From positions 704,001-768,000 of the forward strand of contig CBDBOV010000003.1 in the NCBI GenBank assembly GCA_965208575.1: DNA of 64,000 nucleotides, given 5' to 3'. The translations under genes were made by a program, and so were the position numbers. Positions 1 through 64,000 of this stretch are shown in pieces (the stretch's first letter is position 1; each line of letters begins with the position of its first letter). This DNA comes from Spirochaetia bacterium (lineage in GTDB: Bacteria > Spirochaetota > Spirochaetia > SZUA-6 > Bin103). The notes beneath the pieces were generated by a model. It was not told the DNA's origin. It was given only the letters and a program-made list of their open reading frames with translations, and ran no database searches.

Positions 1-1513
1 GGTTCTCGGACGACCAGGCGAACGCCAGACTCTTTTTGATGGCGGGCCAGAGCTCGGCCAGCCACGCGGAGTCGCCCGCTATCTTCCAGTCCCGGTACAC
101 CTTGACGATGCCGCCGAACTGGCCGTCGGCGCATGGCCGGAACGACGACCGCCCGCGGCCGAGTGGAAGCTGCAGGCGAAAGCTCATGCCGCCGTCCTCG
201 CGCAGGTTGTAGCGGTAGTCGGCCTCGCGCATACCGCGTTCCAGCCGCGGAAACAGGAACGGCAGCGCGTAGGCGTAGTTCCACACGTGGGTGCAGCTCC
301 CCTCGCAGCAGATCTCATCGGGGTGGCAGCCCTCGAATCCGTAGAAGGTGCCGTCCTGCAGGCGCAGCACGGTCGGGCTCTTGAGCACCGACAGGTTCGC
401 GGACACCGCATCGACCACGGCCGCGGGCAGCGTCGAAGAAAACAGCGACTGCTTGAACGACAAGGTGTTCCGGTGCAGCCGGTCCCAGTTCGACAGGGCG
501 TAGCGCGCCGCGTCGCCGGAGTCCTTCCAGAGCGTGGCGTAGTAGTTCCGCCAACTGCTGGCGGCGGGCTCTCCGCTCACCGGATCGTGCTGCGCCGGGT
601 TCCAGTAGTTGGTGTAGACGGGGAAATTCCACGCCAGTACGAATCTCGCCCGGCCGCTCGATCCCGGTTGCACGCGCAGATGCGCGGCCAGCAGGCAGTG
701 GGCGCTGCGCAGGCCTGCCCCACGGGCGCGGACTTCTTCGTAGCCGCGATTCGCGAACCTGCCGGCCGTCGACAGGTCGCGCCAGTAGGCGCTCACGTCA
801 TCGACCCACATCCCCTTGTAAGCGGCCCGGCGCCAGTACTCCTGGTAGCTGACATCGCTCGCGTCGGTGGCCACGGTCATGTCTCCCGCCGCCGGGCCAC
901 CCGCTCCCGCGCCACGCGCTTCCATCCCGATCATGGAGAGTCCGTCGATCCGCTGAAACCGGTTGACCTTGGCGTCTCCCGGTACCGGGTTGTTGACCGA
1001 CAGGCAGACCGTGTAGGTCAGCGCCATGTCTTGAGGGTTGTGGACCTCGACCTCGAAGAAGGCCGCCGGGATGCTGGAGTCGTCCTCGTCGAGCGGAATG
1101 AAGGGGTTGAACGCGGTGATGGTCACGGTGCCGGGAAACGCGTCGTCGCGCAGCGAGAGCGCGGCGATCGGAAACTCGCCGCGGAAGCTCGCGGTACGGA
1201 AGTGTGGCGCCGCCGACAGGTGGCTGCGCGGCGGACCCGATCCGAACGGCGTGCTGCCGGCGCCGGCTCTCAGGCTCCCGGTGTACGGCGGCTGAAGATC
1301 CCCCTGCAGGACGCGCGCGTCGAGCACCTCGCCGTCTCGTTCCGCCCTGACGGCAAAGTGGGTGTAGCCGTTGCTGCTGCCCTTGTTGGGCCGGTTGAAG
1401 ATCTCCCAGTCGACCAGCCGCCCGTCACCCGCCAGGCCGATGCAGCCGCTGCCGATCCCTCCCAGCGGAAACGAAATCTCCGCGGTCTTCGAGCCCTCAT
1501 AGACAAGCTCCAT
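1..1513 (-). CDS. Glycoside hydrolase family 116 (GBA2-like beta-glucosidase), 3' end runs off the window
   Basis: Not in the ORF track because there is no stop in the window. Manual translation from ATG 1513 gives MELVYEGSKTAEISFPLGGIGSGCIGLAGDGRLVDWEIFNRPNKG, later CEGSCTHVWNYA and ADGQFGGIVKVYRDWK, all GH116 motifs. Confidence 0.9.
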   Translation of the reverse strand, partial: MELVYEGSKTAEISFPLGGIGSGCIGLAGDGRLVDWEIFNRPNKGSSNGYTHFAVRAERDGEVLDARVLQGDLQPPYTGSLRAGAGSTPFGSGPPRSHLSAAPHFRTASFRGEFPIAALSLRDDAFPGTVTITAFNPFIPLDEDDSSIPAAFFEVEVHNPQDMALTYTVCLSVNNPVPGDAKVNRFQRIDGLSMIGMEARGAGAGGPAAGDMTVATDASDVSYQEYWRRAAYKGMWVDDVSAYWRDLSTAGRFANRGYEEVRARGAGLRSAHCLLAAHLRVQPGSSGRARFVLAWNFPVYTNYWNPAQHDPVSGEPAASSWRNYYATLWKDSGDAARYALSNWDRLHRNTLSFKQSLFSSTLPAAVVDAVSANLSVLKSPTVLRLQDGTFYGFEGCHPDEICCEGSCTHVWNYAYALPFLFPRLERGMREADYRYNLREDGGMSFRLQLPLGRGRSSFRPCADGQFGGIVKVYRDWKIAGDSAWLAELWPAIKKSLAFAWSSEN

Positions 1514-1518
1514 CGACG

Positions 1519-1575
1519 TCAGTGGTCTATGCGCAGGAGGCGTTCGAGATCCCGCGCCCCGTGGATCACGCGCAA
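1519..1575 (-). pseudogene. C-terminal remnant of a ParE/RelE toxin
   Basis: Reads LRVIHGARDLERLLRIDH*, the typical ParE C-terminal 'RVLHGARD' motif. It overlaps the parD stop; the rest of the toxin is missing. Confidence 0.75.
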
Positions 1576-1916
1576 TCCGACCGTGCCTCTAGCTGCTTGC
1601 GCAAGCGCCGCATCGCGCTCGGGCCGTCGGTTACGCGGCCGTGTTCCACGTCCTGCATCGCCGCGTCAACCAAGCCGCCGAAGTGAGCCCGCGCGCGCGC
1701 CTTCAAATCCGCCGGAAGCTGCTCCGCTTCCTGTTCGCTCAGTCCATCGTAGATCCATTTCTCCAAGAGGCGGCGATGCTCGCTCTGCTCAAGCAAGCGC
1801 AGTCCCTCCCGGACCACTTCGCTGGCGGTTCTATAACGTCCCGCCGACACCAGAGCGTCCACGAAGGCATCCTGGTGTCGGGGCAGGGAGACGTTCCTGG
1901 TCTGCCGGTCAGCCAT
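1566..1916 (-). CDS. parD: ParD-family (CC2985-like) RHH antitoxin
   Basis: TRNVSLPRHQDAFVDALVSAGRYRTASEVVREGLRLLE is the ParD signature. Confidence 0.9.
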   Translation of the reverse strand: MADRQTRNVSLPRHQDAFVDALVSAGRYRTASEVVREGLRLLEQSEHRRLLEKWIYDGLSEQEAEQLPADLKARARAHFGGLVDAAMQDVEHGRVTDGPSAMRRLRKQLEARSDCA

Positions 1917-2119
1917 GGCGTCAGTCTGCCATAATATCGGTCACATATCAATATTCGCCACACCGTTCCAAATCTGGGGTTGCGCTCCGTAAGGTAGTCG
2001 ACACAGATCCTGGCGGGCTCGCTGGCAGGTTCGTTGGGGTCCACGAAGTACGCCCACCAAGTACGCATTGTCGCGTTGCGACGCAGGCAGGATATTCCGG
2101 GTCAACGAGGGTACGGAGG

Positions 2120-5100
2120 GTGAAGGGAACAGCGCAACTCGCGGTGCCGGCTGGGGCGGAGGAAGGGTTGCCGTCGCGGTCGGGGATCGGTCCGGGCGCC
2201 ACGGCACCGGCGGCGTGCGTCCTGCACGGCGCATGGGTGCCCGGCGAGGCTGGCGGCCGGTTCCTGGTGTGGGCTGAAACCACGCACCGCACGCGCCGGA
2301 GGCGCGCGGGCGACCATCCATTCCAACTGCGCCGGGAGCAACTCGCGGACGCGCTCGCGGAGGCGTGGCCGTCGCTATTCGAAACCGCCGGTATTGCGTC
2401 CAAGCGCGGTTCGGCCTGGGCCGTATTGCCCAGTGACGGCGAGCGGCCCGCGCCTTCGCTGGAGTTGCAGGCGGAGTTGGACGAGGAGATCGCCGCCGTA
2501 ACCGGCTGGGAGACCTGGCGGGTGGATGTGGCGGAGGTGGCCGACCCGCTCGCATTGCTTCGCGCGCTCGATCGGCGCCCGCAGGTGACGCCGCGCACGG
2601 GTGCGGCGCAGGTCATCCGGATCGGGGACGATGTGAGCTTCTGGAGCCGCTTGGCCGGGAGCTTCGAGCGGGCCGTTCGCCACCACGAGTATCTGCCGGC
2701 CATCTTCGCAGCGCGACCGGAGGCACCGCCGGCGCCGCAGTCGCGCCGCAACCGCCGCAACCGCGGCAACCGCGGCAGGATGGCGCGCGAGCGTGCCGTT
2801 CGGTTCGAAGCTGGCTGGGAATTCTCAGCCACCGCGGAGGAGAGCATCGTGGAGCCATTCGCCCGCGCGATGCCGGGGGCGTGCCGGGCGCTGTGGGCGG
2901 CAGCGCCTCCCAGGACCGGAGAGGATCCCGAGTTGCACGAGCCGCGCGCGCTCCTGCGCCACTTCCTGGCGGTGCACCTGCACCGGCTTGTTGGCGGCAC
3001 GCGGTTTCCGCAGTCGGTATTGAAGAGCGTCCAAGGGTCGTTTCTGGTGCAGGCGCTGCCGCCGGCTGAGCCTGCTCACCCGGTCGCACGGAGTCACGAA
3101 GCTCCTATCGGTGAACACACCTGGGCGCAGTGGCGGCGCTGGCGCGACCGCATGCGGCGGTCGGCGCTGGCCGCCGACGAACGGGTGTGCTTCCGCCTGG
3201 CTGACGCGAAGGGCGGGTCGCCCGACGCCTGGCGCCTCGAGTGGCTCCTGTCATCGCGCCGCGATCCGTCACTGCTGGATTCGCTCGCCGACTACTGGGG
3301 ATCCGGGAGCTCCGCGCGGCCGGGGGCGCGCAGCGTGCGCGAGATCCTGTTGCAACTGGGCCAGGCGGCGCGCATCTACGCCAAGCTCTGGGAGGGCATG
3401 GACAGCGAGGCCCCCGCGGAGGTGGTCCTGGACCGCGCCGAGGCGCTCGAATTCCTGCGCCGGCAGGCCCCGATTCTGCAAGGAGCGGGGTTCCGGGTGA
3501 TCGTGCCGGCGTGGTGGACCGCGACCGGCCAGCGGCGCCTGCGCCTGCGCTTGACGTCGCGGAGTTCGAGCGGCGCAGCCGCTGCCAACGGCACAGCCGC
3601 TCCCGGATCCGAGCCGGCGGCGATGCTGGGGTTCGACACGCTGCTCGCGTTCAATGCGCAGGTGGTCCTGGACGGCGAGCCGATCACCGCGAGCGAGTGG
3701 CGAAGCATCGTTGCGGCAAAGGAAGGCCTGGTTCGGCTGCGCGGGCAGTGGATGGAATTGCGCGGCGACGAGGTGGCGCGTCTGGAGGAGTACTGGGCGG
3801 CCGATGCCGGTTCACAGACCATGACGGTGGCCGACCTGTTGCGCGCCGAGGCTGGTTCCGACGCCCTGGAAGTGGTCTGCGAAGGCGCCGTCGGCCGCAT
3901 GCTCGCCGTCCTGCGCGGCACCGGCTCGCTGGAGATGCTCGACCAGCCCGCCGGGTTCGCCGGCGAGTTGCGCGGCTACCAGGTGCGCGGGTTTTCCTGG
4001 CTGGCGTACCTGGAGCGCCTCGGATTTGGAGCGTGCCTGGCCGACGACATGGGGTTGGGAAAGACCATCCAGGTGCTGGCGGCGGTGCTGCAGGACAAGG
4101 CGCGCAACCCCGATGCCGGGCCCACGCTGCTGATCGCACCCACCTCGGTGGTCGGCAACTGGCAGCGCGAAACGAGACGTTTTGCACCGGCGCTCACCAC
4201 CTGCCTCCACCACGGACCGCAGCGGGTCAGGACCGGGGAGGCGTTCGAGGAAGCGATCCGGGGCATCGACATTGTCGTTGCCTCGTTCGGAGTCGCCCGG
4301 CTGGACGCGTCGGTCCTGCAGAAGGTGCGCTGGTGGCGCCTGGTCGTGGACGAGTCCCAGAACGTCAAGAACCCGACGGCGGCGGTGACCAAGGCGATCC
4401 GCGGCATCCCGGCGCGACGGCGCATCGCCCTGACCGGCACTCCCGTCGAGAACCGGCTGATGGACCTGTGGTCGCTGTTCAGCGTGCTCAATCCCGGCTT
4501 CCTGGGCACCATGGCCGAGTTTCGCAAGAACGTGGAGCGGCCGATCATGCGCGACCGCAGCCGCGCGGCGACCGAGCGTCTGCGCAGCCTGGTGCGCCCG
4601 TTCATCCTGCGCCGCATGAAAACCGACCGTGCGATCATCAAGGATCTGCCCGACAAGGTGGAACAGAACTCCTACTGCAATCTGACTCCCGAGCAAGCCA
4701 CCCTGTATGAAGCGGTTGTCCGCGACCTGGAAGCGAGGCTCCGGGACACCGAGGAGAGCGGGCGCCAGGGGCTGCTGCTCTCCACGCTGCTGCGCCTGAA
4801 GCAGATCTGCAACCATCCGGCGCAGTTTCTCCAGGATGCCAGCGAGTTCACCGAGACACGCTCGCACAAGCTGGCGCGCGTTTGCGAGATGCTCGACGAG
4901 ATCGAGGCGGAGCGCGAATCGGTGCTGGTGTTCACTCAGTTCACGGAAATCGGCAAATCGCTGGAAGCGCTGTTCCGGCGGCGCTACGGCGGCGCGGTCT
5001 ACTACCTGCATGGCGGCACGCCGCGGGCGCGGCGCGAGCACATGGTGGAGGAGTTCCAGGATCCCGAAGCCGAGCCGGCGATCTTCGTGCTGTCGTTGCG

Positions 5101-5407
5101 TGCCGGCGGCACCGGCATCACGCTGACGCGGGCGAATCACGTCATTCACTTCGATCGCTGGTGGAATCCCGCCGTCGAGAACCAGGCCACCGACCGCGCC
5201 TACCGCATCGGGCAGCGCAACAGCGTGTTCGTCCACAAGATGGTGACCATGGGCACGCTCGAGGAGCGCATCGACGCGTTGATCGAGTCCAAGAAGAAGC
5301 TGGCGGAGGATATCGTGGGCGGCGACGAGTCGTGGCTGGCGAATCTGGACAACGACGCCTTTCGTCGGTTGATCGCGCTGGACCGCGGCGACGCGGTCGT
5401 GAGCTGA
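2120..5407 (+). CDS. SNF2-family helicase/ATPase (DUF3670-type N-terminal region)
   Basis: Motifs LADDMGLGKT, VVDESQNVKN, LTGTPVENRL, LSLRAGGTGITL and HFDRWWNPAVENQATDRAYRIGQ. Start placed at GTG 2120 (approximate); the ORF-track extension to 287 is antisense to GH116/parD. Confidence 0.92.
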   Translation: MKGTAQLAVPAGAEEGLPSRSGIGPGATAPAACVLHGAWVPGEAGGRFLVWAETTHRTRRRRAGDHPFQLRREQLADALAEAWPSLFETAGIASKRGSAWAVLPSDGERPAPSLELQAELDEEIAAVTGWETWRVDVAEVADPLALLRALDRRPQVTPRTGAAQVIRIGDDVSFWSRLAGSFERAVRHHEYLPAIFAARPEAPPAPQSRRNRRNRGNRGRMARERAVRFEAGWEFSATAEESIVEPFARAMPGACRALWAAAPPRTGEDPELHEPRALLRHFLAVHLHRLVGGTRFPQSVLKSVQGSFLVQALPPAEPAHPVARSHEAPIGEHTWAQWRRWRDRMRRSALAADERVCFRLADAKGGSPDAWRLEWLLSSRRDPSLLDSLADYWGSGSSARPGARSVREILLQLGQAARIYAKLWEGMDSEAPAEVVLDRAEALEFLRRQAPILQGAGFRVIVPAWWTATGQRRLRLRLTSRSSSGAAAANGTAAPGSEPAAMLGFDTLLAFNAQVVLDGEPITASEWRSIVAAKEGLVRLRGQWMELRGDEVARLEEYWAADAGSQTMTVADLLRAEAGSDALEVVCEGAVGRMLAVLRGTGSLEMLDQPAGFAGELRGYQVRGFSWLAYLERLGFGACLADDMGLGKTIQVLAAVLQDKARNPDAGPTLLIAPTSVVGNWQRETRRFAPALTTCLHHGPQRVRTGEAFEEAIRGIDIVVASFGVARLDASVLQKVRWWRLVVDESQNVKNPTAAVTKAIRGIPARRRIALTGTPVENRLMDLWSLFSVLNPGFLGTMAEFRKNVERPIMRDRSRAATERLRSLVRPFILRRMKTDRAIIKDLPDKVEQNSYCNLTPEQATLYEAVVRDLEARLRDTEESGRQGLLLSTLLRLKQICNHPAQFLQDASEFTETRSHKLARVCEMLDEIEAERESVLVFTQFTEIGKSLEALFRRRYGGAVYYLHGGTPRARREHMVEEFQDPEAEPAIFVLSLRAGGTGITLTRANHVIHFDRWWNPAVENQATDRAYRIGQRNSVFVHKMVTMGTLEERIDALIESKKKLAEDIVGGDESWLANLDNDAFRRLIALDRGDAVVS
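2743..2778 (+). repeat. 9-bp in-frame tandem repeat x4 encoding RRNRRNRGNRGR
   Basis: cgccgcaac cgccgcaac cgcggcaac cgcggcagg. Confidence 0.8.
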
Positions 5408-5423
5408 CGAGGAGGGCGGCACA

Positions 5424-6305
5424 TTGTCAGGGCGGAGCAAGACCTGGTGGGGCGAGGAGTTCCTGAACGCCCTGGAGAGCTGCATGGACGCCGGCCGACT
5501 GTCGCGAGGGAGGAGCTACGCCGCGCCGCGCAGACGGACGGATTTCTCGATCCGGCAGGGCAGGGTCGAAGCCACGATGGTCGGCAACGTCAATCCTCAC
5601 TTCGGCGTCTACAAGACCCCTTACTACACCGTGAACATCGAGCTCGAAAAGGTCGGCGCTGCCCGCTGGAGAGCGATCCTGGGGCGATTGGGCTCCAATG
5701 CGGACTGGGTAACGCATCTGATTCTGGGGGAGGTGCCGCCCACTATCGAGAAGGCGTTCGCCGGCTCGAGGGTCAAGCTGCTGCCGCGCACGGGCGAGGA
5801 GATTCGCTCATCCTGCTCCTGTCCCGACTGGGCAAATCCGTGCAAGCACGTGGCGGGCGTGTACTTCCACGTTGCGGCGCTGCTCGACCGCGATCCCCTG
5901 CTACTGTTCGAGCTGCGGGGCATGGATCGCTTGCAACTCCGGAAGGCCGTCTCACAGTCGGAGTTCGGCGCGGCGTTGCTCGGCGCTGCCGGCGCCGGAG
6001 ACCGCGATCCTGCCGCGGCGGTGCGGGAGCCGCGCATCCCCGCGGTGGCGGTGAGCGGCAGCGATACCCCCGCCTCCGACCTGCGGGCGTTCTGGCGCGG
6101 GAGAACGCTGCCGCGGGAGGTGACGGCGGAGGGCCAGGCGCCGCCGGTCTCCGCCCTGCTGTTGCGCCGGGAGGGCGACTATCCGGAGTTCTGGCACCGT
6201 AACACCTCGTTCATCGAGGCGATGGCGGCCGTGTACGAGCGCGTCGCAAAGGGGATCCCGCCGAAGTCCGCCGAAGCTCTTCCCGACGGCAGCCGGCAGC
6301 TTTAG
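5424..6305 (+). CDS. SWIM zinc-finger protein (SNF2 partner)
   Basis: CSCPDWANPCKHVAG SWIM motif and GRLSRGRSYA. TTG start after GAGGAGG, 16 nt after the SNF2 stop. Confidence 0.92.
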   Translation: MSGRSKTWWGEEFLNALESCMDAGRLSRGRSYAAPRRRTDFSIRQGRVEATMVGNVNPHFGVYKTPYYTVNIELEKVGAARWRAILGRLGSNADWVTHLILGEVPPTIEKAFAGSRVKLLPRTGEEIRSSCSCPDWANPCKHVAGVYFHVAALLDRDPLLLFELRGMDRLQLRKAVSQSEFGAALLGAAGAGDRDPAAAVREPRIPAVAVSGSDTPASDLRAFWRGRTLPREVTAEGQAPPVSALLLRREGDYPEFWHRNTSFIEAMAAVYERVAKGIPPKSAEALPDGSRQL

Positions 6306-6316
6306 CCGGATCCCGT

Positions 6317-7312
6317 TTATCGAGTCTGCTTGCGGCGAATCAGGCGCAGGAAGTCGGCCTCGTCGCGGCACTGCAGCGCGGCCTGCACCAGTGCCGCAAC
6401 AGAGACGTTCTGCAGATCGGCGAGGCGCCCGGAAAGCGCTGCCGACACCGCAATGCCTCGCGACTTCAACACGTGCAGCACGGCGGTTCGCGTCATCTCG
6501 ATCCGTCCTTCCGCGCGGCCCGCGGCATGGCCCGCGGCATGGCCCGCGGCATGGCCCCGCAGGCGTTCGGCCCGCAGTTGCGGGTCGTCTTCCGGCCCAG
6601 TGCCCTCGACGGCGCCCAGTGCCCGCCCCACCCGGCGCAACGCCGTCACGGTGGCATCCGACAACTCCGGTTCGTTCAGCGCGCGGTGGATCTCCTGCGC
6701 CGTCCAGCCAGGAAAGGCGCGGCTGGAGGGCGCGGTGCGAAAGACGCCGCCCGCCAACAGGTGAATCGTCAGGCCGGGACGCAGACCCGCCGGGCGGCTC
6801 GGCGAGGACTGCTCGGGCACCTCGACCCACACCTCCGGGAAGCCCCACGACTCGTACAGCGACAGCTTGCCGAGACGCACGTCGGTGGTGTTGTCCACCT
6901 CCAGCACCACGTCCGGCAGCGTGTCGCTGCCCACTTCGATTGCCGGACCGGTGGGCCGCGTCGTACGCGGGTGCAGATACACGGTCTGGTCGGCCTCCAG
7001 GATGCGCAGGTACGCGCCATCGTCATCGCGCAGCAGCAGGTCCGCGTGGCCGAATGCCTCGATCGGCGAGCCGCGCACCAGGGCGATCCGTGTCGCGAGC
7101 TGGAGTAGTCGCTGGCCCGGGTGTTCGTGGTAGACGCTGACCGGATCACACACCATGGCGACCTCGGTAGTGGCGTCCCAGTACTCGATGCGGCGCTCGC
7201 AGTGGGCGATCTCGGCGCGCGAGATGCGCACCGGCCGGCAACCGGGAAACTCGAGCGACGGCACCTCCTGCTGCGCCGGGTGCGGCACGATGGTGGCGCG
7301 GTATTCAGCCAT
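6317..7312 (-). CDS. Uma2-family (PD-(D/E)XK) endonuclease-like protein, copy 1
   Basis: EADQTVY...PDVVLEVDNTTDVRLGKLSLYESWGFPEVW. Start at 7312 by alignment to copy 2 and the -10 box. Confidence 0.85.
   Translation of the reverse strand: MAEYRATIVPHPAQQEVPSLEFPGCRPVRISRAEIAHCERRIEYWDATTEVAMVCDPVSVYHEHPGQRLLQLATRIALVRGSPIEAFGHADLLLRDDDGAYLRILEADQTVYLHPRTTRPTGPAIEVGSDTLPDVVLEVDNTTDVRLGKLSLYESWGFPEVWVEVPEQSSPSRPAGLRPGLTIHLLAGGVFRTAPSSRAFPGWTAQEIHRALNEPELSDATVTALRRVGRALGAVEGTGPEDDPQLRAERLRGHAAGHAAGHAAGRAEGRIEMTRTAVLHVLKSRGIAVSAALSGRLADLQNVSVAALVQAALQCRDEADFLRLIRRKQTR
6526..6560 (-). repeat. 12-bp in-frame tandem repeat x3 (GHAA) in Uma2 copy 1
   Basis: (cgcggcatggcc)x3 on the + strand; absent from Uma2 copy 2. 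Confidence 0.85.
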
Positions 7313-7330
7313 GGCACCGATCCTACCACA
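7313..7330 (-). promoter_or_regulatory. Extended -10 promoter for a leaderless Uma2 transcript
   Basis: TGTGG-TAGGAT-N7-ATG; the same motif precedes Uma2 copy 2 (17912-17929). Confidence 0.65.
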
Positions 7331-7370
7331 GGAGCGACCGATCATTCCATAACCCCGCGGCACAGGGGCC

Positions 7371-7442
7371 GGCCCGCTGGTCACCAACAACCAGTGCGAG
7401 TTCGACCGGGCGGATGGCCTGCGCATGGCCCGCTGGGTGTAA
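7371..7442 (+). pseudogene. Orphan C-terminal coding fragment (family unknown)
   Basis: GPLVTNNQCEFDRADGLRMARWV* with strong GC3 coding-like bias and no start codon. Confidence 0.35.
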
Positions 7443-7484
7443 GTCCGCGCGCCCGGCGCCCGCGGCGCTCCGCTCGCCGCGCGC

Positions 7485-7513
7485 TTGACCGGGGGGCAGG
7501 GGCGGACTACCGT
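7485..7513 (+). promoter_or_regulatory. Sigma70-type promoter for SBP1
   Basis: TTGACC-N17-TACCGT, with SD AAGGAGG upstream of ATG 7558. Confidence 0.6.
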
Positions 7514-7557
7514 GGCCGAATAATCACCTGGCACGGAGTGTTCCAAGGAGGAGATCG

Positions 7558-9510
7558 ATGACTACCAGAGGAGTGTTGCTGAGCGCGGCGCTGGCGCTGC
7601 TGGCGCCGTTTGCGCTGCTGGCGGGCGCCACCGAGGAGGGCTCGGAGTCGAGCACCGAGATGGCCGTTCCGGCCGGCAAGTACAAGGAAGCGCCGATGCT
7701 GGCGGCGCTGGTGGCGGCGGGAGAGCTGCCGCCGGTCGACGAACGGCTGCCGCTGGAGCCGCGGGTGGCGCCGCCGGTGGAGGAGGTCGGCACCTACGGC
7801 GGTACGCTGAACGTGGTGTCCATCGACAAGAACCCGTGGAACGACATCACCGAGTCGCCCGAGAACGTCGGCGCCCGCTTCCTGGAGATGACCGGCGACG
7901 GTTCGGTGGTGCCCGACCTGGCGCGCGGCTACGAGCTGACCGACGACGGCAAGAGCTTCACCGTCTACATGCGCGAGGGGGCGAAGTGGTCGGACGGCCA
8001 CCCGCTCACCGCCGACGACGTAGTCTTCGCGTTCGAGGACATGCACTGGAACGACCAGGTGGAGACCTGGAACCTGTTCCCTGGCGTCAGCAGGGTGGTG
8101 AAGGTGGACGACTACACGGTCCGCTTCGAGATGGACGAACCCTACTTCGCCATGGAGCTGATCATGGTGCAGTGGCCGGGCGGCGAGTGGGTCGCCTTTC
8201 ACCCCAGGCACTACCTGGCGAAGTGGCACATCAACCACAACGACGACGCCGAAGCGGTGGCCGCGGAAGAGGGCTTCGACTCCTGGTCGGAGGCGTTCCG
8301 CTACCACTTCTGGTGGGCGCCGCTGAACGACCTGGACAAGCCGACGGTGATGGCGTGGCGGATTTCCGATCTCACCGCGACGGTCAAGGCGCTTGAGCGC
8401 AATCCATACTTCTACCAGGTCGACGAGGCGGGCCAGCAGCTTCCCTACATCGACCGCGTGGTCGCCACCATCGTGGACCCGGAGCTGTACCACCTGAAGA
8501 TCATCCAGGGCGAGGCGGACATCGCCTCCATGTTTACGGAGTTCAAGAACTGGACCCTGTACAAGCAGAACGAGGAGGCGGGCGACTACACCGTGCACCC
8601 GGCGGCGGGCATCACCGCGGCGCAGACCGGCCTGGAGATCAACCAGAATCACGACGATCCGGGCCTGCGCCAGGTGCTGAACGACGTCCGCTTCCGGCAG
8701 GCGCTGTCGATCTCCCTCAACCGCGAGGAGATCAACAAGGTGATCTACCACGGCCTCGGCGTGCCGTTCCAGGCCACCGCGATGCCGACCGCGAGCTTCT
8801 ACAAGGAAGAGTGGGGCAGGGCGTACAACCAGTTCGATCCCGACGAGGCGAACCGGCTGCTCGACGAGGTGGGCCTGACCGCGCGCGACTCGCGCGGATT
8901 CCGGCTGCGGCCCGACGGCGAGCCGATGTTCCTGGCGGTGGAGGCCACCAGCCGCACCATGCTGGAGCTGGAGCTGGTCAAGGAGTACTGGGAAGACGTC
9001 GGCCTGGAGGTGGGGATCAAGGAATTGCCCAATGCGCTGTTCAGCGAGCGCGGCCGGGCGCTCGACCACATCATCACCGTGCACCCGTTCGAGACCACCA
9101 CCGAGGTGGCCAGCTACAACTGGTCGCGCGCCGGTCCGGGCCGCTGGTGCCCGGCGTGGAACCAGTGGCTGCAGGCGAACGAGGACATTCGCAAGGGCAC
9201 CAAGACGCTGGCCGACTTCACCGACGGCATGCTGCCCGGTGAGGAGCCGCCGCAGGACGTCAAGGACCTGTACGAGTGGGGCATCAGCAAGCCGCGCACC
9301 CGGTTCCTGTCACCCGAGTACACCGAGCTGTCGCAGAAGATCTACGACCTGTGGGCGGAGAAGCTGTACATCATCGGCACCGTCGGCATGGCGCCGCAGC
9401 CGGTGATCGCCAAGAACAACCTCGGCAACGTGGTGAAGGAGTACCCGCTGTCCGCCGAGTGGGCCGGCGGCCTGCACAACGAGGTCCAGCAACTGTTCTG
9501 GAAAAACTGA
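7558..9510 (+). CDS. ABC transporter substrate-binding protein, family 5 (SBP1; EAPML...GELPPV subtype)
   Basis: Signal peptide, EAPMLAALVAAGELPPVDERLP, KWSDGHPLTADDVVF, LERNPYFYQVDEAGQQLPYID. Confidence 0.93.
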   Translation: MTTRGVLLSAALALLAPFALLAGATEEGSESSTEMAVPAGKYKEAPMLAALVAAGELPPVDERLPLEPRVAPPVEEVGTYGGTLNVVSIDKNPWNDITESPENVGARFLEMTGDGSVVPDLARGYELTDDGKSFTVYMREGAKWSDGHPLTADDVVFAFEDMHWNDQVETWNLFPGVSRVVKVDDYTVRFEMDEPYFAMELIMVQWPGGEWVAFHPRHYLAKWHINHNDDAEAVAAEEGFDSWSEAFRYHFWWAPLNDLDKPTVMAWRISDLTATVKALERNPYFYQVDEAGQQLPYIDRVVATIVDPELYHLKIIQGEADIASMFTEFKNWTLYKQNEEAGDYTVHPAAGITAAQTGLEINQNHDDPGLRQVLNDVRFRQALSISLNREEINKVIYHGLGVPFQATAMPTASFYKEEWGRAYNQFDPDEANRLLDEVGLTARDSRGFRLRPDGEPMFLAVEATSRTMLELELVKEYWEDVGLEVGIKELPNALFSERGRALDHIITVHPFETTTEVASYNWSRAGPGRWCPAWNQWLQANEDIRKGTKTLADFTDGMLPGEEPPQDVKDLYEWGISKPRTRFLSPEYTELSQKIYDLWAEKLYIIGTVGMAPQPVIAKNNLGNVVKEYPLSAEWAGGLHNEVQQLFWKN

Positions 9511-9533
9511 TCGACGGGTGGCGAGCCATTGGC

Positions 9534-9676
9534 ATCCCGACATAGATCCAGTGAAGGAGGTTCGAATGATACTCAAGGAGCCGCACGCGCGCGCGGCGTG
9601 AGCCGGGGGTGAACCCGGATGAGTCACACCCCGCGCGCGTCACAAATCGACTCAGACCGGCCGCCGCCTTGGCGGG
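9534..9676 (+). ncRNA. Conserved structured leader element, copy A (candidate cis-regulatory RNA)
   Basis: About 80% identical by eye to the reverse complement of 33299-33446. Conserved pairings CACGC/GCGTG, CCGGG/CCCGG and GAGTC/GACTC. Confidence 0.55.
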
Positions 9677-9707
9677 CGCGAAAAACAAACCGACACAGGA
9701 GTTACGT

Positions 9708-11522
9708 ATGCAGATCGTAAAACTCACACGGACCTTCGCGGTTGCGTTGGTCCTCGTAATGACCGCGACCGGCCTGTGGGCCGGTGGCGACAGCGACAGC
9801 GCCGCCGCGCCCGCGGCGGCAGAGCGCGAGTTGGTGCGTGACCCCACCACCGGCAAGATGATCCTCGCACCGCGTTATGGCGGGACGTTCAGCTTCGCGG
9901 CTGTCGGCACGCCGCCGAGCGCCGACGTGTGGTACACCCACCACTCATACGAAGCCATCAACGGTGTCAACGAGACCCTCGCTTTGGGTGACTGGGGGCT
10001 GGACAGGAACGTGTTCGCGTTCAACAGCGACGTCATCCCGGTGTCGGCCATGAGGGGCCTCCTGGCTGAAAGCTGGACGCTGCCCGATGACCTTACCGTC
10101 GTGTTCACCATTCGCGACAACGTGTTCTGGCACGACAAGCCGCCGGTGAACGGGAGGAAGCTCACCGCCCATGACATCGCGTATAACTGGAACCGCTATT
10201 TCGGCCTCGACCAGTTCGCAGACCAGGGAATCTCGCCGGCGTTGGGGGGGACGCGGGAGGGGATGTTCGCGTCGTTCACCGCGACCGACGATCGGACCGT
10301 CGTGTTCAAGCTGGTCCAGCCGCGGTTGGATCCCGTATCCGATATCTTCAATATGATCAGTCGCGCGATCTACGCGCCAGAGGTCATCGACCAGTACGGC
10401 GACGCCCAGGACTGGCAAACCAACGTCGGTACCGGTCCCTACGACTTGGTCGAATGGGTAGAGGACAGCACGTTGGTCTGGAGGCGCGTGGACAACTACT
10501 GGGGGTTTGACGAGAAGTTTCCGGACAACCGCCTGCCCTACATCGACGAGGTGCGCTCGATAATCATCAAGGAACCGGCAGCTCGGATCGCGGCGATCCG
10601 TAGCAGGCAGGTCGATCACCTTGGCATCGCCGGCGGCACGATGATCAACGACATCGGACAGGTGAACAGACTGCGCGAGAGCAACCCGGAGCTGCAGTTC
10701 ACACCGCGGATGTACCGCTGCGAGACCTGTATCGGATTCAACACTACCAAGAAGCCGTTCGATGACATCAATGTCCGCCGCGCCATGCAGATGGCGTTGG
10801 ACCTCGAGACCATGAACAACGACTTCTTCCAAGGCCAGGCCCACTGGGTGCCCGAGGGCATTGTCGGCACCGGCAGCCTGCCCGGGTACTTCACCCCGTT
10901 CTCGGAGTGGCCGGAGGAGATCAAGCAGTACTATCGCTACGATCCCGAGCGCGCCGAGCAGCTCCTCGACGAGGCCGGCTACCCGCGCGGGGCCGACGGC
11001 GTCCGATTCAAGACGCACAATGACGTTTGGGAAGGCCGCGACCTACCCTTCTTCGAGCTGCAGAACGCTTACTGGCGGCAAATCGGGGTGGAGGTGGAGC
11101 TGCGGCCCCACGATGGCGCCACCTTCGTTCCGCTCATTCAAAGTTTGGCGTACGAGGGCATGTCGGGGCGCGAGACGGGTTACTTCATCGCGGACGCTAT
11201 CGGAATTTTGAAAAGCAATACCCATAGCACCTCCACCTGGAACGCTCCGGGTATCGACGACCCGAAGTTGGACGCGATGCTCGACGAGGCGAGCGCGGCG
11301 ACCGACAGGACCGAGCAGGCCAGACTGGGCAATGAAATCAACATGTACGTAATCGCCAACCACTGGTTCCTGTGGTCGCATCGCGTACCGCAGATGTTCG
11401 TGTACCAACCGTGGATCGTCGGCCACAGTGACGAGACTCTCTTGGGAGTCATGGAACGGGGGCCGGTGCAGTTTGCCCGACTGTGGATCGACCAGGAGTT
11501 GAAGGACCAGTATGTCAACTAA
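9708..11522 (+). CDS. ABC transporter substrate-binding protein, family 5 (SBP2)
   Basis: ATG after AGGAG; TATGLWAGG signal, WHDKPPVNGRKLTAHD, VGTGPY, LLDEAGYPRGADGVRFK. Confidence 0.93.
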   Translation: MQIVKLTRTFAVALVLVMTATGLWAGGDSDSAAAPAAAERELVRDPTTGKMILAPRYGGTFSFAAVGTPPSADVWYTHHSYEAINGVNETLALGDWGLDRNVFAFNSDVIPVSAMRGLLAESWTLPDDLTVVFTIRDNVFWHDKPPVNGRKLTAHDIAYNWNRYFGLDQFADQGISPALGGTREGMFASFTATDDRTVVFKLVQPRLDPVSDIFNMISRAIYAPEVIDQYGDAQDWQTNVGTGPYDLVEWVEDSTLVWRRVDNYWGFDEKFPDNRLPYIDEVRSIIIKEPAARIAAIRSRQVDHLGIAGGTMINDIGQVNRLRESNPELQFTPRMYRCETCIGFNTTKKPFDDINVRRAMQMALDLETMNNDFFQGQAHWVPEGIVGTGSLPGYFTPFSEWPEEIKQYYRYDPERAEQLLDEAGYPRGADGVRFKTHNDVWEGRDLPFFELQNAYWRQIGVEVELRPHDGATFVPLIQSLAYEGMSGRETGYFIADAIGILKSNTHSTSTWNAPGIDDPKLDAMLDEASAATDRTEQARLGNEINMYVIANHWFLWSHRVPQMFVYQPWIVGHSDETLLGVMERGPVQFARLWIDQELKDQYVN

Positions 11523-11562
11523 CCCTTCGCCGCCCTTCGCCGGCGCTGCGGCGTGACGAGGG

Positions 11563-11599
11563 TGCCGTGGGATGGTGGCTAGACTGCCATCCCACGGCA
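11563..11599 (+). terminator. Strong intergenic stem-loop between SBP2 and permease
   Basis: tgccgtgggatgg-N11-ccatcccacggca, a 13-bp perfect stem with no U-tract. Confidence 0.6.
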
Positions 11600-11612
11600 G
11601 TGTCGATAGCGC

Positions 11613-12569
11613 GTGCGAGCCTACCTCGTCCGCAGACTGCTGCTGATCATTCCGACTCTCTTCATACTCAGCGCGATGGTGTTCCTGTCCGTGCGCTTCA
11701 TCCCCGGCGACGTCATCGACGCGCTGGAAGGACGCATGAGCTACCTCGCCGAGCCCCTCGACCGCGATGCTATGGAGCGAATACTCGGACTCGACCAACC
11801 GGTGGCCGTTCAGTACGTTCGCTGGCTGTCGGACATCTTCCTGCGCGGCACGCTGGGCAAGTCTCTGCTGGGCAACCTCACCGTGGAGGCGAAGATCTGG
11901 GCTCGTGTCGGGCCGACGCTGCAACTGGGCCTGATGGCGCTGTTCATCGCCCTGGTTGTTGCTCTTCCCGTCGGTGTCTACTCGGCCATCCGCCAGGACA
12001 CCGCGGCAGATTACGCGAGCCGGACGGTCGCCGTTCTGGGGCTGGCAACGCCGAACTTCTGGCTGGCGATCATGGTCATCATCTTCCCTGCGCTGTGGTG
12101 GGACTGGTCGCCGCCCGTACTCATGGTGAGGTTCGTGGATGATCCCTGGAGGAGCCTCGGGATGTTCTTGATCCCGAGCATCATCCTCGGCACCTCTCTC
12201 TCGGCCGGCACCATGCGCTTTACCCGTACGATGATGTTGGAGGTGCTGCGGCAGGATTACGTGCGTACCGCGTGGGCCAAGGGCCTCAGGGAGCGACTGG
12301 TCGTCGTGCGCCACGCCATCAAGAACGCGATGATCCCGGTGGTGTCCGCAATCGGCCTGGGGCTGCCGATCCTGGTGGGCGGCTCGGTCATCATCGAGAA
12401 CATCTACAACATCCCGGGCATGGGCCAGCTGCTCCTGGTGGCGCTGCAGGATCGAGATTACCCGGTCGTCTCGGGCATAAACCTGTTCTTCGGCACCAGC
12501 GTGATCCTGATCAACCTGCTCATCGACCTGATCTATGTCTATCTCGACCCCCGAGTCCGCTACCACTAA
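11613..12569 (+). CDS. ABC permease, DppB/OppB-like
   Basis: YLVRRLLLIIPTL, RTMMLEVLRQDYVRTAWAKGL (EAA loop), YLDPRVRY. Confidence 0.95.
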   Translation: MRAYLVRRLLLIIPTLFILSAMVFLSVRFIPGDVIDALEGRMSYLAEPLDRDAMERILGLDQPVAVQYVRWLSDIFLRGTLGKSLLGNLTVEAKIWARVGPTLQLGLMALFIALVVALPVGVYSAIRQDTAADYASRTVAVLGLATPNFWLAIMVIIFPALWWDWSPPVLMVRFVDDPWRSLGMFLIPSIILGTSLSAGTMRFTRTMMLEVLRQDYVRTAWAKGLRERLVVVRHAIKNAMIPVVSAIGLGLPILVGGSVIIENIYNIPGMGQLLLVALQDRDYPVVSGINLFFGTSVILINLLIDLIYVYLDPRVRYH

Positions 12570-12570
12570 C

Positions 12571-13539
12571 GTGGTAACGAGCAAGCCGGCGACCAGCGGG
12601 CCGGCCACGCGCCGGCGCTCGCCGTTCGTCCTCTTTTTCGGACGACTCATCAAGGAAAAACCGCTCGGCGCGGTCAGCGCGGCCGTCGTCGTGATCCTGG
12701 TCCTGATGAGTGTCTTTGCCGGCGCACTGGCTCCGTACGACATCGAGGACTTCAACGCCAAGGATCGCCTGCAGGGCCCATCCGCTGCGCACCCACTGGG
12801 CACCGACCACCTCGGCCGTGACCTCCTGACTCGGATCCTCTTCGGGGGCCGTCTGTCGCTGTTCGTGGGCCTGAGCGCGACCGCGGTCAACGTTCTTGTG
12901 GCGCTGTTGGTGGGAGGTGTCTCGGGCTACGTCGGCGGGAGGGTCGATATCGTGGTACAACGGTTCGTGGATGCCTGGATGGCGTTCCCGGGGCTACTGC
13001 TGTTGTTGACGATCATGTCCATCGTCGGCCGTGGGGTGCCGCAGGTCATCCTCGTGCTCGGCGTCACCGGCGGCATTGCCGGCTCACGGGTGGTGCGCGG
13101 GGCCGTCATTGGCGTGCGCGAGAACACGTATTTCCAGGCCGCGCAGACCGTCGGCAGCCCGCTCGGCAGGACGGTCGTGCGCCATGTGATACCCAACATC
13201 GCGCCGGTGCTGATCGTCATCTTCAGCATCAACATCGGCGGCGTCATCATCAGCGAGGCATCCTTGAGCTTTCTCGGCTTCGGGCTGCCGATCGAGGTAC
13301 CGAGCTGGGGTGGCCTCCTGAGCCGCGAGGGGCGCACCTTCATGGAGCAGGCGCCACATCTGGCAGTGTGGCCGGGACTGTTTCTCACCATTACGGTATA
13401 CAGCCTGAACAACCTCGGCGACGCCGTACGCGACCTGCTCGATCCGCGGCTCCGGGGAGAAGCGGGACGCTACGAGCGGGTGGCGCCCAAACCGTCGCGA
13501 GCGGTGCGTCCGGCCGACGCACGCTCCGGCAACCCTTGA
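12571..13539 (+). CDS. ABC permease, DppC/OppC-like
   Basis: HPLGTDHLGRDLLTR, EASLSFLGFG, LGDAVRDLLDPR. GTG start 1 nt after the dppB stop. Confidence 0.93.
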   Translation: MVTSKPATSGPATRRRSPFVLFFGRLIKEKPLGAVSAAVVVILVLMSVFAGALAPYDIEDFNAKDRLQGPSAAHPLGTDHLGRDLLTRILFGGRLSLFVGLSATAVNVLVALLVGGVSGYVGGRVDIVVQRFVDAWMAFPGLLLLLTIMSIVGRGVPQVILVLGVTGGIAGSRVVRGAVIGVRENTYFQAAQTVGSPLGRTVVRHVIPNIAPVLIVIFSINIGGVIISEASLSFLGFGLPIEVPSWGGLLSREGRTFMEQAPHLAVWPGLFLTITVYSLNNLGDAVRDLLDPRLRGEAGRYERVAPKPSRAVRPADARSGNP

Positions 13540-13586
13540 CGACGCGAAACCACGGCATGCGCGTTGATGCTGGCCTGCCGTCTGCT

Positions 13587-14588
13587 TCAGCCGGGATCGA
13601 CGGCGGCGCGCAGGGCGCGCACGTTCGCCTCGGGAACGGCGGCAGCGTAGGTGCAGCCCGTCCCCAACATCCAGCGCGAGCCGGTCATCGCGCCGACGTG
13701 CTCTTGCACCTGCGCCGCCACCTCGTGCGGTGTGCCCTCGCCGAGGAGCGTGCCGTGGGAGACGCCCCCGACCACACACTTGCCGGTCAGGCGCGCCCCC
13801 TCGGCCAGCGACGGGTTGGTTTGGTCCTGACTGTCCCAGTTGAGTGCGGCCACCGGGTAGTCGGCGAAGGCCGCCAGCATGTTGTTGCTGCGGCACACGT
13901 GCAGAAGGTGGAACTCGGCGCCGTCGAGTGCCTGCAGGAAGCGCAGGTCGTAGGGGCGCGCCACCTCGCGGTACTCTGCCTCGCTCCAGGCATCGCGGGT
14001 CGCCCAGCCGGTGGTGGCAAAGAACGTACCGCTGGCCCCGATAGCCAGACATTCGCGGCCGAACTCGATGAAGGTATCCGTGATGCGCTGCAGGGCGTCC
14101 TGCACCCGCCGCGTATCGTGGCGCAGGTAGCGCAACATCGCATCCGGCGATCCCGCCAGCCGCTCGGCAATCGACAACGGAGTGAAAACAGTCATGAGGT
14201 AGGGCACCTGCCCGGCAAGGCCGGCCGCGATGCGCCGCAGCGCCTCCAACTGCTCACCCAGTACGCCGCGCGTAACCTCCAGCGGCTTGACCGCATCCCA
14301 ATCCTCCGCCCGCGTGACCGGCCAGCGCTCGACGCTCGGGCCCTCCGCGTCGCTGTCACTGAAGCGCATCTCTACTCCCCAGTCCTCGACGTGGTAGCTG
14401 GCACGAGGATTCACTTTCATGAAATCCCACTCATATTCGCGCTGAAACCGGAGCATCGCCTCGGCCAGGTCTTCCGCGGTGTTTTCCTGGCTGTAGAAGT
14501 GGCGCCACGCACTGATCGGAGGCCGGTCCACCGACTGCCCGTTCAGCGCCGCCGCTACCCGCTCCCGGTGCGTCATTGGCGCTGCCAT
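13587..14588 (-). CDS. Uroporphyrinogen decarboxylase (URO-D) family protein
   Basis: MTHRERVAAAL..VDRPPISAWRHF, TVFTPLS, LLHVC, MLGTGC. Confidence 0.85.
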   Translation of the reverse strand: MAAPMTHRERVAAALNGQSVDRPPISAWRHFYSQENTAEDLAEAMLRFQREYEWDFMKVNPRASYHVEDWGVEMRFSDSDAEGPSVERWPVTRAEDWDAVKPLEVTRGVLGEQLEALRRIAAGLAGQVPYLMTVFTPLSIAERLAGSPDAMLRYLRHDTRRVQDALQRITDTFIEFGRECLAIGASGTFFATTGWATRDAWSEAEYREVARPYDLRFLQALDGAEFHLLHVCRSNNMLAAFADYPVAALNWDSQDQTNPSLAEGARLTGKCVVGGVSHGTLLGEGTPHEVAAQVQEHVGAMTGSRWMLGTGCTYAAAVPEANVRALRAAVDPG

Positions 14589-14685
14589 CGACGACCCCCC
14601 TCTCCGACATCTCCGATCAACAATCCGCACCTCCCGCGCATCTCTGAGGTTCCCCTACCATAGCTCATCGGGTCGCACAAAGCGA

Positions 14686-14829
14686 TCACGAGGTGCTGGC
14701 GCGGAACGAGTAGAGGTGGGCGTCCTGGATCTTGCAGAGTGGTCGGATGCGCCTGCCTGCCGGCTCGCGGGCGGAGCGGCCCTCCCGCCAGGTGACCGGG
14801 TGCACGCACAGCTTGTCGCGGTCCGGCAT
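14686..14829 (-). pseudogene. Extreme C-terminal fragment of a glycosidase-like (beta-propeller family) protein
   Basis: PDRDKLCVHPVTWREGRSAREPAGRRIRPLCKIQDAHLYSFRASTS* resembles the 'V.W....L.G+.+RLRF.+.DA.LYSF' tail of that family. Confidence 0.55.
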
Positions 14830-14851
14830 CGACCAGCCTACGGGCATCTCT

Positions 14852-15295
14852 TCAGGCTACCGGTTCGACCACTTCCAATCCCGCCAGGCGGGCGGCCGCA
14901 CACTGGCGGTGGTCGAAGGACACCAAGCCGGTGACGCCCAGGCTGAGCGCCGCGGCGACGTGGAGCAGATCGATGGTCCGCGTACCGACGGTTGTGCTCG
15001 TGGTGCCGGAGAGGCGTTCGGCCTCCTCCTTCACCAGTCGCCAATCGAACGCGCCACGGATCAGCCGGCGCCGGGCAATGTCGCCGGCCAGCATCGCCAT
15101 CGACGCAGTCAGTTGCTCGGCGTCGAGTTCGGAGCGGAAACGCTTCAGGCGCAGCGCATTGCGGATCTCGAGCTCATGCAGGCCATTGACCGTGATCGCC
15201 TCGCCTCGGCGGGCGACGAACGCCGTAACGGCATCGCTCATCTGTTCGCGGACGTAGAGCTTTACCAGTACGCCGGAGTCGTAATACAGGCTCAC
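14852..15295 (-). CDS. vapC: VapC/PIN-domain toxin 1
   Basis: YYDSGVLVKLYVRE...RTIDLLHVAAA...VSFDHRQ; GTGA overlap with the antitoxin stop. Confidence 0.9.
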   Translation of the reverse strand: MSLYYDSGVLVKLYVREQMSDAVTAFVARRGEAITVNGLHELEIRNALRLKRFRSELDAEQLTASMAMLAGDIARRRLIRGAFDWRLVKEEAERLSGTTSTTVGTRTIDLLHVAAALSLGVTGLVSFDHRQCAAARLAGLEVVEPVA

Positions 15296-15537
15296 CGTTC
15301 GCCGCGACCATCGGCAATCAGATCCGCGGCTGCGATGCCGCCGACGGGCTCGGGGTAGGCTTGCCGCAGGCGACCCGCGGCGTGGCTCCAGTCCGCGGGC
15401 TGTGCGACCACCCGCAACGGAACGATTCGCGCCACCGGACGGCCGCGCCGCACGATCTCGATCTCCTCGCCGCCTTCGACCTCGGCAAGCACGGCAGCGA
15501 GCCGGTGCTGGATGTGCCGCACGTTGAGCGACTTCAT
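15292..15537 (-). CDS. Phd/YefM-family antitoxin 1
   Basis: LNVRHIQHRLAAVLAEVEGGEEIEIVRRGRPVARIVP. Confidence 0.92.
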   Translation of the reverse strand: MKSLNVRHIQHRLAAVLAEVEGGEEIEIVRRGRPVARIVPLRVVAQPADWSHAAGRLRQAYPEPVGGIAAADLIADGRGER

Positions 15538-15573
15538 GTATTACAGAATGCCTAACTTGCCGGTCTTCGTCAA
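15538..15573 (-). promoter_or_regulatory. Leaderless sigma70 promoter of phd-vapC 1
   Basis: TTGACG-N17-CATTCT-N7-ATG. Confidence 0.65.
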
Positions 15574-15674
15574 CACGACGGGCCGCCGCGGGTGGGAACG
15601 CCGAGTCGTCTTCGCCCACCCCCTGGTCCACCGTCGCCGCGCTGCCCGACTACCTCCGAAAGGAGTCCGCGCCG

Positions 15675-16382
15675 GTGGGGGACAGAGAGGGGCACACCAC
15701 TTCGCTGGCGAAGCGCCACTCGGTCACCGGGCACGGCTGCGCGTCACGGGCGGCGGCGCCGAACAGCGGTGCGCACACCACTTCGCCAGCGAAGTGCCGA
15801 TCCGAAGCCCAACCCGGGCGCAGGCCGCACGCGGTGGCACGGAACGGCACCGGTCCGGCGGTTTCGGCGGCGAAGCGGGACACGGAGGCCGAGCGCGGCG
15901 GCCCGAAGTCCGCGCCGGTGCGGGACACGGTCCGGCGCTCGGAGTCGGCGGCGAAGCGGCTTGCGTACGCCGCCGGGCATGGCGCGGTGGGGCCGGCGGA
16001 GCGTTCGCCGGCAGTGGAGCGGCACCTTGCCGCGTTGCGCAGCCTCGGCGCGGTGCCGGGCTCCCGGTCGCGGTACATCCCGGTAGCGGTGAAGCGGGAG
16101 GTGTGGCGCCGCGACCAGGGTTGTTGCACCTATGTCGACCGCCGCAGCGGGCGGCGCTGCGGCTCCCGCTATCGGCTGGAGATCGACCACATCGTGCCGT
16201 TCGCGCTCGGCGGCGGCGCGGAGCCGCGGAATCTGACGCTCCATTGTCGAGCGCACCACAGGTTGCGCCACGCTCAGCGCCATGCTCACGCCGAGAGTGT
16301 GCCGAATGAAGCCCGGCGCGCTCCGGTCTCCGCGGTCGATCCGAACGAACACGGGCGCACCGTCGGATCGCAGGCGGTGTAA
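15675..16382 (+). CDS. HNH endonuclease, probably N-terminally truncated, with repetitive linker
   Basis: SRYIPVAVKREVWRRDQGCCTY...CGSRYRLEIDHIVPFALGG...NLTLHCRAHH. Linker repeats HTTS(L/P)AK are encoded by palindromes at 15698-15715 and 15779-15796. Confidence 0.8.
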   Translation: MGDREGHTTSLAKRHSVTGHGCASRAAAPNSGAHTTSPAKCRSEAQPGRRPHAVARNGTGPAVSAAKRDTEAERGGPKSAPVRDTVRRSESAAKRLAYAAGHGAVGPAERSPAVERHLAALRSLGAVPGSRSRYIPVAVKREVWRRDQGCCTYVDRRSGRRCGSRYRLEIDHIVPFALGGGAEPRNLTLHCRAHHRLRHAQRHAHAESVPNEARRAPVSAVDPNEHGRTVGSQAV

Positions 16383-16574
16383 GGCCGCGCTCCATCGCGC
16401 CGCCGATCCAGCTCGCCAGTCCCCGGATGTTCGCATCCGTGCCATCGAGCGGGTAGACCATGCTGCAATGACCTGCGTACCGCTTTCCGCGTTCGCACCC
16501 GCCGCCGCCGCAACGCCGCGAGGCGACGGCTTCGGGGCGCTACTTCGCGGGCCAGCAGCCGGCGACGCGGCGCC

Positions 16575-16970
16575 CACGACACCGGCTTCGGCCGCGGCGC
16601 CGCCTACGGCGACTTCGACGGCGACGGCTGCCTGGACCTGTACCTGGTCAACATCGGCGAACTCAAAGGCCGCCCCGGCGTCGCCCGGCTGTTCCACAAC
16701 AACTGCACCACCGCTGGCTCACCCGTGGGCACCCGCGGCAACCGCGACGGCATCGGCGCCACCATCACCATCTCTGCCGCGGGAAGCACGCAACGCCGCA
16801 CCGTCACCGCCGGCAGCCAGATGTCGCAAAACATGCTGGTGGCCCGCTTCGGCCTGGGCACCGCTGAGCACGTGGACACCCTTACCGTACGCCGGCCCAG
16901 CGGCCGGTCAAGCAACCTGAGCAACGTGGCCGCGAACCAGATGCTGATCGTGACCGAGCCCGACGGTTAG
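16575..16970 (+). pseudogene. C-terminal fragment of a CRTAC1-like FG-GAP + ASPIC/UnbV protein
   Basis: GFGRGAAYGDFDGDGCLDLYLVN...LFHNN...NRDGIGATI...SQNMLVARFGLG...NVAANQ; no start codon upstream of the FG-GAP motif. Confidence 0.8.
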
Positions 16971-17911
16971 CGCCTGGCTGTCAGCCGGCGCAGGAAGTCG
17001 GTCTCGTCCCGACACTCTAGCGCGGCTTGCACCAGTGTCGCCGTGGCGACGTCCTGCAGCTCCGCCAAGCGCCGGGGCAAAGCCGCCGACACCGCCAAGG
17101 TGCGGGTGCTGAACACTTGCAGTACCACCGCACGTTGCGCTTCCGCCCGGCTCTCCAAGCGCTCTGCGCGCAGCAACGGATCGTCATCCGGCCCCGTGCC
17201 CTCCGCTGCACCCAGCGTCCGGCCCACCCGGCGCAGCGCCGCCGTGGTGGCGGCCGACAACTCCCGCTCGTTCAACGCCCGGTGAATCTCGTCCGCCGTC
17301 CAGCCCGGGAAGGCCCGGCTGGTCGGAGCCGTGCGGAAACCCCGCTCCTCCAGCAGGTGAATCGTCAGGCCGGGACGCAGTCCCGCCGGACGGCTCGGCG
17401 ACGGCGTGTCAGGCACTTCCACCCACAGTTCCGGGAAGCCCCACGACTCGTACAGGGCGAACTTGCCGCGGCGCACGTCGGTGGTGTTGTCCACCTCCAG
17501 CACCACGCCGGGGAGAACGTCGCTGCCCACCTCGATTGCCGGTCCCCACGGTCGCATCGAGCGCGGGCGCAGGTACACGGTCTGGTCGGCCTGCATGATG
17601 CGCAGGTGCGCACCCTGTGTGTCGCGCACCACGAGGTCGCTCGCCCCGAAGGTCTCGATCGGCGAGCCGCGCACGTGGGCTATCGTCTTGAGCAGCCCCG
17701 CCAGGCGCTGCGGCGGATGTTCGTGGTAGATGCTGACCGGCTCGCACACCATCGCGACCTCGGTGTGGGCGTCCCAGTACTCGATGCGGCCTTCGTAGTC
17801 GGCGATTGCCTCGCGCGAGATACGGACGGGCCGGCAGCCCGGGAACTCCAGCGACTCCGGTTCACTCTCCGGAGCCGGCAGCGGCACCACGCCGACGCTG
17901 TATCGCGCCAT
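16967..17911 (-). CDS. Uma2-family endonuclease-like protein, copy 2
   Basis: Close paralogue of 6317-7312 (EFPGCRPVRISR...VVLEVDNTTDVRRGKFALYESWGFPELW). Confidence 0.85.
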   Translation of the reverse strand: MARYSVGVVPLPAPESEPESLEFPGCRPVRISREAIADYEGRIEYWDAHTEVAMVCEPVSIYHEHPPQRLAGLLKTIAHVRGSPIETFGASDLVVRDTQGAHLRIMQADQTVYLRPRSMRPWGPAIEVGSDVLPGVVLEVDNTTDVRRGKFALYESWGFPELWVEVPDTPSPSRPAGLRPGLTIHLLEERGFRTAPTSRAFPGWTADEIHRALNERELSAATTAALRRVGRTLGAAEGTGPDDDPLLRAERLESRAEAQRAVVLQVFSTRTLAVSAALPRRLAELQDVATATLVQAALECRDETDFLRRLTARR

Positions 17912-17944
17912 GGCCCTGATCCTACCACACCGCGGCCCGCCGCA

Positions 17945-18034
17945 CGAGAACACGGCGCGAATCCCGTACTCGTGTAGTTTCACGACGGCTTCAAGCATTG
18001 GACGCCCGTCATCGTCGAAATACCCCTGAAGCAT
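17945..18034 (-). pseudogene. N-terminal remnant of a clan AA aspartyl-protease-like gene
   Basis: MLQGYFDDDGRPMLEAVVKL, truncated before any DTG motif. It directly follows the DUF5678-like stop (TAG-ATG). Confidence 0.5.
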
Positions 18035-18181
18035 CTACAGGATCATCAGTTTGGGATCTGGATCGAGGTACCTGATGACCATCTTGCCGCGGGGGATGTT
18101 CTTCTCGTCGGCCGCTTCAAGCACGCCATCAAGGCTGTCCGCCAGCGCGGCCACCCTTCCGTTGTGAAACGCGACCCACGC
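18035..18181 (-). pseudogene. C-terminal remnant of a DUF5678-like small protein
   Basis: AWVAFHNGRVAALADSLDGVLEAADEKNIPRGKMVIRYLDPDPKLMIL*, no start codon. Confidence 0.55.
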
Positions 18182-18201
18182 GCACCCCCTGGGAGAAGAG
18201 C

Positions 18202-18415
18202 GTGTCGGTGCCGTTGGCGGTTCGCCTGCCTCAGGGGCGCTGCGGCGGCAGTGTCTGTGACGCGCTGGTGGCGCCGGAGGACCTGTTCCCGACGCTGTGT
18301 GGTCTGTGCGGCATCGACGTGCCGCGGACGGTCAGGGGGGCGCAACCAAGCGGAGGTCTGGCTGGGGCATGCCGGCGCGGCCGAGCGGCAGGCACTGTTC
18401 ACCTACTGCATCGCA
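18202..18415 (+). pseudogene. Internal sulfatase fragment with a frameshift
   Basis: VPLAVRLP...DALVAPEDLFPTLCGLCGIDVPRTVRG, then in another frame RNQAEVWLGHAGAAERQA. Confidence 0.7.
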
Positions 18416-18444
18416 GGTACTCGGTGGCCGGCTGCATGGTGTCG

Positions 18445-18480
18445 TTGACTTAGTCAGAACTAAGTCATATCCTGGTGGGA
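18445..18480 (+). promoter_or_regulatory. Leaderless promoter with palindromic operator for phd-vapC 2
   Basis: TTGACT-N17-TATCCT-N7-GTG. Perfect inverted repeat TGACTTAGT-caga-ACTAAGTCA (18446-18467) covers the -35 box and spacer. Confidence 0.8.
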
Positions 18481-18720
18481 GTGAAGACGGCGACTATCCA
18501 TCAGGCGAAGACCCACCTCTCGCGGCTGTTGAAGGAGGTGCAGGCGGGCGAAACCATCGTGATATTGAATGGCTCGACGCCGGTTGCCAGGTTGATCGCC
18601 TTCGAACGTGACGTGAGGCGGCGCCCGCGAGTGGGAACGCGCACCTCCGCGCCGGTGCGGTACTCCGACGACGCATTCCGCCCGCTCAGCGATGAGGATC
18701 TGCGGGAGTGGGGCCTCTGA
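18481..18720 (+). CDS. Phd/YefM-family antitoxin 2
   Basis: TIHQAKTHLSRLLKEVQAGETIVILNGSTPVARL. Confidence 0.93.
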   Translation: MKTATIHQAKTHLSRLLKEVQAGETIVILNGSTPVARLIAFERDVRRRPRVGTRTSAPVRYSDDAFRPLSDEDLREWGL

Positions 18721-19106
18721 GCCGCTATCTGCTCGACACCTGCACGTTGATCTGGTTGACGACGGAGCCGGAGCGCTTGTCGCCCGCGGCGCGGCAGGCG
18801 ATTGACCGGGCCGATTCCGCGGTGCTGTTCAGCGACGTGTCGGCGTTGGAGATTACGCTCAAGTGGACGGCCGGCAAGATCGTCCTGCCGGATCCGCCGC
18901 GGCAGTGGATTGAATGGCAGGTCGCGCAATGGGATCTCGATTGCCTGAGCCTGACCCGGGACGACATCTACCGCGCCTCCGAGTTGCCCCTGCACCACCG
19001 CGATCCGTTCGACCGCCTGCTGGTCGCCGTGGCCCTCGGCGCCGGCGCGGCGATCCTGACCCCGGACGATGCAATTCACGACTACCCGGTAAGCTACCGG
19101 TGGTGA
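18717..19106 (+). CDS. vapC: VapC/PIN-domain toxin 2 (CTG 18717 or GTG 18708 start)
   Basis: YLLDTCTLIW...SDVSALEI...LPLHHRDPFDRLLVA...ILTPD. Confidence 0.92.
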   Translation: MSRYLLDTCTLIWLTTEPERLSPAARQAIDRADSAVLFSDVSALEITLKWTAGKIVLPDPPRQWIEWQVAQWDLDCLSLTRDDIYRASELPLHHRDPFDRLLVAVALGAGAAILTPDDAIHDYPVSYRW

Positions 19107-19145
19107 GCGGGGCACCCACCCCGCCCGGCCAGATCGTTCCGGTCC

Positions 19146-19360
19146 GGCGGCGAAGCCGTAGCCGTCGAGCGGCTTGTTCTCCGCGTCGCGTACCTCTACC
19201 CGGATGCTGCCGTAAGTGCCGTCGTCGCCCGAGTGGTGGCCCGTGATGTCGCGCCGCGGGTCGGCACCAGCAGCTCGCCGCCCGGCCAGGTGACCGGCCT
19301 GGTCCGGAGCGCGCCGGGCTGTTCGCCCGCGTACAGGGAACAAAAGCCGGGTCCTCCGTC
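19146..19360 (-). pseudogene. Frameshifted near-C-terminal fragment of a glycosidase-like (beta-propeller family) protein
   Basis: GFCSLYAGEQPGALRTRPVTWPGGELLV / DPRRDITGH...GSIRVEVRDAENKPLDGYGF; this segment normally precedes the 14686-14829 type of tail. Confidence 0.6.
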
Positions 19361-19383
19361 AGACGGCTCAGTGCCACCGGCGG

Positions 19384-20340
19384 TCAGGTTTCCTCACGAG
19401 GCGGGCCGTAGTGGGGGATGCCGTAGAGCGCCTTGCGGCGGCGCACGAACTCGCGGTCGCGGACCTGCGCGGCTTCCCCGATGCGGTCAGGGTCGTGGAA
19501 CCATGGGCGGCGCTCGGCCATGCGCGCCTGGATCCGGGCGCGCACCTCTTCGCTCGGTTCCGGCAGCGGGTTGCGGCGGGCCGCGGGGTCGTCCGGCCAG
19601 CGCCAGGAGCCGGAGAGGTCGTAGTGGGCGAATGGGCCCTGGAACGGCATGCGGAACCCGATGGTGCTCTTCACGCCGAGCTCGATATCCTCGGCGGTGG
19701 CCACTCCCTCGGCCCACAGGCGCAACGCCTCGCGCGACAGGGCCGCCGTCAGGCGGTTGATCAGGTAGCCGGGCAGCTCGCGCCGAACCGGAATCGGTAT
19801 CCGCCCGGTGCGCCGCATCAGCTCGCAGATGATCTCGTAGGTTTCGTCGCTGGTGGCGGGCCCCCTCGCCACCTCGACGCCGGGCACGATGTGGGGCGGC
19901 ACGAAGTAGTGGGTCAGCCCGGTGCGGTCCTTGCGCTCGAAGTGCACGGCGATGTCGCTGAGCACCAGGCCGGAGGTGTTGCTGACCACGATGCAGCCGG
20001 GTTTGCACAGCCGGCCCAGGGCGCCGAACAGCTCCTGCTTGTCGGCCAGCCGCTCCACGATCGCCTCGGTAATGAAATCGCTGTGCGCGGCCAGCCGTTC
20101 GAGGTCGGTGGTGGTGGTGATCCGGGTGATCGCCCCGTCGGCCTGCTGCCTGGTGACCAGACCCTCCTCGACGAACAGCTCCAGTGCCGCCTGCACGTTG
20201 GCGAGCGTCCGCTCCAGCAATTCGTCGGTCAGGTCGTAGACCACCGTCGCGTAGCCGGCCAGTGCGAAGTTGGCGGCGATGCCGAACCCCATGGTCCCGC
20301 CCCCGGCAACGCCCACGCGCCGTATGTCCTCTGTCTGCAC
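19384..20340 (-). CDS. 3-hydroxyacyl-CoA dehydrogenase family protein
   Basis: VGVAGGGTMGFGIA, EAIVERLADKQ, SNTSG, THYFVPPH, PGYLINRL; GTG after GAGGAG. Confidence 0.9.
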   Translation of the reverse strand: MQTEDIRRVGVAGGGTMGFGIAANFALAGYATVVYDLTDELLERTLANVQAALELFVEEGLVTRQQADGAITRITTTTDLERLAAHSDFITEAIVERLADKQELFGALGRLCKPGCIVVSNTSGLVLSDIAVHFERKDRTGLTHYFVPPHIVPGVEVARGPATSDETYEIICELMRRTGRIPIPVRRELPGYLINRLTAALSREALRLWAEGVATAEDIELGVKSTIGFRMPFQGPFAHYDLSGSWRWPDDPAARRNPLPEPSEEVRARIQARMAERRPWFHDPDRIGEAAQVRDREFVRRRKALYGIPHYGPPREET

Positions 20341-20475
20341 GCTGTGCTCCTCAACTGCCACCGTACCGCAAGTGGCCCCCGGTGTCGCGGCCCCGCGGCG
20401 ATCCCGGAGGCCGTGGCAAGCAGACGAGCGCCGCGGCTTGACGTTCTCGGTGCAGGGGTGTTTGCTCACGCCGTC

Positions 20476-21306
20476 ATGTCAGGTGCGGTCAAGGACGAAC
20501 GGGTGCGGCGCTTCCATCCGCTCGGAGTGCCGGATCCGAGGGTACTGAGCGCGGCTCAGGTCAGGCAGTTCAACGAGTTGGGCTACCTGTTTCCGCTGCC
20601 GGTGTTCGATGCGCCGGAGGTGGCGGCGCTGCGCGGTTACTGCGACGACCTGTTCGCCAGGGCGGTGGCCGCCGGCCACGGCAGCTACGACATCAACGGC
20701 TGGCACTGCCACTGCGCCGGCCTCTACGACCTGTGCACGGAGGCGCGCATCCTGGACCCGGTGCAGGACCTGCTCGGCGAGGACCTGGTCATGTGGGGCA
20801 CGCACTTCTTTCTCAAGGAGGCGGGCGACGCCAGGCGCGTGAGCTGGCACCAGGACGCCTCCTACTGGCCGCTGTCCCCGAGCAAGACGGTCACCGTGTG
20901 GCTGGCGATCGACGACGCCGACGCCGGCAACGGCGCCATGCGGGTGATTCCGCGTTCGCACGTGAACGCCCAGCTCGCTTACCGGCACAGCACCGAGGCA
21001 GAGAACAACGTGCTGTCGCAGACCACCCTGGCGGCGGAGGAACAGGGCGACCCGCCGGTGACCATCGCGCTGCGCGCCGGCCAGATGTCGCTGCACACCG
21101 ACTGGCTCATCCACGGCTCGGACCCCAACCGCTCCGCGCGCCGCCGCTGCGGCCTGACCTTGCGCTTCACCTCTGCCGACGTGCGCGCCCTGGACCCGAG
21201 CTGGGCCTCCCGCAGCATCATCTGCCGCGGGCGTGACGCCGCCGGCCACTGGGCCGACATTCCCCGCCCCGCCGGCGAACGCATCCCGGCGCCGCGCCGC
21301 CGTTAA
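20476..21306 (+). CDS. Phytanoyl-CoA dioxygenase (PhyH) family, Fe(II)/2OG
   Basis: VSWHQDASYWP, VTVWLAIDDA...NGAMRVIPRSH, IHGSDPNRS..RRCG. Confidence 0.92.
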   Translation: MSGAVKDERVRRFHPLGVPDPRVLSAAQVRQFNELGYLFPLPVFDAPEVAALRGYCDDLFARAVAAGHGSYDINGWHCHCAGLYDLCTEARILDPVQDLLGEDLVMWGTHFFLKEAGDARRVSWHQDASYWPLSPSKTVTVWLAIDDADAGNGAMRVIPRSHVNAQLAYRHSTEAENNVLSQTTLAAEEQGDPPVTIALRAGQMSLHTDWLIHGSDPNRSARRRCGLTLRFTSADVRALDPSWASRSIICRGRDAAGHWADIPRPAGERIPAPRRR

Positions 21307-21382
21307 CCGCCGACCGCCGAGCAGATGTCCGGCCACCGTGGTAGAGTGAACTGCCGCCAGCCGGCGGTGAAGGGGACCACGC

Positions 21383-22387
21383 ATGAAGTTCGGAGTACAA
21401 GTGAACTGTTACGGGACCAGTTGGGACCGGATCCGCGCGTCGATCGAGGCGATGGAGAAGGGGCCGTGGGACAGCCTCTGGTTTGCGGACCATCTTCTCC
21501 CACCGGTCTCGGACGACAAGGTGAAGCCCAACCTGGAACGGGAGCAGGGCACGGCGTTCGAGGGCTACACGCTGATCGCGGTGGCCGCCGGCATGACCCG
21601 CAAGCTGCGGCTCGGCCACCTGGTGCTCGGCAACCCGTACCGCAATCCCGGGCTGCTGGCGAAGATGGCGGCGACCCTCGACCAGGCCTCCGAGGGGCGC
21701 TTCACCCTGTCGCTCGGCGCCGGCTGGTTCGACCGCGAGCACGTCGCCTACGGGTGGGGCACGTTCCCGACCATGCGGGAGCTGTCGGACCGCCTGGAGG
21801 AGTCGTGCGGCCTGATCCGCAGGCTGTTCACCGCCGACGGGCCGGTTACCCACCACGGCCGCTATTACCGTCTCGAGCAGGCCCCGCTGTCGCCGGGCTG
21901 CTACCAGGAGCCGCACGTGCCGATCCTGGTCGGCGGCACCGGCGAGCAGCGGACGCTGCGCACGCTGGCCAAGTACGGCGACATCATGAACTACGACGGC
22001 TGGGCCGGGCGCGGCATGTCGATCGAGGTGTTCCGGCACAAGGTCAGCGTGCTGGAGCGCCACTGCGAAGCCGTTGGGCGTGACCCGGCGGAGATCAAGC
22101 GCTCGCTGCTGATGCCGCTGGTGATCACCGACGACCCGGCGGCCGTCGAGCGGTCCATGCAGTTCTTCGGCCGGCGCGCCAACACCCGCTACGGCAACTA
22201 CGCCGGCCGCTTGATGGAGGCACAGGACGTCGAGGCCGCGGTCGGGTCGCTGAACGAGGTGATCGACCTGATCGGCAGGTTCGCCGACGAGGGAGTCGAC
22301 GAGATCATGTTCGGCGCCATTCCGACCGGCGACGTGGAGGCGCTGCAGCGGGTCGAGCAGGACGTCGTCGCGGTATTCTCCGGTTAA
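21383..22387 (+). CDS. LLM-class flavin-dependent oxidoreductase
   Basis: SLWFADHL, LGHLVLGNPYRNPGLLAKMAATLD, LGAGW, PILVGGTGE. Confidence 0.93.
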   Translation: MKFGVQVNCYGTSWDRIRASIEAMEKGPWDSLWFADHLLPPVSDDKVKPNLEREQGTAFEGYTLIAVAAGMTRKLRLGHLVLGNPYRNPGLLAKMAATLDQASEGRFTLSLGAGWFDREHVAYGWGTFPTMRELSDRLEESCGLIRRLFTADGPVTHHGRYYRLEQAPLSPGCYQEPHVPILVGGTGEQRTLRTLAKYGDIMNYDGWAGRGMSIEVFRHKVSVLERHCEAVGRDPAEIKRSLLMPLVITDDPAAVERSMQFFGRRANTRYGNYAGRLMEAQDVEAAVGSLNEVIDLIGRFADEGVDEIMFGAIPTGDVEALQRVEQDVVAVFSG

Positions 22388-22412
22388 CCCTTACCACGAC
22401 GGCTGCTTGGGG

Positions 22413-23294
22413 TTACCGGTCGCTGCCCCTGAGCCGGGGGTCGAGCAGGTCGCGCAGGGCGTCGCCGAACATGTTGAGGCTGTACACGACCAGCGTCAGG
22501 CACAGGCCCGGCCACAGCGCCAGGCGCGGCGCCGCCTCCATGTAGGTGCGCCCCTCGCGGCTCAGCATGCCACCCCAGTCGGGGACGTCGGGGGGCAGGC
22601 CGAAGCCGAGGAAGCTGAGCGACGCCGCGCTCAGGATGTAGCCGCCGATGCTGATGCTGAAGATGATGATCACCGGCGGCGCGATGTTGGGCAGCACGTG
22701 GCGGGTCAGCATGCGCCACGTGGTGGAGCCGATCGCGTCTCCCGCCTCGAAGTAGACGTTCTCCTTGATGCCGATCACGGCCGACCGCACCACCCGTGAG
22801 CCGCTGCCGATGCCGCCCGAGATGCCGAGCACCAGGATGATCTGCAGCACGCCGCGGCCCAGGACCGACATCAGGGTGAGCAGCAGGAGCAGTCCCGGAA
22901 AGGCGATCCACGCATCCACGAACCGCTGCACCACCAGGTCCAGCTTGCCGCCCAGGAATCCGGTGACGCCGCCCACCAGGACCGCCACCACGACGCTGAT
23001 GGTGGTGGCCGCCAGGCCGACCAGCAGCGACACCCGGGCGCCGTGGATGATGCGGCTCAGGAAGTCCCGTCCCACGTTGTCGGTGCCCAGCAGGTGGCGC
23101 GCCGACGGCGGTTCCAGGATCTCCATCAGGTAAATCTCGTCGTACGGATAGGGCGCCAGCACGTCGGCAAACACCGCGACCACGATCAGTGCCAGCACAA
23201 CTACCCCGCAGGCGGTGCCGAGCGGCTTGGTCCTGACCATCCTGACCAGGAGATCGACCAGCCAGTGACGCTGCGCGTTCGCCGATTTCGCCAT
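22413..23294 (-). CDS. ABC permease, DppC/OppC-like
   Basis: HLLGTDNVGRDFLSR, ASLSFLGFG, FGDALRDLLDPR. Confidence 0.94.
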   Translation of the reverse strand: MAKSANAQRHWLVDLLVRMVRTKPLGTACGVVVLALIVVAVFADVLAPYPYDEIYLMEILEPPSARHLLGTDNVGRDFLSRIIHGARVSLLVGLAATTISVVVAVLVGGVTGFLGGKLDLVVQRFVDAWIAFPGLLLLLTLMSVLGRGVLQIILVLGISGGIGSGSRVVRSAVIGIKENVYFEAGDAIGSTTWRMLTRHVLPNIAPPVIIIFSISIGGYILSAASLSFLGFGLPPDVPDWGGMLSREGRTYMEAAPRLALWPGLCLTLVVYSLNMFGDALRDLLDPRLRGSDR

Positions 23295-23303
23295 GCGCAC
23301 CCC

Positions 23304-24263
23304 CTATTGGTAGCGGACCCGCGGGTCCAGGTAGGGATAGGCCAGGTCGATCAACAGGTTCACCCCCAGCACTACCGCGCCGAAGCACAGGTTCACTCCC
23401 ATCACGACCGGGTAGTCGCGGTCGGTCAGGGCGGTCAGCAGCACCCGCCCCAACCCCGGCAGCACGAAGATGTTCTCCATGATCACCGAGCCGCCCACCA
23501 GGAGGGGAAGCTGCAGGCCGACCAGGGTCACCACCGGGATGAACGCGTTCTTCATCGCGTGCCGGACCACGACCAGGCGCTCGCTCAGGCCCTTGGCCCA
23601 GGCGGTGCGGACGTAGTCCTGGCGCAGCACCTCCAGCATCATGGTACGCGTCATGCGCATGGTGCTGGCCGCCATCGCGGTGCCGAGAATGAAGCTCGGC
23701 GCCAGGAACATGCCGAGGTTGCCGAGCGGGTCGTCGGTGAACCGGATCAGCTCGATCGACGGCGACCAGCCCCACCAGATCACCGGGTAAAGCATCACCA
23801 TCACCCCGAGCCAGAAGTTGGGCATGGCCAGGCCGATCACGGCGACCGTCCGGCCGGCATAGTCGCCAACCGTGTCCTGCCGAATCGCCGAGTAGACGCC
23901 CACCGGCAGCGCGATCAGCAGCCCGATCACGATCGCCAGGAAGCCGAGCTCCAGCGTTACCGGCAGGCGCTCGAGGATCTTGCCCTCGATCGCCTCGCCG
24001 CCCCACAGCGACTCGCCGAGCGTGCCGCGCAGGACGATGCCGCCGATCCAGCGCCCGTACTGCACGTAGGCGGGCCGGTCCAGTCCGAGCATGTGCTCGA
24101 GCGCCGCCCGGTCCACGTTGACCGCGCCGATCCAGCCGGCCTTGTCCAGCATGACGTCGATCGCGTCGCCGGGCAGGAAGCGCACCGAGAGAAAGACCAG
24201 GACGCTCAGGATGAACAGCGTGGGGATGACCAGCAGCACCCGCCGGATGACGTACGCTCTCAT
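23304..24263 (-). CDS. ABC permease, DppB/OppB-like
   Basis: RTMMLEVLRQDYVRTAWAKGL, YLDPRVRYQ. Confidence 0.95.
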   Translation of the reverse strand: MRAYVIRRVLLVIPTLFILSVLVFLSVRFLPGDAIDVMLDKAGWIGAVNVDRAALEHMLGLDRPAYVQYGRWIGGIVLRGTLGESLWGGEAIEGKILERLPVTLELGFLAIVIGLLIALPVGVYSAIRQDTVGDYAGRTVAVIGLAMPNFWLGVMVMLYPVIWWGWSPSIELIRFTDDPLGNLGMFLAPSFILGTAMAASTMRMTRTMMLEVLRQDYVRTAWAKGLSERLVVVRHAMKNAFIPVVTLVGLQLPLLVGGSVIMENIFVLPGLGRVLLTALTDRDYPVVMGVNLCFGAVVLGVNLLIDLAYPYLDPRVRYQ

Positions 24264-24278
24264 GTGACGCCGGCAAAG

Positions 24279-24310
24279 CCCACCCGCCCGGATGGCGCCG
24301 AGCGGGTGGG
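24279..24310 (-). terminator. Intergenic stem-loop between SBP3 and permease
   Basis: cccacccgc...gcgggtggg inverted repeat. Confidence 0.55.
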
Positions 24311-24330
24311 ACTCAGGCCTTCGAGCAGTT

Positions 24331-26145
24331 CTAGGGCCCCATCTCCTCCTTGGTCGCGTGGTCGATCCACAGGCGCGCGAAGATCGTGTAGCTGTCCACG
24401 TCGCCCAGGTTGTTTTCGCCGTTGTAGCCGACGATCCACGGCTGCGTCACCGCAACCTGCGGCATGATCGGACCCCACAGGTACAGGTGATTCTCGATCA
24501 GGTAGCGATCCGCCTCCAGGATCAACTGCCGCTCCTCCTCCACCGTCGTCGCCGCGCCCACGGCGGCGATCATCGCGTCGTACTCCGGCACGCTGTGTCC
24601 GGTGGCGTTGTTGTACGCACCCGTGGCCTGCCAGCCGATGGTGGTAACGGGAAGCGGCCGGTTCCAGCCGGTGATGAACCAGATCATCCCTTCGTAGTCG
24701 GCGCCCTGGATCATCGGCCCGAATGCCGCGCCATCCACGACTTGGAGTTCCACGTCGACGCCAATCGCATCCCAGAACTGGAGCATAATCGCGACAAAGC
24801 CCTGGTCGGTTGCCGCTGGGGAAGGATGGGCGTTGAATACGGTCTTGAGCCTGACGCCGTCGGCGCCGCGCGGATATCCGGCTTCGTCGAGCAACGCCTC
24901 CGCACCTTCCGGGTCATAACTGTAGTATCCCCTGATCTCGTCGGACCACTCCGCAACCGGTAACGCGTAGCCGGTGTTGGCGATGCCGACCACGCCGCGC
25001 GGTGTGGGATCCGCGTAGCCCTTGAAGTAGGTGTCCGCCACCGTCTCCAGGTCCAGGGCCATCTGCATTGCCCGGCGCACGCGAACGTCGTCGAACGGCG
25101 GCGCCTTCACGTTGAAGGCGGCCGAATTCTGGCTGCGATTCTGGTACGAATACTGTTTGAGTTCCGGGTTGGTGCGCGCCAGGCCCTCGGTCGCGGGGCC
25201 GGGTGAGAGCGCATACGCGGCGGGACCACCGAGTACGTCGAGCTGGCCCGAGCGCAGCGCCGCCAGGCGCGTCGATTCGTCCGGCATGATCAGGGCCCTG
25301 AACTCGTCGGCGTAGGGCAGCCGGTTGTCCGGAAACTTCTCGTCGTAACCCCAGTAGTCGGGGTGCTTGGTATAGGTAAAGGAAACGTCTGCCACCCGCT
25401 CGGTGAACATGAACGGCCCGGTGCCTATCAGCTTGTTCCAATCCTTGGCGTCGCCGTCCTGCCTGATCACTTCGGGCGGGTACTGATTGCCGTAGATGTC
25501 GCCGACGATGTGGTACAGCGCGGCGAGCATCGGTTCCTGCAACGTGAACACGACCGTGTGGCTGTCGGTTGCCGTGATCGATTCGACCGGCAGCGTGCCG
25601 AGCACGCTGATCACCGGGCTCGGTCCATCGGCGGCAAACTCGCCCAGCCCCAGGTTGCGGTTGAAGTTGAACACGACGTCGTCGGCGACCAGCTCGCGGC
25701 CGTTCACCGGTTCCTTGTCGTGCCACTTCACCCCCTTGCGGATGTTGAGCACAATCGTGGTGGCGTCGGGCTGTTCCCAGCTCTCGGCCAGCTTGCCGGT
25801 GTATTGCGGGAGATTCGGAATGGCGCCGGCGAAGGCGAATTCGTCTCTCGGCAGTCCCCAGTCACCGCCGCCCATTCTCTCCAGGACGATCTTGGTGGGA
25901 TGGATGACAGAGCGGAAGTGCCACATGTCGGCATGCTCGGTCTGCCAGCCGGGGTGGAACAGGCTGGTGATGGTGCCGCCGTACTCCGGCGCGCTGATCA
26001 TTTCGCCGGTGGTGGGGTCGAGCACCATCTCCTTCTCCATCGCCGCGGCCGGCGCCTCCTCGCTGGCCGGGCTCGCCCACAGGCCGGTCGCGGCCAGGAC
26101 CAACCCGAGCAGTGCCGCAACCGGCAATCTGCAGTTTCGTATCAT
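24331..26145 (-). CDS. ABC transporter substrate-binding protein, family 5 (SBP3)
   Basis: AATGLWAS signal, WHDKEPVNGRELVADD, IGTGPF, LLDEAGYPRGADGVR; SD GGAGG. Confidence 0.94.
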   Translation of the reverse strand: MIRNCRLPVAALLGLVLAATGLWASPASEEAPAAAMEKEMVLDPTTGEMISAPEYGGTITSLFHPGWQTEHADMWHFRSVIHPTKIVLERMGGGDWGLPRDEFAFAGAIPNLPQYTGKLAESWEQPDATTIVLNIRKGVKWHDKEPVNGRELVADDVVFNFNRNLGLGEFAADGPSPVISVLGTLPVESITATDSHTVVFTLQEPMLAALYHIVGDIYGNQYPPEVIRQDGDAKDWNKLIGTGPFMFTERVADVSFTYTKHPDYWGYDEKFPDNRLPYADEFRALIMPDESTRLAALRSGQLDVLGGPAAYALSPGPATEGLARTNPELKQYSYQNRSQNSAAFNVKAPPFDDVRVRRAMQMALDLETVADTYFKGYADPTPRGVVGIANTGYALPVAEWSDEIRGYYSYDPEGAEALLDEAGYPRGADGVRLKTVFNAHPSPAATDQGFVAIMLQFWDAIGVDVELQVVDGAAFGPMIQGADYEGMIWFITGWNRPLPVTTIGWQATGAYNNATGHSVPEYDAMIAAVGAATTVEEERQLILEADRYLIENHLYLWGPIMPQVAVTQPWIVGYNGENNLGDVDSYTIFARLWIDHATKEEMGP

Positions 26146-26457
26146 TTGGTTTCCTCCGAAACCTTGTTTCTGTTGAGAGTGCTGATTCAGTACCGCCCGG
26201 CATTCACTCTCACGCTACGCCGGCAATCGCTGGTGACCAGAAATCAAGATGCGGTACCCTCGGTCCCGAGTGATCGAGCATTGCGCGGCGCCGGCGGGCG
26301 GACCGCGGGCGAGGTCGATACGGCCGCGGCGCGGCGTTACGGCCGGCGGACGACGCGAACTGCGCACGCGTCCCACTGACGTTGGTTGGTGGCAGGGGAG
26401 GCTGGCGTGGTTTCGCATCATCCGCATGCGCGTAATTCCCGTACCGGGAATCTCACC

Positions 26458-26486
26458 ACGCTAGCACACGTCCGGCCCGCCGTCAA
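26458..26486 (-). promoter_or_regulatory. Sigma70 promoter about 310 nt upstream of SBP3
   Basis: TTGACG-N17-TAGCGT with extended TG; shares TGCTAGCGTGG with the 33752-33781 promoter. Confidence 0.6.
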
Positions 26487-26581
26487 ACTCGCGTTCGTGG
26501 CGCTCGCGGCGCTGTCTCGGCGATCGCTGAACGGGTGGACTGGCGCGCGCGATACCGGGATCATCTATCCCGAGGATCAAG

Positions 26582-26833
26582 GTGCCGCTTCTCGACGAGA
26601 CGGAACTCAGGGCATACGCTCGACGCGACTGGGGGGCTCCGGCGCGGCTGGCCCGCAGGGAGCGGGTGCGCCTGCCGGTCGCGCGCAAGGTGCAACTCGC
26701 GGTCGAGCTCTATGAGGCCGTGCGGGCTACCCGGCCCGGCTGGCCGGACGAGGAGACTCGCCGGTCCGACCTCGCCAACCATCAACGAGTACGCGCGCTC
26801 CTGGACCGCGCGTCCCATGTCGGCCGTCGCTGA
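26582..26833 (+). CDS. Small helical protein, probable antitoxin-like partner of a nucleotidyltransferase
   Basis: YARRDW...RPGWPDEETRRSDLANHQRV; overlaps the start of the downstream NTase-like gene. Confidence 0.6.
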   Translation: MPLLDETELRAYARRDWGAPARLARRERVRLPVARKVQLAVELYEAVRATRPGWPDEETRRSDLANHQRVRALLDRASHVGRR

Positions 26834-27095
26834 CACCCTGCGAGTACTCGTCCGCGCCACCCGCGTGGCGATCGACGGTGTGGAGGTGCCGGTTGCCCAT
26901 GCCACTGACCTCGTCGTCATGAAGGTGCTTGCCGGTCGCGGCAAGGACCTGGACGACCTGCGCTCGTTGCTGGCCAGTGGCGATGTGGATCAGGACGAGG
27001 CCCGCAACCTGCTTGGCCAGTTGGAGCGCGCGCTCGCGCAATCGGACCTCCTGCCCCGACTGGAAGAGGCGATCGCCGAACTCGACGGCGATTGA
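26817..27095 (+). pseudogene. Nucleotidyltransferase (AbiEii/AbiGii-like) with in-frame internal deletion
   Basis: N-terminal helix MSAVADTLRVLVRA joined directly to the C-terminal VEVPVAHATDLVVMKVLAGRGKDLDD; the G-x-A...R-x-T-x-D-x-D core is absent. Confidence 0.7.
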
Positions 27096-27109
27096 TGATT
27101 GCTGCCGCG

Positions 27110-28159
27110 CTACTCGAAGGGAACGGCTACGGTGCGCTGCTCGCGCAGGCTGCGGTGCACCGCCTCCGAGAACTCCATGTAGCGCACCCCGTCCACGAAG
27201 TTGATGTGGGTCACCTGTTCCTGGCCGCGGATGGCGCTCACGAACTCCTCCTCGGCGCGCCAGGGGCCGAATTCCGATGCGGGGATATCGATCGGCTCGA
27301 ACGGATCGTCGCCCTCGGCGCCGCGGCGGGCGGCGTACAGCTTGTCGTCGAACAGCTTGTAGCGCAGCGTCGCCTCGCTGCCGTACACGGTTACCCCGCT
27401 CCAGCCGTGGCCCATCACCGACGAGGACTGCAGGGTGAGCTGCGCGCCGCAGGCCAGCTCGCCGAGCACCACCAGGTGATCGGGGATGGTGGTGGCGCGC
27501 AGGGTGCCGTCGCCCACCCGGCGCGCCTTGACGAAGGTGCTCGCCAGGGCGGTGATGCGGGTGGCGGGGCCGACCCACTTCAGGATGGTCTCGTACAGCA
27601 TGCCCATGGTCATGATGTTCATGCCGCTCAGCGACTCGTCGTTGCGCCAGTGCAGCGGTGCGTCGCGGTCGATGAACGCGCCCCCATCGCAGATTTCGAT
27701 GGCCAGCAGGTCGCCGAGGTAGCCTTCGACGATCAGCCGGCGCACGGTGCGGTCCACCGCCAGGGTGTGCGGCGCGGGGCAGATCTGGGTCACCAGGTGC
27801 GGGTTGCTGCGCGCGGCGGCGAGCATCTTGCGCGCCTCGGAGGCATTCATCGCCATCCGTGCCTGCGTGAACACGTGCTTGCCGGCCGCCAGCGCGGCCA
27901 GGGTGGCGGGACAGTGCAGGTAGGGCCAGGTGCCGACGAACACGGCGTCGGTGTCGCCGGCGTTCACCAGTTCGCGCCAGTCGTCGTAGATCGTTTCGAT
28001 GCCGTGCTCGCGCGCGATCTTCTCGGAGGAGGCGCGGCTGCGGTTGCACACGCTCACCAGCGTTACGCCGTCGATCTTCTTGAGCCCCGGGATGTGCCGC
28101 AGCAGGACGATGCCGCCGGCGCCGATAATCCCGACGCGAATGTTGTCTGTGTTGGCCAT
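27110..28159 (-). CDS. Gfo/Idh/MocA family oxidoreductase
   Basis: IRVGIIGAGGI, VSVCNRS, DAVFVGTWPYLH, AGKHVFTQARMA. Confidence 0.92.
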   Translation of the reverse strand: MANTDNIRVGIIGAGGIVLLRHIPGLKKIDGVTLVSVCNRSRASSEKIAREHGIETIYDDWRELVNAGDTDAVFVGTWPYLHCPATLAALAAGKHVFTQARMAMNASEARKMLAAARSNPHLVTQICPAPHTLAVDRTVRRLIVEGYLGDLLAIEICDGGAFIDRDAPLHWRNDESLSGMNIMTMGMLYETILKWVGPATRITALASTFVKARRVGDGTLRATTIPDHLVVLGELACGAQLTLQSSSVMGHGWSGVTVYGSEATLRYKLFDDKLYAARRGAEGDDPFEPIDIPASEFGPWRAEEEFVSAIRGQEQVTHINFVDGVRYMEFSEAVHRSLREQRTVAVPFE

Positions 28160-28198
28160 GCGCGCATCTTACCAGCGGCTGGCTCAACCGGATAGGGA

Positions 28199-29215
28199 TT
28201 ACCCGAAATGCAGCTCGGCCAGCGCGATGCCGCTCTCGCCGGCGACGGCGTACAGCAGGTAGGTACGGCCTTCGTCCTCCAGGATGGCCGGGTCGCGAAG
28301 CTGGTTGACGGTCCCGTAAGCGGTGCTGCGCATGGATGGCTGCACCGGCGCGGCGGCGCCCTCCCACACCCGCTCGGGGCGCAGGACCTCCACCGGCGCC
28401 GACTCCCGCCACGAGCGCCAGTCGCCGGCGAGGCCGATGGTGCTCAGCAGGATCCGCTCCGGCGCGTCCCCGACCTGGGTCCAGAACACGTGCAGCACCC
28501 CGTCGCGCACCAGCGGCGCGTTGTGGCGCATGTGGGGATTGAACAGCCGCGGCCCCGGCTCGAACCGGCTCACGCCGTCGGTGGCGCGGTGCAGTTGCCC
28601 CGGCATGGTAAGCGCGTAGGTGTGCCCGGCCCAGGTGAAGATGCGCAGGTAGGACGGGCCGACCAGCGGCTCGCTCGCGACGAAGTGGAGCCCATCGGCG
28701 GATTCCGCCACCCGCGTGGCCTGGGTCGCCGCCGCTTCGAGGCCGTGAAAGTACATGCGGATCACGCGCCGCTCGTGGTCGACGATCACCTCCGGCGAGG
28801 CGATGTGCGGCGTGGTCGCCTCCTGCAACGGGTCGTGCGGCAGGCGCACGCCGCGCTTGGCGTAGCGCGCGAGCAGGTGCCGTTCCTCCTCCCCGTCCAG
28901 CTCCGGAGGCCGGGTGAGGAAGTGGGAATCCTCCAGCCGCAACGCGCCCGGACGGTGGATGCGCCACGGCCCGGTTACCGCGTCGGCGTACGCCAGCCGG
29001 ATGAACAGGCCCTTGTGGTCGGCGAAGTAGAGGTAGTAGCGCCCGAGGGCATTCCCGGCCCAGTCGGGCACGCGGATGATCGACGGCCCCTGGATGTTGC
29101 CTCCGATCGACCGGTCGAGATCGGGCGTGATGATCGGCCGGTCCAGCAATCGTGTGGCACGCGCTGGACCTGCACCGGCTCCCGCCGGTCGCGGCGGCAC
29201 GTCTGCGCTTGTCAC
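28199..29215 (-). CDS. Five-bladed beta-propeller glycosidase-like hypothetical protein
   Basis: NIQGPSIIRVPDW...YYLYFADHKG..IRLAYAD...GPW, HIASPEV, QLRDPAI; start approximate. Confidence 0.7.
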   Translation of the reverse strand: MTSADVPPRPAGAGAGPARATRLLDRPIITPDLDRSIGGNIQGPSIIRVPDWAGNALGRYYLYFADHKGLFIRLAYADAVTGPWRIHRPGALRLEDSHFLTRPPELDGEEERHLLARYAKRGVRLPHDPLQEATTPHIASPEVIVDHERRVIRMYFHGLEAAATQATRVAESADGLHFVASEPLVGPSYLRIFTWAGHTYALTMPGQLHRATDGVSRFEPGPRLFNPHMRHNAPLVRDGVLHVFWTQVGDAPERILLSTIGLAGDWRSWRESAPVEVLRPERVWEGAAAPVQPSMRSTAYGTVNQLRDPAILEDEGRTYLLYAVAGESGIALAELHFG

Positions 29216-29321
29216 ACGCCAATCTGACCACGTCCCGTCTGGTCGTGCCAACAGCGGGCGACACTGTCGGTAACAAGAATAGTCTGCGACGATGGCAACC
29301 GTACGCAAGTTGAATACGGAG

Positions 29322-29360
29322 GGTCAGGTAGCCGATATGATCAAGCTTCTTGAACGCCAC
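29322..29360 (-). pseudogene. N-terminal stub of a VOC/glyoxalase-family gene
   Basis: SD AGGAGG, then GTG and MAFKKLDHIGYLT ('LDHIG' VOC motif); similarity ends abruptly. Confidence 0.55.
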
Positions 29361-29389
29361 TCACCTCCTGCAAGCTCATGCGCGCGCTG

Positions 29390-30322
29390 TCAAACCGACG
29401 TGGCGGCTTCGACACCCAGCCGCCCGCCACCACCTCGCAGCCGCGGATCGAGCAGGTCCCTGAGGGCGTCACCCAACATGTTGAAGCTGTACACCGCAAT
29501 CGTCAGGCACAGCCCTGGCCACAGAGCCATCCATGGCGCCTGCTCCATATACTGACGTCCTTCCCGGCTGAGCATACCCCCCCAGCTCGGAATATCCACC
29601 GATAGACCGTAGCCAAGGAAGCTGAGAGAAGCCTCAGCCATGATCACGCCGCCGACGTTAATGCTGAAAATGATGATTATGGGAGCGACAATATTGGGCA
29701 GAACATGTCGGATGAGCGTCCTCCATCGCGACGACCCAATCGCCTCCGCCGCCTGAAAATACACGTTTTCTTTAACACCGATAACCGCACTTCTAACCAC
29801 TCTCGAGCCGCCGATACCTCCTGATATGCCCAGGACTGCGATGATCTGAAAAAATCCCCGCCCCACAATGGACATTACCGTTAACAATATGAGCAAAGTT
29901 GGTATAGACATCCATGCATCGACAAATCTCTGCACCGCAATGTCATATTTACCACCAACGAATCCGGAAACGCCGCCGACCAGGATTGCGGCGACGACAT
30001 TCAGTGTAGTCGCGGCCAGACCGACAACTACGGAGATACGAGCCCCGGCGATAAGGCGGCTCAACAAATCTCGCCCCATCTGGTCGGTACCCAGCAGATA
30101 CTGGGCTGATGAGCCCTGCAGTCTGTCTATCAGGTGCATTTCAAAATATGGATGAGGGGCCAATTGATCGCCGAAGATAGCGACAACAATCAATAGCAAT
30201 ACGATAACTCCGCTGGCGACACCGAGCGGCTTCTCTTTCCACAATCTGACAAATAAAATTGCCGCGGCGTTACGTCGCTTTGGCTCACCTACTGGTAATG
30301 GTATCCTTGGGAGATCACTCAT
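29390..30322 (-). CDS. ABC permease, DppC/OppC-like (low GC)
   Basis: YLLGTDQMGRDLLSR, EASLSFLGYG, LGDALRDLLDPR. Confidence 0.94.
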   Translation of the reverse strand: MSDLPRIPLPVGEPKRRNAAAILFVRLWKEKPLGVASGVIVLLLIVVAIFGDQLAPHPYFEMHLIDRLQGSSAQYLLGTDQMGRDLLSRLIAGARISVVVGLAATTLNVVAAILVGGVSGFVGGKYDIAVQRFVDAWMSIPTLLILLTVMSIVGRGFFQIIAVLGISGGIGGSRVVRSAVIGVKENVYFQAAEAIGSSRWRTLIRHVLPNIVAPIIIIFSINVGGVIMAEASLSFLGYGLSVDIPSWGGMLSREGRQYMEQAPWMALWPGLCLTIAVYSFNMLGDALRDLLDPRLRGGGGRLGVEAATSV

Positions 30323-30340
30323 AGTCCCGATCTTCCTCTT

Positions 30341-31360
30341 CTATTGATAGCGGATCCTGGGGTCCAAGAAGGCATAAAGCATGTCGATCAACAGATTGAT
30401 CGCCAAAACCGCGGCAGCAAAAATCAGGTTTATTGCGGAGACGATCGGGTAGTCTCTTGAATCGATCGCCCTTACGAACAGACGGCCCAACCCCGGCAGA
30501 GCGAATATTTGCTCCAAGATAACGGAGCCACCTATCAGGATAGGTAGCTGCAGGCCGATGAGTGTCACTACTGGAATGAAGGCATTCTTGATGGCGTGCC
30601 GCATGACAACTACCCGTTCCCTGAGCCCCTTCGACCAAGCCGTCCTGATATAGTCTTGCCTGAGCACCTCCAGCATCATGGTGCGCGTCATCCGCATCGT
30701 GCTGGCAGCAAGGGCCGTACCCAGAATCAGGGCCGGCAGGAGAAACATCCCCAGATTCCCCAGCGGGTCTTCCTCGAAGCGAATCAACTCCATCGGTGGC
30801 GACCAGCCCCACCAGAGAGCCGGGTAGAGCAGGGCCATGGTTGCCAGCCAGAAGTTCGGCGTTGCCAAGCCGATGACGGCAACGGTGCGCCCGACGTAGT
30901 CGGCGGCGGTATCCTGGCGGATCGCCGAGTAGACTCCGACGGGCAGGGCTATGAGGAGCCCAATTACTATTGCCAGAATACCAAGCTCAATGGTTACCGG
31001 CAATCTCCCACCTACGATCTCGTCTATCGTACTGCCTCCGCCATACAGCGATTCGCCAAGCGTGCCCTGGAAGAGACCTTTGAACTCGGACTCACCGGTA
31101 CCCCGCCAGTCAGGCGTCGGCAATACCCCTATCCAGCGTAAATACTGCATGTGGGCAGGCACGTCCAGTCCCATAAGACGCTCGAGAGTTTCGCGGTCCC
31201 TGCCACTTGCCGCACGAAAATTATTGCCAGTTTCCATTTGAGCCACCATTGCGTCTACTGTATCGCCGGGGATAAGGCGGACCACAGAAAACACCAAAAT
31301 GGTCAAAATAAACAGGCTGGGGATTGTGAGCAATAGCCGCCTGATGATATAGGTCTTCAC
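30341..31360 (-). CDS. ABC permease, DppB/OppB-like (low GC, mosaic)
   Basis: KTYIIRRLLLTIP, RTMMLEVLRQDYIRTAWSKGL, FLDPRIRYQ. Confidence 0.94.
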   Translation of the reverse strand: MKTYIIRRLLLTIPSLFILTILVFSVVRLIPGDTVDAMVAQMETGNNFRAASGRDRETLERLMGLDVPAHMQYLRWIGVLPTPDWRGTGESEFKGLFQGTLGESLYGGGSTIDEIVGGRLPVTIELGILAIVIGLLIALPVGVYSAIRQDTAADYVGRTVAVIGLATPNFWLATMALLYPALWWGWSPPMELIRFEEDPLGNLGMFLLPALILGTALAASTMRMTRTMMLEVLRQDYIRTAWSKGLRERVVVMRHAIKNAFIPVVTLIGLQLPILIGGSVILEQIFALPGLGRLFVRAIDSRDYPIVSAINLIFAAAVLAINLLIDMLYAFLDPRIRYQ

Positions 31361-31380
31361 GTGTGTGTGCCCCAAGTATG

Positions 31381-31422
31381 GGAGCTGGGAAGCGCACTCA
31401 CGAGCGACCGCCCCCCAGCTCC
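31381..31422 (-). terminator. Intergenic stem-loop between SBP4 and permease
   Basis: ggagctggg...cccagctcc inverted repeat. Confidence 0.5.
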
Positions 31423-31436
31423 ACAGGAGTGTACTG

Positions 31437-33239
31437 CTAGTTTCCCGTCATTTCGTTCTTCAGCGCACTATCGATCCAGAGGCGAGAAAAGTGGGTATGA
31501 CGCTCGGCGTATCCCATACCCCATTCACCGTTCCAACCCTGCACCCACGGCTGGGCCACCTGATATAAGGGGACCATAGGTCTAACCAGGCCAAAGTGCT
31601 CCCTTATAACGATCTCATCGATCTCTCGGATGTTGCTAAAAAACTCATCAAGGTCCGCAGCATGCGTGGCGCCATTATAGAACGTTTCGAGACGCGGGTC
31701 CCTCGACTTGCTCAAGCTGTTACCAGCCACGTCTTGGGTGACGGTCCCTGCAATCCAGAGCGCTGGGCGACGTGTCCCCATTATCGCGCAACAATACATG
31801 TCAAACTCGTGCGTGTCCGCGCTCCAGGCAGCGGCCGCCTCAGCTTCAGTATGAGTAGAGATCTCCAAATCAACGCCAACGGCGCGGAAAAACTCTCCGA
31901 CGATTTCGATGTAGGTCGATTCTTGCCGCGGAGAATTGGACGCCGCGAGCTTGAATCGAACGCCGTCGGCGCCGCGTGGATATCCGGCCTCATCAAGCAA
32001 CGCTTCTGCATCTTCCGGGCGATACTCATACTCACGCTTGACCTCGTCGGGCCATTCTTCATATGACCAGACCCAATCGGTAAGATTCGGCATATAAATC
32101 CCATAAGGCGCTACAACTCCTAGACCTTTATAGATACTAGCGTTGATTGCCTCGTTGTCCACTGCCATCTGCAGCGCCTTGCGCACTCTTACGTCCTGCA
32201 TCAGCGGCAAAGACTGGTTGAATGTCAAGGCGCCTGGGGTATTTACAATGAAATGGAATTGGAGTTCAGGGTTGCTCTTCTGCAGGCTTTCTATAGTGTC
32301 GACATTGCTTATCTGAGAGTCGCCTGGGTTACCAACATAATCAACCTTACGCGAGCGCAATGCCGCAATACGTGTGGCCTCGTCTGGTAACAGCACGGAC
32401 CTCAACTCGTCAATATAGGGCACGGGGTTCCCGAATTTTTCGTCAACACCCCAGTAGTCGGGATTCTTTATATAGGTTTGCGAGGCGCCCTCCACAAATT
32501 CAGTCAGTTCATAGGGCCCGGTGCCGACCAGGTTCCTCCAGTCCTCGAAGCTATTTTCATTCACGTATACCTCGGGGGCGTACATAGGAGTCATCTTGTT
32601 CAGGAATAGCTCCTCAGCATTGATCAGAGGATTCGTCAGCTTGAACTCGACCGTATAGTCGTCGGTGGCCGTTATCGAGTCGAACTCCAGACCACCCAGT
32701 GTGTGGGGGTGGGGGGCCGGTGGGAGCTCGGCGAAACGAGCGATACCAGCATAGCGCTCGTAGTTCCATACGACGTCATGAGCATTGAATTCCCGACCGT
32801 TCACCGGCGCCTTGTCATGCCAGTGAACGCCCTGCCGGACATGCCAGATGAACGTCGACTCGTCGGGCATTTCCCAGCTTGTGGCCAGACCGGGTCCGTA
32901 CATCTGTGTGCCCGTATACGCCCAAACCATGTCAGTGACGAGATCCCTGTCTACATCCCAGTTGCCAAAGGCCATCTGCTCCAAAACGCCACTGTAGAAG
33001 TGAGCGGCCCAGCCACTGGCCGACCACACGTCGGCATTCACAGGATAGTGCCTAGGGGCCCACGTGAGTGTCCCGCCATACTCTGGCGCGGTCCACGTCT
33101 GGCCGGAGGCGGGGTCGAACACCGTCTCTCTGTCGGTGGCGGCTGCCGGCTCCTCTTCTTCGCCACCGGCCCAGAGGCCGGTCGCGGTCAGCACCAGGAC
33201 CAGCGCTACCGCGAAGGTCCTTGCAATAGATATCTTCAT
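31437..33239 (-). CDS. ABC transporter substrate-binding protein, family 5 (SBP4; low-GC body)
   Basis: ATG after AAGGAG; RTFAVALVLVLTATGLWAGGEEEE, WHDKAPVNGREF, LLDEAGYPRGADGVRFK. Confidence 0.94.
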   Translation of the reverse strand: MKISIARTFAVALVLVLTATGLWAGGEEEEPAAATDRETVFDPASGQTWTAPEYGGTLTWAPRHYPVNADVWSASGWAAHFYSGVLEQMAFGNWDVDRDLVTDMVWAYTGTQMYGPGLATSWEMPDESTFIWHVRQGVHWHDKAPVNGREFNAHDVVWNYERYAGIARFAELPPAPHPHTLGGLEFDSITATDDYTVEFKLTNPLINAEELFLNKMTPMYAPEVYVNENSFEDWRNLVGTGPYELTEFVEGASQTYIKNPDYWGVDEKFGNPVPYIDELRSVLLPDEATRIAALRSRKVDYVGNPGDSQISNVDTIESLQKSNPELQFHFIVNTPGALTFNQSLPLMQDVRVRKALQMAVDNEAINASIYKGLGVVAPYGIYMPNLTDWVWSYEEWPDEVKREYEYRPEDAEALLDEAGYPRGADGVRFKLAASNSPRQESTYIEIVGEFFRAVGVDLEISTHTEAEAAAAWSADTHEFDMYCCAIMGTRRPALWIAGTVTQDVAGNSLSKSRDPRLETFYNGATHAADLDEFFSNIREIDEIVIREHFGLVRPMVPLYQVAQPWVQGWNGEWGMGYAERHTHFSRLWIDSALKNEMTGN

Positions 33240-33298
33240 CGTTTCTCCTTCGATGTCACGTTGAGAGTATTGCGGAGCGGATTGCCGCTCCCTGGCCA

Positions 33299-33446
33299 CC
33301 CGCAACGCAGACGGCCAGTCCGAGTCAAGTCACCAAATAGCGCGCAGCGTGTGACTCATCCGGGTGCACCCCGGCCCACGCCGAGCGCGCGTGCGGTTAT
33401 TTGAGTATCGTTCGAACCTCCTTCTTCACTGGATCTACGTCGGGAT
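33299..33446 (-). ncRNA. Conserved structured leader element, copy B
   Basis: Homologous to 9534-9676, with the same orientation and similar position relative to the SBP start. Confidence 0.55.
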
Positions 33447-33751
33447 CTGCGTTACACCGCCACGCGTGGCGGTGGTCTGAGCAGCAGTGAGTCTGAATGG
33501 CCGGCAACGCCGGCGGTGGGTTTTGCGGGCAGTCAGTCGCGGGCAGCGATCCGGGACGGCTGCCCTCGCCGCCGGGAAGGGTGGGGGCGGCCCGCATGCC
33601 GGTTCGGCTATGGGTGGAGCCGGTGCCACCAATAGCTACGGCGGTATTGGGGGCGACGGCGTGCGCGGGGTCGCGTACCGGGCTGCTGCGCTTACGCCAT
33701 CCTGGCGCGTCGTCATGGCGCTTCATCGGCATCCGTCGCTCCAACGGGGCC

Positions 33752-33781
33752 ACGCTAGCATAGGCGTGGCGCGCCTGTCAA
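33752..33781 (-). promoter_or_regulatory. Sigma70 promoter about 510 nt upstream of SBP4
   Basis: TTGACA-N18-TAGCGT with extended TG. Confidence 0.55.
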
Positions 33782-33903
33782 CGACCATCGGACGGCTTTC
33801 AGGGCGATCCCATGCTGATGAGGACTGGAAATCCTTGGAGGCAGTCTCCATCGCGGGCGCGCTGCTCATCCGCGCTGCGCTGCACCGCCAGCTTGCGGTT
33901 CGC

Positions 33904-35568
33904 TCAGAGAGCGCCGCCGCGCGCCGCCGCCACGGGCGGCTGCCACAGCACGTCGAGCGCCGCCGCCACGTTCAGCGATTCGCCGTACCACTCGGGAGTA
34001 GCGGTGTGCGGACCGATGCTGATGCCGGCCGCCGCCAGGCGCTCCAGGGTCGGCGCCAGCGGCGGCCCGACACCCTCCCAGCGCGGCGCCGGTGGCACCG
34101 CCGCCAGCGGCTCGCCATTCGGGCGCAGGAACCGGAACCCCCCGGCGCCGTCAGCGGCCACCTGAAACCCCTCCTCGTGCACCGCTCGGTGATGGAATCT
34201 GCAGACGAGAACCAGGTTGAAGAGCTGCGTCTCCCCGCCGTCGGCCCAGTGCATGACGTGATGGGCGTCGCAGTGGCGGGACTCGCAGCCGGGGAACTGG
34301 CACTGGTTGCGATCCCTGCTCTGCAGGGCACGGCGCAGGGCGGTCGGGACGGTGCGGGTCTTGCGGCCCACGTCGAGCACCTCGCCGTCGGCGGCGTGGC
34401 ACAGCTCCACGAGGCCGGCATCGCAGGCGACGCGGCGCGCTGCCTCCTTGCCGACGTGGATGCCCCCTGCTTGTTCGATCACCGCCTGCCCGGCGTCGCG
34501 GCCAGGCATCGGGGCCGCCAGGTCGCGGTCGGGCGTCGCCTCGGTGGCCGGTAGTTTCTCCGCGTGCTCGATGGACACTTGCTCCGTCACCGCGTCCAGT
34601 GACGCTGCCGCCGGTGCGCAGGCTGCCTCGCTGCCCGGCGCAATTTCCGCGGAAACGTGCCGCGGGGCCGCGGCGGCCTCGCGGCAGCAAAGCCCGTCAG
34701 CCTCCACGTGTACCGTCACCTGGAAGCGGTCGCCGCTGCTGCCCGGATCAAGCCCGCCGGCCAGCGCGCTCTCGGCCACCAGCCCCAGCGCATCCGCACG
34801 CCGCTGCGCGATGCTCGCCTCGTCGCCGCCGGCGGCATCGTCCTCCTCCGCCGCCGGCACCTGCTCCAGGGCCGCCTCCAGGGCCCGCAGCACTACCGCG
34901 CCTACCTCAGGCGTAAGCCGCGCCCGCAGCACCACCATGCCGTCCTCGTCCACCCGCGTGGTCAGCGTGCGCCGTTCCAGCCGCACCTGCTCGGCGTCCG
35001 GCTGCGCCTCTCGGTCCGCCTGCCGCCACCCGCGCACCAGCCGCTCCACCTGCGCCCCGGTGGCACAGCAGGCCACGGCAATCAGCCGTGCCTCGTTGTC
35101 GGCGGTGGCCACTCGAGTCAGGGCGCGTACGATGGAGTAGGACAGCCGACCGCAGGCCATGGCCGCGGAGAGGTGGTTGAGATCGGCCAGCGCAGCGGCC
35201 ACGCGCAGCTTCTCGCGGGCAGCGCCGAGGTCGAGGCCGGTGCGCCAGTTCAGCCAGTGGGCGCAGGAACGGAAGCCCTCCCAGCCGTGGTGGCGGTCGA
35301 ACTCGCGCACGTCACACAGCAACTCGTAGGTGGCGGCCTGGATGCGCGCCGACAGCTCGGCGATGCGGTTGCCGAGCTGATTCAGGTCGGGCGGTGCCTC
35401 CGGGGCCGGAGGCGCTGCGCTGTCGGCAACGGCGAGCGTCGCAGTCTCGCTCGCGCCGGGCGCCCTCGCAGCGGTGGTGGCCGCGGTCGCGGCCGGGTCG
35501 GTGGCTGCCGGGTCAGGCCGCGCTGACGGCGCCGGCGGGCGCGGCAGCGTATAGGTGTCAGGTGCCAT
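33904..35568 (-). CDS. DUF222 + HNH endonuclease (REP13E12-like, probably mobile)
   Basis: GFRSCAHWLNWRTGLDLGAAREKLRVA, ARRVACDA, LDVGRKTR, CQFPGC...DAHHVMHWADGGET..NLVLVCRFHH. Confidence 0.9.
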   Translation of the reverse strand: MAPDTYTLPRPPAPSARPDPAATDPAATAATTAARAPGASETATLAVADSAAPPAPEAPPDLNQLGNRIAELSARIQAATYELLCDVREFDRHHGWEGFRSCAHWLNWRTGLDLGAAREKLRVAAALADLNHLSAAMACGRLSYSIVRALTRVATADNEARLIAVACCATGAQVERLVRGWRQADREAQPDAEQVRLERRTLTTRVDEDGMVVLRARLTPEVGAVVLRALEAALEQVPAAEEDDAAGGDEASIAQRRADALGLVAESALAGGLDPGSSGDRFQVTVHVEADGLCCREAAAAPRHVSAEIAPGSEAACAPAAASLDAVTEQVSIEHAEKLPATEATPDRDLAAPMPGRDAGQAVIEQAGGIHVGKEAARRVACDAGLVELCHAADGEVLDVGRKTRTVPTALRRALQSRDRNQCQFPGCESRHCDAHHVMHWADGGETQLFNLVLVCRFHHRAVHEEGFQVAADGAGGFRFLRPNGEPLAAVPPAPRWEGVGPPLAPTLERLAAAGISIGPHTATPEWYGESLNVAAALDVLWQPPVAAARGGAL

Positions 35569-35951
35569 GCCGCCATGGTACACCCGGTATTCGGTGCCCC
35601 CGTGCCGGCCCGTGGACGAGCCGCCCGTCCGATTTGGGCTTTGCGGGCCAGACCCGGACGCGGCGGGCCGAGAGCGCGCGCTGAGGGCGCCAAGGGGGGG
35701 CGGAACAGGCGGGGTCGGGGACGTGGCCCAATCGCGCGCCCGAAACCATGTCAACCCCCTCAGGCCCGCAGCGAGCGATTTTCTCGACTTTTTTCAGGCA
35801 CTCGGCCCACGGCGAAGTGACAGCGTGGTCGGCCTGATGATAATCTTGCTGCTCTCCTTACCGCTGACCCCTCGTGGCCTGAGCGCCGGGCCACCGCTCC
35901 GTGAGCCGGGGAGGCTTTTCGGTGGGGGTTGTTTCACGGTATCTGTCTCCC

Positions 35952-36998
35952 ATGCAAGAGACCGGAGGAGGCGGAGCGATCATCGATCCCGGCCGCGAGA
36001 TCGTGGAGGCGCATCACCACCTGTGGCCGCATGCCCGGATGCCGGTGGACTGGCCCGGCAGCGGGGGAGGCCCGGACGGCTACCGGCTCCGCGAGCTGTA
36101 CGCCGACCTGTGCACCGGACACAACGTGGTGCAGACGGTGTTCCTGCAGTGCGGCGCGAGCTACCGCGCCGGCGGCCCGGAGCACCTGCGGCCGGTGGGA
36201 GAGACGGAGTGGGTGGCGCAGATCGCGCGTCAGTCGCAGGCCGGGCCAGGACCGGCAGTCGCCGGCATCGTGGCGCACGCCGACCTGCGGCTCGGCGGTG
36301 CGCTCGAAGAGGTGCTCGATGCTCACGAGGCCGCCGGAGAGGGGCGCTTCTGCGGCATTCGCCATGGCCTGGCCCGCGGCGACCACCGCGCCGGCACCGC
36401 GCTTGCCCCCGGCCCCGCGCCGGCGGGTCTGGCTCGGGACGAGGCGTTCCGGGCCGGCGTGCGGCTGCTCGGCCGCCGCGGACTGCCCTACGAGAGCTGG
36501 CACTACCACTACCAGATGGAGGAGTTCATCGCCCTCGCCCGCGCCGTGCCCGACACGGTTATGGTGCTGGATCACTTCGGCACCCCGGTCGGCGTGGGCC
36601 GCTACCAATCGCAGCGCGCCGAGGTCTACGCACAACTGAACCGCAACCTGGCGGCCGCGGCCGCCTGTCCGAACGTGGTCGCCAAGCTCGGCGGCCTGGC
36701 GATGTGGGACAACGGGTTCCCGTGGGCGGAGCGCGGCACCCGCGCCACCGCCGAGGAGCTGGCGGCGGCCCAGCGCCCCTACTACCTGCACGCGATCGAC
36801 TGCTTCGGGCCGGAGCGCTGCATGTTCGAGAGCAACTTCCCCGTGGACCGGGTATCGGTCAGCTATCGCGACCTCTACAACGCATTCAAGCTGATGGTCT
36901 CCGACTTCTCCGACGCGGACAAGGACGCCCTGTTCAGCGGCACCGCCCGCCGCGTGTACCGGTTACCCGCCCTTTCGAGGCGGCCGCGTCCAGAATAG
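35952..36998 (+). CDS. Amidohydrolase_2 family protein
   Basis: IVEAHHHLW, VLDHFGTP, NVVAKLGGL, CMFESNFPVD. Confidence 0.92.
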   Translation: MQETGGGGAIIDPGREIVEAHHHLWPHARMPVDWPGSGGGPDGYRLRELYADLCTGHNVVQTVFLQCGASYRAGGPEHLRPVGETEWVAQIARQSQAGPGPAVAGIVAHADLRLGGALEEVLDAHEAAGEGRFCGIRHGLARGDHRAGTALAPGPAPAGLARDEAFRAGVRLLGRRGLPYESWHYHYQMEEFIALARAVPDTVMVLDHFGTPVGVGRYQSQRAEVYAQLNRNLAAAAACPNVVAKLGGLAMWDNGFPWAERGTRATAEELAAAQRPYYLHAIDCFGPERCMFESNFPVDRVSVSYRDLYNAFKLMVSDFSDADKDALFSGTARRVYRLPALSRRPRPE

Positions 36999-37057
36999 TA
37001 CCTGTCTATACTCGAAACTTTCTGTAACGAGAGAATTATTTCGATTACAATACGACC

Positions 37058-38272
37058 ATGTACGAGATCAAGCGCGGAACGTATCTCGACAAGCTGGTGC
37101 GCTACGTCGACGCGCCGGTGGCCGTGGCGGTGGTGGGACTCCGGCGGGTCGGAAAGAGCGTGCTCCTGCGTCAGTTCGCCCAGCTTCTGCGTGACCGGGG
37201 CAGCGTGGTGTACGTCGACATGGAGGAGATCGCGTTCGAGTGGATCCGCGATGCCGGAGACCTCGTAGCGCACGTAGCGAAGCACAGGGCCGTCGGTCCG
37301 ACGTACGTGATTGTCGACGAGGTGCAACAGATTCGCGACTGGGAGCGCGCGGTGGCTTCGCTCCAGAACCGGAACGAGACCCACGTCGTCGTCTCCGGTT
37401 CGAATTCGACGCTGTTCGCCGGAGAACTCGCGACACGCCTGGCCGGGCGCTACGTGACCGTACGCGTGCTGCCGCTGTCGCTGCGCGAATTCGGGGAGCT
37501 CTACTCCGCGACCCAGCGGGAAACGCCGGCGCCGGCCGATCTGTTCTCGCGCTACCGCGCGCTGGGAGGCTTGCCCGGACTGCTCCATACCGATCTCTCC
37601 GCCGACCTCGTTCGGCAGATGCTGCGCGATGTCTACAGCACGATCACTCTGCGTGATGTCGTGCAGCGGCAGTCGATCCGCGATCTGGACATGTTCGAGT
37701 CGATCGTCCGCTTTGCCATGGACAATGTCGGCAATCTCACGTCAGGCAAGCGGATCTCGGACTTCATGCGTTCTCAGCAGCGGCGTGGAACGGCCGACAC
37801 CGTGCTGAATTACCTTTCCTATCTGTGCGACGCGTTCGTGCTGGACAAGGTCGACCGGTTCGACGTGCGCGGCAAGCGCCACCTGCAAGTCGGCAGCAAG
37901 TACTACCTGGGCGATCTCGGGCTGCGCCGGGGACTTCTGGGTACCCGGGAGCGGTGGATTGCCGGCGACCTGGAGAACCTGGTGTTCCACGAGTTGCTGC
38001 GCCGTGACTATCAAGTGGCGGTGGGCACCGTCGGCAGCCGGGAGATCGACTTCGTTGCGGAGGGGGTGAACGGGCGCGTGTACGTGCAGGTGAGCTACCT
38101 GATCGGGGCACCGGAGACGCTGGAGCGGGAGAAGTCGTCCCTCCTGCGCACCGGGGACGCACACGCCAAGGTGATTCTTTCCATGGACCCGATAGCGCCG
38201 GGACCGCTCGACGGCATCAGGCACCTCAACCTGGTCGATTTTCTGTCGGGAGCCGCTCTGCCGACCGATTAG
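37058..38272 (+). CDS. AAA_14 + DUF4143 ATP-binding protein
   Basis: GLRRVGKS, IVDEVQ, SGSNS, KYYLGDLGLR, LENLVF, EIDFV. Confidence 0.92.
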   Translation: MYEIKRGTYLDKLVRYVDAPVAVAVVGLRRVGKSVLLRQFAQLLRDRGSVVYVDMEEIAFEWIRDAGDLVAHVAKHRAVGPTYVIVDEVQQIRDWERAVASLQNRNETHVVVSGSNSTLFAGELATRLAGRYVTVRVLPLSLREFGELYSATQRETPAPADLFSRYRALGGLPGLLHTDLSADLVRQMLRDVYSTITLRDVVQRQSIRDLDMFESIVRFAMDNVGNLTSGKRISDFMRSQQRRGTADTVLNYLSYLCDAFVLDKVDRFDVRGKRHLQVGSKYYLGDLGLRRGLLGTRERWIAGDLENLVFHELLRRDYQVAVGTVGSREIDFVAEGVNGRVYVQVSYLIGAPETLEREKSSLLRTGDAHAKVILSMDPIAPGPLDGIRHLNLVDFLSGAALPTD

Positions 38273-38326
38273 GTCGGCGAGGCTTGACGGCCGGCTGTTT
38301 GCGTTCTTATGTTCCGCCGCTCGACC

Positions 38327-39379
38327 ATGGCATTCGAATCACGAGTCTACGCGCTGCGCATCGAGCAGCACCCCAACGCCGACCGCCTGGAGCTGGCGGC
38401 GATCGGCGGGTTCCGTTGCGTCGTCGGCAAGGACAGCTTCACCGACGGCGACCTGGCAGCCTACATCCCGGAAGGCGCGGTGTGCCCCGGCTGGCTGATC
38501 GCCGAGCTGGGGCTGGAAGGCAAGCTGGCCGGCAGCAAGAAGAACCGCGTCAAGGCCGTGCAACTGCGCGGCTCGCTGTCGCAGGGGCTGGTCTACCCGG
38601 TCCGCGACGGCATGATCCGCGGACGAGAGGTCGTCGAGGGCGACGACGTCACCGAGCTGCTGGAACTGGTCAAGTACGAGCCGCCGATCCCGATCTCGAT
38701 GCAGGGCGAGGTGGTTGCCGCGCACGGCGCCACCGTCAAGTACGACATCGAGGACTTCAAGAAGTACCCGGAGGAGTTCCGCGCCGGCGAGCCGGTGGCG
38801 ATCACGGAGAAGCTGCACGGCACCTGGTGCTGCCTCGGCTGGCACCCCGAGCACGGCCCGATCGTCACCTCCAAGGGGATGTCGGACAAGGGCCTGGTGC
38901 TGCTGCTGAACGAGGCGAACGAAGGCAACCTGTACGTGCGGACCTGGACCGCACATCATGAGGCGTTCGAGGCGGCGCGTACCCGTCTCGCCGGCGACGG
39001 TGCGCCGTGCTACGTCCTGGGCGAGGTATACGGCCGCGGCGTGCAGGACCTGCACTACGGCAAGCCCAACCCCGACTTCGCGGTGTTCGACGCCTACGTG
39101 GGCGAGCCGGGACAGGGCCGCTACCTGACCCCGGACGAGTTGGCCGAGTCGCTGAGCGACCTGTTTCCGCTGGTGCCGGTGCTGTTCCGGGGGCCGTTCA
39201 GCCTGGCGAAACTGCAGGAGCTGACCGACGGCGCCACCACGCTCGGCGGCGCGCACGTGCGCGAAGGCGTGGTGGTGCGGCCGGCCGCCGAGCGTGTCTC
39301 GCACGAGTTCGGCCGGGTAATCCTGAAGAGCGTCTCCGGCAAGTACCTGACCCGCCGCGGCGGAACGGAGTTCAACTGA
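38327..39379 (+). CDS. RNA ligase, DRB0094/Rnl5 family
   Basis: HPNADRLELA, YIPE, LRGSLSQGL, motif I TEKLHGT, GEVYG, VFD, REGVVV, ILKSVS. Confidence 0.9.
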   Translation: MAFESRVYALRIEQHPNADRLELAAIGGFRCVVGKDSFTDGDLAAYIPEGAVCPGWLIAELGLEGKLAGSKKNRVKAVQLRGSLSQGLVYPVRDGMIRGREVVEGDDVTELLELVKYEPPIPISMQGEVVAAHGATVKYDIEDFKKYPEEFRAGEPVAITEKLHGTWCCLGWHPEHGPIVTSKGMSDKGLVLLLNEANEGNLYVRTWTAHHEAFEAARTRLAGDGAPCYVLGEVYGRGVQDLHYGKPNPDFAVFDAYVGEPGQGRYLTPDELAESLSDLFPLVPVLFRGPFSLAKLQELTDGATTLGGAHVREGVVVRPAAERVSHEFGRVILKSVSGKYLTRRGGTEFN

Positions 39380-39440
39380 GCCGCCCATGACTGCCAGAAA
39401 TCCGCGCTTGGACTCACATCGAGCCGTGCCGAACCGACGT

Positions 39441-39602
39441 GGTGATGACCAAGCTGCCGAGGACCTCATACGCCGAGGCATTGTGGAACCTCGTACGGCG
39501 CCATGTACCGTCGACGAGTTGCAGGCGATGCCGAGTCCCCGCTTGCCGGATGGGGTCAGTGCCAGCCACCTGATCGCCGCGGAACGCTTGGATGAGCGGT
39601 GA
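39441..39602 (+). pseudogene. Probable C-terminal half of a Phd/VapB-type antitoxin
   Basis: EDLIRRGIVEP...PSPRLPDGVSASHLIAAERLDER* ends in a GTGA overlap, but no toxin follows. Confidence 0.45.
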
Positions 39603-39653
39603 CGTGTAGTGAGAAGCGGCGTCAGGTGACCGCCGCGCCGGCCTTTGGCCGGG

Positions 39654-40838
39654 TCAGGCGGGCGGCGGCTTGGCGAAGCCGCGCGTCTGGTCCGAGTCTG
39701 GTTCACGGGCGGCGGCCAGGCGGTTGCCGATCCGGAAGCGGATGCCGAGCAGGTTGGGGCGCTCCTCGACGGCGTCGACGATCACCGGGCCGAGTGCGCC
39801 GCCGAACTTGAAGCCGTGGCCGCTGCCGCCGCCGGCCACGAAGATGCGCTCCGATCCAGGTACGCGGTCTATGAGGAAGTGGTCGTCCGGTGTGTTGGTG
39901 TACAGACAGGAGCGCCCCTCGACGACCGTTCCGGTGGCCAGACCAGGAAGCCGGCGGCGCATGAAGTCGACGGCGTCGCGGGCGAATTCCGCGGTGCCGG
40001 CGCGCTCGACGTCGGGGTCCACGGTTGCGCCGAGCCGGTCGCGGGCGATCTTCGCGTAGCCGCCGCGCAGGAGCGGAAACCCGTACCAGCCCTCGCCGTC
40101 CTCGTCGATCATCCACACCGGCAAGTGGTCGCCGCTGAACGCGCGCGGGTCCCGCGGCTCGATCAACAGCATCTGCTGACGCGTTACCCTGACCCTGGCG
40201 CCGACGCCGGGCAGGAGCCGGCCCACCCACGGACCGGCCGCGACCACGATGCGGTCGAACCGCTCGCGTCCGTCCCGGTACGTCACCTCGACGCCCGCCG
40301 CCTGCTCCTCGACGCGGGTGACCGGTGTTGAAGCGCACACCCGGCAACCGCTGTCGCGGGCGATGCCGGCCATGACGCCGACGGCGCGGGCGCTCTCCAG
40401 GTAGCCGGCCCACGGGTCGAACACGCACGTCTCTCCGGCGGCGAAGCGGAGCTGCGGAAAACGCTTCCCGGCCTCGTCCGCTGACAGCACCGCGATCTCG
40501 GCGCCGCGGTCGAGAAGGAAGTCGGCGCTGGCCCGCATCGGGCTGTCGGCACTGAAATCGGCTACTGCCCGAAGGCTGCCGACCTGGTGATAGAACCGTT
40601 CCCCCGACCGCTCCTCCCAGGCCTGCCACTGAACGGCCGCTCGTTCCGCCAGCTCGACGTAGGTCTCGTTGTCGCTGGCATACCACATGCGGCGCATCCC
40701 CTTGGACACGTCGGTGGAGCTGGCCCCGGGGTGGGGTATCTCCCCCTGCTCGAACACCGACACCACGTGCCCTCGGTCCGCCGCCTCGATGGCAGCCGCC
40801 AGACCGAACACCCCCGCCCCGACCACTCCGATCCGCAT
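39654..40838 (-). CDS. FAD-dependent oxidoreductase (sarcosine/fructosyl-amine oxidase-like)
   Basis: VVGAGVFG, SSTDVSK, CLYTNTPDDHFLID, GGSGHGFKFG. Confidence 0.92.
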   Translation of the reverse strand: MRIGVVGAGVFGLAAAIEAADRGHVVSVFEQGEIPHPGASSTDVSKGMRRMWYASDNETYVELAERAAVQWQAWEERSGERFYHQVGSLRAVADFSADSPMRASADFLLDRGAEIAVLSADEAGKRFPQLRFAAGETCVFDPWAGYLESARAVGVMAGIARDSGCRVCASTPVTRVEEQAAGVEVTYRDGRERFDRIVVAAGPWVGRLLPGVGARVRVTRQQMLLIEPRDPRAFSGDHLPVWMIDEDGEGWYGFPLLRGGYAKIARDRLGATVDPDVERAGTAEFARDAVDFMRRRLPGLATGTVVEGRSCLYTNTPDDHFLIDRVPGSERIFVAGGGSGHGFKFGGALGPVIVDAVEERPNLLGIRFRIGNRLAAAREPDSDQTRGFAKPPPA

Positions 40839-40908
40839 TCACGCAGCATAGCCACGCGAGCTTGGCACGGCCAGGGAGGCGCTGTCTCTCCTTGCGCGGT
40901 CTCTTCGA

Positions 40909-41217
40909 CTACACGACTTCCCAGGGGCGGTGCGCCTGCAACGTGAGGTCACGGCTACCATGCAGGACCGCGATGATGTACAGGTTCTCTGGCTGCACCA
41001 GGTACATGATCCGATAGCTGCGAAAAAGGAGTTCGCGGACATCGTCGCGTTGTGCTTCCGGCACCAGACGACCAATCTCCGGATACGAGCCTATGTCTTC
41101 GACCACGGCCAGAATTCGCTCGACAAATTGCCGGGCGTAGTACGGTGAGTCCCGTGCGATGTGGTCGCGAATGTCTCGGAGGTCGGCTCGCGCGTGATCG
41201 GCCCAGCTAACTCTCAC
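40909..41217 (-). CDS. RelE/ParE-family toxin
   Basis: VSWADHARADLRDIRDHIARDSP...PEIGRLVPE...YRIMY...IIAVLHGSRDL. Confidence 0.92.
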   Translation of the reverse strand: MRVSWADHARADLRDIRDHIARDSPYYARQFVERILAVVEDIGSYPEIGRLVPEAQRDDVRELLFRSYRIMYLVQPENLYIIAVLHGSRDLTLQAHRPWEVV

Positions 41218-41392
41218 GCTCAAGAAGCTCGGCTCTGACGCGCTCGTGCGGGATGACCCTCTGAGCTTCGACATCGGCGATCCCCCGGTCGATCTTCTGC
41301 TTCACATAGAGTTCGTACATGAGATCGTCCCAGGTAGCGTCGTCGCGAAGCCGTTCGATCACGTCGCGGGCAGATTCCTTGACGGAGGGCAT
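41207..41392 (-). CDS. Antitoxin of the adjacent RelE/ParE toxin
   Basis: VIERLRDDATWDDLMYELYVKQKIDRGIADVEAQRVIPHE; upstream TTGACA-N16-GAGAAT-N7-ATG. Confidence 0.85.
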   Translation of the reverse strand: MPSVKESARDVIERLRDDATWDDLMYELYVKQKIDRGIADVEAQRVIPHERVRAELLERES

Positions 41393-41468
41393 GGTCTTCA
41401 TTCTCTACGCTGCCAAGAGTGTGTCAACCGTGCCGTGCCGCTCCACTGACCGGCACGCATCGGCTGCG

Positions 41469-42257
41469 CTACACCGTGGGGGCGGCGCCGCCGTCGACGT
41501 TGATGGCGGAGCCGGTGACGAAGGCGGCGCGGGCGGAGGCCAGGAACGCGATCACGTCGCCGGCTTCCTCGGCGGGCGCGATGCGACCGAGCGGGATGCG
41601 CTTGCCGCCGTCCTGGTAGAACTGCTCCAGCGTGTAGGAGGGGTCGTCCGCGTGCGCGCTCTGCCAGCGGCGGTCGTTCTGCCGGCTCCTGATGTTGTTT
41701 ACGCACACCGTGTTCACCCGGATGCCGGCGCCGGCGTACTCGTTGGCGAGCGCCTTGGTGAGGGCGATGCCGGCCGCGCGCGACAGCGAGGTGGGCACCG
41801 ATCCACCGGGCGCCGCCTTGCCGGCCGGCGTGGTGATGTTGATCACTACGCCGCCGCGCTCCTTGAGTGCCGGCAGCACGGCCCGGGTGCAGTGCACGGC
41901 GCCGTACAGCTTGAGCTGCAGGTCTTCGCCGAGCAGGTGGTCGTCCATCACCTCGAACGAGTAGGCGTTGCCGGTGCCGGCGTTGTTGACCAGTATGTCG
42001 ATGCGCCCGAAGTGACCGCGCACGCGCTCCGCCATCGCGGCGATCTGCTCCATGTCGCCGACGTCCGCGGCCACCGGCAGCACGTCCGCGCCGGTCGCGG
42101 CCGAGATCTCGCGTGCCGCGGTGTCCAGGTCCGCCTGGTTGCGGGCCACGATCGCCACCCGGGCGCCCTCGCGCGCAAACCGCTCCGCCGCCGCGCGTCC
42201 GATTCCGAAACTGCCACCGGTCACGATGGCAACCATGTTTTGCAAACCAAGGTCCAT
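41469..42257 (-). CDS. Short-chain dehydrogenase/reductase (SDR)
   Basis: TGGSFGIG, DILVNNAG, IRVNTV, INVDGG; the YxxxK motif is replaced by TSLSR. Confidence 0.92.
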   Translation of the reverse strand: MDLGLQNMVAIVTGGSFGIGRAAAERFAREGARVAIVARNQADLDTAAREISAATGADVLPVAADVGDMEQIAAMAERVRGHFGRIDILVNNAGTGNAYSFEVMDDHLLGEDLQLKLYGAVHCTRAVLPALKERGGVVINITTPAGKAAPGGSVPTSLSRAAGIALTKALANEYAGAGIRVNTVCVNNIRSRQNDRRWQSAHADDPSYTLEQFYQDGGKRIPLGRIAPAEEAGDVIAFLASARAAFVTGSAINVDGGAAPTV

Positions 42258-42281
42258 ACTGCATCATAGCCGCTATCAGCC

Positions 42282-43076
42282 ATGCAGGAATCAAGTCTCC
42301 CGACCATTCGGGAACCACGCCCGCTTACCACCGATGAGTTCCGCTTCTTCCGCTACAATGGCTTCCTCAAGCTGCCGTGGCGGTTGCCCGCCGAATTGGT
42401 GGAGGCGATCAGGAGGCAGGCCGCGAACGACATCGAGCAGGCGGTGGAGCCGCTGGTCCGCGACTACCGCGGCGACGTGATGCGCCTGTCGGCCATCTGG
42501 GAGCGCGGCGGTGCGATCCGGCGCGCACTCGGCGGCCCGGAAGTGGTGCCGGCGCTGCAGTCGCTGCTCGGCCCCGACGTGGAGTACACGCTCAATCGTC
42601 ACAATCACCTCACCCTGCGGCGCCAGGACGACCGCACGGCGATGTCGATCGAGTTGCACCGCGACGTGGGAAACTGGTCGCGCACCATCTGTACGATCCT
42701 GTTCTACCTGGAGGACACCAACCTCGAGAACGGCTGCACGCAGGTCATTCCCGGCAGCCACCTGCTGCCCGATTTCGCACCGGGGCTGAGGGCGGAGAAC
42801 GACCCATGGTGGATTGCCTCCGGCCTGCTGGAGCAGCGCATCTCGATTCCGATGCCGGCCGGCGGCCTGCTGGCAATCGACAGCATGCTCGCGCACGCCG
42901 CCGGACGCAACCGCACCGACGGCACCCGCATGACGCTGACCGCCGGCTACCACGTGGTGGACCACCACGCCGGCGCGTGGGATCCCAAGCGCGTGGTGGT
43001 GTGCGGCGAACGCACATACCACGGCAACGACGTGCGCCGCCGGCGGCGCGCCGAGCCGGAGCGCGCGGCACCGTGA
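42282..43076 (+). CDS. Phytanoyl-CoA dioxygenase (PhyH) family
   Basis: LHRD, FYLEDTNLENGCTQVIPGSH, HAAGRNRTDGTR. Confidence 0.88.
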   Translation: MQESSLPTIREPRPLTTDEFRFFRYNGFLKLPWRLPAELVEAIRRQAANDIEQAVEPLVRDYRGDVMRLSAIWERGGAIRRALGGPEVVPALQSLLGPDVEYTLNRHNHLTLRRQDDRTAMSIELHRDVGNWSRTICTILFYLEDTNLENGCTQVIPGSHLLPDFAPGLRAENDPWWIASGLLEQRISIPMPAGGLLAIDSMLAHAAGRNRTDGTRMTLTAGYHVVDHHAGAWDPKRVVVCGERTYHGNDVRRRRRAEPERAAP

Positions 43077-43130
43077 GCCATCGGCACCGGCAGCCCGTGG
43101 CGAACGCCGGCTGCATGCGAGCTGCGCTGC

Positions 43131-43883
43131 TCAGGGGGCGTGCCTCGACCCGGCCTCCTTCCTGGCGCGGTGCATCTCGGCGATCAGTTCGTCGGTGGGC
43201 GGATAGTACGTGCCGGGCACGACCCGTTCGGCGCGGATCTTTTCCTTGACGTAGTTCTCGGCGTCCTCGTGCTCCAGCGCCCACTCCAGGGCGGCCTCGG
43301 CCATCCACGACGGCACCACCAGCACGCCGTCGTTGTCGCCCACCATCACGTCGCCGGGGCGCACCAGGGCGCCGCCGCACTGGATCTGGATATTCACCTC
43401 GGCGGGGGTCGCGTCCACGCCGCCGTGAAAGCTGCGGTGCTTGGCGTAGATGGTGAGCCCGTAGTCTTCTTCGGTCATCACGTCCAGGTCGCGGATGGCG
43501 CCGTCGATCACCGCGCCGTCGGCGTTGTTCATGGCCAGTTGCAGCAGCTTGACGTCGCCGGCGAGCACGTCGCGGCTGGAGCCCATGATGTCGGCCACCA
43601 GCACGTCGCCGGGGCCGCACTTGCCCATCGCGACGTACTCGGGATCGTCGACGCCGCCCGGCTTCTCGGCCATCAGGTCGGCGCGCCGCGGCAGGAAGCG
43701 CAGCGTCACCGCGCGGGCGGCGAACCGCTGCTTGCCGGGCGTCAGGTTGCGCAGCCCCTCGCACACGTTCAGCGGGCACCCGAAGTTGCACACGGCGCCG
43801 TACACGGTGGCGCCGGGGATCGACTTCAGGCCGTCGAGGACATCCTGCGGCACGTGTCTCGGTTTCATGTCGAATGTCGGCAT
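43131..43883 (-). CDS. RraA/HMG-aldolase family protein
   Basis: AARAVTLRFLP, GDVLVAD, VIDGAIRD, VRPGDVMVGDNDGVLVVP. Confidence 0.88.
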   Translation of the reverse strand: MPTFDMKPRHVPQDVLDGLKSIPGATVYGAVCNFGCPLNVCEGLRNLTPGKQRFAARAVTLRFLPRRADLMAEKPGGVDDPEYVAMGKCGPGDVLVADIMGSSRDVLAGDVKLLQLAMNNADGAVIDGAIRDLDVMTEEDYGLTIYAKHRSFHGGVDATPAEVNIQIQCGGALVRPGDVMVGDNDGVLVVPSWMAEAALEWALEHEDAENYVKEKIRAERVVPGTYYPPTDELIAEMHRARKEAGSRHAP

Positions 43884-43977
43884 GGGCGCATGGTACCGGC
43901 GTTTGACAGTGGTTCGCCAGAGGCGGTAGGGTGCCGGAAATCCCAAGTGCACTTGCCGACCAGGGAGGGTCTATCGC

Positions 43978-45024
43978 ATGGCTGACACGGCACCTGCGTT
44001 TCCACGTGACAGGCGCGGCGAATGGGTACCTGCGGAATTGCCAAAACCGGGGCCGGCGTTCTCGCGCCCGTGGCAAATCAAGCGGGCCATCAACGTCATA
44101 TTCGGGTTCGAGGGCATTCTCGGCTGGCAGTCGCTGGTCTACATCGGCCTGACCGTGGTGAGCTGGTTGTTTCTGACCCCGGACATGGCACGCATGCGCA
44201 CCTTCGGGATCGGTTGGATCGCCGAGCTCTACCTGCGCAACGCGGCGCTGCTGCTGCTGATCGCGGGCCCGCTCCACCTGCGGCTGTACGTGCTGAAGGC
44301 GCAGGGCGACCGCTACAAGTTCAACGCCCACTTCCCGCAAGCCGGCAACAGCAAGTTCCTGTTCGGGAGTCAGACCTGGGACAACGTGTTCTGGTGCTTC
44401 GTCAGCGGAGTGACCATCTGGACCGCGTTCGAGGCGCTCAGCCTGTGGGCGTATGCCAACGACATCCTGCCGTGGGTGGAGTTCCGCACCAACCCGGTGT
44501 ACTGCCTGCTGTTGTTCCCGTTCATCCTCCTGTTCCGCCAGGCACACTTCTATTGGACCCATCGGCTCACCCACTGGAAGCCGTACTACCGGGCGGCTCA
44601 CTACGTGCATCACAAGAACGTCAGTCCCGGCCCGTGGTCGGGATTCTCGATGCATCCGCTGGAGCACCTGATCTACCTGTCCGGCTTCCTGCTGCACTGG
44701 ATCCTGCCGTCGCACCCGATCCACATGGTGTATCACCTGCTGCACGCCGGCCTGTCCCCGGCCAACGGTCACAGCGGCTTCCACCGCGTCGAGGTAAGGG
44801 ACAAGCCGAGCGTGAAGAGCGGCGACTACTTCCACTACCTGCATCACCGCTACTTCGACTGCAACTACGGCAACGAAGGGGTGCCGCTGGACAAGTGGTT
44901 CGGCAGCTTCCACGACGGCTCGCCGGAGGCGCACGAGGCGATGCGCGGCCGTCACCGCCGCATCAAGCTCGGCCGCAGGTACGTTCCTCAGCCGGGGGCG
45001 GCGGCAACCCCCGACCTGCGTTAG
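43978..45024 (+). CDS. Sterol desaturase / fatty-acid hydroxylase family
   Basis: His boxes HRLTH, HYVHH and HYLHH; MHPLEH; CNYG. Confidence 0.92.
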   Translation: MADTAPAFPRDRRGEWVPAELPKPGPAFSRPWQIKRAINVIFGFEGILGWQSLVYIGLTVVSWLFLTPDMARMRTFGIGWIAELYLRNAALLLLIAGPLHLRLYVLKAQGDRYKFNAHFPQAGNSKFLFGSQTWDNVFWCFVSGVTIWTAFEALSLWAYANDILPWVEFRTNPVYCLLLFPFILLFRQAHFYWTHRLTHWKPYYRAAHYVHHKNVSPGPWSGFSMHPLEHLIYLSGFLLHWILPSHPIHMVYHLLHAGLSPANGHSGFHRVEVRDKPSVKSGDYFHYLHHRYFDCNYGNEGVPLDKWFGSFHDGSPEAHEAMRGRHRRIKLGRRYVPQPGAAATPDLR

Positions 45025-45100
45025 ATCAGCGCCAACGGCCGCGAGACAACATTTCCCGGCGCGCGAGTGGTCGCCGCCGGGCCAACAGGAGCAACACGAC

Positions 45101-45463
45101 ATGGAGCGAACTCTGTACCGCGGCGGCGAAAGCGCCGCCGCACGCATGGAAGAGCAGTGGGGGGCGCTGCGCTGGCTGGCCAGCGGCGCCATCGGCAACG
45201 CGGCGGGGCTGACCCTCGGCCACGTATCGATCAAGGCGGGCACTTCCAACCCGCGCCACTGCCACCGCACCTGCGAGGAGGTGCTGTACCTGCTGCGCGG
45301 CACCATCACCCACACCCTCGGCGACGAGACGTTCACCATGCAGGCCGGCGACACCATCTCGATTCCCGCCGGGGTGTTCCACAACGGCATCAACGACGGC
45401 GACGAGGATGCCGAGATGATCGTGGCCTACGACACCGCCACCCGCGACTTCGTCCTGGAGTAG
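45101..45463 (+). CDS. Cupin-domain protein
   Basis: PRHCHRTCEEVLY...GDTISIPAGVFH. Confidence 0.9.
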   Translation: MERTLYRGGESAAARMEEQWGALRWLASGAIGNAAGLTLGHVSIKAGTSNPRHCHRTCEEVLYLLRGTITHTLGDETFTMQAGDTISIPAGVFHNGINDGDEDAEMIVAYDTATRDFVLE

Positions 45464-45476
45464 GACGCCGGCGCCG

Positions 45477-46316
45477 CTAACGGGGTGCGAGCGGCGCCGA
45501 CTTGAACGATTTCACTTGGCCGGTGATGGCGCGCTCGGTGGGCAGCCGTTCGATGGAGGAGGCGCCGAAGAAACCGTCGATGCCGGGCATGCGCGCCAGC
45601 GCCTCGGAGACGTTCTCGGGTTCGTCGAACGGCCCGCCGTGGCAGATCACCAGCAGGTCTTCGCGCACCGCGCGGCCCGCCGCGGCGATCGCCAGCACGC
45701 GCTCGATCGCCTCGTCCAGGCTGAACGCCACCGCTGCCCCGATGCTGCCGGAGGTGGTCAGGCCGACGTGCGCTACCAGTTGGTCGGCGCCCGCTTCCGC
45801 CATCGCCGCGGCCTGCTGCTCGTCGAACACGTAGGGCGAGGTGAACAGGTCGATCTCGTGCGCCAGCCGGATTGCCTCGATCTCCTTGTCGTAGCCCATG
45901 CCGGTGGCTTCCAGGTTGAGGCGGAACTCGCCGTCGATCAGCCCCACGGTGGGGAAGTTCTGCACCCCCGAGAAGCCGGTCTCCTTGAGCTGGCGCAGAA
46001 ATACCGGCATCAGCCGGAACGGGTCGGTGCCGCACACCCCGGCCAGCACCGGCGTGTCCCGGACCACCGGCAGCACTTCCGAGGCCATCTCCACCACGAT
46101 GCCGTTGGCGTCGCCATAGGGCATCATCCCGGCCAGCGAGCCGCGCCCGGCCATGCGGTAGCGGCCCGAGTTGTAGATGATGATCAGGTCCGCGCCGCCC
46201 GCCTCGGCGAGCTTGGCGGAGATGCCGGTGCCGGCGCCGCAGCCCACCACCGGGGTCCCGTTCGCCGACTGCGCCCGCAAACGGCGCACGATTTCTTGCC
46301 GAGGAATGCCCGTCAC
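45477..46316 (-). CDS. TIM-barrel signal transduction / PEP hydrolase family protein
   Basis: GAGTGISAK, DLIIIYNSGRYRMAGRGSLAG, GVQNFPTVGLIDG, FFGASSIERLP. Confidence 0.93.
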   Translation of the reverse strand: MTGIPRQEIVRRLRAQSANGTPVVGCGAGTGISAKLAEAGGADLIIIYNSGRYRMAGRGSLAGMMPYGDANGIVVEMASEVLPVVRDTPVLAGVCGTDPFRLMPVFLRQLKETGFSGVQNFPTVGLIDGEFRLNLEATGMGYDKEIEAIRLAHEIDLFTSPYVFDEQQAAAMAEAGADQLVAHVGLTTSGSIGAAVAFSLDEAIERVLAIAAAGRAVREDLLVICHGGPFDEPENVSEALARMPGIDGFFGASSIERLPTERAITGQVKSFKSAPLAPR

Positions 46317-46412
46317 TCCAACACCTCCGGCACTGGCAAGCGGGACGCCGACTGTGCCCGTAGACGGCGCACGATTTCTTGCCGAGGAATGGCCGTCACT
46401 TCAGCATCTCCA
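46264..46412 (-). repeat. Diverged tandem duplication (83-bp period) of the Tm-1/TIM-barrel gene junction
   Basis: Copies start at 46264 and 46347. They create a 28-aa mini-ORF 46313-46399 (-), MTAIPRQEIVRRLRAQSASRLPVPEVLE. Confidence 0.85.
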
Positions 46413-47613
46413 GCAGCAGGTTGGCGGCCCGCCCGGAGAACTCCGGGTCGTTGATGTTATGGTCCGACTCCAGGAATGGGATGTCGGCGCGCAGGTTGCC
46501 GCGGATCGCTTCGAAGCAGGCGGCGTCCGCCTCCGGGTCCCAGAACCGCTCGCCCTCGCTGTCCAGCATCGATACGCCGCGCTTCGGCACGAGCACCTTG
46601 ACCGGCGCGGCGGCCTCGTTGACGGCGGCGGCGATCATCTCGCCGATGCGGCGGTTCTCGGCAACGTTGGTGCGCAGCAGGGTGACGTCCGGGTTCCACT
46701 CGTAGAGCTGGCGGCCGCGGTAGTGCTCGGGAACGGTCTCCGGGCCGCCGAAGTTGGCCATGTCCACGCAACCGGGCACCACCACCGCCGGGATGCCGGC
46801 GCGGGAGGCGGCCAGGCAGCGCTCCGGGCCGGCGTCGAACACGCCGCCGCACACCGTGTCGGCCAGCTCGGTGGTGGTGATGTCCAGGCTGCCGGCGATG
46901 TAGCCGTCGCTGATCAGGCCCTCCATGGTGCGGCCCCCGCTGCCGGTGGCGTGGAACACCAGCACCTCGTAGCCGGCGGCCTCCAGGATGCCTTGCGCGT
47001 GGCCGACCGCGGTGGTGGTGTTGCCGAACATCGACGCGGTCAGCAGCGGCCGCTCGTCGCCGGTGGCGGTCGCCGCGGCGCCGCGGCCCCGTACCATGCC
47101 GGCGATGGCGCCGGCGGCGTTGGCGTAGATGGCGCGGCTGATGCGGTTCATGCCGGCCACGTCCACGATGGAGGGCATGAAGGTGATGTCCTTGGTGCCG
47201 GCGAAGGCGCTCACGTCGCCGCCGCCCACCGTGGACACCATCACCTTCGGTACCCCGACCGGCAACTCGCGCATGGCGGTGGTGGCCAGCGATGTGCCGC
47301 CGCTGCCGCCCATGCCGATGATGCCGTCCAGGCGCCCCTCGCCGTGCAGGCGGCTCACCACCGCGGCCAGCCCGCGCGCCATGGTGGCCATCGCCGCGTC
47401 CTTGTGGCCGCCCGACGAAAGGTGCGCAAGATCGCCGTCCCCGGCCGCGCACACCTCGGCGCGGGTCACGTCGGGCGTGAAGGCGGGCTCTCCCATCACC
47501 CCAAAGTCCACCACCAGCGTGTCCACTCCGGCTCCTTCGATCAGTTCCTTGACGAACGCGAAGTCCGCCCCCTTGGTGTCCAGCGCCCCCACCAGCACTA
47601 CCGTATCGGCCAT
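46396..47613 (-). CDS. Tm-1-like ATP-binding domain protein (UPF0261)
   Basis: GALDTKG, GMGGSGGT, LPVGVPKVMVST, MFGNTT, FHATGSGG, DMANFG. Confidence 0.93.
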   Translation of the reverse strand: MADTVVLVGALDTKGADFAFVKELIEGAGVDTLVVDFGVMGEPAFTPDVTRAEVCAAGDGDLAHLSSGGHKDAAMATMARGLAAVVSRLHGEGRLDGIIGMGGSGGTSLATTAMRELPVGVPKVMVSTVGGGDVSAFAGTKDITFMPSIVDVAGMNRISRAIYANAAGAIAGMVRGRGAAATATGDERPLLTASMFGNTTTAVGHAQGILEAAGYEVLVFHATGSGGRTMEGLISDGYIAGSLDITTTELADTVCGGVFDAGPERCLAASRAGIPAVVVPGCVDMANFGGPETVPEHYRGRQLYEWNPDVTLLRTNVAENRRIGEMIAAAVNEAAAPVKVLVPKRGVSMLDSEGERFWDPEADAACFEAIRGNLRADIPFLESDHNINDPEFSGRAANLLLEMLK

Positions 47614-47768
47614 CAGTTCCTCCGGCCCTTACCCAAACCCAAATCGCGCCGTCCGGCAAGTACCCCGAACCTCGCTACGGCGGCCCGTGGCCCATCAGCG
47701 TCAAACGCCGTGCATTAGCGTCGGCGGTTGTGTGCGATCCGCGCATCGAGTGGTAACATGTGAGCGCC

Positions 47769-48872
47769 ATGATCAAGCGGGTCACGTTCAGGAATTTCCG
47801 CAGCCTGCAGGAGGTCGAGTTGGATCTCGGACCACTGACGGTGCTGATCGGACCCAACGGGTCCGGGAAGACCAACGTGATCGACGCCCTTCGGTTCGTC
47901 GATGCATTTGCTTGGCAGGGCCGGAGGTTGGACAATGAGATCGATGCCCGCGGTGGCTGGACGGAGTTGGTGTGGGGCGGCGATGCCGCCACTCCTTTGG
48001 AAATCGGTGTCGACTTCGAGCAGGAGTGTGGTCTCGTTGCGTACTGTGCGACCCTCCGCCCACGCCGCGATGGTGAAACCGTCGCTGATGCAGAGTCGCT
48101 TGCCGTCAACGATACGCCGCAGATTGCTAGGCGCGGCGAACGAGTGGAATTATCGGACGGCGTCCTCGCCAGCCCCCCAAGCGGTGCTCTCAGCGTGGCT
48201 CACCTCGGGATCACCCAGATGCTGGCCCGGAAGATACCGTCACTGCGCCTTCCGGATTGGAGCTTCTATGATCTCGTTCCCGGAGCTACCAGGGGACCGA
48301 AGCCGATCAAGCGCGAGTACCGACTGGACGTAACCGGCAGCAAGCTTGCTACCGTGGTTCACACGTTGTTTTCCGACGCTGATCCCGCGCTCGAGGATGC
48401 GCTCGATTTCTTGAAGGGATGTGTCCCGACCGTGGAGCGCCTGATCTCTCCCATCTTCGGAGAGGGTGAGACCTACGTCGCGCTGGCCGAGCGTGATGTT
48501 CCACGACCGGTCGGGTCGTGGGGGCTGTCCGACGGCACGCTGCTGGCCCTGGCGATCGCCGTCGCCCTCGTTACGCCGAGGCCGCCCGATCTCATTTGCC
48601 TGGAGTCTCCCGAGGCCGGCATTCATCCACGCATGCTGGAGGCGATCGCTGATCTGTTGGTGTCCGCGTCCGCGGAGACTCAGGTGATCGTCACCACCCA
48701 CTCTCCCTACCTGCTGCGCTGGTTGCCGTACGAGCATTTCGTGGTCGTGGACAAGGTCGAAGGCGCAACTACGTTGCGTCCCCTGCACGATGACGCGGAC
48801 CTTCGCGAACTGGTTCAGGAGTTGGGCGCCGGAGAAGCCTGGTACGCCGGCTATCTCGGCGGCGTACCGTGA
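47769..48872 (+). CDS. AAA_21/AAA_15-type ABC ATPase
   Basis: NFRSL, GPNGSGKTN, LSDGT, LESPEAGIHP, QVIVTTHSP. Confidence 0.9.
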   Translation: MIKRVTFRNFRSLQEVELDLGPLTVLIGPNGSGKTNVIDALRFVDAFAWQGRRLDNEIDARGGWTELVWGGDAATPLEIGVDFEQECGLVAYCATLRPRRDGETVADAESLAVNDTPQIARRGERVELSDGVLASPPSGALSVAHLGITQMLARKIPSLRLPDWSFYDLVPGATRGPKPIKREYRLDVTGSKLATVVHTLFSDADPALEDALDFLKGCVPTVERLISPIFGEGETYVALAERDVPRPVGSWGLSDGTLLALAIAVALVTPRPPDLICLESPEAGIHPRMLEAIADLLVSASAETQVIVTTHSPYLLRWLPYEHFVVVDKVEGATTLRPLHDDADLRELVQELGAGEAWYAGYLGGVP

Positions 48873-49447
48873 GCCTGGGGTTGTTCGTCGAAGGGCAGAG
48901 CGACCGCGATACGATCCCGATCCTCGCCAGGAAGATCGGCTTTCGAAGGGCGATCCGGTGCCGTGTGGTCGAACGCGGCAGCATGCTGTCGGCCGATCGG
49001 ATGACACCCCACGTTCGGAGTCTCTCGAAGCAGCATCCCGACCTGACAGACATTCTGATATGCATGGATGGCGACGAGTTCACGCCCGATCAGTTGCGAC
49101 GACGCGTGATTCAGCCGGCGCGGCAGTTGAACCGCGTGTCGTCGGTGCAGGTGAACTACATCATCGTCGACCGTGCGCTGGAAGGCTGGCTTGCCTGCGA
49201 CGAGGGGGCGTTACGTGCGGTGCTCGGTTCGCGTGCGAGGATAAATATCAAGAGCCATCCCGAGCACCACCCGCGGCCGGCTGAAATATTGCGACGACTA
49301 TTTCGCGAGAACGGAAGGACTTTCGTCAAGACCCGCCACGATCCGCAGATCGCCGACCAGGTCACCTCCAGTGTTGTCGCCAGGCGGAGCCCGACATTCA
49401 CCGAGTTCTCGCGGACTATCAGAAGACTTGATTCCGCGGGCTCGTAA
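48869..49447 (+). CDS. DUF4276-like TOPRIM-fold protein
   Basis: LFVEGQSD, CMDGD, LEGWLACD, RSPTF; GTGA overlap with the ATPase. Confidence 0.8.
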   Translation: MSLGLFVEGQSDRDTIPILARKIGFRRAIRCRVVERGSMLSADRMTPHVRSLSKQHPDLTDILICMDGDEFTPDQLRRRVIQPARQLNRVSSVQVNYIIVDRALEGWLACDEGALRAVLGSRARINIKSHPEHHPRPAEILRRLFRENGRTFVKTRHDPQIADQVTSSVVARRSPTFTEFSRTIRRLDSAGS

Positions 49448-49538
49448 GGCTCGCGAAGTTCGCCCATTGACCATCGACAGGAAGAGTTTCTGACCCCGAG
49501 TATACGGTGGTCGTCGTCCGAAGACCGGCGTGCTGCGG

Positions 49539-50222
49539 TCAACTATCGTTGGTCGTGCCCATCAGGGTGAGGATGCGGGCGACGTAGCCCTGGGTTTCTT
49601 CGGGAGCGTGGCCGGTCACATGGGCCCACAGGGCGCAGTCGGCGCGGCACGCTTCCTGGGCGCGCAGGATGCGGCTGCGCCCGCCGTTGTAGCTGGCGAA
49701 GGTGAACGCCAGCCGCTCGCGCGGCATCGGAATGTCGTGCCAGCGTTCGTACAGGTCGCGGTCATAGAAGATACCCGCGGCGATGTTGGCCCCGGGATCG
49801 TCGTTGTCCAGCACCGGCAGGTCCGACTTCTCGGCGATCTCGCGCAGCGTGGCCGGCATGATCTGCATGATCCCCTTGGCCCCCACCCAGCTCTCCGCAT
49901 CCTCACGCAGGCCCGACTCGGCGATGCCCTGCGCCTTGAACCAGCGCCAGTCGAAGCCGGGGCCGAAGAACCGCTTCGAGTACTTCCGGAACAGCGGATC
50001 GTAGCGGTCGGTCCACACGTCGTGTTCCACCGGCTTGCGACCGAGCACGTCCGTGCCAGCCTGCGCATCGGCCGGGATCGCACCCTCAGCCGATGCTCCC
50101 GTCGCGGTGTCGTCCGCAGCATCTGCTGCAGGCAACCCGGCTGCGCATCCGGCCAGAAGCGCGGCGGCCGCCAGGGCCGCCGGCAGGCTCCCGCGGGCGA
50201 TCCGTGTGACGGTCGCGGTCAA
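49539..50222 (-). CDS. Lytic transglycosylase (SLT domain)
   Basis: KAQGIAESG, GAKGIMQIMP, ASYNGG, ETQGYV; signal peptide. Confidence 0.9.
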   Translation of the reverse strand: MTATVTRIARGSLPAALAAAALLAGCAAGLPAADAADDTATGASAEGAIPADAQAGTDVLGRKPVEHDVWTDRYDPLFRKYSKRFFGPGFDWRWFKAQGIAESGLREDAESWVGAKGIMQIMPATLREIAEKSDLPVLDNDDPGANIAAGIFYDRDLYERWHDIPMPRERLAFTFASYNGGRSRILRAQEACRADCALWAHVTGHAPEETQGYVARILTLMGTTNDS

Positions 50223-50437
50223 TTGAGGCCCATGCCGACGACCAGGCCGATGGCGATGCCGATACCGACGAACATGCCGCCGACCATGGTGCCGATTGCG
50301 CGGTTGCCGGCGGCCAGTTGCTCGGCGGTGTCGAACGGGGTCAGGTGATCGATCACCTTGTAGCCCACGAACATGAACGCAATAGCCGCACCCCCGCCGA
50401 GCAGTGCGTAGAGCAGATTCAATAGTACGATAGTCAC
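50219..50437 (-). CDS. DUF350-like small membrane protein
   Basis: GTG after GGAGG; YKVIDHLTPFDTAEQLAAGNRAIG lies between two hydrophobic helices. Confidence 0.8.
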   Translation of the reverse strand: MTIVLLNLLYALLGGGAAIAFMFVGYKVIDHLTPFDTAEQLAAGNRAIGTMVGGMFVGIGIAIGLVVGMGLN

Positions 50438-50539
50438 TTCGCTCTCCTCCGAGACATGCGACACATCATACCGCAGCGCAAACCGGCCAAGCCGGTGGCA
50501 TGATTTGACAGGAACACGCTGCCCGAACATGCTGTTTGC

Positions 50540-52174
50540 TTGCTGCAGGGAGTGACAGGGACGCGCCCGGAGACGTTGGCGGCACGCCTGGAGGCGATCG
50601 GCTATCGAGTGCTGCGGCAGCAGGCGATCGACGAGCCGCTGCTTTATTACGACACCCAGGAGGGAACGGTGTTCGCGCGCGGCGCGCGGCTGTTCCGGAA
50701 CCTGCCAGCCGCGGCGTCTCGTGAACTGCCGCCGGCGCGGTCGCCGTGGCGGTTCTTCGACCGCCGCCAGGCTTCGGCAAGCTGCGCCTCGCTGGCGGGC
50801 CTGCGCCGCGATGTGCCCTGGCTTCCCGACGAGGCCGAGTTGCATCCGATACTGCGAGCGGTACGTAGCGCTGTCCTGCTGCGGCTGCGCGGGTTGGCGA
50901 CTCGTGACCTGACCGTGGTGGTGGAGCGGTGGAGCTTTGCCGGCACGGCGCCGCCTGCCGACGGCCAACCCCCCGGGCTGCTGGTGCGCGCGGCACTTGA
51001 GCGACCGGGCGCGGCCGCCACGAGCAGCACCTCGCCAGCCGCGCGGATGCCCACCGCCTGGTACGTGGCGCCGGACGACGGCCCGCGCCACGACCGCGCC
51101 TACCTGGAGATGTTGCTGAGCGAGCATGCCCGCGCGGTCGGGTTGCCGCGTGGCCGCCCGGCAGGCAGTTGGGATCCGCTTGCCACCGGCCTGGAGCTGA
51201 TCGGCCGCCTGCCGCCCGGCTTGGCCGCGCCGCGCAGCCTGGTCGTGCGCCGCGCCGACTCTCTGACGGCGGTGCTCGGTAAGACGATTCGGTTGCAGGG
51301 GCTGCGCCTGGCGAGCTGCGTCGACGGCATCCTTTGCGACCACCATTCCGAATACGTACACGATGCCCGGGTAGCGGTGCGACGGGCGCGCTTCGCGCTT
51401 CTCGTGGCGGCGGCAGGTGGCGACCCGGCGGCGCGCGAACTGAGCGGCCGCCTGCGCTGCGTCGCCCGGCTGCTGGGGCCGGTGCGCGACCTCGATGTGC
51501 TGCTGGCCCGTCTCCCGAAACTGGCAGCGGCGGCCCGGCCGGACGCGGATCCGGATGGAACCGCCGCCAGCGCCGCCGAACAGCGCTTGTCCGACGAGCT
51601 GTGGGCGCGCCGCGAGGAGCGCCGCGGCACGGCTGGCGAGTTGCTGCACGATGCGGACACCTGCCGCCTCCTGGAGCAGATCTCTGGTTGGCGGGCGGAC
51701 GGCATTGCCGATCAGCCGGCCGGGAGCAGCGCGCGTGATGCGTTGCGCGTCGCCCTGGAGCGGGTGGACAAAGCGGGAACCGCGGTTGCCACCTCCGAGT
51801 CCGTGCCGGTTGGCAACCTGCACCGGCTGCGGCTGCGCTTGAAGCGGCTGCGCTACACGGCGGAGCTGTTCTCGGGAGCCCTGAAAAGAAGGCGCGACAA
51901 TCGCGCCCTGGGCGCTGTCGTTGCCGAGTGCGCCGCCGCACAGACGTTGCTCGGCGACCTCAACGATGACGCAGTTGCCGAGACGGAGATTGCCGCGGCG
52001 GCCGGTGTGGTGCGCAACCGGGACAGCGGAGATGATCGAATCGCGGCAGATCTCGCTCACCGGATTGTCGCTGTGCTCCAGCAGCGGCAGGAGCGGGCGG
52101 CCCGCAACTTCGCGCAAGGTTGGCGCCGGCAGCGAAGCCGGCTGCGCAAATCGTTGCAGGAGCTGTTGGGATGA
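50540..52174 (+). CDS. CHAD-domain protein (degenerate CYTH-like N-terminus)
   Basis: VHDARVAVRRAR, LGPVRDLDV, LHRLRLRLKRLRYTAELF, LGDLND. Upstream TTGACA-N17-CATGCT-N6-TTG. Confidence 0.88.
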   Translation: MLQGVTGTRPETLAARLEAIGYRVLRQQAIDEPLLYYDTQEGTVFARGARLFRNLPAAASRELPPARSPWRFFDRRQASASCASLAGLRRDVPWLPDEAELHPILRAVRSAVLLRLRGLATRDLTVVVERWSFAGTAPPADGQPPGLLVRAALERPGAAATSSTSPAARMPTAWYVAPDDGPRHDRAYLEMLLSEHARAVGLPRGRPAGSWDPLATGLELIGRLPPGLAAPRSLVVRRADSLTAVLGKTIRLQGLRLASCVDGILCDHHSEYVHDARVAVRRARFALLVAAAGGDPAARELSGRLRCVARLLGPVRDLDVLLARLPKLAAAARPDADPDGTAASAAEQRLSDELWARREERRGTAGELLHDADTCRLLEQISGWRADGIADQPAGSSARDALRVALERVDKAGTAVATSESVPVGNLHRLRLRLKRLRYTAELFSGALKRRRDNRALGAVVAECAAAQTLLGDLNDDAVAETEIAAAAGVVRNRDSGDDRIAADLAHRIVAVLQQRQERAARNFAQGWRRQRSRLRKSLQELLG

Positions 52175-52938
52175 CGGTCATTGCGCTGGCCGGCGTGAAG
52201 GGCGGCGTCGGCAAGACCGCCGCGGCCGTCAACCTGGCGGTCCTGGCTGCGCGTGCGGACGCTCCCGCGCTGCTCTGGGACATGGATCCGCAGGGCGCCG
52301 CCGGGTTCTGCCTGGCCCAGGAGGCGACGTTGCGACGCAAGCCGGCCCGGCTGCTGTCCGGACGCACTGCCCTGCGCGCAGAAGCGGTGGAGACTCCATA
52401 CCGGGGCCTGGACCTGGTGCCGTCGCGGCTGGGCATGCGCCACCTGGAGCGCCTGCTCGGTCCGGCGGGCGGTAAGCGTGCCGGGGTTCGGAGGGCGCTG
52501 CGCGGAGTGCGGCGCTCCTACCGGTGGGTGGTGCTCGATTGCCCGTCCGGTGCGGGACGACTCATGGAACACGTACTGCGGGCCGCCGACCTGGTGCTGG
52601 CGCCGGTGGTGCCGTCGCCGCTGGCGATCCGTGGTTACGAGGAACTGCTCGTACTGGCGGCCAAGACCGGCGCCGGACGCGAGCGCATCGTACCGTTCTT
52701 CTCCATGGTGGAGCACCGCAAGCGGCTGCACCGGCAGGCGATGGCGGAGCTGCGCCGGCGCGATTCGCGCTTTCTGAACACGGCGATTCCCTATCGTGCC
52801 GACATCGAGCGCATGGGCGAGACGCGCAAGCCGATCGTCGCCCAGCGCCCCTCCTCGCAGGCGACGGCGGCCTACCGGGCGCTGTGGCGGGAGTGCCGCC
52901 GCCTGGCAGCAGGTGGTTCGCCACGGGCCGCTCGATGA
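52171..52938 (+). CDS. ParA/Soj-family ATPase
   Basis: KGGVGKT, WDMDPQG, VLDCP; ATGA overlap with the CHAD gene. Confidence 0.92.
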   Translation: MTVIALAGVKGGVGKTAAAVNLAVLAARADAPALLWDMDPQGAAGFCLAQEATLRRKPARLLSGRTALRAEAVETPYRGLDLVPSRLGMRHLERLLGPAGGKRAGVRRALRGVRRSYRWVVLDCPSGAGRLMEHVLRAADLVLAPVVPSPLAIRGYEELLVLAAKTGAGRERIVPFFSMVEHRKRLHRQAMAELRRRDSRFLNTAIPYRADIERMGETRKPIVAQRPSSQATAAYRALWRECRRLAAGGSPRAAR

Positions 52939-53012
52939 GGGCGGGCGCGACGGGCCGCCGGCGATGACCGCGGCTGTGCTGCGGGACCGCCGGTAACCGG
53001 ACCGATCTGCGC

Positions 53013-53126
53013 CATGCTGAGCGCGAAGCGTTCAGCATCATGTTGAGCGCGAAGCGTTCAGCATCATGTTGAGCGCGAAGCGTTCAGCATTTATGTTGAT
53101 CGCGAACATCGCTCAGCATCATGTTG
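53013..53126. repeat. Tandem array of 26-bp palindromic units (3 near-perfect, 1 degenerate, 1 partial)
   Basis: CATG(C/T)TGAGCGCGAAGCGTTCAGCAT at 53013, 53039 and 53065; degenerate copy at 53091-53119. Confidence 0.9.
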
Positions 53127-53279
53127 CGCGGCATGTTGCCGTGAGTCTGAACGGTCACTCCGTGACATGGAAGACGATGAAGACCGATGCCGAAGCATCG
53201 GCTGTCGGCCGGCTATTTCGGACCAGGCAGCGCGTCCGCGCGGCGAGATGCGCGACACCAGGAGACCAAGGAGGCCACG

Positions 53280-54242
53280 ATGCCAGGTTTGTTCGATCTT
53301 CCCTTCGACCAGTTGCAGGACTACCAGGGAGTCAATCCCCGGCCCGCCGACTTCGACGCGTACTGGGAGCGCGCTCACCGGGAACTTGCGGCGGTGGAAG
53401 CCGCGGTGGAACTGGTGCCGGCGCAGTTCCAGGCGCCGTTCGCGCGCTGCGACCACCTCTACTTCACCGGCGCCGGCGGAGCGCGCGTGCACGCCAAGCT
53501 GCTGCGCCGCATCGGGGCGGCGGAACCCGGCCCGGCGGTGCTGATGTTCCACGGCTACCGAGGCCAGTCGCCGGAGTGGTCGGAGATGCTCGGCTACGTC
53601 GCCGCCGGCTTCACGGTGGCGGCGTTGGACTGCCGCGGCCAGGGCGGCCGCTCCGACGACGCCGGCGGCGTGCGCGGCAACACGCTGTACGGCCATATCA
53701 TCCGCGGGCTCGCGGACGGCCCGGACCAGCTCCTGTACCGGCACATCTTTCTCGACACGGCACAGCTCGCCGGCATCGTGATGGGCCTCGACGAAGTGGA
53801 CGCGGGGCGCTTGGGGGCGACCGGCGCCTCCCAGGGCGGCGGTCTGACCCTCGCCTGCGCCGCGCTGGAGCCGCGCATCAGGCGCGCGGCTCCCGTGTAC
53901 CCATTCCTGTGCGACTACCAGCGGGTATGGGAGATGGATCAGGCGGAGCGCGCCTACCGCGAGCTGCGCGACTTCTTCCGCATGTTCGACCCCACGCATG
54001 AACGGCAGGCGCACTATTTCGAGCGCCTCGGCTACATCGACGTGCAGCATCTCGCCGCGCGCATCGAAGCGCAGGTGCTGATGGGGGTGGGCCTGATGGA
54101 CCAGGTGTGCCCGCCCTCCACGCAGTTCGCAGCCTACAACAAGATCACCGCGCCGAAGGAGATGGTGATTTTCCCCGACTACGAGCACGAAGCCCTGCCC
54201 GGGTTCCGCGACCGAACCTTCCAGTTCATGCTCGGCCTGTAG
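53280..54242 (+). CDS. Acetylxylan esterase / cephalosporin-C deacetylase (CE7)
   Basis: PADFDAYW, FHGY, DCRGQ, GASQGG, DQVCPPSTQFA; SD AAGGAGG. Confidence 0.94.
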   Translation: MPGLFDLPFDQLQDYQGVNPRPADFDAYWERAHRELAAVEAAVELVPAQFQAPFARCDHLYFTGAGGARVHAKLLRRIGAAEPGPAVLMFHGYRGQSPEWSEMLGYVAAGFTVAALDCRGQGGRSDDAGGVRGNTLYGHIIRGLADGPDQLLYRHIFLDTAQLAGIVMGLDEVDAGRLGATGASQGGGLTLACAALEPRIRRAAPVYPFLCDYQRVWEMDQAERAYRELRDFFRMFDPTHERQAHYFERLGYIDVQHLAARIEAQVLMGVGLMDQVCPPSTQFAAYNKITAPKEMVIFPDYEHEALPGFRDRTFQFMLGL

Positions 54243-54274
54243 CCGGCACCCGCCGGGGGACCGTCAGATCCCGG

Positions 54275-55063
54275 TCAGCCGGAGGCCGCGCGCCGCCTGG
54301 GCGTGTACGCCAGCAACAGGCCGATCTGGCGGTAGCCGACCAGCGGGTACAGCTTGGCGCCGGTGTGGCTGGATGTCAGCACCGCCATGCTGGCGCCGTG
54401 CGCACGGTCGTCGCGCAGCATGCGGCACAGCATGGCGCGGGCGATGCCGCGGCGCCGGAATTGTTCCACCACGAACAGGTTCTGGCACCAAGTGGCGCCG
54501 CTCACGGTGATGCTGCCCACCCAGCCCACCACCGTGTCGTCGATGAACGCCGCGTACTGGCGCTGCCGGGCGCCCGGATGCAGGTCTTCGGGGCGGATCT
54601 GCCGGTTGCGGGTGGCCCGGTGCAGGTGCTCGGCCATCTCCGCCGTCAGTACGCGCTCGATCACGGCCGGGGCAGGCACGCGCGGTATGCGCCGCAGCGG
54701 GTGCGCCATCAGCGGCTCGGTGGTGTTGAGCCGGTAGTCGAGCGCCTTGAAGCCGTCGCGCAACGGCTGGTCCGAGGTACCGGCAGGATGGATGGCACAG
54801 ATCACGTAGCGGCCGCGGGTCCCGGCGCGCGCGGCGGCGTCCACCGCGGCCGCGGGCAGGTTGCAGCTCACCCACTCCTCGCTGCGATAGTTGCCGCGGC
54901 GCCGCGGGGCGTCGCGCAGTACCCACAGCGGCGGCGCCGACGGGAAGCCGGGCACGCCGACCTTCGTTGCTTCGTAGGGGTGGGTGCGGCTGCGGACGTA
55001 GGAGAATCCGCGCGCGAACACCTCCATGGCTCGTTCCAGTTCCGCGGCGGCGGATGCCGGCAT
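54275..55063 (-). CDS. GNAT acetyltransferase
   Basis: LFVVEQFRRRGIARAM...LYPLVGY. Confidence 0.85.
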   Translation of the reverse strand: MPASAAAELERAMEVFARGFSYVRSRTHPYEATKVGVPGFPSAPPLWVLRDAPRRRGNYRSEEWVSCNLPAAAVDAAARAGTRGRYVICAIHPAGTSDQPLRDGFKALDYRLNTTEPLMAHPLRRIPRVPAPAVIERVLTAEMAEHLHRATRNRQIRPEDLHPGARQRQYAAFIDDTVVGWVGSITVSGATWCQNLFVVEQFRRRGIARAMLCRMLRDDRAHGASMAVLTSSHTGAKLYPLVGYRQIGLLLAYTPRRRAASG

Positions 55064-55067
55064 GCAG

Positions 55068-56429
55068 TTACTTCCCGTTCCGCCCGACGATTTGCATGGG
55101 CATGCCGTTGTGCGGCCTCAGCCCCACCCACGGCGCCGGCCGCGGCGGCTCGCCGGCGGTCAACTCGAGCCGATAGTCTTGCGAGATGCGGGCGATGGCC
55201 AGGATAGACTCGGTGGTGGCGAAGCCCTGCCCGATACAGGTGCGCGGACCGGCGCTGAACGGCAGGTAGCTGTACCGCCGCGGGTCCGGGCCGTCGAGCC
55301 AACGCTGCGGCCGGAACCGCTCCGCCTCGGCAAAGAACCTTTCGTCGCGGTGTGTCACCCACGGACAGATCAGGATCACCGTGCCGGGCGCCACGGGGTA
55401 GCCATTGAGGGTGAACTCCTCGTATGCCATGCGCGGGATTATCGGCACCGGCGGATACAGGCGCAGCGCCTCCTTGAACACCGCGTCGCACCAGGTCAGC
55501 TCCGGCACGTCGTCCTTCGCCGGTGCGCGCCCGTTCAGGGTCGCGTCGACTTCACCGGTCAGCCGGTCCGCGATCGATGGGTGCTGGGCGAGCAGGTACC
55601 AGGTCCAGGTCAGCGCGACCGCCGTGGTCTCGTGGCCAGCGATCAGCAGCGCCATCATCTGGTAGTGCCACTCCGGATCGCTCAGCAGGCCGGGCTCGGC
55701 CGCGCCCGCACGGCGCAGCAGGTCGATCAGGTCGCCGGCGCCGTGATGCACCTCCGGATGGTCGCGGATCACCCGCTCGATCAGTGCCCGCCCCTCCTGA
55801 ACCGCCCTGCGCAGCTTGACGTTTTCCTTCGTCGGCACGATCGGCGGCGCCTGGAACGGATGGGTCGCGCGGTGGGTGATGTCGCGGACGATCGTCTCGC
55901 AGGTGTCCAGGATCGCGTCCCGCCGGTCGGGGTAGTCGGCGCCGTACAGCGAATTGAGCACGATGTCGAGCGACAGGCGGGCCATTTCGCGATGCACTTC
56001 GACCACTTCGCCCTGTTTCCAGGTCGATATGTGGCGCTCGGCCATGCGCACCATGGTGGGGCCGTAGCGCGCGAGGGCGCTGCCCTTGAGCAGCGGGTTG
56101 AACCGGTGCCGCTCGCGGACCCAGAAGTCCTCGTCGCCGGGAAAGTTGATCACCCGGTACACGTCCTCGCCGCCGGCCAGCAAGTGGTCGAGCCGGGTAG
56201 GGGGCTTCGACTTGCTGCGCGTGAACCGGCGCGCGTTGGTGGCGAGCACGCTCTCCAGCAGCGCCGGGTGGTTGATGAACAGCAGCTCCTGGCGGCCCGC
56301 GGTGAGCCGCACGATGTCGCCGTGCTCGCGGGCGGCCCGGGTCAGGAACCCGAGCGGATCGCGGCGAAAGTGCAGTGCATTGCCGACCAGCGGGACGCCG
56401 CGTGGTCCCGGTGGATCATGGTTGCTCAG
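55068..56429 (-). CDS. Cytochrome P450 (probable CTG start at 56429)
   Basis: PPGPRGVPLVGN, LIAGHETTA, KEALRLYPP, FRPQRW, YLPFSAGPRTCIG. Confidence 0.92.
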   Translation of the reverse strand: MSNHDPPGPRGVPLVGNALHFRRDPLGFLTRAAREHGDIVRLTAGRQELLFINHPALLESVLATNARRFTRSKSKPPTRLDHLLAGGEDVYRVINFPGDEDFWVRERHRFNPLLKGSALARYGPTMVRMAERHISTWKQGEVVEVHREMARLSLDIVLNSLYGADYPDRRDAILDTCETIVRDITHRATHPFQAPPIVPTKENVKLRRAVQEGRALIERVIRDHPEVHHGAGDLIDLLRRAGAAEPGLLSDPEWHYQMMALLIAGHETTAVALTWTWYLLAQHPSIADRLTGEVDATLNGRAPAKDDVPELTWCDAVFKEALRLYPPVPIIPRMAYEEFTLNGYPVAPGTVILICPWVTHRDERFFAEAERFRPQRWLDGPDPRRYSYLPFSAGPRTCIGQGFATTESILAIARISQDYRLELTAGEPPRPAPWVGLRPHNGMPMQIVGRNGK

Positions 56430-56606
56430 GGGAGCGCCTCCACGAGAGTTGGTGTGCTCAATGCTGGCCGCGCACGCGCCTGCCGGTCAACCGCCGTCTC
56501 GAACGAATCGGTTCCGGCTGGATCACAAGTGCAGCGAAGCCGCTGGGCGGAGGCGCTTCCTCCGGGATGGGGCGGCGGCGGGTCGTCGTTGTGCTACGCT
56601 CGGCGC

Positions 56607-56912
56607 ATGGCAGGTGGGGTCCGCATGGAGCGCGAGCGGGAGCAACTTGTCGGCGACGGGTTCTGCATCGTCCCCGGCGTTCTGGATGCCGGCATGCTGG
56701 ACTCGCTGCGACGGGAGTCGTCGGCGCTGCTCGATCAGCTCAGCGAGGAGGAGAAACGCGTCCAGGGAGGGCAGGCCGGCCACCGGGCATCGACCGGGGG
56801 CGTACCGCCGGCGTCACGCCAGCGTCTGCTGCCGCTGCTGCCGCGCTACTCCGGAACCGCCGAGCCGGCCGCGACCAACCGGCGCCGCGGCGATTACCTC
56901 AAGAAAGTTTGA
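56607..56912 (+). pseudogene. PhyH-family dioxygenase with internal deletion
   Basis: N-terminus REQLVGDGFCIVPGVLD joined to a tail (RLLPLLPRYSGTAEP...GDYLKKV); no HxD/H metal ligands. Confidence 0.65.
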
Positions 56913-56919
56913 GCCGGGG

Positions 56920-58107
56920 TCAGGTGGCGTAGGGGTCGGCGGCGTCGCGCAGGCCGTCGCCGACGAAGTTGAACATCATCACCGCCAGGATCACGGGAAA
57001 CGCGGGGATGATCAGCCACGGCTGCAGTGCCAGCACCGAGATCGACTGCGCGTCCTGCAGCAGCGTCCCCCAGCTCACCGCCGGCGCCCGGATGCCCAGG
57101 CCCAGGAAGCTGAGCGCGGTTTCTCCCGCGATCATGAATGGTATTGCCAGGGTGAGATGGGTGATCAGGTAGCTGGTGAAGCCGGGAACCAGGTGGCGGC
57201 GGATGATGGCGCCGTTCTTGGCGGCCGCCACCTGGGCGGCCATCACGAAGTCTTCCTCGCGCAGGCTGATGAGCTTGCCGCGCACCACCCGCGCCAGGCC
57301 GGGCCAGGCCAGCAGCGCCAGGATGATCGTGATGGCGAAGTAGATCTTCAGGATGCCCCAGTCGTGCGGCAGGGCGGCCGACAGCGCAATCCACAGCGGG
57401 ATGGTAGGGATACTCAGCAGCATGTCGATGACGCGCTGGATCGCGTCGTCCACCACGCCTCCGTAGTAGCCCGACATGCCGCCCAGGATCACCCCGAGGA
57501 TGAACGCCACGAACACGCCGCCGAAGCCGATGAACAGCGAGACGCGGCCGGCGTAGAACGTGCGCGAGAACACGTCGCGCCCGAGCCGGTCGGAGCCGAA
57601 CAGGAACAGCGGCACCGACGGGTCGTCGATCCCGAACAGCTTGACGTTCCAGGGGATGAACCCGAGCAGGGTGAACGGCTCCTCGCTGCGCACGAAGAAG
57701 CGGATGACGAGTTCGCGGTCGCTGTCGGTGTACTGGTAGGTGAAGGTGGCCTTGTCCAGTTCACGCGCCCGGGCGAAAACGAACGGCCGGCTCAACCCGC
57801 GCGTGGGACTGACGAATCGGACGCGGGTAGGCGGCGCCTCGCCGAACTCCTTGAAGCGGTGCAGCGCCGGGTAGGGAGTGAAGAACTCGGCAAAGAGCGA
57901 GATGAAGTAGAGCGCGCCGAGCACCACGATCGCCAACACCGCCAGCTTGTGGCGCCGGAACTTGCGCCACACCAGTTGCCCCTGGGAAGCGACGAAAGCA
58001 CGCTCTTCGGCGGTCGTGGCTCCGTTGTCGGATGCCGTGGTCTCCGCCGCGGCCCGACCCGGCGCCGCCGCGCGGACGGCAGCCGCGTCGGCGCCCCGTC
58101 GAGCCAT
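56920..58107 (-). CDS. ABC permease, DppC/OppC-like (long periplasmic-loop subtype)
   Basis: LVWRKFRRHKLA, FGSDRLGRDVFSR, ETALSFLGLG, VGDGLRDAADPY. Confidence 0.94.
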   Translation of the reverse strand: MARRGADAAAVRAAAPGRAAAETTASDNGATTAEERAFVASQGQLVWRKFRRHKLAVLAIVVLGALYFISLFAEFFTPYPALHRFKEFGEAPPTRVRFVSPTRGLSRPFVFARARELDKATFTYQYTDSDRELVIRFFVRSEEPFTLLGFIPWNVKLFGIDDPSVPLFLFGSDRLGRDVFSRTFYAGRVSLFIGFGGVFVAFILGVILGGMSGYYGGVVDDAIQRVIDMLLSIPTIPLWIALSAALPHDWGILKIYFAITIILALLAWPGLARVVRGKLISLREEDFVMAAQVAAAKNGAIIRRHLVPGFTSYLITHLTLAIPFMIAGETALSFLGLGIRAPAVSWGTLLQDAQSISVLALQPWLIIPAFPVILAVMMFNFVGDGLRDAADPYAT

Positions 58108-59105
58108 CAGCCGGCGCTCCGGCCGAAGCGGATGCGGGGATCGATCACCGCCAGCAGGATGTCGGACACCAGGGTGCCGACAATGACCAGCGCGCTCAGG
58201 ATCATCACGATGCTGCCGACGAGGTACATGTCCTCCGACAGCGCGCCCTCCAGCAGCACCGGCCCCAGCGTCTCCAGACCCAGTACCCGCGACACGATCA
58301 CCTCGCCGCTGACCAGGGCCGGCAGCGTCCAGCCGATGGTGCTGATCAGCGGGTTGAAGGCGATGCGCACCGGGTACTTGAAGATGACGCGCGTCTCGCG
58401 CAATCCCTTGGCGCGCGCCGTGGTCACGTACAGCTTCTTCAGTTCGTCGAGCAGGGTGCCGCGCAGGATCCGTACCAGCGGCGCGGTGCCGCCCACGGCG
58501 AGCACCACGACGCCCAGCCAGGCGTTCTTGGCGACGTCGACTACCTTGGCCAACGACCAGGGCGCGTTGCGGTACTCCAGCGAGTACAGGCTGGTGATGG
58601 CATGGCCGGTATTGACGAAGACTATGTAGGCCATCCCCAGCGCCAACAGGAAGTTGGGCACCGCCAGGCCGACGAAGCTCATGGTGGTCGCCGCGTAGTC
58701 GGTCAGCGAGTACTGCCGTACCGCGGAGTAGATGCCGAGCGGGACGGCGATGATCCAGGTCACCGCGAATGCCGCGAAGGTGAAGGCGAGCGACAGCGGC
58801 AGGCGCTCCAGAATCAGGTCGGTGACCGGCATGTTGTAGATGAAGGAGCGCCCCATCTCGCCCTTGGTCAGGAAGTTGCGCATCCACCGCCAGTACTGGG
58901 TCGCCGGATCCTTGTCGAGTCCGTATTGGCGGTAGAGCTGTTCGATCACACTCTCGTTGGCCAGGAAGCCCTGCTCCTCGAGGCGCTGGATGTAGGTCTC
59001 GACGTAGCTGCCCGGCGGCAGCAGGATGATGCCGAACGAGGCAATGGAGATCATCACCAGTAGCGGGATCGCGATGAAGAATCGTCGGCGGATGAAAGCA
59101 AGCAT
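58107..59105 (-). CDS. ABC permease, DppB/OppB-like
   Basis: LLDELKKLYVTTARAKGL, IDPRIRF. Confidence 0.94.
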   Translation of the reverse strand: MLAFIRRRFFIAIPLLVMISIASFGIILLPPGSYVETYIQRLEEQGFLANESVIEQLYRQYGLDKDPATQYWRWMRNFLTKGEMGRSFIYNMPVTDLILERLPLSLAFTFAAFAVTWIIAVPLGIYSAVRQYSLTDYAATTMSFVGLAVPNFLLALGMAYIVFVNTGHAITSLYSLEYRNAPWSLAKVVDVAKNAWLGVVVLAVGGTAPLVRILRGTLLDELKKLYVTTARAKGLRETRVIFKYPVRIAFNPLISTIGWTLPALVSGEVIVSRVLGLETLGPVLLEGALSEDMYLVGSIVMILSALVIVGTLVSDILLAVIDPRIRFGRSAG

Positions 59106-59205
59106 GCGCGGTTACTCAGGGGGAGCGGCGAGAGATGCTCCCCGCCCCGCGGACGCTGATCCTATCCGGTGGCCGGTGGCCTGTCCAGAACAGGAGACGT
59201 GCGGG

Positions 59206-59244
59206 GAGAGAAAAACGGGCGGGGAAACGACTCCCCGCCCGTTC
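59206..59244 (-). terminator. Intrinsic terminator-like hairpin between SBP5 and permease
   Basis: Minus strand reads AACGGGCGGGGAG-tcgt-TTCCCCGCCCGTT, then TTTCTCT. Confidence 0.75.
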
Positions 59245-59271
59245 GTTCGGTAGCGTCCGGCTGGCGGACGG

Positions 59272-61200
59272 CTACATGTTGCGGTAGAAGAGCTGCTCCA
59301 TGCCGTAGTCGAGCGCGCGGTCGAAGGGGTAGCCTTCCTTGATCACGTTGCCGAGGTTGACGTTGTACACCGTCGGCACCGTCATGCTGCCGGTGGGCCA
59401 GATCGACACGTAGTTGCGGCTGAACCAGTCCATCAGGTCGGCGAACGCCGCCTCACCCTGCGGTGACTGCGGCGGATACACCTTCCAGGCTTCCCACAGC
59501 GCGATGTACTCCTCCATGTAGGGCGGCGGCTTGCGGCCGGTCTCGCCGTCGCTCTGGTAGTAGGCCCAGGACTGTGCCGCCCAGTCGCCCTTGGCGTACG
59601 GGCCGAAGTCCTCGGAGATGCCCGGCGCCCAGATCGGGCGGTCGGACCAGTGCACCGTGGCCATGTGCTCGTTGGCGGCCTGGCGCTGGCCCCAGATCTG
59701 GCTGCCCAGAACGGAGAACGAGGTGCGCACGCCGACTTCTTCGAAGTACTGCTTGAACAGCTCGCCGACCAGCAGGAAGTCCGGGGACACGTTGGCGGTG
59801 ATGATGTCGAGCGTGAACTCGGTGCCGTCGGGACCGAGCCGGAACCCGTCGGCATCGCGCTCGTCCATGCCCGCCGCGTCGAGCAGCTCGTTGGACTGCG
59901 CGGGGTCGTACTCGCGGTCGGTGATGGTGTCCAGCTTGTACTGGCCGAAGTAGACGTTCTCGTTGACGTCGTCCTTGTCGACCGCCAGCGCCAGCGCCTT
60001 GCCGAACCGCTTGTCGTTCATCAGCATCTGCCAGGTACTGTCCGGGTTGTCGTACTCGAAGTCCTGGTTCAGGAACAGCACCGGCGGGTTGTTGATCGAG
60101 CCGTGCAGCACCGTGGCGATGCCCTTGTCGGCATTCTGCAGGTAGATCGGCAGCTCCTTGAGTTGCGCGTAGCTGGTCACCACGTCGTACTCGCCGGCGG
60201 CGGTGTTCAGCTTGATCGCCTCCAGGTCGTTGGAGTTCTCGGCGACGATGTAGTCCACGTAGGGAAGCTGGCTGCCAGCCACGTCAATCTTCCAGTAGTA
60301 GGGGTTGCGCTCCAGCGTGTAGCCGGTGCTGGTGGCCTCGATGCCGACCCACGGGGCCAGCGACGGCACGTCCAGGCCGTGCGCGCGGTGCAGCTCCCAG
60401 TGCTGCATGTCCTTCTGCTGCACCAACTGCTCCCAGGTCTCGATCTCCAACTCGTCCAGGATCGGCTGGATCTCGTCCATCGGCGTGTAGTCGGCGTGGA
60501 ACTTCTTGATGAAGTGCGCCGGCCGGAACAGCAGCGTGTAGTCGGGAATCCACGAGGCCAGGTTGGCCAGGAAGAAGCCGTACGACACGTTGAACTCCAC
60601 GCAGAACGACAGGTCGTCGATGATGGTGACCACCGGCGGCGTACCGTCCGGAGACACGGCGCGGAAGTAGTAGGTGGGGTAGATGCGCTCGTCGCCGTAC
60701 AACTCGAAGGTCATGCGCACGTCCTCGGTGGTGAGCAGGTGGCCGTCCGACCAGCGCAGCCCCTCGCGGATCGTGAAGCAGAACTCCTTGAAGTCGTCGC
60801 TGATGCTGTACTCGCTGACGATCGCCGGCAGCGGATCCTTGGTGCTCTGGTCGGGAGCGCGCAGGAGCGACATGCCAAGCGCCAGGTAGATCTCGTGGAC
60901 GCCGCTGTTGTTCAGGTTGGGCACCCGGATGGTGCCGCCGTGCTTGCCCGGCTCCCAGTCCAGCCACTGCTCGGAGTTCAGCACTCCGGGGCCGACCACG
61001 AACGGCTCTACGGGAACGCGGTCCTCGATCGGCGGCAGTTCGCCGGCGGCCACGCGCGCGGCGAGCAGCGGCGACTCCTTGAAGGTCGCGGGAGCGGCGT
61101 ACTTCTGCCGTCCCGTCGGGTCCAGGGCCCACTGGCTCCATGCGGTGGTGCCGACCACCAGCAGCGTCAGCGCTGCCAGCAAACGCACATACTTCGTCAC
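59272..61200 (-). CDS. ABC transporter substrate-binding protein, family 5 (SBP5; same subtype as SBP1)
   Basis: ESPLLAARVAAGELPPIEDRVP, WSDGHLLTTED, LERNPYYWKID; GTG after AAGGAGG. Confidence 0.93.
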   Translation of the reverse strand: MTKYVRLLAALTLLVVGTTAWSQWALDPTGRQKYAAPATFKESPLLAARVAAGELPPIEDRVPVEPFVVGPGVLNSEQWLDWEPGKHGGTIRVPNLNNSGVHEIYLALGMSLLRAPDQSTKDPLPAIVSEYSISDDFKEFCFTIREGLRWSDGHLLTTEDVRMTFELYGDERIYPTYYFRAVSPDGTPPVVTIIDDLSFCVEFNVSYGFFLANLASWIPDYTLLFRPAHFIKKFHADYTPMDEIQPILDELEIETWEQLVQQKDMQHWELHRAHGLDVPSLAPWVGIEATSTGYTLERNPYYWKIDVAGSQLPYVDYIVAENSNDLEAIKLNTAAGEYDVVTSYAQLKELPIYLQNADKGIATVLHGSINNPPVLFLNQDFEYDNPDSTWQMLMNDKRFGKALALAVDKDDVNENVYFGQYKLDTITDREYDPAQSNELLDAAGMDERDADGFRLGPDGTEFTLDIITANVSPDFLLVGELFKQYFEEVGVRTSFSVLGSQIWGQRQAANEHMATVHWSDRPIWAPGISEDFGPYAKGDWAAQSWAYYQSDGETGRKPPPYMEEYIALWEAWKVYPPQSPQGEAAFADLMDWFSRNYVSIWPTGSMTVPTVYNVNLGNVIKEGYPFDRALDYGMEQLFYRNM

Positions 61201-61235
61201 GTCAGTTATCCTCCTTGATCGATACACTGTTCGTG

Positions 61236-61259
61236 AATTTGCCCACTCGGGGCACAATT
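61236..61259. promoter_or_regulatory. Imperfect palindrome (candidate operator) in the AT-rich SBP5 upstream region
   Basis: AATTTGCCC-actcg-GGGCACAATT. Confidence 0.35.
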
Positions 61260-61333
61260 GTCGGCGAATATATGAATATCCGTCCTCCGTGTCCACACGC
61301 CGGGCGCGTCCACCGGAACAAGTGCGGGGCGCG

Positions 61334-62197
61334 TCAGTCGAGAGGCAGCATGCGCACGGAGACTTCGAGCAGGCTCGCGCCGCCGCCGACGCGCACGCCG
61401 CGGGTGGGCGCCACGTCGTGGTAGTCGCGCCCCACCGCCACGCGCACGTGGCGCTCGTCCGGGGCCGTGCGGTTGGTCGGGTCGAATCCCACCCACGACA
61501 AGCCGGGCAGCAGGCATTCCACCCAGGCGTGCGACTGGGCGCCCATCTCCTCCTGCCCCGGCTTGCTCGCGAACAGGTAACCCGACACGTAGCGCGCGGG
61601 TATCCGCCACGAGCGCGCGACCGCGATCATCACGTGCGCGTAGTCCTGGCACACGCCGCGGCCCGAGTCCAGGATGTGGTCGATCGGCGACACCGCGGTC
61701 GTGCTGCCGGGCACGTAGGCGAAGGTTTGGTGCAGCGTGTCCGAGAGCCGGATGAGCGACTGCAGCGGGTCGTCGCCGGGGCGCAGGTCCACCTTGCGCA
61801 GGAACGCGGCGAGCGTCGGCGAGGGCCGCGCGTACATGCTCGGACGCGAGAACTCCCAGTGCGCGAACGATCGAGCGAGCGCGCCGGTCTGCTGCCACGC
61901 GTCGCCGTCCAGGGCTCCGGGAGTGCCGGCAGGCGCGCGCGCCTCGACGCGCGAGAGCGCCGTAATCTCGATCGCGGCGTGCTCGCGGAGCACGCTGAGG
62001 ACGTGCCTTGCGTTGCCGAAGCTGTCGGTCTCGGCGGTCATCGACGAGGGGGGATCGGTCCACACGTCGAACGAGTGCAGCCTCTGGCCCCGGTCGTCTC
62101 GGGGCCGCATGCACAGGGCCATCACGCAGTGCCGGGCCGGCTCGTCGTAGGTGTAGCGGGTAGTGTGCTCGATCTCGAAGGATGCAGAAGGAGACAT
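61334..62197 (-). CDS. Transglutaminase-like protein (Bact_transglu_N + core)
   Basis: IEHTTRYTY, GVCQDYAH, ARYVSGY, SHAWVE, GFDPTN, GRDYHDVAP. Confidence 0.95.
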   Translation of the reverse strand: MSPSASFEIEHTTRYTYDEPARHCVMALCMRPRDDRGQRLHSFDVWTDPPSSMTAETDSFGNARHVLSVLREHAAIEITALSRVEARAPAGTPGALDGDAWQQTGALARSFAHWEFSRPSMYARPSPTLAAFLRKVDLRPGDDPLQSLIRLSDTLHQTFAYVPGSTTAVSPIDHILDSGRGVCQDYAHVMIAVARSWRIPARYVSGYLFASKPGQEEMGAQSHAWVECLLPGLSWVGFDPTNRTAPDERHVRVAVGRDYHDVAPTRGVRVGGGASLLEVSVRMLPLD

Positions 62198-62201
62198 GGC
62201 G

Positions 62202-63167
62202 TCAGGAACCGGGCGCGTCCTCTACCGCGTAGTCGAACCAAGCCGCCGTCACCAGTTCGTGCAGCTCCCGGCAATAGGCGTCCATGCGGCGCAGGAAGCC
62301 GTCGTGGTCGTCGGTGTCCGGCCACTCGTAGAGCACCATGGCGTGCAGTCTGCCGGCGAGGCGCTCGGCGCGGCCGCTCGCCCGCGCGCCGGCGCCCGGC
62401 CCGACTGACACCAGGTAGTCGGACGCCTGGCCGAACACGCGCGCGAGCGAGTTCGGCAGCAACGGGTCGGTAACCAGCATGGTCATCGCGTCGGCGCGTT
62501 CCACGTTCATCCCGTACACGCGGTGGTAGGCCTCCTGCGCGTCGTAGATGCGCAGCACCGTGGTCCACTCCGCCGCCATGTCCTCCGCCTGCTCGCCGTC
62601 CGCCGCGAGTTGGAACCGCAGCAACGACGTGATCGACTGTGAACGTTCGATGACCCGCCCGAGCTGCAGGAACGCCCAGCCGTCGCCGCGGTACATCGTG
62701 GACGCCGCCACGCCCGCGAAGGTGTCGATCTCGGCGGCGGTCTGCGCGTAGAAATCTTCCGGTGACCGGCGCCAGATGTCGCCGATGCCGAGCTTCTGAA
62801 TGCGCAGGTAGGCCAGGTTGAGGCGGGTCCACATCTCGGCACTGATGCAGTGACGCATCTGCCGCGCGTTCTCGCGCCCCATGGCGAAACAGCTCCACAG
62901 CGCACCGGGATTGGTCGGCTCGAAGGTGAGGTCGTCGGCGAGCGTGTAGGAGTCGGCGAGGATGAAATCGTCGCCCGTGGCTTCTATCTCGCCCAGCGGG
63001 GGCACGCGGTTCATGGTGCGATAGATGCGCCGCCAGCCGACACCGATTTCGCGTTCGGAGCGGTCGACCAGCGCCTGCGTCTGCAGCCGCAGCAGGCGGC
63101 ACAGGTGTGCCGCGCGCGCCAAGTGGCGCCCCATCCAGTAGAGACCCTCCGCGCTGCGCGCAAGCAT
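62202..63167 (-). CDS. Alpha-E domain protein
   Basis: MLARSAEGLYWMGRHLARA, RENARQMR..IS.EMW, LGRVIER. Confidence 0.92.
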   Translation of the reverse strand: MLARSAEGLYWMGRHLARAAHLCRLLRLQTQALVDRSEREIGVGWRRIYRTMNRVPPLGEIEATGDDFILADSYTLADDLTFEPTNPGALWSCFAMGRENARQMRHCISAEMWTRLNLAYLRIQKLGIGDIWRRSPEDFYAQTAAEIDTFAGVAASTMYRGDGWAFLQLGRVIERSQSITSLLRFQLAADGEQAEDMAAEWTTVLRIYDAQEAYHRVYGMNVERADAMTMLVTDPLLPNSLARVFGQASDYLVSVGPGAGARASGRAERLAGRLHAMVLYEWPDTDDHDGFLRRMDAYCRELHELVTAAWFDYAVEDAPGS

Positions 63168-63228
63168 CGGCGACTAGCTGTCCGTGGACGGTCCGGCCCG
63201 TTCGCCGCCGTCCCGTTCCATCATCGCG

Positions 63229-63379
63229 TCAGTCATCGAGGACCCAGAAGTCCTTGCCGCCGGCGCCCTGGCTCGAATTGACCACCGGCTGCCCGGTTCG
63301 CAAACACAGACGCTCAATCATCGAGCACCCAGAAGTCCTTGCCGCCGCCGCCCTGGCTCGAATTGACCACCAGGCTGCC
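63229..63379 (-). repeat. Diverged tandem duplication (85-bp period) of the cpATP-grasp 3' end
   Basis: Copies start at 63229 and 63314; both encode VVNSSQG(G/A)[10 protein letters not shown]. Confidence 0.88.
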
Positions 63380-64000
63380 GCGCCGCATGGCGACGCGGCA
63401 GAAGGCGCCCGGCACGATGCGCGTACGCGTGCCGTGCAACACGAACGGGCGCAGGTCGACGTGGCGCGGCTCGAAGCGGCCGTCGATCAGGCAGGGCGTG
63501 CGGGACAGCGCGAGCACCGGCTGCGAGATGAAGTCCGCCGGGTTCGCGCGCACCTGCCTGGCGTACGCTTCCCGTTCCTCCGCGGTGGCGTGCGGCCCGA
63601 TCAGCATGCCGTACCCGCCCGACTCGCCGACGCGCTTGACCACCAGGTTGTGCAGGTTGTCGAGGGTGTACTCCAGGTCTTCCGGACGCCGGCACAGCCG
63701 GGTGTCGACGTTCGCGAGCAACGGCTCCTCCGCCAGGTAGTAGCGCACCATGTCGGGGACGTAGGCGTAGACGCTCTTGTCGTCGGCGACGCCGGTGCCG
63801 GGCGCGTTCGCCAGCGCGACGTTGCCGAGCCGGTACGCATGCATCAGCCCGGGCACGCCCAGCACCGAGTCGGGGCGGAACACCAGCGGGTCGAGGAAGT
63901 CGTCGTCCACGCGCCGGTAGAGTACGTCGACGCGCCGCAGGCCCTTGGTGGTGCGCATGAACAGGCAGCCGTCGTTGACCAGCAGGTCCCGCCCCTCCAC
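63314..64000 (-). CDS. Circularly permuted type 2 ATP-grasp protein (5' end outside the window)
   Basis: [54 protein letters not shown]. Confidence 0.95.

Follow-up and report, generated by a model that had tools for sequence, protein, structure and literature searches.

Why should two substrate-binding protein (SBP) genes that have drifted far apart be preceded by leaders that still resemble each other? The question arises from a 64,000-nt stretch of DNA, which we call the window, where a preliminary description had picked out two look-alike leaders. Both were recovered, copy A at 9534-9680 on the plus strand and copy B at 33446-33296 on the minus strand. Aligned with their flanks in MAFFT, they show 79% mean column identity; a global alignment of the cores (9554-9680 versus 33423-33296) gives 78.9%. 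In a whole-genome search, copies B and A agreed at 87% (query positions 5-109, E-value 5.8e-30), so the likeness is not a product of chance. The same description held the proteins to be far more diverged than the leaders and the genes to differ in GC content, and this proved correct: the SBPs downstream of copies A and B are 39% identical (242/614), and their coding sequences differ in both GC (61.7% versus 55.9%) and GC3 (84% versus 65%). Copy A sits between two SBP genes and starts 24 nt past the stop codon of the upstream one (7558-9510). Both window copies, laid out in Table 1, are atypical: hairpins P3, P4 and P5, which follow P3a in most copies, are missing from copy A, and copy B carries a dead uORF.

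Table 1. Leader features and served genes in the window
Feature	Coordinates	Strand	Details
Copy A, remnant of variable 5' module	9534..9553	+	class 'GATCCCGAC.TAGATC', common to copy B and ~5 others
Copy A, SD of uORF	9554..9560	+	AAGGAGG; 5-nt spacer 9561-9565, then start
Copy A, uORF MILKEPHARAA*, 11 codons	9566..9601	+	ATG ATA CTC AAG GAG CCG CAC GCG CGC GCG GCG TGA
Copy A, helix P1 with cap P1b	9589..9638	+	5' arm 9589-9600 (last uORF codons and TG of the stop), 3' arm 9627-9638; one mismatch, C9597/C9630; hairpin P1b capping P1, 9603-9607 paired with 9614-9618
Copy A, candidate alternative hairpin P2	9621..9653	+	GAGTCA (9621-9626) with GACTC (9649-9653)
Copy A, hairpin P3a	9658..9678	+	CCGCC 9661-9665 with GGCGG 9671-9675
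SBP_bac_5 gene served by copy A	9698..11522	+	SD GGAG 9698-9701, ATG 9708; PF00496, E 5.4e-61
DppB/DppC-type permease genes after copy-A SBP	11613-12569, 12535-13539	+	PF00528 both
Copy B, end of variable 5' module	33424..33446	-	class as in copy A
Copy B, SD	33417..33423	-	AAGGAGG
Copy B, decayed uORF	33376..33411	-	ACG for ATG at 33411-33409; TAA replaces codon 5 (33399-33397); TGG replaces the stop (33378-33376)
Copy B, P1 with P1b	33340..33388	-	arms 33388-33377 and 33351-33340
Copy B, candidate P2	33322..33357	-	GAGTCA 33357-33352 with TGACTC 33327-33322
Copy B, 3' domain	33263..33318	-	P3 CTGGCC/GGCCAG, 33318-33313 with 33297-33292; P5's GAGAGTA strand deleted
Copy B, parts of 3' domain		-	P3a 33312-33298, P4 33292-33274, conserved AATACTCTC 33271-33263
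SBP_bac_5 gene served by copy B	31437..33239	-	ATG 33239; PF00496, E 2.4e-65
Permease genes after copy-B SBP	30341-31375, 29390-30322	-

A genus-restricted leader family on importer operons

The leader had been taken for a feature with two copies. Searches of this 6.5-Mb genome instead retrieved 51 blastn hits (E ≤ 1e-3), 63 nhmmer hits and 67 covariance-model matches to an element of ~130-165 nt. Across ten other genomes of the genus (g1), the covariance model detected it in seven, at 1-93 copies each; rather than two copies devoid of covariation, the genus holds hundreds, with ~290 model matches in all and a modest covariation that resides mainly in the 3' domain. The same model found the element in 0 of 13 genomes of the sister genus (g2), for which BLAST was also empty, nor did BLAST find it in any of 17 genomes from the order's other families. 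SBP leaders in a low-GC MAG lineage, different from the element's genus, are unrelated to it. Rfam 15 returned no match at the gathering threshold over the whole window and none at E ≤ 10 over 9400-9800, in agreement with the earlier failure to place the leader in a known RNA family. Full-text literature searches, judged by titles and the openings of abstracts, yielded no description of such a leader among the matches listed.

Leader copies track the expansion of the SBP_bac_5 family across genomes. PF00496 candidates number ~200 per genome in three species, with leader copies to candidates standing at 93/226 in G005, 67/219 in G000 and 46/205 in G001, and falling to 7/90 in G007, 0/61 in G009 and 0/54 in G010 at the low end. 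Among 140 SBP5-like (SBP_bac_5) ORFs with an assignable start, 52 have the element ending no more than 150 nt upstream on the same strand, and in 45 of these 52 leader-bearing genes a DppB/C-type permease gene lies within 400 nt downstream, the SBP_bac_5 gene coming first in the operon and the permeases after it. The great majority of copies lie on the strand of the SBP gene, ~35 nt before its start. REP- or MITE-type repeats would be expected in either orientation and independently of gene starts; here both strand and distance to the SBP start are fixed.

Mean pairwise identity is 0.44-0.47 upstream of the SD and climbs to 0.84-0.91 across the uORF and P1, so that the 5' conservation boundary of the element coincides with an SD, and third positions in the body of the coding sequences are 0.31-0.60 identical. 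The leader is thus much better conserved than the genes that it precedes. Its presence or absence is clustered on the SBP tree (27 changes versus 42.4 ± 2.7 in shuffles), a pattern consistent with co-duplication of leader and gene. Some leaders consist of the 3' domain only and copy A of the 5' domain only; a second cluster of upstream similarity comprises 10 SBP genes that do not carry the element. The element is, in sum, the common part of a modular 5' leader heading ~50 paralogous Dpp/Opp-type ABC-importer operons in one genus of sponge-associated bacteria.

A conserved short reading frame

From 5' to 3', the element comprises a variable 5' module, a strong SD, a 5-nt variable spacer, an 11-codon uORF with the consensus peptide MILKEPHARAA, the helix P1, a possible hairpin P2 and a 3' domain. 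The SD columns of the uORF show at least 90% conservation; between SD and start, the spacer is constant in length and variable in sequence (TTCGA, TGCAA, TGAAG, TCAAG, TCCAA and CTCGA were seen). This layout accounts for the T-loop-like GGTTCGAA of the preliminary description, which consists of the last G's of the SD and a spacer that differs from copy to copy; T-loop and T-box readings are rejected. The uORF, which that description had offered only as a fallback, turns out to be the better-supported core. Its frame had been read correctly (...EVR-MILK lies in the uORF frame) and its extent too generously, as conservation in the family begins at the ATG at 9566.

Codon statistics were compiled from 94 unique copies in 8 genomes, 78 of them without indels, the counts being copies and not independent events. 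In the 78 indel-free copies, the start is ATG in 65, GTG in 5 and TTG in 1, and the stop is TGA in 70 and TAA in 3. Within codons 3-6 (LKEP), variants at the first, second and third positions number 2, 6 and 50, and 47 changes are synonymous versus 10 non-synonymous; of the possible single-base variants, all 8 synonymous ones were seen versus ~5 of 28 non-synonymous ones. Divergent copies whose C-termini differ, among them LVRKEPRHARGLSP, VILKEPHHARGPSS and LIRKEPQRARGVHP, retain KEP as well. Judged by these substitution patterns, the LKEP amino-acid sequence is under selection, and the 11-codon frame appears to be genuinely translated. Residues 7-8 vary freely, with H replaced by Y, W or a stop and A by P or V. 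Codons 9-11 are near-frozen at all three positions (1 of 9 possible synonymous variants seen), third positions included, as expected if they also form a helix arm.

The uORF favours the genome's minor A-ending codons: ATA occurs in 60 and AAA in 71 of the 78 copies, versus 15% usage each in SBP genes, a preference that points to selection on the nucleotides in addition to that on the peptide. The consensus MILKEPHARAA contains no tandem run of one regulatory codon, and its three Ala codons belong to the P1 arm. Indels interrupt the uORF in 16 of the 94 unique copies and TAG stands at codon 7 in three; in some copies, the uORF is dispensable.

The reading frame overlaps a helix

P1 is a 12-bp GC helix whose 5' arm is uORF nucleotides 24-35. 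It belongs to the consensus structure, with 98.3% pairing over 53 distinct sequences, and all four minimum-free-energy folds contain it as GCGCGCGGCGUG:CACGCCGCGCGC. In each of them this long-range helix takes the place of the stem CACGC/GCGTG that had been proposed for the two leaders; both copies do contain the other two proposed stems, CCGGG/CCCGG and GAGTC/GACTC. Compensatory changes affect 1 of 12 pairs in P1 and 0 of 6 in P2, and half of P1 is alternating GC that is self-complementary anyway. Thirteen divergent copies have a hairpin of 9-19 bp built from other arms (e.g. CAUGCGCGCGGC:GCCGCGCGCAUG), which starts inside the uORF in 12 of the 13; in 9, the uORF stop falls in the loop or terminates the 5' arm.

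P2 encloses the 3' arm of P1 and is possible only with P1 open. When the footprint of a ribosome at the uORF stop was masked in folding, P2 replaced P1 and the 3' domain was unchanged. The leader ORF hence overlaps the first arm of a pair of mutually exclusive hairpins, of which P2 has no covariation support. Most of the compensatory evidence comes from the 3' domain (91 sequences), where P5 shows changes on both sides in 4 of 7 pairs with 90% pairing, and P3a is 98% paired; the covariation score of 0.121 compares with 0.102 in shuffles (reached by 0 of 500) and 0.044-0.063 when slid. Hairpins P3a, P4 and P5 carry some compensatory changes, with no conserved junction seen, and the domain that they form lies 20-35 nt before the importer's own ribosome-binding site. 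Folding energies are no better than those of dinucleotide shuffles (z = -1.0 for A, -0.3 for B); the reverse strand of copy A gives z = -1.9. Thermodynamics by itself lends the structure no support. A long-range pairing between leader and the conserved signal-peptide codons was considered and dropped, being inconsistent between 38 minimum-free-energy folds.

Expression signals and RNA contigs

A scan of both window copies detected no U-tract terminator on the leader strand; the sequence after P1 is UUCAC, and that after P5 is A-rich. The importer SD is sequestered by neither fold. A simple promoter scan of the same two copies gave no sigma-70 match on the leader strand. By eye, putative TTGAC-N17-18-xAxxxT-like sites can be placed ahead of the uORF, at a distance of 60-110 nt in several other copies and of ~340 nt in copy B.

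Leader core sequences occur in assembled contigs from three of four metatranscriptome runs of different studies, in which DNA carry-over is possible; available in assembled form only, the contigs give no transcript ends, strand or level. One RNA-library contig of 1744 nt joins the uORF core to SBP coding sequence. In contigs from other copies, the similarity ends immediately before the ATG (upstream of 9565/9566), yet a GGAGG-like SD run is kept. High summed depth over 9540-9647 was rejected as a measure of expression, being a pile-up of paralogous copies, and the bin 9648-9701 is uncovered in three runs because the 3' part of copy A is atypical.

A proposed translation-coupled attenuator and its alternatives

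Given the observed copy number, position and orientation of the element, the coding signature of its uORF, the overlap of uORF and P1 and the compensatory support for the 3' domain, the leader RNA probably gates expression of the importer operons. As to how, we favour a translation-coupled attenuator, in which translation of the uORF melts P1 and thereby gates the operon, a reading to which we give about an even chance. A ribosome finishing the uORF would have to melt P1, because the last four codons and the stop are its 5' arm. With P1 open, the C-rich 3' arm would be freed and the flanking GAGUCA/UGACUC hairpin, P2, could form. Initiation, elongation across the conserved LKEP segment or termination may determine ribosome occupancy of the uORF end, and the choice between P1 and P2 would then set the amount of full-length operon mRNA made or kept, whether through Rho-type or U-tract-less termination, RNA decay or another route. 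Such a leader would place one common gate on many importers, atop operon-specific promoters in the variable upstream modules.

The alternative that survives best, possible though in our view unlikely, is that the leader is a constitutive expression cassette, a portable and non-regulatory module copied along with a successful importer family. The strong SD and A-rich mini-ORF would load ribosomes and keep the 5' end covered, and the stable hairpins P1, P3a and P4/P5 would shield the mRNA from exonucleases. Minor A-ending codons are typical of unstructured, efficient initiation regions, neither a terminator nor a fold sequestering the ribosome-binding site was found, the modules occur separately, copies with dead uORFs persist, and the clustering on the SBP tree fits co-duplication. 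Ribosome loading alone, however, needs no amino-acid-level conservation of LKEP with free wobble, and the overlap of uORF end and P1 arm, kept in divergent subfamilies with other arms, suggests a coupling of translation and folding.

A special case of the attenuator makes the peptide itself the sensor: M-I/V-L-K-E-P-... would arrest the ribosome on the uORF, with a small molecule or translation status as the signal, in the manner of short arrest peptides, and the stalled ribosome would hold P1 open. We regard this as doubtful. The peptide-level purifying selection on codons 3-6 and the retention of KEP in divergent copies count in its favour, and by the coordinates, about half of the P1 5' arm would lie under a ribosome whose P site holds Pro6 or His7. 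Set against it are the freely variable residues 7-8 and the minor-codon preference, which suggests that constraints on the RNA could produce part of the same signal; we know of no arrest motif that the uORF peptide resembles.

Distinctly improbable is a docking platform, on which one RNA-binding protein or small RNA would bind invariant single-stranded or hairpin motifs (UGAGUCACAC, GCAAUACUCUC and a GGA-containing hairpin at the ribosome-binding site), making the ~50 operons a regulon and the uORF secondary. GAGTCACAC is the most invariant block of the element, the motifs are near-exclusive to leaders (TGAGTCACAC 38 times inside and 4 outside, GCAATACTCTC 30 inside and 1 outside), and in other bacteria, single sRNAs (GcvB, AbcR) are known to control many SBP mRNAs. 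The search for a partner, a narrow one for exact reverse-complement matches to five leader motifs, found them almost all within the leaders themselves, however, and a docking site leaves the codon-position pattern of the uORF unexplained.

We consider it very improbable that the element acts as DNA. TGAGTCA and TGACTCA, each a palindromic heptamer and mutually inverted, would then be operators of a dimeric transcription factor, located downstream of the promoter, or the core would hold an internal promoter (TTGACT...). Both heptamers are near-invariant and show no RNA-type compensatory change, and TTGAC lies within the P2 3' strand. Their spacing, however, varies by ~6 nt (21-27 nt), which a loop tolerates and paired operators poorly; no -10-like hexamer lies 16-18 nt beyond; and the conservation of SD, start and stop and the third-position pattern are left unexplained.

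Of the original proposal, a new conserved leader tied to an expanded SBP family stands, and its leading idea, a new-class metabolite riboswitch, is hardly credible: a conserved leader that precedes transporter genes, forms several conserved hairpins and matches nothing in Rfam would suit it, but one ligand for ~50 importers of diverged specificity (SBPs ~39% identical) is implausible, there is no T-loop, no multi-stem junction holding conserved unpaired nucleotides was seen, a reading frame is the stretch conserved best, and the folding energy is unexceptional.

Implications

The uncultured sponge symbionts of this genus give an extraordinary share of the genome to Dpp/Opp-type importers, and one homologous leader on a third of the importer operons would offer a simple gate on the whole set by translational or nutritional status. 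The leader combines a uORF conserved at the peptide level with a hairpin to which it is fused, and through it the catalogued bacterial cis-regulatory leaders gain a candidate family of many members. With several hundred natural variants in one genus, the family is unusually well suited to working out mutational logic and to covariance modelling, and the test system, at ~200 nt, is small and portable to reporters. Should the short peptide M-I-L-K-E-P... after all be a ribosome-borne sensor gating 50-90 paralogous ABC-importer operons at once, which we think a slim prospect, it would constitute a genome-wide 'uptake valve' that evolved in a single sponge-symbiont genus and spread with the explosive SBP_bac_5 expansion. 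It would also be the first known arrest-peptide-type leader to control an entire set of paralogous transporters and not just one operon.

Comparison with known systems

A close architectural parallel is with the leader-peptide attenuators of the trp, his, phe, thr and ilv-leu operons and of pyrBI. As in these, a short ORF, preceded by an SD of its own, overlaps the first arm of a strong hairpin, and the position of the ribosome would pick one of two mutually exclusive hairpins. Unlike them, the element has no run of cognate codons, no U-tract terminator and no match to an Rfam leader family; it serves transporters and not biosynthesis, and a genome has 50-90 copies of it versus one per operon type.

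Nascent-peptide arrest leaders, such as TnaC of tna, SpeFL of speF, ErmBL/ErmCL and MgtL, share with the element a conserved uORF amino-acid sequence and a stop that adjoins a candidate control RNA, followed by a segment rich in C, like that of a Rho entry site. The element's peptide is unlike that of any of these leaders, its residues 7-8 vary, and the downstream genes differ in being importers in many paralogous operons.

The sRNA regulons of SBP mRNAs, GcvB in enterobacteria and AbcR1/2 in Rhizobiales, likewise unite many SBP and importer mRNAs through a common 5'-UTR feature that allows coordinated post-transcriptional control. In those regulons the feature is a short motif that a trans-acting RNA targets; the element is a homologous cis module of 130-165 nt with an ORF. 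Finally, the element recalls REP/BIME repeats in being high-copy, G+C-rich, hairpin-forming, intergenic and often beside SBP genes. It departs from them in its fixed orientation and distance to the start codon and in a distribution that follows one gene family, and it is much longer and holds an SD and an ORF of its own.

A high-copy leader family confined to one genus

With high confidence, we interpret the element as a new, genus-restricted and high-copy family of 5' leaders of SBP_bac_5 (PF00496) importer operons, in which an apparently translated upstream reading frame (uORF) is fused to a hairpin. The preliminary description had noted two look-alike stretches forming a leader common to two substrate-binding protein (SBP) genes; both were located in the window as described, and the sharing stands, but the restriction to a pair does not, since an nhmmer profile built from 41 copies gave 63 matches in the host assembly (6.5 Mb, 67% G+C). 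In the same genome, blastn recovered 51 matches at E<=1e-3, and covariance model R1 (166 positions, 36 pairs; built from 54 of 60 loci, leaving out five duplicates and one weak hit) recovered 67.

Using model R1, we found the element in 7 of 10 further genomes from the genus (93 copies in G005, 46 in G001, 37 in G006, 33 in G003, 7 in G007 and one each in G004 and G008), with no match in G002 (81% complete), G009 or G010, nor in any of 13 sister-genus genomes; BLAST found none in 17 genomes from seven other families of the order. The Rfam scan proposed earlier, run against Rfam 15, matched no known family, neither in the whole window at gathering threshold nor in 9400-9800 at E<=10. Sequencing runs containing the stretch were mostly sponge or marine metagenomes. 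Leader copy number follows SBP family size across species (leader copies/PF00496 candidates: 93/226, 67/219, 46/205, 7/90, 0/61 and 0/54). Two divergent leader copies lying 6 kb apart in the host genome are identical over the entire stretch examined, a sign that a leader plus SBP unit was recently duplicated in tandem.

Both window loci comprise an SBP_bac_5 gene followed by two BPD_transp_1 permeases (Pfam), and the genome holds at least 133 PF00496 matches among 219 candidates. A custom HMM identified 165 SBP5-like ORFs of at least 450 aa, with an assignable start in 140; in 52 of these 140, the element ends no more than 150 nt upstream on the same strand. A DppB/C-type permease gene lies within 400 nt downstream in 45 of the 52 with the element versus 56 of the 88 without it. 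In a FastTree phylogeny of the 140 SBPs, built after trimming 70 residues from the start of each, leader state changes 27 times versus 42.4 +/- 2.7 with shuffled labels (minimum 35); the leader clusters in a single large section of the SBP family, yet has often been lost or replaced.

Coordinates of the leader copies and neighboring features (window positions unless a contig is named; the window is C3:704001-768000)
Feature	Position (strand)	Remarks
SBP_bac_5 gene directly upstream of copy A	7558-9510 (+)	No such leader (region 7480-7560); promoter-like TTGACC-N17-TACCGT upstream; short (~45 nt) untranslated region with AGGAGG
Leader copy A	9534-9680 (+)
RNA contig departure point	just before 9565/9566	One base ahead of the uORF ATG
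SBP gene served by copy A	9708-11522 (+)
Third SBP_bac_5 gene	24331-26145 (-)
P5-like hairpin of the third gene	26211-26175 (-)	GAGAGUG...CACUCUC, then CAACAGAAAC and SD
SBP gene served by copy B	31437-33239 (-)
Leader copy B	33446-33296 (-)
ORF upstream of copy B	33904-35754 (-)	450 nt upstream, same strand; DUF222 and weak HNH endonuclease match
Identical divergent copies	C3:295768, C3:301855
Second upstream module, examples	C4:509098, C6:953138

Leader anatomy and conservation

Parts of the leader in 5' to 3' order
Part	Composition
Upstream modules	Several unrelated repeated classes; small hairpin usually at the end
SD	AGGAGG and 5-6 nt spacer, sequence variable
uORF consensus	ATG ATA CTC AAA GAA CCG CAC GCG CGC GCG GCG TGA
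P1b	CC(C/G)GG-GUGAA-CCCGG
GAGUCA and P1 3' arm	GAGUCA, then at once CACGCCGCGCGC, a perfect complement of uORF nt 24-35 (helix P1)
P2	Variable 10-15 nt, then UGACUC, complementary to GAGUCA
3' domain	CUGGC, P3a, GAGAGUA, GCCAG, P4, GCAA, UACUCUC; GAGAGUA pairs with UACUCUC (P5)
Importer start	Variable 15-25 nt, then importer SD and ATG

Within the 3' domain, CUGGC and GCCAG could pair (P3), which would form a pseudoknot with P5. Often the importer SD and ATG are enclosed in a separate small hairpin, and the stem sequence varies from subfamily to subfamily while remaining complementary (CAUACG...CGUAUG, UUCA...UGAA). In the host genome, such hairpins, about 20 nt before the SBP start, have CATACG..CGTATG, TTCA..TGAA or ATGG..CCAT stems with GGA in the loop, and resemble the GGA-in-loop sites bound by CsrA-type proteins.

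Mean pairwise identity was profiled over 40 leader-gene pairs of this genome, drawn from the 41 of 63 matches that scored at least 100 and had an identifiable signal peptide, minus one whose gene was shorter than 560 aa. It is 0.44-0.47 upstream of the SD, 0.82-0.91 from uORF to P4, 0.62 in the P2 loop, 0.53 before the SBP SD and 0.85 over the signal-peptide codons. Such a patchwork of constrained and free segments speaks for selection acting on particular parts, not for blanket gene conversion. Conservation extends into the SBP genes themselves: third positions are 0.80 identical in the signal-peptide region (..TRTFAVALVLVLTATGLWA..) and 0.58-0.73 over the following ~40 codons, versus 0.31-0.60 in the gene body, which suggests an RNA-level constraint or 5' cassette exchange between paralogues. 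The conserved first ~60 codons contain no lipobox cysteine.

The uORF as a reading frame

Codon-level variation across 94 unique copies, taken from eight genomes, marks the uORF as a real reading frame. In the 78 copies free of indels over 36 nt, start codons are ATG (65), GTG (5), TTG (1) or other (7), and stop codons TGA (70), TAA (3) or other (5). In codons 3-6 (Leu-Lys-Glu-Pro), variants were counted 2, 6 and 50 times at the first, second and third positions, with 47 variants synonymous versus 10 non-synonymous; among possible single-base variants, 8 of 8 synonymous versus about 5 of 28 non-synonymous ones are present. These counts refer to copies, not independent events, the contrast between segments being nonetheless large. 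Codons 7-8 are free to vary (Tyr, Trp or a stop in place of His; Pro or Val in place of Ala), whereas codons 9-11 are nearly invariant at all three positions, as expected of a helix arm. Divergent copies of other lengths retain the uORF motif (LVRKEPRHARGLSP, VILKEPHHARGPSS, LIRKEPQRARGVHP). Damage also occurs, with indels in 16 of the 94 copies and TAG at codon 7 in three.

The uORF favours minor codons of the genome: ATA, AAA and GAA occur in 60, 71 and 58 of the 78 copies, while their shares of their codon families in SBP genes are 15%, 15% and 29%. This preference indicates that selection also acts at the RNA level, either to keep the initiation region open and A-rich or to slow decoding. 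A regulatory codon run, the hallmark sought for attenuator membership, is absent from the uORF. An unrelated low-G+C lineage has repeated SBP leaders of its own: at four loci (L092, L098, L099 and L105) they lie 100-300 nt ahead of SBP5 homologues and contain at least one small ORF with the pattern M..LK..F.P..GL..A....SAAK. These would represent an independent instance of SBP paralogues headed by uORF-bearing leaders.

RNA structure of the two domains

The RNAalifold consensus of 54 sequences contains P1 plus part of P3a. Applied to that alignment, the full structure pairs in 93.6% of cells versus 31-48% with the 3' partners slid, a control biased by the structure's derivation from those same 54 sequences. 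Compensatory changes are few in the 5' domain (one double-change pair in P1, none in P2), and better evidence for P1 comes from the divergent copies: 12 of 13 form a 9-19 bp hairpin whose 5' arm lies within the 3' part of the uORF, with arms unlike those of the main family (e.g. CAUGCGCGCGGC with GCCGCGCGCAUG or ...GUG), and in 9 of 13 the stop codon falls at the arm end or in the loop.

For the 3' domain we aligned 91 of the 94 unique sequences, leaving out a spurious reverse-strand match, one short-subclass copy and another whose 3' part has diverged. Both sides have changed in 4 of the 7 pairs of P5 (GAGAGUG:CACUCUC, GAGAGCA:UGCUCUC and others), which is 90% paired; pairing reaches 98% in P3a and 88% in P4. 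The covariation score is 0.121 versus 0.102 shuffled (0 of 500 reach 0.121) and 0.044-0.063 slid. No special fold stability was found, the minimum free energies of copies A and B lying within one standard deviation of dinucleotide shuffles.

Modular composition and the atypical copies A and B

Several leaders consist of the 3' domain only (nhmmer matches limited to profile positions 126-186), and the third SBP_bac_5 gene of the window is preceded by a lone P5-like hairpin with no uORF or P1 part, so the 3' domain seems wider spread than profile matches suggest. Together with copy A, which lacks P3-P5, these cases mark the 5' and 3' domains as separable units, and the leaders are mosaics of exchangeable parts. 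Some 10 copies in the host genome, forming one class, carry a second repeated module (..GATACCCGGCCCGCACGTACCCCTGTCAACGC..CATGACTCGGGGCCGCCGTGGGTCGC..TTCATTCACAACACC..) 100-170 nt ahead of the uORF; other leader classes carry different modules.

The two copies first noticed are atypical family members. Copy A, like L014, L015 and L046, stops after P3a with the SBP start directly next. In copy B, as in L019 and L024, P5 is without its GAGAGUA strand and the uORF is dead; copy B has ACG in place of ATG, TAA at codon 5 and TGG in place of the stop. Their identity, estimated by eye at about 80%, is 79% as a mean over alignment columns when flanks are included and 78.9% for the cores alone (E 5.8e-30 in the whole-genome search), while the proteins encoded downstream share only 39% identity; the contrast drawn between conserved leader and diverged genes is thus correct. 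The two genes also stand far apart in codon bias (GC3 84% for the gene served by copy A vs 65% for that served by copy B) despite lying 22 kb apart in the same genome. Because the gene upstream of copy A has its own promoter-like site and no such leader, copy A is intercistronic between two tandem SBP genes.

A putative translation-coupled switch

ViennaRNA folds of four leaders (copy B left out) all contain P1 with P1b, P3a, and P5 with P4. When a ribosome footprint is masked at the stop codon, P1 is predicted to give way to a CCGG-UGAGUCA/UGACUCA-..CUGG hairpin, which makes the uORF with P1/P2 a plausible switch; the predicted 3' domain and importer RBS are unchanged. As no predicted fold connects this switch to the downstream start site and neither window copy contains a U-tract terminator on the leader strand, we can only infer the output step, which might be termination without a U tract or of the Rho type (both the freed 3' arm and the sequence flanking it are rich in C), differential decay or recognition by a factor. 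We put the chances that the mechanism is a translation-coupled attenuator or gate at about even; its main rival is a constitutive cassette for ribosome loading and stabilisation.

Leader-core sequence occurs in assembled contigs of three of four metatranscriptome runs, from four studies. Many of these RNA contigs depart from the window just ahead of the uORF, carrying other SD-like runs there, and one of 1744 nt links a uORF core with SBP coding sequence by way of a different middle part, 226 nt long. The contigs fit a transcribed leader family, without being proof of transcription, ends or levels.

Measured against known classes, the leader falls in no Rfam family and has neither regulatory codon run nor terminator; trp-type attenuators, the TnaC, SpeFL and Erm leaders, the GcvB and AbcR regulons and REP elements serve as analogies only.
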